Shown piece after piece: positions 1 to 35,143 of a DNA stretch of 35,143 nucleotides. Source of the stretch: an archaeon (lineage in GTDB: Archaea; SpSt-1190; DYHY01); the NCBI GenBank assembly GCA_043803745.1, contig JAZDJS010000051.1, forward strand, positions 1 through 35,143. The letters run 5' to 3'. A model generated the notes under the pieces. That model searched no databases. It saw nothing but the letters and a program-made list of their open reading frames with translations, and was not told where the DNA came from. Both the position numbers and the translations under genes were made by a program. How positions within the stretch are numbered: position 1 is the stretch's first letter; each line of letters opens with the position of its first letter.

Positions 1-2823
1 GCGGACAACATGAACGTCGTCCAGATAATAGTCGACAACACCGCGCCAACTGCGGGAACGGTCTCAGTCCCCGCATACAACTCCTCGACCTGGATTCTCG
101 CGACAATAACCAACGGAACCGATGCGCTGAGCGGGGTTGCGAACACAACCCTCTGGTCCAACCGGACAACCCTTTCCTCGGGCTCCTGCACAGGCGCGCA
201 GACAATCACAAGCGTTGCGACAAGCCCTGGCTCGCCATACAACCACTCCGGCCTTTCAACCAACTATTGCTACGGATACATCCTCACTACAACCGACTTC
301 GCGGGAAGCTCAGCGAACTCCACCCAGGTTTACACGAAAATCGACACGACCGCCCCGACGGCAGCAAGCGTCCCCTCCTGCCCGAGCGGAGATTCCGACG
401 GGAGCTATTCCGTCACCTGGGGCTCCGGCTCGGACACCGGTTCCGGAGTTGCATCGAACAACCTTTACGTCCGCGCATATTCAACCCTTTCCGGCGATTC
501 CTGTTCGGGAGCCGGGAGCTGGACCTGGGTTTCCTCGACAACGGGCGCGCAAGCGGAATCGGGAAAAGCAGCCGGATGCCACGAATACCTGATCCAGACG
601 ATAAACAACGCTGCGCTTGACACAAACACGACAACCTGCATAACGAAGGTTGACTCGACCGCACCGACAAAGGGCACCGTCACAGGTTCTTCCTACAGCG
701 GCTCAACTTCCGCAAGCTTGACAATAACGAACGGAACCGACGGGAACACTTCGATTGCAAGCACAACGCTCCTCCGCGCAAACGCAACACTTTCAGGGGA
801 TTCCTGCGGCGCCTATGGCGCCAATCAGACAAACGCGACAAACCCGGGCAGTCCCCACACCCAGAACGGGCTGACAACGGCCAAATGCTACAAATACTGG
901 CTCAACACAACGAACGCAGCCGGCCTCTCGAACATCTCGGACGAATATGTCCTCAAGGTTGACTCGACCGCCCCGACCGGCGCGAGCCTTACGACCCAGA
1001 CCGGCTACATCACAGGCAGGACGCTCGCTTTCACAGTGAACAACGGGACGGATTCGGAGACAGCCGTAACAACCGCGCGGCTTTGGTATGCGTTCACAGC
1101 CCTCTCGGGCGGGTCCTGCGGCGGTTACGGCAGCTACACCGCTTCTGCCGCCGCCCTTAACGCAACAAGTTACATCGTTTCCGGGGCTGACAACTCGTGC
1201 TTCAAATTCCATCTCCAATCAATAAATTCAGCCGGCCTGGACGCGAACACGACGGATACTGCTGAAATAAAGATTGACGCAACGCCGCCGGCAACGACGA
1301 TAACGTCCCCTTCCGAAAGCGACACGATAAGCTCCGACTATTTCCACATAACCGGAACGGCTTCGGATGCAGGCTCAGGGGTTGCCCGGGTCTGGGTGAG
1401 CTATAACGGCGGGTCAACCTGGGCCCTTTCCGGTGAAACCACCGCCTGGGATTATGACAGCCCGGATGGAGTCGTCCCGAAGGGCTCGGCGACAATACTT
1501 GCGATGGCAGAGGACAACGCGGGGAACAACGGGAGCCTTTCAGTAAACCCCGACTTTGAGACATTCGCCTCGAGCGTTCCGGACGACGGAGGCAACGACA
1601 GCATCACAAGCTGGACCAGCATTTCCGCGGGAGCATTCAGGGGAATAGTCACCGACAAGGTAAAAGGCAATTACGCAATGAAATTCGGGAACCTGGCAAC
1701 GACAGCGGTCGCATATCCAAGCTACACCGATCTCGGGCATTCGGGCGCATCAAAGACATTCTATCTCGGCTTCTATGCAAAGGCAACTTCCGCAATCGCC
1801 GTCAGCTCAATTGGGGTTTATTGCAACGCTTCAGGAGGCGGCAACTACCCTTTCTACCTTTCCTCCAAATCATTCACAACATCCTATTCCCAATTCAGCG
1901 GGACAAGGACCGTCAACGCCTCCTGCGACACCGGAATAAGGCCGATCCTGAGGGCTCCGGCTGCAGGCAACGCATCATATGACAACATAATCCTCCTCGA
2001 GGGCGTCAACGTTACCGGGTCCGGAAGGACTCCGCAGGCTGATGCAAGCAACTTCACCATAAACGGCGGCTCGAACGTTTCGAACGCGCTTTCCTTCGCA
2101 GCGAACCTCACAGTCTACGACCAGGATGGCGGGGCTGATCTCAACTGCGACGGGACAATCGCGAAATGCAACATCACCTGCTGGTCGAACGACGTTTCGA
2201 ACGAGGGCGGCGCATACAATTGGGACCTGATTAACGCAACCCTCGTCAACATCACGCCCGCTTCCGGGAATTTCATAAACATCTCGGCGAACATCCAGCC
2301 CCACCAGTATTCCTATTCAGGCGTCTGGACATGCAAGGCATATTTCACTGACAGCGCGAACAAGATAAACACCACGAGCAGGACGGCCAATTTCAGCATT
2401 GCGCCGGGAGAGCCGACAACCTTCGGAGGCTGCGGCTTCTCAGGGAACCCGGGAGCCGTCAACAGCTCCGGAAGTTGCTCCGGAGGGGCTGTGCACACTA
2501 ATGCGACAATCTCAAGCCCGGTTCCGCAGGTCCTCTGGATTAAGGCAAGCCGGCTCAACTGGACGACCCTGCCCGAGCCCGGGACCACCTTCAAGATAGA
2601 GAACCTCACTTTCGGGGTTTCGGTCTGCCCGCAGGCAATGAAAATCAACTCAACATGGCAGAAGCTTTCGGCAACGCCAGTTGAAAGGGGAACCTATCCG
2701 AAACCCGGCAACTTTTCGATTTATCCCTGCCTTTCCGTCCCGCAGAACCTCCCCGCAGGAACATATTACGCGAACTTCTCGATAAGGGCGCGGCTTCCGA
2801 CCGACCCGCCGCCATCAGACTAG
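1..2823 (+). CDS. Large secreted surface glycoprotein, probably 5'-truncated: tandem ~103-aa Ig/FnIII-like repeats, CBM-like domain, DxxG-x-x-D domain and WxL-like C-terminus
   Basis: Frame is open from base 1. D-x-T-[AP]-P linkers at nt 34, 343, 652, 961 and 1276. Paired Cys per repeat and many N-x-S/T sequons. NPDFE...YDNIIL segment resembles a CBM4/9-like beta-sandwich. C-terminus reads LSVPQNLPAGTYYANFSI. Confidence 0.85.
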   Translation, partial: ADNMNVVQIIVDNTAPTAGTVSVPAYNSSTWILATITNGTDALSGVANTTLWSNRTTLSSGSCTGAQTITSVATSPGSPYNHSGLSTNYCYGYILTTTDFAGSSANSTQVYTKIDTTAPTAASVPSCPSGDSDGSYSVTWGSGSDTGSGVASNNLYVRAYSTLSGDSCSGAGSWTWVSSTTGAQAESGKAAGCHEYLIQTINNAALDTNTTTCITKVDSTAPTKGTVTGSSYSGSTSASLTITNGTDGNTSIASTTLLRANATLSGDSCGAYGANQTNATNPGSPHTQNGLTTAKCYKYWLNTTNAAGLSNISDEYVLKVDSTAPTGASLTTQTGYITGRTLAFTVNNGTDSETAVTTARLWYAFTALSGGSCGGYGSYTASAAALNATSYIVSGADNSCFKFHLQSINSAGLDANTTDTAEIKIDATPPATTITSPSESDTISSDYFHITGTASDAGSGVARVWVSYNGGSTWALSGETTAWDYDSPDGVVPKGSATILAMAEDNAGNNGSLSVNPDFETFASSVPDDGGNDSITSWTSISAGAFRGIVTDKVKGNYAMKFGNLATTAVAYPSYTDLGHSGASKTFYLGFYAKATSAIAVSSIGVYCNASGGGNYPFYLSSKSFTTSYSQFSGTRTVNASCDTGIRPILRAPAAGNASYDNIILLEGVNVTGSGRTPQADASNFTINGGSNVSNALSFAANLTVYDQDGGADLNCDGTIAKCNITCWSNDVSNEGGAYNWDLINATLVNITPASGNFINISANIQPHQYSYSGVWTCKAYFTDSANKINTTSRTANFSIAPGEPTTFGGCGFSGNPGAVNSSGSCSGGAVHTNATISSPVPQVLWIKASRLNWTTLPEPGTTFKIENLTFGVSVCPQAMKINSTWQKLSATPVERGTYPKPGNFSIYPCLSVPQNLPAGTYYANFSIRARLPTDPPPSD

Positions 2824-2841
2824 TAGTTAGTAGAGGAGGAA

Positions 2842-3417
2842 ATGAAAATGGAAATGAAAAAAGGAAACGGACGAAGCCCGCCCTGTGCTGCCTTCGTGCT
2901 CGCAACAGTTCTTATGCTGATTGTGATTTCCCCGGCATTCCCAAGCTCAAGCATCTCCCCCTACAGGGGGAGCTTCAACGTGACGATAGGCAAGCCCTTT
3001 GAGATACCGATGGTTGTTGCGAACTTGGGGGATTCGGAGGACCAGTTCACCTTCACGGTTTCCGGGACCGGAGCGCAATACTCAACGCTCCCCTCGGTTT
3101 CAGCGCCGATTCCCGCGAAAAGCTACAAGGATCTGACGCTCTTCGTTCTGCTCCCTAAAAGCGCTAACGAGAGCGAGTATTTCGTCGAGGTTGTCGCGAA
3201 ACGGGCGGGGGCTTTTTCGAGTTCCGGCGGGAGCGCCGGCGGCGTCGGGATTGAAACGAGCGTAAGCGCGGTTTACCGGCTTTTTCCAGCCAAGGTAGCG
3301 GCACCTGCTAAAACGGGGTTTCTCTTCTTCGGTCAAATCAGCCCGTTCCTCGTAATAATACTCCTTGCCGTTGTGACGGGGCTTGTTGTCGCGCTCCTGT
3401 TGCTTAAACGGGTGTGA
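2842..3417 (+). CDS. Secreted Ig-like domain protein with C-terminal membrane anchor (DUF916/PapD-like by inference)
   Basis: GAGGAGG upstream of ATG. Signal peptide ends ISPAFP. Motif ISP...VANLGD...F. C-terminal TM helix followed by KR. Confidence 0.8.
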   Translation: MKMEMKKGNGRSPPCAAFVLATVLMLIVISPAFPSSSISPYRGSFNVTIGKPFEIPMVVANLGDSEDQFTFTVSGTGAQYSTLPSVSAPIPAKSYKDLTLFVLLPKSANESEYFVEVVAKRAGAFSSSGGSAGGVGIETSVSAVYRLFPAKVAAPAKTGFLFFGQISPFLVIILLAVVTGLVVALLLLKRV

Positions 3418-3434
3418 CTGGGGCACGGCATAAA

Positions 3435-3449
3435 GAAACTTTTTTATAC
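3435..3449 (+). promoter_or_regulatory. BRE/TATA promoter
   Basis: GAAAC-TTTTTTATA about 25 nt upstream of ATG 3474. Confidence 0.6.
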
Positions 3450-3473
3450 TGGACTGGGCGAAATGACTCCGAA

Positions 3474-5999
3474 ATGGTTAGGAATACGCCCAGATTCGGA
3501 TATTTCGTGCTTTTTGCCCTTTTTGCCACACTTGTGATAGTCCCGGCTTTTTCAGATGTCGGAGCGAACGTTACCGTAGCGAATCTCCCTCCATATACAC
3601 CGACCTGCACGGGCGGCGCGACAATCTACGTCCACGGGACAACACATCCTCCAAGCTATGCGTTCACAAGGGGCGGCGACGACAACGCCGATACTGTTGT
3701 GACAATCGTGAACGCATCCGCGACAACGAACTGCCGCGGCGGCAGCTTTTTGACGAATGCGAACGAGACCTCATTCCAGACAAGGGGAACTTCGACCAAC
3801 CTCAACGCGATAACAACCTCACCCACAATGGGTTCTGTTTCCTACGCATATACCAGCTGCACCGACACCGGAAGCAACTGCACAAAGAACTACTACTACT
3901 GCCTTTACACCCAGGACAGCTCAAGCCAGTCAAACTCCCTGAACGGAACCCCCTGCAACTTCACTGCGAACCTCTACAACTCGCGCCCGGGAAACCCCTC
4001 AACATTCCAGTGGAGCGAAGCGAATCCGGCGAAATCAACAAATCCGACCGCAACATTCACGGCAGGGACCGACGTTGATTCCGGGGATTCCTTAACCCAA
4101 TACCAATGCATAAGCACGACTTCCGGGCATACCTGCAACGTAATTGCTGCCACGAGCGCAAGCCCCGTCACAATCACCGGCGCGGGTCTTTACGGCCCTG
4201 GAACGAACAGCAACAACACAACGCATTCCCAGACCAAATACTGGTTCAGGCTCTACACAAGGGACAACCAGGGCGCCGTCAACAGCTATTCGAACTATTC
4301 AGTTGCAGCGTATGACGGCACGTTCAACATAACGAACACAAGGCCGACATCGACAACCTCGACGAACAACTATACCTCCGCGCCGGGAGTGCCTGTCGGC
4401 GGAAAGGTCAGGTTCACAATCCAGTATGCCGACGTCGACACCGAGGACACGGGTTCCGGAACGGTCAGGATTTGCCCGAGCAATTCGATTACCGGACAAG
4501 CCTGCACGTCAACGGAACTCTGCAGCACGACCGGCGCACCGGCAACCCCGCTCACCTGCGACTATACTACGACCTCTTCCGACGGCTCATCAAGGGCAGT
4601 CTATGCATATGCGTGGGATTCGCGCGGCCTGCCGTACAGCACGGGAGTTTCAACGACCTTCTACGTCGACCAGTCAGTCACGATGAGCAACATCCAGTTC
4701 GGCAAGGCAGGGACATTCGGAACCTTCGAGAACGGGAATTCAATCAACTGCTCGGCAAACATCTCCGCTGCTGACGGCGTTGTGAAGGGGGTCCGCTTCA
4801 CAATCTACGGGCCGGGTTATACTGCAGCAAACTACAACTACCTTTCAGCCAACGTTTCGGCGAACTGCACAAGCGATTCATGGACAGCGGGAAAAACCTG
4901 CTGGGCTGCTTTCGCACTTGCCTCAAGCGGGACTGACGGGAACTCCCACTCCTGCGCGCACAACAAGGGAACCTGGAATTGCGTAGTCAACGCGACCAAC
5001 TCGGCGGACCAGAACAAGACCGCGACCCCCGATCCCGAGACAATGATAAACACTGCTGTCGACATATCCGGCGGACTTTCGCCCTGGACAGGGGACACCA
5101 CAATCACCTTGGTTACGACAAGCGGCCTCTGGACCCAAACGACAAAGGGAATGAACGCGACATATTCCGACACCAACGGCTACAACGACGTCAATGCGAC
5201 GACCTGCGCATCCAACGTATGCAAGGTTTACTGCAGGAACCCGGGCACAGTCGACAACTCGACCGCCGTCAACATCTTCTGGAACTATTCACTCCATAAT
5301 TTCACAACGGGCGACGGGGATAACTTCAACGGCCAAAGCGGCTGCCAGTACGGCGGCGACGGGACAAGGACGGCCGGAATGATCCCGACTTTCGAGGCTG
5401 CCTCAACAAACGGAAGCTGGTCCTGCTACATGAGACTGCAGGATGACGGGACAGGCTATGACTGGACAAGCTCGGGAACGACATTCACGGTCGGCGAGAA
5501 CCCTGCGTGGGCTTTCGATGATTCGGGCGACGATGGCACGCCAATGAACAACCTTTTCTTCGTTCTCTCCGGAAGCCCGGGGGAAAGAAAAACCGCATTA
5601 ATCCCAGATTCCAGCGGCGAATATGTCGTTTATTCAAGGACCTCGAACAGCTATGCTAACGTCAGATACAGCGGACCGAACTTCACGAGGGGCACTGATG
5701 GGACGCACACAATAGGAATCGGAAATTTCACTTTCGGAGCCTCCACCGCAGCAACGATTGACTGCTCAAGCGGAAGCTACAACTCAAGCTGCAGGGCGCC
5801 CCACGAAAGCTCCCTCCGCCTCGTCTGGGGAGCCAACAACACGCTCCTTGACCCGATTGCGAACTATCCCGCGGGAGTAAAGAGATATGGCGACGGAGCC
5901 CTTTTAATCCCGGTGGGAACCCTGACAGGAAGCTACAACTCGACGTTCTCATACGACTATTGCCTTTCAAGCAGCGGGACGTGCATCGACCAGGGCTGA
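3474..5999 (+). CDS. Large secreted Cys/Thr/Ser-rich surface glycoprotein with WxL-like C-terminus
   Basis: Start moved to ATG 3474 behind the TATA box. Signal peptide ends IVPAFS. Beta-rich modules, SDTNGYND and GxWxC motifs. C-terminus reads LLIPVGTLTGSYNSTFSY. No TM anchor. Confidence 0.85.
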   Translation: MVRNTPRFGYFVLFALFATLVIVPAFSDVGANVTVANLPPYTPTCTGGATIYVHGTTHPPSYAFTRGGDDNADTVVTIVNASATTNCRGGSFLTNANETSFQTRGTSTNLNAITTSPTMGSVSYAYTSCTDTGSNCTKNYYYCLYTQDSSSQSNSLNGTPCNFTANLYNSRPGNPSTFQWSEANPAKSTNPTATFTAGTDVDSGDSLTQYQCISTTSGHTCNVIAATSASPVTITGAGLYGPGTNSNNTTHSQTKYWFRLYTRDNQGAVNSYSNYSVAAYDGTFNITNTRPTSTTSTNNYTSAPGVPVGGKVRFTIQYADVDTEDTGSGTVRICPSNSITGQACTSTELCSTTGAPATPLTCDYTTTSSDGSSRAVYAYAWDSRGLPYSTGVSTTFYVDQSVTMSNIQFGKAGTFGTFENGNSINCSANISAADGVVKGVRFTIYGPGYTAANYNYLSANVSANCTSDSWTAGKTCWAAFALASSGTDGNSHSCAHNKGTWNCVVNATNSADQNKTATPDPETMINTAVDISGGLSPWTGDTTITLVTTSGLWTQTTKGMNATYSDTNGYNDVNATTCASNVCKVYCRNPGTVDNSTAVNIFWNYSLHNFTTGDGDNFNGQSGCQYGGDGTRTAGMIPTFEAASTNGSWSCYMRLQDDGTGYDWTSSGTTFTVGENPAWAFDDSGDDGTPMNNLFFVLSGSPGERKTALIPDSSGEYVVYSRTSNSYANVRYSGPNFTRGTDGTHTIGIGNFTFGASTAATIDCSSGSYNSSCRAPHESSLRLVWGANNTLLDPIANYPAGVKRYGDGALLIPVGTLTGSYNSTFSYDYCLSSSGTCIDQG

Positions 6000-6020
6000 G
6001 ATATTGAAAAAAGAATATAA

Positions 6021-6722
6021 ATGAGGGAAAACGAAATGATGATGAAAAAGCACGAAATGGGAATGAGAAAAGCGGCTGTTCTTGCGGCGATTTTCCTCGC
6101 AGCAATCCTCATCCCCTCTTTTGCGGGAATGGGAATGAGCCCCGCCTCGGGAACATACAATTTCACGAAGCAGGGCGGAACAATACAGATTGTAGTTTCG
6201 AATCCCAACGATTACGAGCGGGAGTTCGCGATAACAATGGACAACCTCCCGATAACGGACGGGAACAGGTATATCTCGAAATTCACGCCAGCCGACAAGA
6301 TAACAATCAAGGCGAAGGATTTCAAGGTCTTCTACATGCACGTAACCCCGGACGAGAGCGTTGAGTATGGAAGAAGGTATCTCGTCGGGATTAAGGTCAA
6401 GGATTCCGGGCGCCTCGGGCCAACTGGCGTTTCCGAGGGAATCGGAGTTTCCGGACTGGAAAGCGTTTCAGCGGGCTTTTACATCTATTTCGAGAACAAG
6501 GGGACAACGGTCGGCTACGGGGGCTTCGAGGAGGAATCCACGAGAAGGCTCCAGGAGAGGATGAACACAAAGCCGAACTACCTCCCTTTAGTTCTTGCAA
6601 TAATTCTTGTTGCGCTCATGCTGGGGCTCCTCATCTTCTTCATTGCGAAGAAGAGAAAGGAAGCGGCAGAGGGCGGAGATGATGAAATCGTCGTTTCCCC
6701 CCAGGGAAAGGGGCCGGGCTGA
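6021..6722 (+). CDS. Secreted Ig-like domain protein with C-terminal membrane anchor (paralogue of 2842-3417)
   Basis: Signal peptide ends LIPSFA. Motif MSPASGTYNF...IVVSNP. TM helix followed by KKRK. True start may be a later Met. Confidence 0.8.
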   Translation: MRENEMMMKKHEMGMRKAAVLAAIFLAAILIPSFAGMGMSPASGTYNFTKQGGTIQIVVSNPNDYEREFAITMDNLPITDGNRYISKFTPADKITIKAKDFKVFYMHVTPDESVEYGRRYLVGIKVKDSGRLGPTGVSEGIGVSGLESVSAGFYIYFENKGTTVGYGGFEEESTRRLQERMNTKPNYLPLVLAIILVALMLGLLIFFIAKKRKEAAEGGDDEIVVSPQGKGPG

Positions 6723-6729
6723 GAGTTTT

Positions 6730-7701
6730 GTGGGAAAAGCGGGCGGCTCTGCGAAAGGAGCGGACGCCCCCTTTCTTTTGTTTTTCAGCTTTCTTCTTCT
6801 TTTTCTTCTTTTTATTGTCCTCGTAATCTCCCCGGCTTTCTCCGGGGAGGAAAGCAGCGCGCCACCAGCGGGAGGCGTCTTCAACGTCCCGCCCAAGATA
6901 GTCGAGATAACCGCCACTTCCTCGTCAGCCGGAATGGAAACAACATTCTCGGTAACCGTTTTCGATGGCAACGGGGGCGGCGACGTCTGCGGGAAAAGCG
7001 CGTGCAACGTAAGCTGCGCATTTGCCGAGATTTTCTCGGTCCAGCAGGGAGGGCGGGAGGAGCTTTCCTGCGCGGGGGCGGCATGCAAAGTGTTCGGGCA
7101 GTTCGTTGCAAAGGATTATTCCCCCGAATGGGAGCCGAAGACCTCCCGCCTTTCAGCGAAAATCCCCTTTGGCAGGGATGCCAAAAGCGGAAGATGGAGC
7201 TGCAGCATTGCCGTTTCCGATGCAACCGGGGCTTGGGACGAGCGAAGCTATTCAATTTACCTCCGCCCGGAATCGGACGTTTCTCGGCTCGTTGCCAGCT
7301 ACCAGAACGCTTTCTTCTCCCTGATACTCCCTGTTGTGACGTGCTTCGTTCTCGCGCTCCAGCTCCTGCGGCTTGCGGTCCGCGGGCTTTCCAGGGTCAA
7401 CTGGAACGAGGAGAGGGAGAAATTCATACAGGCGAAGGCGCACCTCGATTTCCTGCAGAAGACGATTTCATCGGAGCTTAGCGAGCGCGCGGCAACGAAG
7501 GGAAAAGGGCTTTTTTTCGCGGCCCGGGAGCTTTTCTCGAAGGGCGACTATCCAGGGACGATGTGGATTGCGAAATCGGCGCTCTCCGAGCTCGGAGCTG
7601 ACTACGGAAGGGTCCACCTTCCGAGGCGGCTGCTTTCGCGGGGGGAAAAAGCCGAGCTTTTCATCGGCGCTCTCCGGAAGCAGATTTTCGCCCGGAAATG
7701 A
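6730..7701 (+). CDS. Membrane protein with an extracellular domain shared with the two large surface proteins, one TM helix and a cytoplasmic helical tail
   Basis: Signal peptide ends ISPAFS. Motifs VTVFDGNGGGD..C...C...C and SGRWSC. TM helix FFSLILPVVTCFVLAL. Start is uncertain (GTG 6730 or ATG 6679). Confidence 0.7.
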   Translation: MGKAGGSAKGADAPFLLFFSFLLLFLLFIVLVISPAFSGEESSAPPAGGVFNVPPKIVEITATSSSAGMETTFSVTVFDGNGGGDVCGKSACNVSCAFAEIFSVQQGGREELSCAGAACKVFGQFVAKDYSPEWEPKTSRLSAKIPFGRDAKSGRWSCSIAVSDATGAWDERSYSIYLRPESDVSRLVASYQNAFFSLILPVVTCFVLALQLLRLAVRGLSRVNWNEEREKFIQAKAHLDFLQKTISSELSERAATKGKGLFFAARELFSKGDYPGTMWIAKSALSELGADYGRVHLPRRLLSRGEKAELFIGALRKQIFARK

Positions 7702-7721
7702 ACCCTGCGCCCGGTTTTGCC

Positions 7722-7735
7722 GAAAACTTTTATAA
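7722..7735 (+). promoter_or_regulatory. BRE/TATA promoter
   Basis: GAAAAC-TTTTATAA about 25 nt upstream of ATG 7760. Confidence 0.6.
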
Positions 7736-7759
7736 TATGGCAGGGCAATTAACCGCAAA

Positions 7760-8323
7760 ATGGCCTACAACAACAGAAAGACAATCGGGATAATTTCGGC
7801 ATTCTTCTTGGCGTTCGCTTTCCTCGCGGTTATGCCCGGCTTCGCGGCATCCGGAATATCGGTTTCCCCCTCAACCGGAAACTATGACATAAGGCGCGGC
7901 GGCGGGAATGTGGATTTCCTCGTGACTAATTTCGGGGATTCCTCCGAGGTTTTCCAGTTCAGCATCTACGGGGACGCGGCCGCATATTCTTCGGTAAGCC
8001 CGGCTTCCCAAACAATCGGACCGATGGAAACCAAGAAGTTCACCGTAACCTTCACTCCGGCAAACGCGCAGTACAACAAGAAATACCTCCTTTCGACACT
8101 CGCGAGTTCGACGTCAACGCGGGCGACCGGGCAGCTCGGGATATATTTCAAGAACGAGGCGGGGGCAAGCAACTATGTCGTTTCCAAAATCCCGACATTG
8201 AGCGTTTCCGGAACGGCGGGACAGCCGAGCCTGGCGACCAAGCTTTTCACAATTTTCGCAGCAGCCCTTTTGATAGGACTCGGCTATTACCTGATAAAAA
8301 CGAAGGGTCCCTGGAAGGAATAA
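7760..8323 (+). CDS. Secreted Ig-like domain protein with C-terminal membrane anchor (third paralogue)
   Basis: Signal peptide ends VMPGFA. Motif VSPSTGNYDI...VTNFGDSSE.FQF. C-terminal TM helix followed by Lys residues. Confidence 0.8.
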   Translation: MAYNNRKTIGIISAFFLAFAFLAVMPGFAASGISVSPSTGNYDIRRGGGNVDFLVTNFGDSSEVFQFSIYGDAAAYSSVSPASQTIGPMETKKFTVTFTPANAQYNKKYLLSTLASSTSTRATGQLGIYFKNEAGASNYVVSKIPTLSVSGTAGQPSLATKLFTIFAAALLIGLGYYLIKTKGPWKE

Positions 8324-8347
8324 AGCAAATTTCCCGGAATCCCCAGT

Positions 8348-8806
8348 TCAATTTCCCGGAATGTAGAATTCCTTCGCCAGATAGTTGCGGATGAGCTTCG
8401 CGCTTGGGGGGAAAAGCGGCGCCGGCAAGTCAGCGAGGGAGAACCAGCGCCATTCAATTATTTCCTCCGGCTCCGCAACAATTGGCTCCCCGGAAAACCC
8501 CTCGCACAAAAGGCCGATTGTCACGAAATGGATGCCTTCCGCCCTGTCGCAGTTAACGCAAATCACCTTGAGCTTGCCTACCCGGATTCCGGTTTCCTCA
8601 AGAACTTCGCGCGCCGCCCCCTGCTCGAAGGTTTCCCCAAAATCGAGTTTTCCCCCGGGAAGGGTCCAGGTGCCCGCCCCCTTAAGAAGGCTCGTTGCCT
8701 TTTTCGGGTCTGGATTCCTCCTGCCAAGAAGGGCTTTTCCGTCCTTGTTGAGAACAAGCACGCCAACCCCAACCCCGACCTTCTGCTTTTTTCCTTCTTC
8801 ATCCAT
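8348..8806 (-). CDS. NUDIX hydrolase
   Basis: Nudix box GGKLDFGETFEQGAAREVLEETG. ATG 8806 preferred over TTG 8815. Confidence 0.9.
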   Translation of the reverse strand: MDEEGKKQKVGVGVGVLVLNKDGKALLGRRNPDPKKATSLLKGAGTWTLPGGKLDFGETFEQGAAREVLEETGIRVGKLKVICVNCDRAEGIHFVTIGLLCEGFSGEPIVAEPEEIIEWRWFSLADLPAPLFPPSAKLIRNYLAKEFYIPGN

Positions 8807-8811
8807 TGAAT

Positions 8812-9582
8812 TCAAACCCCTATCAGCAGGCTAAAAGTGTTCCGGAGCGCTGGCCCGAGGCCGACAATGAAAAGGGCAGCCTGCAGAGCCTTCCGCTCGG
8901 TTCCGGAAAACCGGATCCTTTCCGAAGCAAGGACAAGGGCGAGAATGCCAATTATCTTCACGAGATAGAAAAGCGAGGGGCTGCCAATTGAAATCAGGAA
9001 GCGCGCGAGAACGTGCTCCTCGAGATAGCCGAAAAACCTCACCGCAACGAATGTCGAGCTTCCGTCGAAAATGTGCGCGAGAAGGATCAGCCTCCCGGCG
9101 GGCGAGATTTCAAGCCGTAGGAACTTCGTTACTGGGCCGAGTACAAGCGCGCTTGAGATGAGCGAGAAGCCCAAGACGAGCGCAAGCCCCCAGAAATTGC
9201 TTGACCTTGCAAGAGCGAACACAAGAGCGGGAGCCGCGAGAATCCAGCCAACCAAGGAAACCTTCCGCCCGATAAAGCGCTCAAGCCCAAGGAAAATGAG
9301 GAAGATGAGAATCCAGAGCCCCGGGGTTATCAGGAGAAGCTTCAGCGGCCATTGGCAGGGGAGGAAGCAGCCGTCCTCAAGGCTGCGGACCGCGGAGCCG
9401 AAAAGGACGAACGGCAGGGCGTCCGAGAAAATCTCCAAAGTTTTCCGCCTTTTCAGGTAGCCGGTCCTCATGAGGAGGAGGACTGCCGCAACAAGGAATG
9501 CCGCAATCAGGATTGTCGTGAAAACGTTGTAGCCGGTGCCGTCCCTCATCGGGGCAATAAGGTTGTCTGAGAGGAATCCCAT
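8812..9582 (-). CDS. DUF63 family archaeal membrane protein
   Basis: GYN..T, HIFDGSST, GY.EEHVL and GLGPALRN motifs; multiple TM helices. Confidence 0.8.
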   Translation of the reverse strand: MGFLSDNLIAPMRDGTGYNVFTTILIAAFLVAAVLLLMRTGYLKRRKTLEIFSDALPFVLFGSAVRSLEDGCFLPCQWPLKLLLITPGLWILIFLIFLGLERFIGRKVSLVGWILAAPALVFALARSSNFWGLALVLGFSLISSALVLGPVTKFLRLEISPAGRLILLAHIFDGSSTFVAVRFFGYLEEHVLARFLISIGSPSLFYLVKIIGILALVLASERIRFSGTERKALQAALFIVGLGPALRNTFSLLIGV

Positions 9583-9586
9583 GACC

Positions 9587-9976
9587 CTATTGCATTTTCC
9601 TTCTTTCCATTTCCCAGACGACGGAAACCTGCTGGGACATCAAATCTATCTTGTCCGAGATAAGCTTGAGCTTTTCCTCAATCCGGGCAAGCCGCTCCTC
9701 GGAAGCTCCCTGTCCCTGTTGCTGCTGTTGGGGCTGGAATTGCTGGGACTGGAACTGCCCCGGGAAGACCTGCTGGGGGTTCTGCTGGCCGAACATCGGG
9801 GAGACGAGCGGCTCGGTCCTGAAAGGCGGCGAAGGCGACGAGAAGTTGTCCTTGAAATTCATCGGAGGCGCGTTAGGGTCGCCCGAGAGCGGCTGGGTTC
9901 CCATGTCCGGGGAGCTCGTCGGCTGGACCGAAGGCGCCTTTGGCCTGAACCTTGCGAGAAGATCTTCCAAAACCAT
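9587..9976 (-). CDS. Hypothetical Pro/Gln-rich protein with C-terminal coiled coil
   Basis: Low-complexity P/Q tract followed by heptad-like LARIEEKLKLISDKIDLMSQQV. Heads a co-oriented three-gene run. Confidence 0.7.
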   Translation of the reverse strand: MVLEDLLARFRPKAPSVQPTSSPDMGTQPLSGDPNAPPMNFKDNFSSPSPPFRTEPLVSPMFGQQNPQQVFPGQFQSQQFQPQQQQQGQGASEERLARIEEKLKLISDKIDLMSQQVSVVWEMERRKMQ

Positions 9977-10272
9977 AGGGAAACGAGGCGCTCCCGATTA
10001 TAAAGAATTTGGGTCGGAGGGCTTTTTCAACTTCTTGCGACAAACAAAAACGTTAGCCCGGTCGCAACAAGGGTGAAAAGAAGCTTGGGCAGCTCGTAGC
10101 TGTGCCAAAGGAAACTCAGCTCCATTTTCTCTCCCGCTCTCCCCCGGGCGGATGCGGCTTTACCGGATATAAAAACTTTGGTATTTTTTTCCAGAAGCTT
10201 TCCCAACCGAGCGGCCGGAAGGCAGGAAAAACCGATTTTTCGCTATTTATGGAACCGGCGAGAAATCCCCTA

Positions 10273-10656
10273 TTATTTCCCGTAGTGGTCGAGGACAGCA
10301 ACTGAAGCGGCCTCAAGGGCTTTCAGGTCAGCTTTCCTGAGGTGGAGCGGGGGGCTTTCCAACGCAGTTCTTGCATCTGACAATGCCCCTGTCGCGAAAT
10401 AGAACAGCGGCCTTTTTTGCCCGTCCGCGCGCTCACGCCTTTCAGAAAAGTGGCAAAGCGACAATGCCCACATTCCAGGGGATTCCGAATATCTGAACTC
10501 GCCTCGGGGGTCCCCGGCCATCCCAAGGAGATTTGAATCATAAGCCTCAAGAGAACGGGTTACATATTCCCATCTTTGTTCCGGCGTCAGATAAAGACCT
10601 GAAGATGCCAGACTGTTTCTGAACCGGATCATCAAGTCTCGGTCAAAAGGAACCAT
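10273..10656 (-). CDS. Hypothetical protein
   Basis: ORF fills the intergenic gap. TTTAAA box about 25 nt upstream on the minus strand. Confidence 0.5.
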   Translation of the reverse strand: MVPFDRDLMIRFRNSLASSGLYLTPEQRWEYVTRSLEAYDSNLLGMAGDPRGEFRYSESPGMWALSLCHFSERRERADGQKRPLFYFATGALSDARTALESPPLHLRKADLKALEAASVAVLDHYGK

Positions 10657-10810
10657 TTTCAAGTGGCCAATAGTTTTGCTTTAAATATCTTTGTTTCTTG
10701 GCCGTTTTGATTGTCCAGTTCCAATCTTCCTGCCGCGCCCGGGAACGCGGCGCAAATCTCCCCGTTTCAGCCCACGTCTAAGCGAACGTTATTAACGCGG
10801 AGTAACGTTA

Positions 10811-11494
10811 ATGCAGGTGGCGAGGGCTTTCTTCAGTGCGATTCTCCCGATTGCAGCGCTTCTGCTTGGCCTGCTCGGATACGGTCCTTCCCCGCAGAAA
10901 GGGCCCGGCAATTATGTCGGGAACCTCCACACGCACACGACCGCATCCGACGGGACCGCGTCATACTCCCAGGTTGTCCGAAGGGCCGCCCGGCTCGGGA
11001 TGGATTTCATCGCAATAACGGACCATGACACGATAAGCCCTGAAACGCTTTTTTACTGCCCGGAAGAGCAGAGAATAAAATGCTTCGTTGGGGAGGAGGT
11101 TTCCACTTCCGACGGGCACGTACTCGCAATCGGGATATACGAGGTGATTCCTCCAGGGCTTTCTGCCGCGGAAACTATTGACCGCATACATGCCCAAGGG
11201 GGTCTTGCAATCCCGGCGCATCCGGGCTATCTTAACATGAGCCTTTTTCCCGGGGAAATCGAGGGGCTTCCCTTCGACGCAGTCGAATGCAACGTGAAGA
11301 CCTGGCAGCCGGGCGTCGGCTATTCCTGCCAGTCCATCAAGGGATTCCCGCGGGTGTATTCCTCGGACGCCCACACCCTTGAGGAGCTTGAGCTCGTTGC
11401 CTCGGAATGCGAGATGACTGGCCTGGATTTCGAGAGCCTGGCTGCCGCGATTGCGTCAGAAAAGTGCGAGGAATATATCCCCGCAGGCCACTGA
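10811..11494 (+). CDS. PHP-domain metallophosphoesterase with N-terminal signal/anchor
   Basis: LHTHT..SDG, ITDHD, GEEVST..GH, AHP and SDAH motifs. Confidence 0.9.
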   Translation: MQVARAFFSAILPIAALLLGLLGYGPSPQKGPGNYVGNLHTHTTASDGTASYSQVVRRAARLGMDFIAITDHDTISPETLFYCPEEQRIKCFVGEEVSTSDGHVLAIGIYEVIPPGLSAAETIDRIHAQGGLAIPAHPGYLNMSLFPGEIEGLPFDAVECNVKTWQPGVGYSCQSIKGFPRVYSSDAHTLEELELVASECEMTGLDFESLAAAIASEKCEEYIPAGH

Positions 11495-11521
11495 GCAGGA
11501 CTCTTTCGAGGGAAGGTAAGA

Positions 11522-11944
11522 CTATTGATTGGAACCCCAAATCCCAGCTTCCTCAAGGACTGACCGGACGCTTTCCGCGCAATCCAGCCCCTTGATTTCC
11601 CCGCATGAGAAAAAGCCCGCTTCAGACAAATCGTCCTTGGGCGAAACTTTCCCGTCACCAACCGGCTTGCAAAGATGAAAGAACACAAGCGTGTGATAAT
11701 CTCCAGGGAGGTTTATTATTTCCCGAAAGCACAGAAAGCGCACAACATCCACCGAAAGACCGGTTTCCTCCGAAATCTCCCGCTTGACAGCATTTTCCAA
11801 GGTTTCCCCCCAGTTAACGCCACCCCCTGGAAGGACCCATTTTCCCCGGTAGTTGACCTTGTTCCGCTTACCGAGGAGAATCCTGCCTTTCCCATCAACG
11901 ACAACAGCAGCGCTCCCGACCTTCGGTCTTTTTTCCTCCGCCAC
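11522..11944 (-). CDS. NUDIX hydrolase
   Basis: Nudix box GGGVNWGETLENAVKREISEETG. GTG start. Confidence 0.9.
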   Translation of the reverse strand: MAEEKRPKVGSAAVVVDGKGRILLGKRNKVNYRGKWVLPGGGVNWGETLENAVKREISEETGLSVDVVRFLCFREIINLPGDYHTLVFFHLCKPVGDGKVSPKDDLSEAGFFSCGEIKGLDCAESVRSVLEEAGIWGSNQ

Positions 11945-12137
11945 GCCGGAAAACCAAGGCAGCCGATTAAAAAACTATTCGCCGGTTTCCGGAAAAAGAA
12001 AGAAGGGGTTTTGAGGGAGTCCTCCCCAGAAGATTTCGGCAAAAGCCTCAACCTCAAGTGCGCGCTTATGCTCAAGTTTGGAATATACCTGGGCGCGAAA
12101 TAAAAAAGTAAGAGCGGTAACGGGGAGTGAATTCAAC

Positions 12138-12193
12138 GTCTCAAGCGGGATTTTGCTCCTCAGAGTATCCGTGCCTCAGCACAGAGAACCCGC
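12138..12193 (-). repeat. Diverged copy of the tRNA-Thr(GGU) T-arm and acceptor 3' strand with a 32-nt twin-hairpin insert in the T-loop
   Basis: Minus strand reads GCGGG TTC [insert 12154-12185] AAAT CCCGC TTGAGAC. The tRNA reads GTGGG TTC AAAT CCCAC TTGAGGC. Confidence 0.75.
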
Positions 12194-12246
12194 CGGTTTT
12201 CTACGCCCGTCAACGGATTTCTTTTTCAAAAGAAATGGGTTGTGCG

Positions 12247-12316
12247 TGGAGCCTCAAGTGGGATTTTCAATGCCGCAGCATTGATCCGTGCCCGGAGGAG
12301 CACGGAGAACCCACGG
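12247..12316 (-). repeat. Copy of the tRNA-Thr(GGU) 3' end including CCA with a 40-nt twin-hairpin insert in the T-loop
   Basis: Minus strand reads CCGTGGG TTC [insert 12267-12306] AAAT CCCAC TTGAGGC T CCA. Matches to the tRNA are 19 bp and 10 bp exact on either side of the insert. Confidence 0.85.
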
Positions 12317-12354
12317 AAAGCAAATCCCGCTGAGGCAGTTATACAAAGAAAAGG

Positions 12355-12426
12355 AGCCTCAAGTGGGATTTGAACCCACGGCCTCGTCCTTACCAAGGAC
12401 GCGCTCTACCGCTGAGCTATTGAGGC
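12355..12426 (-). tRNA. tRNA-Thr (GGU)
   Basis: Cloverleaf: GCCTCAA/TTGAGGC acceptor, GCTC/GAGC D-stem, CGTCC-TT GGT AA-GGACG anticodon arm, GTGGG-TTCAAAT-CCCAC T-arm, U73. Confidence 0.97.
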
Positions 12427-12517
12427 GCGCTCTCAAGCGCGACGAAATCCAGCTTTTTAGCCTTGCTGGATTGAGGCGTTCCTCTTGCTTGCACCTTTCT
12501 TGCCTCGATAGATTCAG

Positions 12518-12562
12518 GCTGAGTGGTCCGCAGACCATCAAGCTCCGCTTGACTATTGAGGC
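12518..12562 (-). repeat. Copy of the tRNA-Thr(GGU) 5' end with a 29-nt twin-hairpin insert between positions 10 and 11
   Basis: Minus strand reads GCCTCAATAG [insert 12524-12552] CTCAGC. The tRNA reads GCCTCAATAGCTCAGC. Confidence 0.75.
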
Positions 12563-12694
12563 GTGCGCGACAGCGCGACGGAAAAACCCACGCTCCGCTT
12601 TAAAAAAGCAGCGAAACCGGCGAGTTAGCTTGGCACGGGCGGTTTTCCCGAGCCAGTTTCCGAGTTTCTATCGACCACTCTAAACTTAGATAGG

Positions 12695-12702
12695 TATATA
12701 AA
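12695..12702 (+). promoter_or_regulatory. TATA box of the copper operon
   Basis: TATATAAA about 20 nt upstream of ATG 12723. Confidence 0.55.
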
Positions 12703-12722
12703 GTGTATCGTCCTGCCAGAAG

Positions 12723-13598
12723 ATGGAAAAAATAGTTCTAAAAATATCTGGAATGCACTGCAATTCATGCGTGACGCGCGTCAGGGAGGCTCTTGAAGCT
12801 GCCGGCGCGAAAGAAGTTTCAATCAGGCTTGCCAAGGGAGGGCTTTCGGAAGTTGCGTTCGTTTCGGGCGGAAAGCCGGAGGAAATCTTCGTGAAGGCAG
12901 TCGAGGCTGAAGGATATTCAATAGGCTCGCATCCAGAGAAAAAGGCTCCGGGCAAGGTCGAGAAATCCGCCGCAATCTGGATTGTTTCGGCTCTCGCGCT
13001 TTTCACGCTTGCAGAATTTGGCGCGCTCTTCCTGTTTTTTGGCAGCTCCTGGCTTGTCCAGAGGGCGCCTTGGGTTTTCCTCCTGAACCTTTCAGCGGCT
13101 CTTTCGGCAGGGACAATTTCCCAGCTCTCGGCATACCGGGGTGAAATATCCTGCATGTCTGGGATGATGCTCGGGATGCTTGCCGGAATGCAGGCGGGAC
13201 TGCTTACCGGCTATGTGCTCGGCGCGACCAACGGATTCTTCGCCGGCGCGCTCTTCTCGACAATATTCGGGATGTTTTTCGGCTGGCTTGCCGGAAGGGG
13301 AAGCGGGCTAATGGGCGCGCTCCAGGGGCTGATGTCCGGCTTCATGGGCGGGGCGATGGGGGCGATGACATCCGTGATGATGGTCGGGTATGGATTCGAG
13401 ATTTTCACGCTCTGGTTTTCCCTGGCAAACGCGGGAATTTTCGCCGGCTTTTTCCCTCTCGTTGTCCAGTATGTTTCGGCGGGAAACGTCGAAGTGCAGA
13501 AATTCTCAGGTGCGGAGTTCCTTGCCCATTTTCTTTCGGCAGCAACTTTCCTTGCAGCAGTCTTTGTTTTCGGGCCGAAGGGCCTTTTGGGGTGGTAG
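12723..13598 (+). CDS. HMA (CopZ-like) domain fused to a Met/Gly-rich multi-pass membrane domain
   Basis: GMHCNSC at the N-terminus. TM segments SCMSGMMLGM and GLMSGFMGGAMGAM. Confidence 0.85.
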   Translation: MEKIVLKISGMHCNSCVTRVREALEAAGAKEVSIRLAKGGLSEVAFVSGGKPEEIFVKAVEAEGYSIGSHPEKKAPGKVEKSAAIWIVSALALFTLAEFGALFLFFGSSWLVQRAPWVFLLNLSAALSAGTISQLSAYRGEISCMSGMMLGMLAGMQAGLLTGYVLGATNGFFAGALFSTIFGMFFGWLAGRGSGLMGALQGLMSGFMGGAMGAMTSVMMVGYGFEIFTLWFSLANAGIFAGFFPLVVQYVSAGNVEVQKFSGAEFLAHFLSAATFLAAVFVFGPKGLLGW

Positions 13599-13603
13599 AA
13601 AAA

Positions 13604-14062
13604 ATGGATGAAGACAAAACGTTCAAGGCTGTTGCGGTCGCCGGCGCCCTTCTGTTTCTGGCGGTTCTCCTAGGAGCCGGATATTTCATCTTCGGTTTCG
13701 GGATAAACCTTCCCGCGCCCGCTCCGAGCCCGGGCAAAACAGTCCAGAGCGCAACGGTTGCAACAAGCCCGATAAGAATCCTTCCAGAAAAACCTGCCGG
13801 GGAAATCCAGAAAGTCGAGCTTACTGCCTCCGGATTAACATATCTCCCCTACCCAGTCGAGCTGAAAGTGGGCGTCCCGGTCGAGCTTTCGATAAGCCCG
13901 AAGGTCTCCTCCTGCCTTGCGACAATGGTCGCGTCCTCCCTTGGCCTGCGGGTTTCCTCCCGGGAGGGACCCGCCTATTTTATACCTGAGAAAGCCGGGG
14001 AATACCAATTCACTTGCTGGATGAACATGGGCAGGGGGAAATTCGTTTTTGTTTCGGAGTGA
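13604..14062 (+). CDS. Membrane-anchored cupredoxin-domain protein (CupA/EfeO-type)
   Basis: N-terminal TM helix. Y.P..VELKVGVPVEL, a Cys, and P.KAGEYQFTCWMNM.RG. Confidence 0.85.
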   Translation: MDEDKTFKAVAVAGALLFLAVLLGAGYFIFGFGINLPAPAPSPGKTVQSATVATSPIRILPEKPAGEIQKVELTASGLTYLPYPVELKVGVPVELSISPKVSSCLATMVASSLGLRVSSREGPAYFIPEKAGEYQFTCWMNMGRGKFVFVSE

Positions 14063-14069
14063 ATGAAAA

Positions 14070-16286
14070 ATGGCTGGCATAAAGACGACGAAAATAGAGC
14101 TGAAGGTTTTCGGGATGCATTGCGCATCCTGCGCGACCGTGATAGGGCGCGCCCTGGAGAAGACTCCAGGGGTAATTGACGCGAACGTCAACCTTGCGAC
14201 CGGCAGGGCAACAATCGAGGTTTCGGATGCGACCGAGGAAGCCTGCGTGAAGTCGGTCGAATCCCGCGGCTATGGGGCGAAGAAAATAGACCCGAACAAT
14301 CCGGATTCTGACCCGACCGGGGAGATTTACGAGCGGCAAATCCGGAACCTGCTGATTTTTTCCGCAGGCTTCACAATCCCGCTTTTCGCGATAGGGATGT
14401 TCCTGATGGAGGGCGCGCCCTTCTTCCTCGGATGGGAATTCCCTAACGCGCTCTTGATAATCGCCATCCTGGCAACGCCCGTGCAGTTCTTCGGGGGGAA
14501 ACTTTTCTACTCCGGCGCTCTGCGGGCTGCCCGGCATTTCACAAGCAACATGGACACCCTTGTCGCGCTCGGGACAAGCGTTGCCTATTTCTACAGCGTT
14601 TTCGCCTTCCTATTCCTCCCCGGGGAAATGCAGTATTTCGAGACGGCAGCGGTCCTAATAACCCTCGTCCTCTTGGGGAAATATCTCGAAGCCCGCGCAA
14701 GGAAGAAGACAAGCGAGGCAATAGGGAAGTTGATTGAAATATCCCCCGAAACCGCAAGGATTGAGCGGAATGGGGAGGAATCCGAAGTCCCGGTTTCCGA
14801 TGTCGAGGCGGGGGACGTTTGCGTTGTAAAGCCCGGGGAGAAAATACCCGTTGATGGGCGAGTAATTTCCGGGAAATCCGCAGTTAACGAAAGCCTTGTC
14901 ACCGGAGAGAGCATGCCCGTTGAAAAGAAGGAGGGCGACCTCGTCCTTGCAGGGACAGTCAACCTTTCCGGCTATCTGAAATTCCAGGCGGAGCGGGTCG
15001 GTGGCGACACGACAATAGCGAGGATAATCAAGCTTGTTGAGGAAGCCCAGGGACGGCGCGCGCCGATTCAGCGGCTAGCCGACGAGATTTCGACCTATTT
15101 CGTCCCTGCAGTTCTGGTAATTTCCCTTGCGACGTTCCTAGTAAGGTTCCTTTTCCTCGGGAACCCCCTCGGGAAGTCGCTTATCACAGCAGTTTCAGTC
15201 CTGGTTATTGCTTGCCCCTGCGCGCTCGGCCTTGCAACGCCAACCGCGATAATGGTCGGAACCGGCAAAAGCGCGAGGAAGGGGATAATTTTCAAGGGCG
15301 GGGATTCCCTTGAGGCAATAAGCAGGGCGAAATATGTTGTTTTCGACAAGACGGGAACGCTGACGAGGGGGATCCCTGAAGTAATCGACCTTGTCCCGCT
15401 TGAGGGATTTTCGGAAGAGACCGTCCTTGAATATGCGCTCTCAGCCGAGAAACAGTCGGAGCATCCCCTCGCAGCTGCGATTTCGGCAAAGGCAATTGAA
15501 AGGGATGTCCGGCTGAAATCCGAGCCCCATGAGTTTTCCTCCGTTTCCGGGAAGGGAGTTTCAGTGAAATATCTCGGGAGAAAAATACTTGTCGGCAGGC
15601 TCGATTTTGCCGTAGCCGGGAAGCTGCCCGGGGAAATCCGGGAAAGGGCAGCCGCGCTGGAAGCGGCAGCGAAAACAGTTGTCCTTGTCTCGGCTGACGG
15701 AATCCCCGCGGGAATTATCGCAATTGCTGACGGGCTCCGGGAAACCTCGAAGGAAACCATTCCCGCGCTGAAGGAAATGGGCATAACTCCCGTTCTCCTG
15801 ACGGGAGATAACGAGGGGACTGCAAAGGCAATCTCAGAAAAGCTCGGAATCGAGAAAGTTTTCTCCCAGGTCCTTCCAGGGGAGAAGATGGAGAGAATCC
15901 GCGAGCTCCAGAAGGAGGGGGTTGTCGCAATGGTCGGGGACGGGATAAACGATGCCCCTGCGCTCGCCCAGGCTGACGTGGGGATTGCAATAGGCTCCGG
16001 AACGGACGTTGCAGTGGAATCCGGCGGGGTGATACTTATGAGAAGCGACCCGCTTGACGTTGTCAGGGCGATAAAGCTCGGAAGATGGACCCTCCAGAAG
16101 ATAAGGGAGAACCTTTTCTGGGCGTTCATCTACAACCTTGTCGGGATACCGGTTGCGGCGCTTGGCCTGCTCACTCCCGAGCTTGCAGGGGGCGCAATGG
16201 CGCTTTCCTCAGTAAGCGTTGTCCTGAACACAATAAGGCCGCCGATTTCGGAAATTTTCAGAAGGAGCGAAAGGGGAGAAAATTGA
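14070..16286 (+). CDS. copA: Cu(I)-translocating P1B-type ATPase
   Basis: [37 protein letters not shown] and MxxSS motifs. Confidence 0.96.
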
Positions 16287-16287
16287 A

Positions 16288-16743
16288 ATGACTGGGAAGA
16301 AAAAAAGTCCGGAGATACAGAACCTCCTCAAGCTCCGGATAATTTTCCTCATAGAAAGCGCGCCAATATGCGGATATACCCTAATGAAGCAGCTTGAGAT
16401 TGCGACCGGGAAAAAAATCTCCCCAAGCCAGGTCTATCCGTTCCTTTCAAGCCTGAGGAAGCAAGGATACGTCTCCGCCGAGACAAGCAGCGGAGGGCGG
16501 GACAAGAAGAGATACTCCCTCACGCCCGAAGGCAGGGAGTTCCTCTCTCAGCTCGTTCCGAAACTGGGCTCGATTGTCGATTTCGCAGTCAAGCACAGGG
16601 TCAAGAAATGCGAGCATTGCCGTGTCGAGATTTACTCTGGCGAGTTCCGGAAGGGTCACAAGTTCTTTTGCTGCCCCCACTGCGCGAAGGCGCATCTGAG
16701 CGAGAAGAAGGAAAATTGCCGTTGCTCAGTTGCGGCGCCGTGA
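16288..16743 (+). CDS. PadR-family regulator with C-terminal Cys-rich (TRASH-like) metal-binding domain
   Basis: Winged helix GYTLMK...SPSQVYPFL..L...G...KKRYSLTPEG, then CEHC...FCCPHC...CRC. Confidence 0.85.
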   Translation: MTGKKKSPEIQNLLKLRIIFLIESAPICGYTLMKQLEIATGKKISPSQVYPFLSSLRKQGYVSAETSSGGRDKKRYSLTPEGREFLSQLVPKLGSIVDFAVKHRVKKCEHCRVEIYSGEFRKGHKFFCCPHCAKAHLSEKKENCRCSVAAP

Positions 16744-16826
16744 CGGACCCCCGCCCCATTTAGATGCGGGTAGTCCAGAAAAAGGAACAGGCCAAGCGTT
16801 TCAAGGCGCCCGTCCGGGAAGAATAA

Positions 16827-18731
16827 TCACCGCAGCCGTATCGCTTCCAAGTTCCTCGGAGCGACCGTCTCGATCCTGAACGCCTTGTGTATCGAGCGCA
16901 TCAGGTCGGCGCACTTGGAGTTCTCCCCGTGCTGGACAACGACCAGGCCCGGCCTGCTCCGCATGTCGCCTATGAAATTCATCAGCTGGTTCCGGTCCGA
17001 GTGGGCTGAAAAGCCGTCGACAGTGTGTACCGAGAGCTTGACAGGGATGCCCTCCTTCCTCGTTCCGCCCATCGATGGGACCGGCAGAATCGGCATGCCC
17101 CGCTGTATTTTCTTCCCAAGGGAGCCCTCTCCCTGGTAGTTTATGAAGAGGATTGCGTTGAGCTCGCTGTCCGCAAGGTTCTTCAGGTATTCCACCGAGG
17201 GACCGCCCGTGAGCATCCCGCTCGTTGCCATTATCACGCAAGGGGGCCCGGTAAGGACTGCTTCCCGTTCCTTCTTGCCCGCAACACGGCTGAAAACCTT
17301 CGACATAAGGGGGTTTTCCTCCTTTGAAAGTATCTGGTTCCGTATCTTCTCCGAAAGGAACTCCGGATATGTTGTGTAGATTGCGGTTGCGTCCCACATC
17401 ATCCCGTCAAGGTAGACCGGGAACTGCGGAAGAGTTCCCTTCTTGACGAGCTCGTCAATCAGGAGCATTATTTCCTGGGATCTTCCGACCCCCAGGACCG
17501 GAATCAGGAGTTTGCCTCCCCGTTCGATTGTTTCCTTTATAATTCGCGCAACCTCGTCTTCCGCGGCTGCAATCGGGGGTTGGATATCCCCGGCCGCCCC
17601 GTATGTTGCCTCAATTACAAGGGCTTCGCACCGGGGGAACTGGTTCCATGCGGAGTCGAGGAGCCGGGTCTTTGCATATTTGATGTCGCCGGTGTAAACA
17701 AGGTTGTATACCCCGTCGCCAATATGTATGTGCGTGACAGCCGAGCCGATTATGTGCCCCGCTTCGTAGAAGGTTATCCTGACGTCCGGAGTAATGTCTG
17801 TGACTTCCCCGTAATCAAGGGTTATCGTATGGAGCATTTCCTCGTGTATGTCGGACGACGAGTAAGCGGGCTTCTTGCCCTCGCTCTGCGCAATGTCAAT
17901 CGAGTCGAGCTGGAGGAGCGCCATCAGGGCGCGGGTCGGCGCGGTGCAGTAGACGGGCCCCCTGAAGCCGTACTTGAAAAGGAGGGGAATCAGACCCGAG
18001 TGGTCGAGGTGCGCGTGGGAAAGGACGACCGCGTCAAGCTTCGTTATGTCAAAGTCCGGCGCGTCAAGATAGGGGAACGAATTGTCGTCCCCTCCGGCAA
18101 CGTTTATCCCGCAGTCGAAAATGACCCTGCTTTCAGGCGTCTGGAGGAGGATGCAGCTCCGTCCAACCTCGCGGAAACCGCCGAAGGAGGAAAGGCGCAC
18201 CCAGGCGGGGGGTTTCGTCCCGGTGTAAATCCGGTTCCCGACCCTGTTGAGGAAGGTCGCTCGTTCCTTCGAGCGCTTGATCAGGATTTTCCGTATTGTC
18301 GATACGATGTCGCTCTTCAACGGAGGCGTCCTGAATATCTCGGGGGTCCAGAATGTCTCCTCCTTTATTTTCGCAAGGCCCTCGCCAGCCTTTCCGACAA
18401 TCACGGCGGGCCTTTCCGCCTCGATGAGGACCTTCGAGCCGCCGGAATCGAACTCAATCGAGCTTATCTCAGCCTCGCTGAAAAGCTCCCTGATTTTCTC
18501 CTCAGCGGGCTCAAGCTTCATCACAAGGGATGAATCGGCGCGAACGTCAATCCGCTTTTTGACCTCCTTGGCTATTTTCTTCACCAGGTCCGTAGAGCCC
18601 GTCACGAACTTCGGGTTGGCTGAAAAGAGGACAACGTTGGCTCCCTCGAACCTCTGGTCAGTTAACTTCGCATCCTTCGGAAGGCTCTGTTTTATCTTCG
18701 CGAACAGCTCATCCTTCGTAATCATCGGCAT
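16827..18731 (-). CDS. fttA: Beta-CASP ribonuclease aCPSF1 / transcription termination factor FttA
   Basis: N-terminal KH domains. GGFREVGRS, HAHLDH, AGHIIG, YTGD, GRSQE, TSGMLTGGP and FSAHSD motifs. Lies downstream of psmB, as is usual in archaea. Confidence 0.95.
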   Translation of the reverse strand: MPMITKDELFAKIKQSLPKDAKLTDQRFEGANVVLFSANPKFVTGSTDLVKKIAKEVKKRIDVRADSSLVMKLEPAEEKIRELFSEAEISSIEFDSGGSKVLIEAERPAVIVGKAGEGLAKIKEETFWTPEIFRTPPLKSDIVSTIRKILIKRSKERATFLNRVGNRIYTGTKPPAWVRLSSFGGFREVGRSCILLQTPESRVIFDCGINVAGGDDNSFPYLDAPDFDITKLDAVVLSHAHLDHSGLIPLLFKYGFRGPVYCTAPTRALMALLQLDSIDIAQSEGKKPAYSSSDIHEEMLHTITLDYGEVTDITPDVRITFYEAGHIIGSAVTHIHIGDGVYNLVYTGDIKYAKTRLLDSAWNQFPRCEALVIEATYGAAGDIQPPIAAAEDEVARIIKETIERGGKLLIPVLGVGRSQEIMLLIDELVKKGTLPQFPVYLDGMMWDATAIYTTYPEFLSEKIRNQILSKEENPLMSKVFSRVAGKKEREAVLTGPPCVIMATSGMLTGGPSVEYLKNLADSELNAILFINYQGEGSLGKKIQRGMPILPVPSMGGTRKEGIPVKLSVHTVDGFSAHSDRNQLMNFIGDMRSRPGLVVVQHGENSKCADLMRSIHKAFRIETVAPRNLEAIRLR

Positions 18732-18763
18732 TTTCGGTTTCCTCCTTCACTTCATCTCATTCA

Positions 18764-18843
18764 TTCTAGGTTCAGACTTCGCTTGGCGCTCAGCCGTTCC
18801 GTTTGTTTAGTTCTAGGTTCAGACCTCGGCATCCGCCTCAGCC
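18764..18843. repeat. Two-copy direct repeat with hairpin (47-bp period)
   Basis: TTCTAGGTTCAGAC at 18764 and 18811, each followed by YTCG-N-CTCAGCC. Confidence 0.75.
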
Positions 18844-19000
18844 TCACTTTATTTCAGTCACGGGTATCAGTTTCAGATTTTCCAGACAGTCTGAGCGAGC
18901 CAGACCCGTTTGTCCCGCGTGCGCTCTCTCACACAGAGCATCGGCAGCAAAGCGGTTTCTTCCGGGCCAAGTTGTCGGTCCGGTCCTTTCCATTCCCTCG

Positions 19001-19660
19001 TCAGTTCTTCTCAATCAGCTTCTTTACTTCTTCCTGGGAAGATTCTCGAAGGCCGTCCTTTGTAATAGTGATTATGTTGAAGCCGACCCCGCCTGTGTAC
19101 AGGTCCCGTTCCCTGGCCGCCTTGAGCGCCTTGACCGCGACGTTCGCCGCTTCGGAAACAGTCATTCCCTCCTTGAAAAGGGAATCGAGGACGCCTAGCG
19201 CAATCGGTCCGCCGGAGCCGGTTACGAAAACCTTTTCGCCGGTAACCATCCCCCCAATCGGGTCGATTGAGTAGAGTGCTGGCTCTTCGTCATAGCCGGC
19301 AACGAGAATCATAACTAGATACGGGTAGAACTTGCTTCCCTGGAGGATGTTGGAGAGGAGGGTTCCGAGGGATTTGGTTGTCATTTCGCTCCCGCGGGTT
19401 TCCTGCAGGGACGCTTCCGCCCGGAGAAGCCTTGTAAGGTATTGCAGGTCGCCGACCGAACCGGCGGTCGTTATCGCGGTTTTCTTGTTTATCTGGAAGA
19501 CTTTCGTTTCATACCTATTTTCAATATAGCTGGAAGTCGCCTTCTTGTCAGCCGCAAGAAGCACCCCGTCGGAGCATACCAGCCCGACTGTCGTTGTCCC
19601 TTTGCGGGCGGTTTTCATCGCGGTTTCCGTGATTTCAAGCGAATTCATAATTCCAGCCAT
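19001..19660 (-). CDS. psmB: Proteasome subunit beta
   Basis: Propeptide ends KG|TTTVG. Motifs ADKKAT, AGSVGD, DPIG, TGSG and RDLYTGG. AGGTGA RBS upstream. Confidence 0.96.
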   Translation of the reverse strand: MAGIMNSLEITETAMKTARKGTTTVGLVCSDGVLLAADKKATSSYIENRYETKVFQINKKTAITTAGSVGDLQYLTRLLRAEASLQETRGSEMTTKSLGTLLSNILQGSKFYPYLVMILVAGYDEEPALYSIDPIGGMVTGEKVFVTGSGGPIALGVLDSLFKEGMTVSEAANVAVKALKAARERDLYTGGVGFNIITITKDGLRESSQEEVKKLIEKN

Positions 19661-19824
19661 TTCTCCATTTCACCTTTCCATGTCGTTGTTATTGCAGATA
19701 CCAAGAACAGTTCTAAGGGGTTTGGACGGTTTTTAAAGCTTTCCCGGGGCTTCCCGAAAGGTTCCCTGAAGGGTTCCCCGATGGATTCTCAGGTCCCTTG
19801 GGAATACAAATCGGGACCCCTTAC

Positions 19825-20049
19825 CTAGAACGGTATTTCGAAGGAATAGACGCCCGCTTTCTGGTCCTTGTATGCGAAGCATGGCGAGTGCAGGGCTGCC
19901 GCGGCGCTACTGGCGAATTTTTCAGCTTCGGGAAGACTCATTTCCTTTCTCGGTCCAGAAACGCCCGCACCGCAAGAATCTATCCTGAGCTCCATTGAAT
20001 ATTCGCCGAAAGGTTCCTGATAGTGCCCTATGCGCACCCGCCAAAGCAT
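19825..20049 (-). CDS. Small hypothetical protein
   Basis: 74-aa ORF in the gap with TTTATA about 24 nt upstream (20078-20073). No recognisable motif. Confidence 0.35.
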   Translation of the reverse strand: MLWRVRIGHYQEPFGEYSMELRIDSCGAGVSGPRKEMSLPEAEKFASSAAAALHSPCFAYKDQKAGVYSFEIPF

Positions 20050-20133
20050 CGGGAGGCCTCGCCTAGCCCGGATATAAATCCTGCTGTTCTTCTGGGAAAG
20101 AAATATAAACCATTATCCAGTAATCAATCAATA

Positions 20134-21007
20134 ATGCCTTTTACAACTTCGCGAAAAGAGGCGAAGGACTTCCTGAGGCGCCTTGCCCGGGAAGGAAACC
20201 CCCCAAGAATCTGGATTGGGGCCGACCCTTCGGGCGACGTGCATCTTGGCCATTACACGACAATGCTTTACGGATTCACGGCAGCTGCGGAGTTTGCGGA
20301 GGAGACCGGAACGCCGGTCGATTTCATCCTTGCCCTGAACGACCAAGAAGTCTCCGACCCGCGCGATGGGGAAAATCTCGTTCGGGATGCTTGCTTCCAA
20401 GGTCGCTGGATATTTGGAGGAGAAATACAGGATTCCCGATTTTTCCGGGATAAGGACATATAATCAAAGCGAAATGTTCCTCAATCCGGATTTCCGGGAA
20501 CTTGTTGCGGAAACCGAAGAAATAGTAACCCCTGTTTGCAAGCGGAAGCATGAAGCAAAACAGTATTCCGGGCTTTCCGGGAGAGAACTTGCCGCGAAGG
20601 GGAGGCTCAAATACGAGTGCCAAACCTGCTATTCCGAAGGGACCGATCCGGAAAACTCGTTTGACCTCCTCGGGGGAATAGGGAAATTCGAAATTCCTGG
20701 AGGGCACCCGAAACTAATGTTCTTTCGGGACAAGCACCTTGCCCCGGGAATCCACCTCATTGGCAGGGACTGGGATGATTGGCGTTCGGATTTCCAGAGG
20801 CTCCTTGCGGGCTACGACGTCCTCCTCCTTTTCGCCCCGGAAATACTTGGTACTGACGGGCACAAGATGAGTAAGAGCGAGAGGAACGGGTCCGACCCGC
20901 TACAGCTTTCAGCAGAGCGCACATATGACCTCTGCAGGCTGCTTGAAGAGGAACCGAAGGAAATCCCTTACTCGACTTGGAAAAATTTCGCCCCGGTAAG
21001 GGACTAG
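20134..21007 (+). pseudogene. Frameshifted class I aminoacyl-tRNA-synthetase-like catalytic domain (LysRS1- or class Ic-like)
   Basis: One frame has GADPSGDVHLGH (HIGH motif). The +1 frame has NQSE, CQTC, GRDW and KMSKSERN. Removing one base at GGGGAAAA (20368-20375) joins them. TATA box at 20103-20109. Confidence 0.7.
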
Positions 21008-21046
21008 CTAGGGAACAGTTAAAAATCTCCCTGAAGGGCCCTTGCA

Positions 21047-22495
21047 ATGTCGGAGGAAGAGGGCATCAAATTCAAGAAATCCGAGAACCTTTCAGAATGG
21101 TTCATTGAGGTTGTCCGGAAGGGGGAGTTCGCAGACTATTCCGCGGTGAAGGGCTGCATGGTCGTGAAGCCGAACGGATATTTCATCTGGCAGAAAATCC
21201 AGGATTATTTCAACTCCCTGATAATTTCGGACGGCGTCAGGAACGCATATTTCCCCCTGCTAATCCCGGAATCACTTTTGAAAAAGGAAGCAGCCCATTT
21301 CGAGGGGTTCACTCCCGAGGTTGCCTGGGTCGGAGGGAAAACCGATGAGGACGGGAGCGAGCGGCTTGCAATCCGCCCGACAAGCGAGACAATAATCTGC
21401 TCGGAGGTCGCAGGCTGGGTGCGGAGCCACAGGGATTTGCCGATCAGGCTGAACCAATGGTGTTCGGTTGTCCGCTGGGAAACGAAAACAACGCGCCTTT
21501 TCCTCCGGACGCGCGAATTCCTCTGGCAGGAGGGTCATACTTTCTGGGCTGACAAGGCTGGCGCGGAGGAAGAGGTCCTTAGAATCCTAGAATTCTACAA
21601 GCGGGTTGCCGAGGAGCTTCTCGCAGTCCCGGTCCTGAAGGGGATAAAGACCGACGCCGAGAAATTCGCCGGAGCAGTTTACACAACCACAATCGAGGCA
21701 ATGATGCCTGACGGGAAAGCGCTCCAGTATGGGACAAGCCACTATCTCGGCCAGGAGTTCTCACGGGCTTTCGGAGTGAAATTCCTTGACGAGAAAAACC
21801 GCGAGCAGTTCGCCCATTACAACACATGGGGGTTCTCAACCCGCCAGATCGGCGCGCTCCTGATGCTGCACGGGGATGACAAGGGTGCGGTAATCCCGCC
21901 GCTTGTCGCGGAAACCCAGGCCGTCGTTATTCCAATCTACTTCAAAGAAGCCCAAAAAGAGGAGGTCCTCTCCTTCGCAAGGTCGGTGCACAAGAACCTC
22001 CTTGGCGCGGGAGTTCGCGCGAAAATCGACGAGAGCAGCGACAAGACTCCGGGCTGGAAATTCAACCAGTACGAGCTTGTCGGGGTTCCAGTGAGAGCCG
22101 AGGTTGGTCCGCGGGATGTTGAGAAGAGGCAGGTTGTCGTCGTCCGGCGCGACACTGGCGAAAAGAGCGCGGTCCCTGCGATAAGCATCACAGACGAAAT
22201 ACCCGCGCTCCTTGGGAAAATCCAGGCTGAAATGCTTTCTCGCGCGAAAGCGCGCCTTGCTGAAATGACAATCGAAGCGAAAACGCCCGAGGAACTCCGG
22301 GAGGCAATCGGAAAGCAGAATGGTTTCGTAGTCTCCCCCTGGTGCGGGGAAGCTGACTGCGAAAAGAAGTTCAACGAGGAAACCGGCGGGACAATAAGGT
22401 TCCTTCCGCTTGACGGCGCGCAAGAAGCAACCGGAAAGTGCCTTGCCTGCGGCTCGCCCGCCAAGAAGATAGCATATTACGCAAGGGCATATTGA
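21047..22495 (+). CDS. proS: Proline--tRNA ligase (archaeal/eukaryote type)
   Basis: RPTSET, HRDLP, RWE...FLRTREFLWQEGHT, EKFAGA, GTSHYLGQ, anticodon-binding domain, C-terminal Zn domain ending ARAY. Confidence 0.97.
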   Translation: MSEEEGIKFKKSENLSEWFIEVVRKGEFADYSAVKGCMVVKPNGYFIWQKIQDYFNSLIISDGVRNAYFPLLIPESLLKKEAAHFEGFTPEVAWVGGKTDEDGSERLAIRPTSETIICSEVAGWVRSHRDLPIRLNQWCSVVRWETKTTRLFLRTREFLWQEGHTFWADKAGAEEEVLRILEFYKRVAEELLAVPVLKGIKTDAEKFAGAVYTTTIEAMMPDGKALQYGTSHYLGQEFSRAFGVKFLDEKNREQFAHYNTWGFSTRQIGALLMLHGDDKGAVIPPLVAETQAVVIPIYFKEAQKEEVLSFARSVHKNLLGAGVRAKIDESSDKTPGWKFNQYELVGVPVRAEVGPRDVEKRQVVVVRRDTGEKSAVPAISITDEIPALLGKIQAEMLSRAKARLAEMTIEAKTPEELREAIGKQNGFVVSPWCGEADCEKKFNEETGGTIRFLPLDGAQEATGKCLACGSPAKKIAYYARAY

Positions 22496-22496
22496 A

Positions 22497-23396
22497 ATGG
22501 TCGGACCCAAGGCGGTTGTCGCAGGAGTAGTAGGGATTGACTGCATTGAAACCCCCTCAGGCAGGGCGAGGAACGTCCCGGGAGGACCCGCCCTTTACGC
22601 CGGGATTGCGTCCGGCCTTTTCGCTCCTACCGGAATTGTATCCGTTGTTGGAAGGGATTTCACACACTGGAACTGTTTCAAGGGATGCGATGTTTCCGGG
22701 ATTGAAACAAGGCCCGGAAAAACCTTCCGATGGGAAGGCAGATATTCCGGCTCAATGAACGAGGCCAAAACCCTGAGGACCGACCTGAACGTTTCGGAGA
22801 AGTTCCACCCGGAAATCCCGGAAAGCTATGCGCGCGCAAAATTCATTTTCCTTGCCAACGCCGACCCGGCAAGCCAGATGGAAATCCTAAAGCAGTTCGG
22901 GAAACCCGCGTTTACGGCCCTTGACACGATGAACTACTGGATTTCCAAGAAAAGGCGACCCCTTCTCCGGGCGATTTCAATGGTGGACTGCCTTCTGCTT
23001 AACGAGGGGGAAGCCCGGATGCTCACCAAAAAGGAAAGCCTCATTTCGGCTGCGGAAAGCCTCTCCGCCAAGGGACCGGAATACGTGGTAATAAAGAAAG
23101 GCGAGCACGGCGCACTCCTCTTCTGCGAAAGGGAGGGGCATTTCTTCTCCCCAAGCTATCCGATTTCGCGCCTGATTGACCCGACCGGGGCTGGGGATTC
23201 ATTCGGCGGCGCGCTCACGGGGTTCCTTGCTTCGAGGGGAAAGGTGACAGAAGCGCTCCTGAGGAAAGGGGTTGTCTACGCAAGCTCCGTTGCAAGCTTC
23301 ACCGTTTCCGGATTCGGGGCAGACCCATTGACAAAGCTCACCAAAGCGAAGGTCGAAGCCCGCTTCAACAGGTTTAGGAAGCTCGTAAGGTTCTGA
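22497..23396 (+). CDS. PfkB/ribokinase-family kinase (nucleoside or sugar kinase)
   Basis: GG near the N-terminus, DTMNYWI, N..EA, KKGEHG and DPTGAGDSFGG. Confidence 0.93.
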   Translation: MVGPKAVVAGVVGIDCIETPSGRARNVPGGPALYAGIASGLFAPTGIVSVVGRDFTHWNCFKGCDVSGIETRPGKTFRWEGRYSGSMNEAKTLRTDLNVSEKFHPEIPESYARAKFIFLANADPASQMEILKQFGKPAFTALDTMNYWISKKRRPLLRAISMVDCLLLNEGEARMLTKKESLISAAESLSAKGPEYVVIKKGEHGALLFCEREGHFFSPSYPISRLIDPTGAGDSFGGALTGFLASRGKVTEALLRKGVVYASSVASFTVSGFGADPLTKLTKAKVEARFNRFRKLVRF

Positions 23397-23405
23397 TTCG
23401 AGGAA

Positions 23406-25145
23406 TCAAACGCTTGCGCTCTTCCTGATTTCCTCAACCCTCTTCGCAGCTTCCTTGCGCGCCAGATTGGAAAGCCTGAAGAGCCCGTAGCCCTCCTTCT
23501 TGAAGCTTGAGAGCGCTTCACCCCAGATTGTTGCCCTCTTCGCAGTTTCGAAATCAAGCCTGCCCTTTGCGGCAAGATATCCCGAGAAAGCCCCGCCGAA
23601 AACCTCCCAAGCGCCCGACGGGTCGACGGGCTTCTGCACCGGATATGCCGGGGAGAAGAATTTCCCGTCCTTCTTCGAGTAGAGCATTGTCCCGTGATCC
23701 GCCTGCTTGACAACAACAAGCCTCGGCCCAAGGGCGGAAAGCTTCTCGACCGCTTTCGAAAGGTTCCTCTCCCTGGAGAGTTTCCTTGCTTCCTTCTCAG
23801 TCAGGAGAAGCGCATCCGCTTTCGAGGCAACAGCCTCGACAAGCCCCCTCCTTTTCGTCAGCCACTGGCTCGAAATCTGCAGGACCGTGAATTTCGGCCT
23901 TGCTTTCAAAAGCCCGAGGAATTCGCTCTGCTTTTCCGGAGAGGAATTCCCAAGGAACAGCACCTTCGCCCGCCTGTTGAAAATCTTTGTCGGAGCCGCC
24001 CGCTCCTCAGCTGCGTTGAGCCTTACCGAGGGCGCAAGGGCTGCGGAAGACGACTTGGAATGCTTCCAAAGGGTTACTGCAGAGGGCCGCTCCTCGCTTG
24101 CCCTGAGCGCGCTCTTTTCAATCCCCCGGAGCTCTTCCGGAATGGAATAATCCTTCCCGACCGAACCTGCAACGCTTGTTGCCCTGCCGAAGAAAAATGC
24201 GCCAATCGAAGAATATGCCCCGGGCCCTGCGGAAATCTCCCGCTCCTCGCCTGAAACGTTCCTGACCTTGTCAACCCCGAAAACCCCGAAAACCCCGACA
24301 GGCAGGCGCCGGGAGGATTTCCGTTTTTTGGCCAGAGTTTTCAGAACATTCGGGTTTCTTCTCACCCGTTTTTTCTTTTTGGCGGGAACCGCTTTCGGTT
24401 TCTTCCTCACCGCAATCTTTTTCGACGGAAGATAGACCGAGGGACCTGCGATGAAAACGTTTTTCCGCTTTCCCCTTTTCGAGCGTTTTTTCTGGACCTG
24501 GGGGACGACGGGAGCCTGCTCTTTTTCCGGATTCGTTATGTTGACAGTAACATTCACCGGCTGGGCTTTTTCCTCCGGCGAAGGAGGGCGCACATTCAAG
24601 TCCCTTTCCTTCGGGGGGAGCTCGATAACAGTGAACTTGTGCTTTTCCTCCGGCTCGTCGGCAACGACGCGCACCTTGTATTTCCTCGCATATTCAAGGA
24701 GCTCGAGAGAGTTGAACCTCCTCGTATCAAGCTCGGGATACCAGCGGTAAAGCGTTCCCGGGGAATGGACGGTGAAAATCCTCCTCGCAGGCGGATTCGG
24801 CTGCCTCAGGTCCGTGAAGAAGGTTTCAGTCCCGGTGCAGAGGTATACGAACCTGAGCGGCTCCTCATGATTGGGCGTTGCGGCAAGGAACTCGGAATAT
24901 TTCGAAAAGGAGAGGACGTCAGCCTCGGTTTCCCCGGCAATCACAAGGCCTATTGGAAAGCCCTTCACGAACAGAAGATAGTCGGCAGTTCCGCTTTTCA
25001 ACGGAACCTCCCTTACCGCAACCCCGATCTGCGAAACGAGGTCGAGGTTATCTATCGACTGAACCTGCCATCCGGAATCCCTGAGAAGCTTCTCTATCTT
25101 GTGCAGGACGGTTTTTCTCACTGCAGGAACGTTCGAGCTAACCAT
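23406..25145 (-). CDS. Fusion of a degenerate type I restriction HsdR N-terminal nuclease-like domain, a Lys/Arg-rich linker and a degenerate PfkB domain
   Basis: LL..SGW.VQ...GVAVRE.PL..G.ADYLLFV matches EcoEI/EcoAI-like HsdR N-termini, but EAK is replaced by IAG. The PfkB signature reads DPSGAWEVFGG. Confidence 0.8.
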   Translation of the reverse strand: MVSSNVPAVRKTVLHKIEKLLRDSGWQVQSIDNLDLVSQIGVAVREVPLKSGTADYLLFVKGFPIGLVIAGETEADVLSFSKYSEFLAATPNHEEPLRFVYLCTGTETFFTDLRQPNPPARRIFTVHSPGTLYRWYPELDTRRFNSLELLEYARKYKVRVVADEPEEKHKFTVIELPPKERDLNVRPPSPEEKAQPVNVTVNITNPEKEQAPVVPQVQKKRSKRGKRKNVFIAGPSVYLPSKKIAVRKKPKAVPAKKKKRVRRNPNVLKTLAKKRKSSRRLPVGVFGVFGVDKVRNVSGEEREISAGPGAYSSIGAFFFGRATSVAGSVGKDYSIPEELRGIEKSALRASEERPSAVTLWKHSKSSSAALAPSVRLNAAEERAAPTKIFNRRAKVLFLGNSSPEKQSEFLGLLKARPKFTVLQISSQWLTKRRGLVEAVASKADALLLTEKEARKLSRERNLSKAVEKLSALGPRLVVVKQADHGTMLYSKKDGKFFSPAYPVQKPVDPSGAWEVFGGAFSGYLAAKGRLDFETAKRATIWGEALSSFKKEGYGLFRLSNLARKEAAKRVEEIRKSASV

Positions 25146-25259
25146 TTTGCCCCAAATTCCAACCCCGCTTTATTTAGCTTCCCCTTGAAAAGGGCAATTG
25201 TCCGATTAACGGAAACCCCCCCAGAACCTTTAATAAAACCCCGGAAAGGCGGGACCGGG

Positions 25260-26405
25260 ATGAGAATAGGAATAGTCGGGGACACCCACTTCGGATTTTC
25301 CTTCGGGACCGAGAGGGCGGATGATTCCTATGAGGAGGCAAGGCGCGCAATTGCGGCAATTGTCGAGAGAAAGCCGGACCTGATAATACTACCCGGGGAT
25401 GTTTTCGATTCAGCAGTTCCGAGGCAGGAAGTTCTTGCAAAGGGCGCTGAAATACTCAGAGAGTTCTCAACAAGCCTTCCGGGGACGGGGCTGAATGCAG
25501 TTCCCGCCGGGCGCGCGCTTCCAAACGGAATCCCGATAGTCGCGATACACGGGACGCATGAGCGGAGGCCGAAGGGCTTTACGAATCCGCTGCAGGTTAT
25601 GGAAAAAGCGGGCGTGCTCGTCTACCTCCACGGGGAAACCCTGGTCCTTGAGAAGGGTCCCGAAAGAATTGCAATAACCGGAATCGGAGGGGTTCCGGAG
25701 GAATATTTTCCGGAGGTTCTGAGGAAGCTTTCCCCAAAGCCGGTCCCGGGCGCGCGCAACATTTTCCTTTTCCATCAGAACGTCACCGATTTCCTTCCGG
25801 GCCTTGTCGAGGGCGCGAGCCTTTCAATGCTCCCCCCCGGATTCGACCTTTACGTCGACGGCCACATACATTGGGGTTTCCAGGTTGCGCGCCACGGGGG
25901 CGGAAAGGTTATTTTTTCCGGCTCGACAATAACGACCCAGATACGCAAGAACGAGGCGGATGCCGGGAAGGCAGTCTGGCTTGTTGATTCGGAAACGCTC
26001 GGAATCGAACGAATCCCTTTCGAGCCGTTCAGGCGGGTTTTCCTCGCCGAGGCGGAAAGCATCAAAGATGCAGTTGAACTGCTTTTGAAAATTCCAGAAG
26101 CGCCCCGGAAGCCGCTCGTGAGGCTGAAGCTCTCTGGGAAGGAAACGGATTTCTCCCAGATAACCGGGCTCTTTTCCGAGAAATTCATTCTCTCAATTGA
26201 GCGGGTTGGCGCAGAACAGCCGCCTCAATCCGGGAAGGAGATGGCAACCCCCGAGAAAGTGGAAAGAAAGGCCGCCCAGATACTCGGCAGGCTGCTTTCC
26301 GGAAAGCTTTCCCAGGAAAGAACCGAGGAAATCTATTCCTTCCTCCTTTTGGGCAGGGAACTGGAAGCTTCGGAGGCGCTCGTTTCGGCAAATGCTCGAA
26401 ATTGA
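25260..26405 (+). CDS. mre11: DNA double-strand break repair nuclease Mre11
   Basis: GDTHFG, GDVFD, HGTHE, FHQ and GHIH motifs. ATG 25260 follows a TTTAATAA box. Overlaps the rad50 start. Confidence 0.92.
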   Translation: MRIGIVGDTHFGFSFGTERADDSYEEARRAIAAIVERKPDLIILPGDVFDSAVPRQEVLAKGAEILREFSTSLPGTGLNAVPAGRALPNGIPIVAIHGTHERRPKGFTNPLQVMEKAGVLVYLHGETLVLEKGPERIAITGIGGVPEEYFPEVLRKLSPKPVPGARNIFLFHQNVTDFLPGLVEGASLSMLPPGFDLYVDGHIHWGFQVARHGGGKVIFSGSTITTQIRKNEADAGKAVWLVDSETLGIERIPFEPFRRVFLAEAESIKDAVELLLKIPEAPRKPLVRLKLSGKETDFSQITGLFSEKFILSIERVGAEQPPQSGKEMATPEKVERKAAQILGRLLSGKLSQERTEEIYSFLLLGRELEASEALVSANARN

Positions 26406-28920
26406 ATCGGTCCGGCTGCATAACTGGAGGAGCCACGAAAGGAGCGAATTCAAGTTCTCCCCGGGAACGAACGTCCTGCTCGGGATAATGGGCTCGGGAA
26501 AGAGCAGCCTGGTTTCCGCGATCGTTTTCGCATTCTTTGGGGAAACTCCCGACACCCGGGCGAGGCGGGCAAAGCTTGACGACCTGGTGCGGACGGGAGC
26601 GGAAAGCGCGGAAGTAGAGCTGGCATTTTCAGTTTCCGGGAGGAAGCACACAATACTCCGGGAAATTTCCCGGGGGAAAGGCTCGTCAAACGCGGAACTG
26701 CGCTCCGAGGGAAAGCTTGTCGAGGGACCCCTCCCGGCAAAAGTCACCGGGGCAATTGAAAGCCTGACCGGGCTCGACTATTCCCTTTTCAACCAGGCAG
26801 TCTATCTCGAGCAGAACCAAATCGATTCCTTCCTCTGGGCCGGAAAGGGCGGACGGCGGGGGCTGCTTGACGGGTTTTTCGGGATCGAGAAAATCGAGGA
26901 TGCGCGGAAGACGCTCTTAACCGTGACCGCGAAATTCAGGACCGAGGCGGAAATACTCGGGAGGGAAAATTTTTCCGAGAAGCTTGCCGCCAAAAAAAAC
27001 GAACTTGCCCTGGAAGAGGCCGCGCTTGCGGAAAGCAAGGGCTCCCTTGAAGGAGCAGCGGAGGAATTCTCTAGAGTTTCCGCCGAACTCGGAAGAATTT
27101 CAGTTCAAGTCCGCGAAATCGAAGGCAAAATACGGGATTCCGGACGGCTGAACGAACGGGCGCGAACGTTGCAGGAGAGAGTTCGCGGTCTTGAAGAAAA
27201 GCTCGCCAAGCACGGGGGGAAAACAGGGACGCCCGATTCTGAAGCTGAACTTGCCGCCCTTGAGGCTGCCCGGGCGCGAGCCGAAAAGCTCGCAAGGGAA
27301 CGGGCCGGTCTCCTGGCCAGAAAAACGGTTGCCGGAAAACGGATTGAGACGCTTTCGGCAAAACTTGCCGAGTTTCTTCCCGAAATCGCGGCCGGGCAAG
27401 CGGAGAACGACCTGAAGGAAGCCGAACGCGAGCTCCTTGAAAATTCCTCGGAACTTTCGGATTGCAAGAGGGAACTTGCCCGGATTGAAGCTGCAGAAAG
27501 AAGGATTTCCGAGCTTGAAAAACTCCTGAAAAAGGATGCCGGGGAGAAATACCACGAGCTTGCGGGGAAAATCTCGGAACTTTCGGGAAAGATTTCCTCA
27601 ACCGAGCGGGAACTCGCGGAAATTTCGGCTTCCCTTGAGCTTGTTGGTTCGAAGGAGAAAGCGGAATGCCCGGTCTGCGGCTCGAGGCTGACGCACGAGA
27701 AATTCTGCGAAATAAGGGCGGACAAGGCGCGCAGAAAAGAGCTGCTTGAACACGAGCTTTCAAAGACGACGATTGAGGAGGCAGCCTCCGAGAAAGCCCT
27801 CATTGGGGCGAAGCGCGATTTCGAGGCAGCTTCGAAGATTGAAGCGGAGCTTTCGGAACTTGGGAAAATCGTTTCTAGGAAGGGCTCCCTTGAAAAAAAG
27901 GTCCCCTTGCTTGAGGGATGCTTTCAGGAAGCGAAGAACAGGAAAGAGTCCTGCGAAAAATCCCTTGGCAACGCGAGGGAGGCGAGAAAGCTGAGAACCG
28001 AGCTTTCCGAGCAGGAGGGCGAGTCCCGAGGAATAGAAACCGAGCTGGAAAAGACGCGTGACGAGCTTGCGTCCTTGCCGGACCTTGGGAAAATCGCGCG
28101 GGAGATTTCCGAGAAAAGAGCTCTTGCCGAAGCATACAGAATCTCAGCCGAAGCAACCCAGACAAGAAAAGACGCGGAAGAAGCTGAGGCCGCCGCCAGG
28201 AAAATCTCAACCGGCTTCAGCGAAGGAGAGCTTCCGAAGCTCAGGGACGTTTCGGAAGGGCTTTCCAGGAAAACCGGCTCGCTGCAGTACGCGCTCAAGG
28301 AGCTGCCCGGGAAGATTTCAGCGGGAGAGTCCCGCATAATGAGGCTTGGCGGGGAACTTTCCGAGGTCGAGGAGAAGGGGCTGCGGAAGGAACGCATCCA
28401 GGCAGCGCTCGACCTCTCGAAACAGATTGACCGCGCGCTCAAGGAAACCGAGCAGATTCTCAGGAACGAAACAATTTCGGAAATAAATTCGGCCCTTGCC
28501 TCCTTCTGGAGGCTCCTCTATCCCTACGGCAACTATTCCTCCGCCCGCCTCTCAACCGAGGAGAACGACTACATACTCGAACTGCTTTCCGGGAACGCCT
28601 GGCAGCCTGCCGAGCGAATTGCTTCCGGCGGGGAAAAATCAATCGGCTGTCTTGCGCTGAGAATCGCTTTCTCGAAAACCCTTGCCCCCGGAACAGGCCT
28701 TCTAATTTTTGACGAGCCGACGCACAATCTCGATTCGAACGCAATCTCCTTGATGACCGGGGTTTTTCGGGAGGGGATTTCGGAAATAGCCCCCCAGGCA
28801 ATCCTCATTACGCACGAAGAAGCCCTTGAGGCCGCCGCGACAGGAAATTGCTACAGGCTTGAGCGCGAAGGAGCGAACCAAGCGACCGTTGTCACTGCCT
28901 TGGATGAAGGGGAACGCTGA
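26392..28920 (+). CDS. rad50: DNA double-strand break repair ATPase Rad50
   Basis: Walker A GIMGSGKSS, Q-loop, coiled coils, zinc hook CPVCG, signature SGGE, Walker B IFDEPT and ITHE. Confidence 0.94.
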   Translation: MLEIESVRLHNWRSHERSEFKFSPGTNVLLGIMGSGKSSLVSAIVFAFFGETPDTRARRAKLDDLVRTGAESAEVELAFSVSGRKHTILREISRGKGSSNAELRSEGKLVEGPLPAKVTGAIESLTGLDYSLFNQAVYLEQNQIDSFLWAGKGGRRGLLDGFFGIEKIEDARKTLLTVTAKFRTEAEILGRENFSEKLAAKKNELALEEAALAESKGSLEGAAEEFSRVSAELGRISVQVREIEGKIRDSGRLNERARTLQERVRGLEEKLAKHGGKTGTPDSEAELAALEAARARAEKLARERAGLLARKTVAGKRIETLSAKLAEFLPEIAAGQAENDLKEAERELLENSSELSDCKRELARIEAAERRISELEKLLKKDAGEKYHELAGKISELSGKISSTERELAEISASLELVGSKEKAECPVCGSRLTHEKFCEIRADKARRKELLEHELSKTTIEEAASEKALIGAKRDFEAASKIEAELSELGKIVSRKGSLEKKVPLLEGCFQEAKNRKESCEKSLGNAREARKLRTELSEQEGESRGIETELEKTRDELASLPDLGKIAREISEKRALAEAYRISAEATQTRKDAEEAEAAARKISTGFSEGELPKLRDVSEGLSRKTGSLQYALKELPGKISAGESRIMRLGGELSEVEEKGLRKERIQAALDLSKQIDRALKETEQILRNETISEINSALASFWRLLYPYGNYSSARLSTEENDYILELLSGNAWQPAERIASGGEKSIGCLALRIAFSKTLAPGTGLLIFDEPTHNLDSNAISLMTGVFREGISEIAPQAILITHEEALEAAATGNCYRLEREGANQATVVTALDEGER

Positions 28921-28926
28921 ACTCGC

Positions 28927-29454
28927 TCATCCGAGAACCTCAAGAATCCTCTGCCCGAACTTTCCAGCCGCCTCAGGTCCGCTCGCAGTAACGATTATCC
29001 CGTCCCTGACAACCTCCGTCGGAAGGAAAGTTGCGCCGCCTTCCTTCAGGATTTCAATTGCCTTCTTGTCAAGCACGCTCGACCATACCGTTGCCTTCCG
29101 GCCCTTCAGAATTCCCGCCTTCGCGAGGATTGCCGGAGCCAGGCAGATTGCTGCGACAAGTTTTTTCTCAAGGAAAAACTGGCCAATCAAGCCCAGGAGC
29201 TCCTCGGATTCCCAGAGTGCCGGCGTGCCGGAGCCCCCGGCAATAACAAGCCCCTGGTAGAAGAACGGCTTCACCTCCGAAACCTTGAGGGCAGGCATCA
29301 CCTTCGCCCCGAACATACCGGTGCAGAGCTTCCGGTCAATTGAGCAGGTCACGACCTGGTGACCGGCCGCTTCCAGGATTTTCTTTGGAGCCTCGTATTC
29401 CTCGTCCCTGAAATTTGCCGGCGCAATTACGAAAAGGATTTTTTTGCCTGCCAT
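28927..29454 (-). CDS. DJ-1/PfpI family protein
   Basis: MAGKKILFVIA..FRDEE, IAGG, AAICLAP, G.KAT and DG.IVTA.GP. Start at ATG 29454. Confidence 0.92.
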   Translation of the reverse strand: MAGKKILFVIAPANFRDEEYEAPKKILEAAGHQVVTCSIDRKLCTGMFGAKVMPALKVSEVKPFFYQGLVIAGGSGTPALWESEELLGLIGQFFLEKKLVAAICLAPAILAKAGILKGRKATVWSSVLDKKAIEILKEGGATFLPTEVVRDGIIVTASGPEAAGKFGQRILEVLG

Positions 29455-29512
29455 GGCAGTATTCAGGATTGCGTGAATATAAAGAAAGTGGCTTTTCGAG
29501 GGCGGAGAAATC

Positions 29513-29678
29513 GGTTGCGGCGCAGTCGGATTCCCGCTCCCGGAAGAACCGGACCTTGCTTTGACGCGGGGGCCTCGGCGGCGTGAGGAAGTGCGCCCCT
29601 CACATGAACTACCTGGCCCGACTGCAGCCAGTTTACTGAATCGCGAAAGCCGTCGGCCTTTATGGCGGGGCATTTGAC
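29513..29678 (+). ncRNA. Candidate structured RNA or IS200/IS605-end-like relic
   Basis: Closing helix GCAGTCGG/CCGACTGC encloses two stems. TATAAA at 29478. The 3' part resembles IS605-type right ends. Family not identified. Confidence 0.35.
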
Positions 29679-29689
29679 GGGCGGGCAGT

Positions 29690-30502
29690 TCAGCCTCTTC
29701 TGAATGGCCTTGGCGCGTCGGTTGCGGTCTTTCCCCCATCAACCAGTATATCCGTTCCGGTTATGAAAGAGGATTTGCTCGACAGGAGAAATGACACGAC
29801 GTTCGCGATTTCCGAAACGGTTGCGACCCGTCCCAGTGGATAATCCTCGGAAAAGCTCCGGATCCACTTGTCCAATTCAACTCCCTTTCTTTTTCCCTCC
29901 GAATTCTCAATCCGGACGAATCCGGGGGAGACCGAGTTGCAGCGTATTTTCGGGGCAAAGTCGATTGCAATCGATTTTGTCAGGTTGAGTATTGCCGCCT
30001 TGGTTGTGCAGTAAACCGCCTCGTTTTTCCCGGCGCTATGGCCCCAAACAGAGGAAATATTCACAATCGAGCCGCCTCGCCCGTTTTCAAGCATCTTCGG
30101 TATTGAGTGTTTTGCGAAAAGGAAATACCCGCCCAAGTTCACATCAATTATCCTTTTCCAGACGAGGGTGTCGAGCTCCACCACGTTCCGGTGCATGTCG
30201 CCCTCATAGCTTGCAGCGCAGTTGACAAGATAGTCGATTCTGCCGAATGATTTGGCAGTTTTTTCAACAGCGGCAATCACCTGCTTTTCATCCGAAACAT
30301 CGCATTTTATGAAAATCGCATTTCCTCCGGATTTGACAATCCTTTCCGCAGTTTCCCTTCCACTTTTCTCGTTCACATCAATTACCGAAACGCAGTTCCC
30401 CTCCTTCGAGAGCTGAAAGCAGATTTCAGAACCTATCGAGGGGCCACCTGTCTTATATCCGACGGCGCCCCCGGTAACTATCGCAACAGTATTCTTTCCC
30501 AT
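29690..30502 (-). CDS. Short-chain dehydrogenase/reductase (SDR)
   Basis: TGG...IG with a short insertion, CDVS, VNCA, NISS, YCTTK, NSVSPG and TG...VDGG. Confidence 0.93.
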   Translation of the reverse strand: MGKNTVAIVTGGAVGYKTGGPSIGSEICFQLSKEGNCVSVIDVNEKSGRETAERIVKSGGNAIFIKCDVSDEKQVIAAVEKTAKSFGRIDYLVNCAASYEGDMHRNVVELDTLVWKRIIDVNLGGYFLFAKHSIPKMLENGRGGSIVNISSVWGHSAGKNEAVYCTTKAAILNLTKSIAIDFAPKIRCNSVSPGFVRIENSEGKRKGVELDKWIRSFSEDYPLGRVATVSEIANVVSFLLSSKSSFITGTDILVDGGKTATDAPRPFRRG

Positions 30503-30646
30503 TCCAACATTCTCGAGTTCCCTTCTTTAAAGCCCCCCCTCAGTTTTCCGGTAAGTTCCCCCCGGGAGAGAAATGAGCAAAGGGCCGCAGGCTGCCGAAC
30601 GAGCGCTACGCAAGATTATTAATCCTCGAAAACTCACGATGGAAGG

Positions 30647-32017
30647 ATGGCTGCCAGAACAACCATGAAGGCCTTCCTAACTGCGCTAGTAATTCTCGCG
30701 GTCGCGGGTTCGCTGGTTTTTCTTGCCGTAAATAACCACGAGGCCGTGTTGGATGGCGGGATTTGCAAGGGGTGCAACATCGTTCTTGTTACTGTGGATT
30801 CGCTCAGGTACGACCGGCTGGGCTGCTACGGATACCCGAAGGGAACGAGCCCAAACACGGATTCCATATGCGCCAATTCGGTTGTCTTCGACAGCGCAAT
30901 CTCCCAGTCGACATGGACAAAGCCGGCACTTGCCTCCCTCATGACCTCCAAATACGTCAGCGAGCATCACGTTGTCGGACGCCCCGGAGATGATGATGAA
31001 GGAGACCTGCAAGTGCTGCCCGAATCCGAGACAACCCTGGCGGAGATTTTCAGGGGAAGGGGATATTCAACCGCAGCTTTCTTTGCCAACGGGATGATAG
31101 GCGACGGATCCGGATTCGACCAGGGATTTGACGTCTTCTATTCCCCGAATGTGGAAATCTCCTGGGAAGACGCCTGGGACGAGAACGTCACCGACAGGGC
31201 AGTCTCATGGCTCGGCGAAAGGGAAGGGCCCGGGAAATTCCTCCTCCAAATTCACTACATCTCCCCCCATGCTGACTACGAACCGCCCTCCGGATTCATG
31301 AAAGTTGCAGGACCTGACGCTCCTGAGGGAAGCTACAATTTCTCAGGCAAGCACCAAGACGATCTTTTTTACGCAAACCTGACCGGCCCCGACTTGGAAG
31401 AGCTTTCTGCCAGGTATGATGGCGAGGTCCGCTTCCTGGATAGTCAGATAGGACGGCTCCTTGAGAAGCTGAACGAGATTGGGGCGGGAAACAGGACCAT
31501 TTTCGTCATCACATCTGTGAGCGGGGAGCTCTTGGGGGAGCAGAAAGGTAAGGACGGAGCCAGGATATTCGGCCACGGTCACATGGTTCCCGAGGTCGTT
31601 TATGTTCCTCTGATAGTTGCATATCCCGGTTTGCAGGGCACCCTGAGGCGCGGAAATGTTGCCGAGCTCGTTGACATCCTGCCGACCCTACTTTCCCTTT
31701 CCGCCGGCGGGAATGAGAACGACCGCCCCGTTTTTTCGGGCGCAAACCTTTTCCGCGGAAAGGAATCCGGGTTTTCCGACAGCGTCTTCGTTCCGGGCTC
31801 ACGCCTGCTGGGGATTGCTGAAGAGGGAAAAATGATCGCCTATTTCTGCAGCGTTCTCAATTCCGAAGGCCCGGAAACAAGCGGTTTTTCACGCGCCTCA
31901 GACGGAACCTGGATCAGGAACGAGTCTCTCGGGGCGCCGCAGGATTTTGACCTCAGGAAGGAAATGTATTTTTCGAAAGGCGAACTGATTGACGGATACA
32001 ATTTTGTGGACTGCTGA
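30647..32017 (+). CDS. Membrane-anchored sulfatase-like (alkaline phosphatase superfamily) protein with degenerate active site
   Basis: N-terminal TM helix. VDSLRYD, WTKPALASLMT, GFDQGFD, PH..Y.PP, YDGEV..LD, VPL and DILPTLL. TSVSGE replaces TSDHGE. Confidence 0.85.
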   Translation: MAARTTMKAFLTALVILAVAGSLVFLAVNNHEAVLDGGICKGCNIVLVTVDSLRYDRLGCYGYPKGTSPNTDSICANSVVFDSAISQSTWTKPALASLMTSKYVSEHHVVGRPGDDDEGDLQVLPESETTLAEIFRGRGYSTAAFFANGMIGDGSGFDQGFDVFYSPNVEISWEDAWDENVTDRAVSWLGEREGPGKFLLQIHYISPHADYEPPSGFMKVAGPDAPEGSYNFSGKHQDDLFYANLTGPDLEELSARYDGEVRFLDSQIGRLLEKLNEIGAGNRTIFVITSVSGELLGEQKGKDGARIFGHGHMVPEVVYVPLIVAYPGLQGTLRRGNVAELVDILPTLLSLSAGGNENDRPVFSGANLFRGKESGFSDSVFVPGSRLLGIAEEGKMIAYFCSVLNSEGPETSGFSRASDGTWIRNESLGAPQDFDLRKEMYFSKGELIDGYNFVDC

Positions 32018-32019
32018 AT

Positions 32020-32039
32020 TTTTTGTCCGCGGACAAAAA
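32020..32039. repeat. Perfect 20-bp palindrome, possibly a terminator or binding site
   Basis: TTTTTGTCCG|CGGACAAAAA directly after the sulfatase-like stop codon. Confidence 0.8.
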
Positions 32040-32062
32040 TCCTCCTCAGAGGACCTCCCGCG

Positions 32063-32113
32063 GCCACCAGTGGAATTTCCCTCCCGGACTTCGCTAACGC
32101 TCAGGAATCCACG
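32063..32113 (-). repeat. Diverged copy of the tRNA-Thr(UGU) T-arm and acceptor 3' strand with a 26-nt T-loop insert
   Basis: Minus strand reads CGTGGA TTC [insert 32079-32104] AAAT TCCAC TGGTGGC. The tRNA reads CGTGGG TTC AAAT CCCAC TGGTGGC. Confidence 0.75.
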
Positions 32114-32166
32114 TCAAGACTCTTTCTTCCCGTGAACGGCTTCTTTCTTTGAGAAAGAAGGGGCTC

Positions 32167-32181
32167 TGGAGTCACCAGTGG
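32167..32181 (-). repeat. Copy of the tRNA-Thr(UGU) 3' end including CCA
   Basis: Minus strand reads CCACTGGTGACTCCA. The tRNA reads CCACTGGTGGCTCC(T). Confidence 0.7.
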
Positions 32182-32237
32182 CTGAGCAACCATACAATGA
32201 AAGAGCGAAGTCCGGTGGAGACTGACCGAAGGGAAGG

Positions 32238-32310
32238 AGCCACCAGTGGGATTTGAACCCACGACCTGCGGTTTACAAAACCGCCGCTCTGCCAGCTGAG
32301 CTATGGTGGC
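32238..32310 (-). tRNA. tRNA-Thr (UGU)
   Basis: Cloverleaf: GCCACCA/TGGTGGC, GCTC/GAGC, GCGGT-TT TGT AA-ACCGC, GTGGG-TTCAAAT-CCCAC, U73. Confidence 0.97.
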
Positions 32311-32528
32311 GTGCTCTTCAGAGCACGGCACACACCCTCTTCGGAGGGTGGTGGTGTAACGAAGTTTTCGCACTTCGTTCCCATTTTCGTTACGCACTTC
32401 CTCGGACTTTTGGTCCTTGTCAGGCGTTTTTCACGCACTTCGCCGGTCTGCTGCCCGTCTCAAGCACTGCTTTTTTGCAGGAGACCCCCCTATTTTAAAA
32501 ACCTGCCCCTTCGCCGCGCTTCCTAGAA

Positions 32529-33284
32529 ATGGTTGAACTCGGAGAATCCTTCCTTATTGTCGATGAGCAGACGAGGGACGCATTCCTCTCCCGGCTCTCG
32601 GCGAAGACGAGAATCCAGACCGGGCACGGGTTCGTTGATGCGGAAAGGCTTTCCAAAAGCAGTTTCGGGGAGACTATCCAGTCCTCCACAAGGGACAACT
32701 TCATCCTCCTCAGGCCCGAGCTTCCGGATTTTATCGAGAAGCTCAGAAGGGGTCCCCAGATAATAACGATTAAGGACATTTCCTCGATTGCCGGCTACTG
32801 CGGGGTTTCCCCCGGGAAGAAAGTTGTCGAGGGCGGCGGCGGCTCGGGAGCTGCAACGATTTTCCTCGCCAACCTCGTTGGAAGCGAGGGAAAGGTCCAC
32901 ACCTACGAGATACGGGAGGATTTCTTTTCCCTTGTGCGGGACAACTTGGAAAGGTCGGGGCTTTCCGGGCGGGTTGAACTGAAGCTTGCGGACGTTTACG
33001 CCGGAATTGTCGAGGAGAACGTTGATGTGGTCTTGCTCGATGTTCCCGAACCCTGGCGCGCAGCCGGGCATGCGCATTCCGCCCTCAAGCTAGGGGGCTT
33101 TTTCGCCTGCTATCTTCCGACCGCGAACCAGGTAGAGCGCCTGGTTATCGAGCAGGAGTTCTTCAAGGAGTTCAGGGTTTTCACGATAATCGAATACGAC
33201 TGGCAGGTCAAGCTCGGGGCGACAAGGCCCAAGAACACCGGGCTCGTCCACACAGGGTTCATCTGCATTGCAAGGAAGCTTTGA
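32529..33284 (+). CDS. trmI: tRNA (adenine57/58-N1)-methyltransferase TrmI
   Basis: RGPQII..KD, VVEGGGGSG, YEIR, LDVPEPW, PTANQV and TRP.....HTGF. Confidence 0.93.
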   Translation: MVELGESFLIVDEQTRDAFLSRLSAKTRIQTGHGFVDAERLSKSSFGETIQSSTRDNFILLRPELPDFIEKLRRGPQIITIKDISSIAGYCGVSPGKKVVEGGGGSGAATIFLANLVGSEGKVHTYEIREDFFSLVRDNLERSGLSGRVELKLADVYAGIVEENVDVVLLDVPEPWRAAGHAHSALKLGGFFACYLPTANQVERLVIEQEFFKEFRVFTIIEYDWQVKLGATRPKNTGLVHTGFICIARKL

Positions 33285-33289
33285 GCGAG

Positions 33290-33982
33290 CTAATTTCCTG
33301 CATAATCCAACGGGGAACGATATTCCAGTTCTCCCTTGCCGCCTGAAGAAAGGGCGTACGCAGCCTCCCCGGCTTCCAAATTATCCCTCTCCCCGACGAA
33401 CTCTTTCCCGAAAGCGCCAAGAAGCGCCCCAAGCTCTCCCGCAGATTGAGGAAGGTTTCGTGCTCCGCCTTTCGCGTCCCTAATCAAGAAGAGATACTTG
33501 TCTCCGCCGCTAGCAATTTCGACCGGAGTCTTGTCCGCGAACGGAAGGGAATATCCCATTTTCGCGTAAGCTTCCAAAAGCCCCTTCAACTCTTTTCCCC
33601 CAAAAAGGCGGTTGGCCTTTACAAAAAGGAAGGAGCCGGTGTATTCGCTTCCGTCCGGAACCAGCATCGGAGCGAAAGCGGCGTCCAAATCCTTGAGCAT
33701 CCTCTGCGCAGCGCCCTTTTTCCGCGAGTCTTCCGTTGTCGCGATCCTTTCGACATATGCGTAGCTTTTGCCTGTGCCTTCAACTTCAACAACGCCGTAA
33801 ACTCCCGCAGAAACTATTTCTTCTCCGTCCTGGACTGCGAGCACGAATCTTTTCTCGCTGTCAAGTGACGCGCCAATTTCCCCGGAAGAATGCCTTCCCC
33901 CGACGCTTTTCAGAACCTTCCAAGCGTTCGGAAAAAGTGCGTCCTCGGAGGAGTTAATTAAGGCCACTTTGTAGTTGTTCAT
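33290..33982 (-). CDS. GNAT-family acetyltransferase-like protein
   Basis: Motif A-like YVERIATTEDSRKKGAA and later Y.KMGY. Confidence 0.65.
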   Translation of the reverse strand: MNNYKVALINSSEDALFPNAWKVLKSVGGRHSSGEIGASLDSEKRFVLAVQDGEEIVSAGVYGVVEVEGTGKSYAYVERIATTEDSRKKGAAQRMLKDLDAAFAPMLVPDGSEYTGSFLFVKANRLFGGKELKGLLEAYAKMGYSLPFADKTPVEIASGGDKYLFLIRDAKGGARNLPQSAGELGALLGAFGKEFVGERDNLEAGEAAYALSSGGKGELEYRSPLDYAGN

Positions 33983-34014
33983 TTTTGGTGCCCCGGTATT
34001 TTAATCCGACAACC

Positions 34015-34023
34015 TTTTATAAA
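34015..34023. promoter_or_regulatory. Probable bidirectional TATA box (GNAT gene and tRNA-Met)
   Basis: TTTTATAAA between divergent genes. Confidence 0.5.
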
Positions 34024-34084
34024 CTATTGGGACGGATGGTTCTTACCGAAGGAAAGGCGACCTTATGCCTGAGCGAAGAAAAAA

Positions 34085-34156
34085 GCCGAAGTAGCTCAGG
34101 GGTAGAGCGCGAGACTCATAATCTTGAGGTCGGGGGTTCGAGTCCCCCCTTCGGCA
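34085..34156 (+). tRNA. tRNA-Met (CAU), elongator type
   Basis: GCCGAAG/CTTCGGC, GCTC/GAGC, CGAGA-CT CAT AA-TCTTG, GGGGG-TTCGAGT-CCCCC, A73. It lacks the initiator A1-U72 pair and the 3 G-C pairs. Ile2 is not fully excluded. Confidence 0.93.
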
Positions 34157-34204
34157 CTTCGTCCTCTTCGGAGGACTCAGCCTCCGGGGATTTCGCATTC
34201 CCAA

Positions 34205-34218
34205 CCCCCTTCGGCACT
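34205..34218 (+). repeat. 14-bp duplication of the tRNA-Met 3' end
   Basis: CCCCCTTCGGCACT at 34145-34158 and 34205-34218. Confidence 0.75.
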
Positions 34219-34362
34219 CGCCCATTTTATTGAGCGTCAGTGTTGGCTCGCGCCTGCAGACCTCGCCAAATTCATTCAGAGCCATTGGCTCGGCCTTCGG
34301 CATCCAACCCAGGGCGGGATTCAAGGCGCAGGCGGCGAAGATTCCGGTTCCGGAAACCTGAA

Positions 34363-35142
34363 TCAGAGGAAAATAAGGACAAGCCCGAAGACAACCCCTG
34401 CGACGCCGACAAGCTTCCGCGCGCTGAGGTGGTCGCCGAAAACGAAATGCGATGCGATTGTCAGAATTGCAATCGAGCTTGCGTTCGCGGCGCTTATCAA
34501 TCCGGGATTCGGCGCAACCTTGTAGCCCTCGTTCATTGCGAAGTTGAAAAGCCAGGAGAAGAATCCGACTCCGAGGAAGATTGGCGCGACATTTTTGGCC
34601 CCCATCCCCTTTTTCGCAGACAACAGAGGAAGTTTCCGGAGGGCAATCTCAGCTGAGATGAAGATTGCGACAGCAGCCATCCTCCAGAAAACGAGCATGC
34701 CAACGTCGTAGCCCTTCCTTATCAGGTAAGTTGAGACAAGCGCGAGAATTCCCCAGAGGAAGAACAGAAGGAAGGATTTCGCAAGCCAGCCGGAACGTCC
34801 TTTTTTCTTCTCCTCCTTCTCCTCCGGGCTCTTTTCAAGGAAGATTAGAGATGAAAAACCAATTATCGTCGCTATCCCGATTATGTCAAGAAGGGACAGC
34901 GGGGAGGAAAAGAGGAAGACCGATGCAACCGCCGTGAATGCCGCATAGCTCTTCTGTATTATCAGGGAATATCCGGGATTCGGCGCATCCTTTATTGCCG
35001 AGAGGGAGAGCCGGTTCCCGAGATAGGAAATGAAGAACGCGGTTCCGACATTGAGCAGGAAATCACCCGGGGAAATCCGGAAGAAATCCGTTCCCTGGGC
35101 GAGCCCTGCTGCAAGGAAAAGGAAAGGCGGGAGAAGGAACAT
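34363..35142 (-). CDS. EamA/DMT-family transporter, probably 5'-truncated
   Basis: Two internally repeated TM halves, each containing APNPG. Runs to the window edge. Confidence 0.85.
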   Translation of the reverse strand: MFLLPPFLFLAAGLAQGTDFFRISPGDFLLNVGTAFFISYLGNRLSLSAIKDAPNPGYSLIIQKSYAAFTAVASVFLFSSPLSLLDIIGIATIIGFSSLIFLEKSPEEKEEKKKGRSGWLAKSFLLFFLWGILALVSTYLIRKGYDVGMLVFWRMAAVAIFISAEIALRKLPLLSAKKGMGAKNVAPIFLGVGFFSWLFNFAMNEGYKVAPNPGLISAANASSIAILTIASHFVFGDHLSARKLVGVAGVVFGLVLIFL

Positions 35143-35143
35143 C

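Follow-up and report, generated by a model that had tools for sequence, protein, structure and literature searches.

Direct copies of tRNA 3' ends joined to dispersed hairpin modules trail tRNA genes in an archaeal lineage

The tRNA-Thr(GGU) gene in the archaeal DNA analyzed here, a 35,143-nt stretch that we call the window, is followed on its own strand by three partial copies of its 3' end, A, B, and C, each joined to short hairpins (Table 1). Arrays of this kind, in which copies of a gene's own 3' end are fixed to dispersed hairpins, accompany one third to one half of the tRNA genes examined, and no known recombinase was found. Similar units recur throughout this genome and in three relatives, making A, B, and C the local representatives of a wider repeat system. 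Our preferred reading, held tentatively and with a little less than even confidence, is that REP/MITE-like hairpins reside in locally duplicated tRNA ends. The assembly holding the window is archaeal (1.23 Mb, 51 contigs, 54% G+C, 90% complete), and its genome bears archaeal hallmarks, namely the FttA transcription-termination factor, an archaeal-type ProRS, and TATA-like boxes 5' of tRNAs. Relatives of the ProRS are at most 56% identical to it and bear mixed labels. We compared this genome (G000) with one genome each from the same genus (G001), the same family (G003), and the same order (G004). The tRNA-Thr(GGU) sequence is identical between G000 and G001.

Table 1. Features of the tRNA-Thr(GGU) locus, in window positions.
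Feature	Positions	Strand	Evidence	Remarks
tRNA-Thr(GGU)	12353-12426	minus	ARAGORN (anticodon GGU) and Rfam RF00005, 74.2 bits	functional parent of the copies
Upstream partial duplicate	12502-12583	minus	direct repeat D2, 39 nt, 77% identity	tRNA leader and first ~18 nt of the tRNA
Spacer S1	12317-12352	minus	sequence reading	36 nt, between tRNA and copy A
Copy A (class II)	12248-12316	minus		tRNA 47-56, twin-hairpin insert, tRNA 57-76
Copy A, 5' flank	12316-12307	minus	exact 10-nt repeat of tRNA (D8)	CCGTGGGTTC
Copy A, insert	12306-12267	minus		40 nt
Copy A, 3' flank	12266-12248	minus	exact 19-nt repeat of tRNA (D1; 12353-12371)	AAATCCCACTTGAGGCTCC
Recurrent trailer motif	12196-12247	minus	BLAST	oligo-T/oligo-A hairpin, then TCCGTTGACGGGCG
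Copy B (class II, decayed)	12138-12195	minus		
Copy B, 5' flank	12193-12186	minus		GCGGGTTC
Copy B, insert	12185-12154	minus		32 nt
Copy B, 3' part	12153-12145	minus		AAATCCCGC
Copy B, end	12144-12138	minus		TTGAGAC
Copy C	12016-12060	minus		
Copy C, 5' part	12052-12060	minus		CACTTGAGG
Copy C, M1-M2 core	12021-12051	minus		31 nt
Copy C, 3' part	12016-12020	minus		aCTCC

A first-pass annotation, made from the letters of the window alone, had described A and B as reproducing the T-arm and the acceptor 3' strand of the tRNA, split after TTC by twin-hairpin inserts. This description was accurate, including its coordinates. Copy A retains exact 10-nt and 19-nt flanks, and both sequence and fold reproduced the hairpins, weakly in the case of B. 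In each copy the T-arm is split after T54-T55-C56. The minimum-energy fold of copy A is a three-way junction comprising the T-stem, two perfect and independent hairpins, and single-stranded UUC and AAAU linkers (3 and 4 nt). At −31.1 kcal/mol (z −3.84), this fold was equaled by none of 200 shuffled sequences. The acceptor part of copy B agrees with the parent at 6 of 8 positions, and its sequence 3' of the insert, read through, is AAATCCCGCTTGAGAC. A similar but weaker fold is predicted for B (−19 kcal/mol, z −1.25, matched by 20 of 200 shuffled sequences), with only three predicted pairs in the second hairpin. The T-stem of B carries the double change noted earlier (GTGGG/CCCAC to GCGGG/CCCGC), and pairing is indeed preserved. 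As the hairpin TCCGTGC..GCACGGA is common to both inserts, A and B are best regarded as paralogs and not as two independent insertions. The annotation had also stressed that the two inserts occupy the same position; between A and B this reflects common descent, while true recurrence of the position was found at other tRNAs. Approximately 75 nt beyond copy B, copy C has a tRNA 3' end interrupted after position 71.

The arrangement of copy A is also present outside this assembly. An independent 132-nt contig from another public run (X2) spans positions 12248-12371 with four letters changed and three gaps, and includes copy A, S1, and the end of the tRNA. Mis-assembly, raised earlier as a possible cause, therefore does not account for copy A. 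Most public-run contigs matching the locus cover only the tRNA or the recurrent trailer motif. The DNA runs listed for the stretch share at most 0.10 of its words, and no RNA run was among those listed.

Extra sequence within the T-loop of a tRNA-like archaeal sequence recalls archaeal T-loop introns, or copies that are pieces of a split tRNA gene. Such introns are known from ARMAN-2 pre-tRNAs, where they are reported at 53/54 and 59/60 (PMC3239211), in contrast to the 56/57 position of the inserts described here. We consider this explanation highly improbable and already contradicted. The inserts do not sit within a complete tRNA: positions 1-45 are missing from the copies, and neither ARAGORN nor Rfam called a tRNA at A or B. 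An intact tRNA-Thr(GGU) adjoins the copies, and upstream of A there is only the 36-nt spacer. The minimum-energy fold contains two independent hairpins, with neither a bulge-helix-bulge nor a 4-bp helix between two bulges.

Sequences surrounding the copies are themselves related to the tRNA. Positions 12321-12336 of spacer S1 form an inverted copy (GCCTCAGCGGGATTTG) of tRNA positions 56-72 (inverted repeats I10 and I12). When S1 and copy A are folded together, S1 is predicted to form a long helix with copy A positions 57-72 (−45 kcal/mol, z −5.82). The homologous spacer in G001 holds an inverted copy fitted to its own tRNA-Thr(UGU). That the inverted piece corresponds to the local tRNA in each species is explained equally well by local templated synthesis, quasipalindrome correction, or selection for a helix. 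On the other side of the gene, the upstream partial duplicate continues into a hairpin unit whose end is CTATCGAGGC, and positions 12488-12564 fold at −27.6 kcal/mol (z −3.0). The trailer motif between A and B recurs elsewhere: BLAST matched this stretch behind tRNA-Ala, Leu, Val, and Ser genes of the same genome, and by eye the motif is placed after many tRNAs or after their last copy. Its appearance is that of a terminator, which would be its putative function. A single viral contig matched the 17-nt trailer motif, within a coding region without a tRNA, and we judged this match to be due to chance.

Two alternatives to our preferred reading draw on the S1 helix. In the first, to which we give a modest chance, the units are functional structured RNAs transcribed with or beside the tRNA. 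They would be tRNA-like pieces acting as processing, termination, or decoy modules, with a three-way junction closed by the T-stem mimic and with the tandem G.A hairpin as a putative protein-binding motif (e.g. L7Ae-type). Covariation of the helix with the local acceptor in two species supports this alternative, as does the superiority of copy A over shuffled sequences, alone and with S1. In the second, which we consider rather improbable, no mobile element is involved. The copies would instead result from replication and repair at tRNA genes, which are highly transcribed and rich in palindromes. Template switching between hairpin loops, quasipalindrome correction, and slippage would generate direct and inverted partial tRNA copies and bring nearby hairpins into them. 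An inverted copy that fits the local tRNA in two species is consistent with such errors, and the junctions at 56/57 and 61/62 (see below) lie in or beside hairpin loops.

Copies of tRNA ends were counted throughout the four genomes as matches to the 11-nt tRNA tail with at most one mismatch, within 500 nt of a tRNA. In G000, same-strand copies of the tRNA's own 3' end followed 20 of 38 tRNAs (30 copies in all), compared to a single upstream copy and none in reverse complement. A 12-nt tail with up to two mismatches and 1 kb of flank gave 35 copies downstream, among them copy C at 291, versus 5 upstream. Downstream tail copies were likewise found at 13 of 30 tRNAs in G001 (best 30 of 44 tRNA loci), 8 of 27 in G003 (from the best 30 of 42), and 11 of 32 in G004 (from the best 30 of 41). 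Perfect tandem units of trailer plus tRNA end are present at many loci, e.g. at tRNA-Glu, Arg, Lys, and Thr genes, and tandem tRNA-end arrays lie at the termini of several contigs. Hairpins with stems of at least 7 bp are more frequent downstream of tRNAs (1.43 per kb) than elsewhere (0.47 per kb). The tandem units and this hairpin enrichment are both points in favor of replication error. In a metagenome scan, at least 118 stretches matched the 15-nt junction motif; none of the 80 loci examined had the following hairpin, such that all were attributed to chance and the scan added no further relatives. Within the openly accessible full-text literature searched, we found no description of tRNA-end arrays fused to hairpin repeats.

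The ends of the copies are informative of their origin. Past the discriminator, they terminate in C, CC, or CCA just as the parent gene does, for example GCAC for Glu and CCGCCA for Arg. As this ending follows the gene, the copies were made from DNA and not from mature tRNA. A retro-copy of mature tRNA was rejected on these grounds, together with the failure to find a PF00078 reverse transcriptase in the 90%-complete assembly.

A direct repeat running from the T-loop to the end of the gene is the classical footprint of integration, which suggests that the copies could be attachment-site scars. Integrase-bearing viruses or plasmids would have entered the tRNA 3' end or T-loop and later been almost wholly deleted, leaving the hairpins as remnants of element arms. 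tRNA fragments of the integration-footprint kind have been reported from Thermococcaceae (PMC9897764) and for the Caldiarchaeum tRNA-Thr(GGU) (PMC3293823). As in tyrosine-integrase attL/attR pairs, the 3' part is repeated on the same strand downstream of an intact tRNA (here the exact 19 nt of copy A), and synteny breaks at the tRNA end. G000 and G001 share tRNA-Thr(GGU) and the upstream HMA gene but have wholly different trailers, that of G001 being a class I unit (see below). A 13.9-kb contig from another run (X1) matches the tRNA plus 52 nt upstream and diverges exactly at the tRNA 3' end. Viral contigs bearing a recombinase may also have been binned out of the assembly. Nevertheless, we regard this origin as improbable. 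No match to PF00589 was obtained anywhere in the 90%-complete assembly, nor any to PF00239. Unlike attL/attR, the repeats are split after position 56 or fused to hairpins, 36 nt separate the tRNA from copy A, and the units form tandem arrays at many tRNAs. Between repeats there are no more than 30-110 nt, which in many cases duplicate the host trailer exactly instead of being foreign. Roughly a third to a half of the examined tRNAs are affected across four genomes, and the same core also occurs away from tRNAs.

The copies begin at one of only two tRNA positions, 57 in class II and 62 in class I. For the 133 downstream acceptor matches from the four genomes, identity to the parent extended exactly 4 nt further upstream in 41, corresponding to positions 62-76 (class I), and 9-10 nt further in 12, corresponding to positions 57/56-76 (class II). 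Acceptor matches with 0-3 nt of additional identity are mostly chance. None of the 133 extended beyond 9-10 nt, and no uninterrupted T-arm copy was found among them. In class II units, the T-stem 5' strand and TTC lie 28-46 nt upstream of the copy. A looser structural search for class II returned 12 downstream matches, all with the insert after TTC, compared to one unstructured upstream match that we ascribe to chance. The T-arm equaled that of the parent in 9 of these 12, carried compensatory double changes in two (copy B and the tRNA-Thr(UGU) copy), and had a wobble-pair change in one. The tRNA-Met copy has a T-stem of different sequence that is fully paired, while the tRNA-Ala(GGC) copy has two T-stem mismatches. 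Splits at 71/72 were seen in copy C and in the tRNA-Leu(GAG) trailer.

The position of the split was also examined in an unbiased manner by searching the four genomes with the tRNA 28-mer (positions 46-73) split anywhere from 51 to 65, allowing up to two mismatches. All six matches were downstream and on the same strand, with none upstream or in reverse complement. Five of the six were split after position 56 and one after position 53. An initial loose scan for any split T-arm-like pattern was uninformative (807 matches versus 394 in the shuffled sequence).

The hairpins belong to a recognizable module family. Module M1 has the form NN-GA-[stem-loop]-GA-N'N', module M2 is a TCC...GGA hairpin, and the typical core is M1 followed by M2. 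Most class II inserts consist of M1 and M2, while A, B, and the G001 tRNA-Thr(UGU) element have only M2-type hairpins. These three are homologous: their first hairpin and spacer are the same, and the acceptor part of each comes from the local tRNA. By inspection, the tandem G.A mismatches of M1 are constant while the flanking pairs covary (CC/GG, CT/AG, CG/CG, and TT/AA). In class I, M1 was anchored at the position-62 junction in 17 of 37 unique reverse-complemented units, compared to 57 of 7400 shuffles, and no tRNA-derived sequence lies on the far side of the core. In class II units M1 lies on the tRNA-sense strand, and class I units have it on the antisense strand. The sequence 5' of the core varies as well (TTC in class II, GG in class I and most dispersed cores, and G at 71/72). 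Removal of the insert restores the T-arm or acceptor strand exactly, with no target duplication.

Strict M1-M2 cores are dispersed through the genome, numbering 36 compared to 2 in the shuffled genome. Nine lie within 700 nt downstream of a tRNA and 27 are far from any, and the family occurs in both orientations, including at unrelated loci. The core of copy C satisfies the strict definition. Stop-free frames of at least 120 codons cover 96% of the genome, too much for such a mask to distinguish coding from intergenic cores. A tandem pair of cores at 18765-18841 lies 5' of the FttA gene; in G001, the orthologous spacer is shorter and core-free. Paired cores are direct and not inverted, as seen at 18765/18812, at 4502/4599 of C48, and at 20761/20811 of C8. 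These data refine the idea, put forward from the window, of an undescribed tRNA-targeted miniature palindromic element. The modules are discrete, palindromic, free of target duplication, and undescribed in the literature searched. Specificity for tRNAs did not hold, with 9 of 36 cores near tRNAs, and neither did the restriction to one tRNA position: the modules also abut copies at 61/62, in inverted orientation, and at 71/72.

Rfam returned no family match above noise for the units or for M1. Known motifs considered for M1 were rejected by inspection: a hammerhead core (no CUGANGA), a box C/D sRNA (no C box), a K-turn proper (no 3-nt bulge), and an integron core site. Class I was also considered as an internally deleted tRNA in which the D-arm is joined to the T-stem; this was rejected, as the CTCRG motif does not follow the D-arm of each tRNA. 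An acceptor 5' strand mimic, giving a minihelix, is present at copy A and the tRNA-Met units but is not general (best shuffle p 0.084, 1 of 12).

Several of these features would be expected of a structured RNA. In both B and the tRNA-Thr(UGU) copy, the T-stem remains paired through double changes, and the tRNA-Met stem is different yet paired. M1 retains G.A/A.G while its flanking pairs covary, and the architecture persists to the family and order level. Other features speak against this alternative. M1 lies in the sense orientation in class II and antisense in class I, and cores run both ways at unrelated loci, which argues against a simple co-transcribed RNA. Units or cores differ at orthologous sites of G000 and G001, namely the tRNA-Thr(GGU) trailer and the FttA spacer. 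Copy B is decayed, two T-stem positions are unpaired in the tRNA-Ala(GGC) copy, the acceptor 5' strand mimic is not general, and no Rfam family matches.

Replication error faces difficulties of its own. The same M1-M2 design at 27 of 36 strict sites far from tRNAs requires dispersal beyond local error, and a neutral process would not maintain a tandem G.A signature with covarying flanks in one strand. In its favor, no transposase or recombinase was found in the assembly. Profile searches yielded no tyrosine integrase (PF00589), Y1 HUH transposase (PF01797), TnpB (PF07282), reverse transcriptase (PF00078), Cas1 (PF01867), resolvase (PF00239), or IS110 transposase (PF01548) in this assembly. The bin is 90% complete and may have lost viral contigs, such that the result is no proof of absence. 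As controls, each family was found in 3 to 14 of 14 reference genomes. The lack of an integrase noted for the window extends to the whole assembly.

Comparison between genomes provides a measure of turnover. FttA N-termini are 75% identical between G000 and G001, which belong to the same genus, and neutral spacers would therefore be expected to be scrambled in any case. Three genomes whose FttA N-termini are only 72-75% identical share class I architecture at the same tRNAs (Thr-CGU, Pro-CGG, Lys-CUU, Arg, and Met). This recurrence, together with copies that are identical to tRNA ends, implies that the tRNA-end system is either continuously regenerated or maintained. No empty-site/filled-site pairs or polymorphism were observed among the sequences compared.

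Our preferred reading, that of hairpins residing in duplicated tRNA ends, can be formulated as three steps. The first rests on the pattern seen behind tRNA genes, where short direct repeats of the gene's 3' end, often arranged in tandem, lie on the gene's strand. The pattern underlying the second is that these spare copies are joined to dispersed REP/MITE-like hairpin modules at set points of the tRNA. Sense-oriented cores follow C56 (class II), inverted cores precede C62 (class I), and a third kind of junction comes after position 71. In the third step, the modules would have spread as non-autonomous elements, either by hairpin-guided single-strand insertion through an enzyme not encoded in the assembly or by polymerase template switching between hairpin loops. 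As a hit in a working T-loop would be lethal, modules would survive only in redundant tRNA copies. Slippage or unequal recombination involving the 12-20-nt repeats of the tRNA end may lengthen or shorten the arrays, and A and B may have arisen from one interrupted copy by local duplication.

Some observations run counter to this three-step reading. If T-arm copies came first, uninterrupted ones would be expected, and none exist among the 133 matches. Copy and insert may consequently arise in a single event, which lies outside the steps above. Class I, with no tRNA sequence beyond the core, does not fit plain insertion of a core into a tRNA copy. Sequences 5' of the core also vary, and no mobilizing enzyme was found in the assembly. 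The conserved G.A mismatches, covarying flanks, and compensated T-stems could equally fit selection on a folded RNA, and the recurrence of class I at the same tRNAs looks more like maintenance than junk. A bolder possibility, which we hold to be unlikely, is that the arrays are not debris but form a maintained functional system of this archaeal order. They might act as disarmed attachment-site decoys that absorb integrating elements or recombination, or as small RNAs that mimic tRNA and recruit a K-turn-binding protein through their tandem-G.A hairpins. The T-loop insert would then be the working part, and the 56/57 and 61/62 junctions would be made by a dedicated enzyme that recognizes the T-arm.

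Mobile DNA classically inserts at tRNA genes, and among the small selfish or domesticated elements of bacteria, REP-like repeats are the textbook example. Both come together here in a poorly known archaeal lineage with small genomes. If the modules spread enzymatically, an unknown T-arm-recognizing activity is implied; if they spread by replication, the arrays offer a clean natural case of hairpin-driven template switching shaping a genome. In practical terms, the arrays break assemblies at tRNA genes and could mislead the annotation of tRNAs and integration sites.

Among known systems, casposon duplications and integron attC arrays resemble the arrays in that short units are arrayed at one fixed site, each flanked by a repeated target end, and in their hairpin-forming recombination sites. 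Casposons are defined by a Cas1 casposase, terminal inverted repeats, and a fixed 14-15-bp target duplication. In contrast, we found no Cas1 (PF01867), integrase, casposon-type terminal inverted repeats, or cassette genes, and repeat length varies with the gene end (C, CC, or CCA) without a fixed stagger.

Bacterial REP/REPIN-RAYT systems are closer. Their likeness extends to short imperfect palindromes of 28-40 nt, present in tens of copies, mostly extragenic, in both orientations, often paired, and inserted into hairpin loops. The present modules differ in lying in an archaeal genome, where no Y1 HUH gene (PF01797) was found in the assembly, and in pairing directly instead of inversely. The REP/REPIN tag is given as GTAG/CGTC (PMC3733652), whereas none of the 36 listed flanks carries it and most end in GG. 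Their association with tRNA-derived sequence is also fixed and position-specific.

IS200/IS605-derived PATEs provide a further parallel. No TnpA or TnpB (PF01797, PF07282) was found here, the elements are only 28-46 nt long, and no single target tetranucleotide is evident from the 5' flanks (TTC in class II, GG in class I and most dispersed cores, and G at 71/72). Nonetheless, PATEs and the modules described here share two hairpins, insertion without target duplication (with the parental T-arm restored exactly in 9 of 12 cases), strand-specific structure, and conserved mismatches.

Upstream of tRNA-Thr(GGU), the window holds a second copy of the tRNA's leader together with its first ~18 nt, so that 5' tRNA fragments occur besides the 3' ones. 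This duplicate continues into a 61-nt unit of two hairpins with a 10-bp closing stem (GCCTCAATAG / CTATCGAGGC), and GCCTCAAT is present once more, immediately 5' of the TATA-like box. Both other tRNAs of the window likewise carry trailing 3'-end units. The tRNA-Thr(UGU) trailer comprises a class I unit (a 3'-end copy starting at position 62) followed by a class II copy (a T-arm copy with a hairpin insert after position 56) in which a T-stem change is compensated (GTGGA/TCCAC), while that of tRNA-Met contains two class I units.

Coordinates of repeat-associated features in the window, its assembly (G000) and a same-genus relative (G001)
Feature	Position	Strand	Remarks
Duplicate pieces upstream of tRNA-Thr(GGU)	12502-12583 and 12463-12479	-	sequence repeats
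Trailer motif, ~45 nt	12196-12247	-	also ~10 other G000 loci
Two tandem M1-M2 hairpin cores	18765-18793 and 18812-18841	-	~35-110 nt 5' of FttA (aCPSF1) start codon
tRNA-Thr(UGU) trailer	32079-32235	-	
tRNA-Met trailer	34158-34300	+	
Contig ends at tRNA-trailer arrays	G000 C24 (tRNA-Lys at 61-136), C10 (tRNA-His, contig end), C6 (tRNA-Lys-UUU, contig end); G001 L103		

A recurrent motif, common to G000 and G001, stands behind tRNAs or their final copy; in it, TCCGTTGACGGGCG comes after an oligo-T/oligo-A hairpin. The motif resembles a bidirectional terminator, but its sequence is more conserved than such a role would require. Hairpins also occur away from tRNAs. The spacer 5' of the gene for the termination factor FttA spans ~270 nt in the window, versus ~105 nt in the orthologous G001 spacer, which lacks the two tandem M1-M2 cores.

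Searches of the whole 90%-complete G000 assembly gave no match to the tyrosine recombinase family, and no XerA-type chromosome resolvase was detected. Several contigs of G000 and G001 terminate within or just past tRNA-trailer arrays. These arrays break short-read assemblies, and their true extent is probably longer than the assembled length. On G000 contig C10 (~17992-18025), a T-arm, acceptor 3' strand and CCA (GCTGGTTCAAATCCGGCCTCCGGCACCA), where ARAGORN called no tRNA, may represent an overlooked intron-bearing tRNA or one more fragment.

The same-order relative G004 carries a different hairpin family of its own, CAATTGAGC-TCY-GCTCAATTG (loci L163, L164, L176 and L179). Behind its tRNA-Phe, one trailer unit differs from the adjacent unit solely by a 47-nt insertion bearing a hairpin. 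These neighbours are likely a filled and empty pair inside a single array.

Follow-up and report, generated by a model that had tools for sequence, protein, structure and literature searches.

Copies of tRNA ends recur beside their own tRNA genes in an archaeal genome and its relatives

More than half of the tRNA genes detected in the archaeal genome studied here are followed by a short copy of their own 3' end, separated from the intact gene by palindrome-bearing spacer DNA and often repeated in arrays. The same kind of duplication occurs in three relatives of the same order, and loci that are empty in one genome are filled in another. The reading that we favor, which in our judgment has about an even chance of being right, is that the copies are scars and arrays that miniature elements left at tRNA 3' ends by inserting there repeatedly and site-specifically. 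tRNA genes are a classic target of mobile DNA, and the route by which those of archaea came to be interrupted, split or permuted has long been in question.

The window, by which we mean the whole stretch of 35,143 nt that was analyzed, is contig C51 of a 1.23-Mb genome (G000; 51 contigs, 54% G+C, estimated completeness 90%). It encodes FttA/aCPSF1, a Rad50-like protein and an archaeal-type ProRS as identified with Pfam, and the genome has intron-bearing tRNAs. The best named relatives of the ProRS are labeled Bathyarchaeota and are only about 55% identical, which places the genome in a poorly sampled archaeal lineage.

All features of the tRNA-Thr(UGU) locus lie on the minus strand. The intact tRNA gene (32236..32310; ARAGORN; Rfam RF00005, 73 bits) ends in ...TGGTGGC-T-CC, with the CCA not fully encoded, and is followed by a 54-nt inserted spacer, here called M1 (32182..32235). 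The 3' part of M1 is a forward copy of a palindromic repeat, X, and the spacer contains a box A, GGACTTCGCT (32213-32204), and a box B, GCTCAG (32187-32182). Next comes CCACTGGTGACTCCA (32167..32181), a copy of tRNA positions 62-75 plus CCA recognized in the sequence and in the junction survey described below, which differs from tRNA-Thr(UGU) by one mismatch, G71 to A. Behind it lies a terminator-like twin-hairpin module matched by nhmmer (32118..32166), composed of GAGCCCC, a T-rich hairpin and CCGTTCACGGG, in which the two hairpins, ttctttctc-aaa-gaaagaa and then ccgttcacgg, occupy 32163-32129. A second copy follows in split form: the T-stem 5' strand plus TTC, GTGGATTC (32105..32112; alignment A1), a 26-nt insert with an inverted X, CTGAGCGTTAGCGAAGTCC (32079..32104; RNAfold and alignment A1), and a copy of tRNA positions 57-72, AAATTCCACTGGTGGC (32063..32078; sequence and junction survey). 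The insert interrupts the T loop of this copy after position 56.

An earlier note on this DNA had placed the 3'-end copy, the twin hairpin and the split T-arm copy at coordinates that are all correct on the sequence. The T-stem change that it described, from GTGGG/CCCAC to GTGGA/TCCAC, is likewise present, T61 of the split copy being compensatory to A53. Its 26-nt insert exists but can be described more precisely, as the dispersed palindromic repeat X in inverted orientation, a further copy of which lies in the spacer directly after the tRNA. Because insert and spacer hold X in opposite orientations, a 12-bp helix is expected between them in the Thr(UGU) trailer, and RNAfold predicts exactly such a pairing of AGCGAAGUCCGG in the insert with CCGGACUUCGCU in the spacer.

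Beyond the split copy, the stretch 32020..32062 on the same strand is likely the ancestral 3' flank of tRNA-Thr(UGU), as judged from a match on contig C19. It consists of cgcgggagg, a hairpin that reads TCCTC-tgag-GAGGA in tRNA sense and that the earlier note had also found at this place (32053-32040), and a T-run hairpin. On C19, each copy in the array behind tRNA-Thr(CGU) is followed by the same flank as at Thr(UGU), and C19:14627-14660 is 100% identical to window positions 32040-32073, which cover copy and flank. The first 52 nt of M1 are also 100% identical in this array, within a 63-nt match (C19:14573-14635) made up of the last 11 nt called for the tRNA and the 52 spacer nucleotides. The two loci are on different contigs, and their tRNAs, when compared whole, differ at four positions. 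Under the site-specific insertion reading, at least two insertion events would be nested at Thr(UGU).

The tRNA-Thr(GGU) locus, also on the minus strand, is built from the same kinds of parts. Its intact tRNA (12353..12426; ARAGORN and Rfam) is followed by a first split copy (12247..12336) consisting of GCCTCAG, 15 nt, GTGGGTTC, a 40-nt two-hairpin insert and AAATCCCACTTGAGGCTCCA, with a fold of -45 kcal/mol. A twin-hairpin module (12196..12254; nhmmer E 2.1e-8) and a second, degenerate split copy (12138..12191; GGGTTC, a 31-nt insert and AAAATCCCGCTTGAGAC) complete the downstream side. Upstream are two copies of the tRNA 5' end (12460..12570), GCCTCAATAGTCAAGCGG followed by a hairpin insert, and GCCTCAATCC. 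The locus as a whole has its T arm copied twice in split form and also holds a twin hairpin and a CCA-ended copy that folds as an acceptor-like stem, all with the acceptor sequence of their own tRNA, TTGAGGC. The recurrence of one arrangement at both Thr loci, each with the local acceptor, had been claimed before and is borne out here.

What the two loci have in common is an architecture and not a duplicated sequence. In plain-sequence alignment of the two trailers, which are not sequence duplicates of each other, the twin hairpin alone aligns; the local alignment score is 24 against 17.4 +/- 2.2 for shuffles, 5 of 300 of which reach 24. Both trailers fold better than shuffled sequences (z -2.90 and -2.80). 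When both Thr loci were compared with Rfam at the gathering threshold and at E <= 10, the tRNA alone reached the threshold, and the non-tRNA matches had E above 1e-4 and scores far below gathering.

A survey of all tRNA loci, which the earlier note had proposed for this genome and its sisters, places the Thr loci within a general pattern. ARAGORN, run in two modes, made 46 calls, and 43 remained after three with implausible introns of more than 300 nt were dropped. A copy was counted when the last 10 acceptor-side nucleotides of a tRNA recurred with at most one mismatch within 400 nt downstream, and the tails of foreign tRNAs served as the control. By this measure 25 of 43 tRNAs are followed by their own 3' end, whereas foreign tails score in 26 of 1638 tests (1.6%); in a strict count that also leaves out three two-letter tails of only G and C, the figures are 22 of 40 and 24 of 1428. 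About 40-45% of the detected tRNA genes have no own-tail copy (18 of 43; strict count, 18 of 40). With Leu(CAA), Gly(GCC) and Lys(UUU), which were found by eye, the contiguous tRNA genes make up a complete set.

The duplications are strictly polar. Copies of the first 10 nt of a tRNA lie within 400 nt upstream of 12 of 43 genes (controls, 13 of 1476, 0.9%), and among the 43 tRNAs there are no 3' copies upstream and no 5' copies downstream. Long ORFs show no excess of such copies: the last 10 nt recur downstream of 20 of 731 (2.7%), with 97 of 3651 in the control. The 5' fragments extend to tRNA position 10 to 26 or so and stand about 30 nt behind TATA-like boxes of their own; they carry D-loop hairpin inserts or are followed by a terminator module, with the promoter and then the intact gene beyond. 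Decay of whole-gene tandem duplicates was rejected as a source of the copies, because it predicts wrong-side fragments and none are seen.

The 3' copies lie only 30-280 nt from the tRNA, often in arrays. Several loci have two or three of them (Thr-CGU, Pro-CGG, Glu-CUC, Arg-UCG and Gln-UUG), and the arrays at Gln(UUG), Pro(CGG) and, in the same-order genome G004, Thr(UGU) are examples of simple tandem duplication, with clear tandem units also at Arg(UCG) and Glu(CUC). Assemblies tend to break in such arrays, and contigs C50, C45, C14 and C10 end at tRNA loci of this kind. An assembly artefact is an unlikely source of the pattern itself, which occurs in four genomes and in one independent metagenome contig.

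The points at which copies begin are not spread evenly along the tRNA. Among 35 copies, 20 start at position 62 and 5 at position 57, and in the same-genus genome G001 the corresponding numbers are 12 and 2 of 18. The copies differ in length, measuring between 10 nt and 20 nt or more. In front of position-62 copies stands ...GCTCRG, with which motif X (GAYYTCGSY, 2-25 nt, GCTCARCC) closes, and in front of position-57 copies the T-stem 5' strand with TTC and then an insert that holds either an inverted X or a pair of small hairpins. The breakpoints fall in loops, at 56/57, at 61/62 and in the D loop.

X itself is an imperfect palindrome of about 20 nt, scattered through intergenic DNA in either orientation and also arranged in inverted pairs. 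Of 41 full matches, 19 lie near tRNAs where 1.4 would be expected, a strong enrichment, and 16 of these 19 are downstream on the tRNA strand. X is also present after protein genes, and two further copies on the plus strand of the window (18775..18843), each preceded by ttctaggttca, lie upstream of the FttA/aCPSF1 gene, which marks X as a dispersed intergenic repeat. In a survey anchored on X, copy identity is bimodal, with at least 12 of 14 matches in 13 of 31 copies and few intermediates; young age, or maintenance by selection or gene conversion, could account for this. A scan of viral contigs for X returned at least 120 contigs with a single match, roughly the chance number for a collection of this size by a rough estimate.

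The twin hairpin has a distribution of its own. A profile built from nine instances gave 27 nhmmer hits at E <= 0.01 (best E 1.4e-11); the nine seeds themselves account for nine of these and a tandem duplicate of a seed for a tenth. The module directly follows the discriminator or CCA of Leu-UAA, Leu-CAG, Arg-GCG, Leu-GAG, Ala-GGC and Ala-CGC, among others, and some instances precede the TATA box of the next tRNA gene. The T-rich hairpin and this placement suggest a terminator or insulator module. The twin-hairpin spacer that had been described as part of the Thr architecture is thus present there without being specific to it, since it directly follows many tRNA 3' ends.

Comparison of empty with filled alleles points to insertion. 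At tRNA-Ser(CGA), G001 is empty, with ACCACTC and a hairpin directly after the tRNA. At the same place G000 carries a spacer of foreign DNA that closes with X, then a copied tRNA end and, behind it, the homologous ACCACTCcaagttgagg... flank, and G003, a genome of the same family, has a terminator module and a split copy before that flank. An intron-bearing tRNA that ARAGORN calls Ile(tat) is likewise empty in G001 and filled in G000, where the terminator module stays behind the distal copy. The spacers at these two loci have no homology to the ancestral flank, so foreign DNA was inserted and the tRNA end duplicated, as opposed to a tandem duplication. The modules, 45-110 nt in length, carry no ORF except at Ser(CGA) in G000, the only cargo-bearing case, where a 1.4-kb segment with a Fic-domain gene has direct repeats of about 95 nt on both sides, each comprising tRNA positions 61-75 and a module.

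Homologous modules also occur at different tRNAs. A unit of about 110 nt is found at Thr-UGU, Gly-GCC, Ala-GGC and Ala-CGC (alignment A1, 68% mean column identity), and the units on contig C50 are 77% identical to those in the window. Each unit contains CCA, the terminator module, a spacer, the T-stem 5' strand with TTC, an inverted X, and AAAT with the T-stem 3' strand and acceptor. The string TTCCTGAG..CG.TAGC is invariant in all four loci, and the tRNA-derived parts follow each local tRNA. The earlier proposal that a general mechanism acts locally on different tRNA genes, instead of a single duplication, gains support from this unit as it does from the genome-wide counts and from three relatives of the same order.

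Five other genomes were surveyed at their 30 best Rfam tRNA loci each, with empty or G/C-only tails dropped. Own-tail copies are found in G001 (same genus, 14/29; control 20/734), G003 (same family, 13/32; control 35/898) and G004 (same order, 8/26; control 17/586), compared with 0/26 in a genome of the same class but another family (G006; control 27/566) and 1/32 in another lineage (G019; control 1/940). For the 27 anticodons common to G000 and G001, copies are present in both genomes at 9, only in G000 at 10, only in G001 at 5 and in neither at 3, and orthologous Thr loci in the relatives have different module types. The spread of copies across the order together with their differing presence within one genus marks an order-wide trait with quick turnover. 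The G71 to A mismatch of the middle Thr(UGU) copy also occurs in G003, so one or more of the modules may be old and conserved. A metagenome scan with a gapped tRNA-end pattern found one related contig, L171, in which Thr(UGU) is accompanied by a position-62 module and by a 5' fragment whose D loop holds an insert; a scan with a 24-nt piece of the spacer gave no matches.

In the insertion reading, lineage-specific modules of about 45-110 nt, made up of X, small hairpins and often a terminator module, would be inserted repeatedly into the tRNA 3' end, between the T loop and the discriminator. Each insertion would leave an intact tRNA on the promoter side and, on the far side, a second local 3' end that starts at tRNA position 57 or 62, reaches about position 75 and is joined to the old downstream flank. 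Repetition of the event and unequal exchange between copies could then build tandem arrays, and the copies would later decay or vanish quickly. The most likely agent would be a site-specific recombinase acting in trans, for which the T arm and acceptor end would serve as attachment site and X as the arm next to it. On this view the split T-arm copies may represent attachment sites of the element itself, with X in the loop. Split copies fit a published model in which attP copies carry an insert and tRNA fragments lie beside a rebuilt gene (PMC3293823). What the sequences show directly is that tRNA ends are duplicated, with a set polarity and recurrent junctions, within this lineage, at sites that are empty in one genome and filled in another, and inside homologous units at different tRNAs; we infer that the modules are mobile, that an enzyme is involved and that the copies have no RNA function.

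Domain searches of G000, which is 90% complete, gave no matches to Phage_integrase and none to Cas1, RVT_1, Y1_Tnp or TnpB; Y2_Tnp had no match in G000 or in the control genomes, which makes that search uninformative. Agents of the IS91, IS200/IS605 and TnpB kinds were set aside for want of matches in G000, the Y2_Tnp search having no positive control. Among five genomes of the order, a tyrosine integrase (426 aa) is encoded only in G001, where its gene begins 70 nt after tRNA-Cys and adjoins a C5 methylase, indicating that tRNA-targeting integrative elements exist in the genus. The only Cas1 of the order, also in G001, is found with Cas12a, Cas4 and Cas2 in a type V-A CRISPR locus. A casposon was rejected as the source, since G000 has no Cas1, that of G001 belongs to a CRISPR locus, there are no evident terminal inverted repeats and copy length is variable.

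Several features count against the insertion reading. Known integrative elements are all far larger than modules of 45-110 nt, the variable copy length fits neither a fixed target-site duplication nor one attachment core, and one element family would have to acquire the T stem and acceptor of more than 20 different tRNAs. The failure to find enzyme domains in G000, the restriction of the integrase to G001, the plain tandem arrays, the bimodal identity of X-anchored copies and the mismatch common to G003 weigh on the same side. A simpler origin, which we regard as unlikely, is local partial duplication without a mobile element, through slippage or template switching at hairpin-prone, heavily transcribed tRNA DNA, with X and the hairpins inserting secondarily into dispensable pseudo T and D loops. 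A duplication with one end inside the gene predicts exactly the polarity observed, and tandem units do exist at Gln(UUG), Pro(CGG), Arg(UCG), Glu(CUC) and Thr(UGU) of G004; the loop breakpoints, the occurrence of X away from tRNAs and the lack of any transposase or integrase found in G000 can be counted for it as well. Against it stand the spacers of Ser(CGA) and the Ile(tat)-called tRNA, which lack the homology to the ancestral flank that tandem duplication demands, the protein genes, which have no excess of end duplications, and the presence of one non-tRNA unit at four different tRNAs.

The copies could instead function in the pre-tRNA trailer, with the cognate 3'-end mimic, whether or not it has a T-arm-like hairpin and CCA, signaling processing or termination, acting as a decoy or forming a small minihelix-like RNA, which seems to us rather improbable. 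Modules that lie between the tRNA and the terminator module should be co-transcribed, the trailers fold better than shuffles, the Thr(GGU) copy forms an acceptor-like stem with a CCA end, a T stem keeps its pairing through a compensatory change, copies are mostly either perfect or absent, and one variant copy is common to G003. A trailer function is nevertheless difficult to reconcile with the variation in presence, type and number of modules between species of one genus, with the 40-45% of detected tRNA genes that lack a copy, with the lack of an Rfam family match and with X occurring in both orientations. The 5'-acceptor partner expected before box A matches no better than controls (mean 4.25 vs 3.89 of 7, n = 24), and a tRNA-like minihelix is accordingly not supported: the pairing holds for the Thr(GGU) copy, but over 24 modules a tRNA's own 5' strand does no better than a foreign one. 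Reading the DNA in antisense suggested a C/D-box guide RNA with the tRNA-end complement just before CUGA; this candidate was rejected by eye because there is no C box, the spacing is irregular and the predicted target nucleotide shifts between tRNAs. Finally, the pieces might be remnants or exons of intron-bearing, split or permuted tRNAs that X copies bring together. Archaeal tRNA introns are known in the loops where the inserts sit, the sole tRNA-Leu(CAA) has a 34-nt D-arm insert, so the genome does hold non-canonical introns, and two X copies are predicted to form the 12-bp helix. We nonetheless consider this origin highly improbable, given that the contiguous tRNA gene set is complete without the pieces, that the fragments lack positions 26-48 and so cannot assemble a full tRNA, that T-loop inserts occur in copies only and never in functional genes, and that no bulge-helix-bulge could be drawn by hand at the 56/57 inserts of Thr(UGU) and of Thr(UGU) in G001.

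Site-specific insertion remains our preferred reading, and the lineage would display the process at high density, with more than half of the tRNA genes of G000 affected, copies gained and lost quickly from one sister species to the next, and inserts found in loops of dispensable copies only. Direct comparison of empty with filled alleles makes both the insertion mechanism and the enzyme testable. Independently of mechanism, arrays of tRNA ends can mislead tRNA annotation. A bolder and, in our estimate, improbable proposal is that an active recombination system in this archaeal order recognizes the shape of tRNA DNA, at junctions 56/57 and 61/62, and inserts palindrome-bearing mini-elements while re-templating the local tRNA end. 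If true, it would define a new class of structure-targeted mini-integrative element and provide a living source of loop inserts and of 5' and 3' fragments moved out of place, the raw material for tRNA genes with introns or in split or permuted form.

Several known systems resemble parts of this picture. REP/BIME palindromes and MITEs are, like X, dispersed and intergenic, in both orientations and in inverted pairs. Unlike them, X is strongly tied to tRNA 3' ends and to local tRNA duplication, and in contrast to REP/RAYT systems G000 has no RAYT/Y1_Tnp match. Casposons duplicate a target of 14-15 bp. Casposons and CRISPR repeat duplication (PMC4779613) resemble the present case in their tRNA 3'-end target and typical duplication of about 14 nt, whereas here Cas1 is missing from G000, terminal inverted repeats are not evident and copy length is not fixed. 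Disrupted archaeal tRNA genes offer another likeness, in D- and T-loop inserts, complementary flanks and a deep-branching archaeon with non-canonical introns (PMC3218864 and PMC4090602); unlike in those genes, the inserts here are in dispensable partial copies and no complete tRNA assembles.

Further parallels are archaeal integrative elements of the SSV and pNOB8 types, in which a directly repeated tRNA end lies beside a rebuilt intact gene, and whose attachment copies can have mismatches and even inserts, can be inherited and can be accompanied by 5' fragments upstream (PMC3293823). tRNA fragments from integration are described as common in prokaryotes, and the known integrase cases are elements of 1.8-23 kb with an integrase, which are rare, with 7 in 20 Thermococcaceae genomes (PMC9897764). 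Full-text literature searches turned up no account of a genome-wide set of short cognate tRNA-end copies, and the supplements of PMC9897764 and PMC3293823 may list more fragments. The present loci differ from integrase elements in having copies at more than half of the tRNA genes, no genes between tRNA and copy except in one case, no integrase found in G000, and modules that are not kilobase-sized, the Fic case reaching 1.4 kb. As in SSV- and pNOB8-type elements, a directly repeated tRNA end flanks inserted DNA and the tRNA stays intact, and as in integrase elements there is an empty site in a relative and the ancestral flank lies on the distal repeat, as seen here for Ser(CGA) and the Ile(tat)-called tRNA. 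The phenomenon is best filed as a miniature, pervasive new form of tRNA-targeted insertion with attachment-site duplication.

The only tRNA-Leu(CAA) gene of the genome that contains the window (G000) lies outside the window, on the plus strand of contig C10 (17898-18018). In our own alignment, its D arm carries a 34-nt insert between positions 22 and 23, and the gene was not called by ARAGORN in either mode. CCA is encoded, followed by the twin-hairpin module to which we ascribe a terminator role. Because the sole copy of this tRNA gene contains the insert, G000 makes use of non-canonical tRNA introns.

The tRNA-Thr(UGU) gene lacks a nearby TATA box in the region upstream of its 5' end (32311-32500, minus strand), where a ttttaaaata box occurs at a distance of about 185 nt. 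Within this long leader, GAAGTGCG is repeated three times, and a hairpin (gtgctc-tgaa-gagcac) sits directly against the tRNA 5' end, with comparable hairpins abutting the other Thr tRNAs upstream. Adjoining this locus is a gene for a GCD14/TrmI-type tRNA m1A methyltransferase (32529-33284, plus strand), a proximity that we take as coincidence. Elsewhere in the window, two copies of the dispersed imperfect palindrome X, each preceded by ttctaggttca, occupy the region upstream (18775-18843) of the gene for the termination factor FttA/aCPSF1 (16827-18731, minus strand), and the mRNA strand would fold there into hairpins containing tandem G.A pairs.

Several G000 contigs end inside arrays of tRNA-end copies (C50:1-400, C45:1-16, C14:7060-7236, and C10:23084-23159). 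The His array is divided over C10 and C14, and the array with which C50 begins seems to be the continuation of the tRNA-Gly(GCC) locus that opens C45. These breaks within the arrays mean that the tRNA loci of G000 are under-assembled.

In the same-genus sister genome G001, a type V-A CRISPR-Cas locus (C3:96800-102350) encodes Cas12a (1239 aa), Cas4, Cas1, and Cas2, in that order, with no repeat array seen up to the contig end. At the tRNA-Cys locus of G001 (C12:40663-42217), a 5' fragment of the tRNA (positions 1-20) and then a terminator module lie upstream of the gene, and a tyrosine integrase (426 aa) followed by a C5 DNA methylase lies downstream; a search over 17 kb revealed no clear distal repeat. 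In G000, a 1.4-kb insertion behind tRNA-Ser(CGA) (C45:3510-5090) contains a gene for a 297-aa Fic/DOC-domain protein and lies between direct repeats of about 95 nt, each consisting of the tRNA 3' end plus a module.
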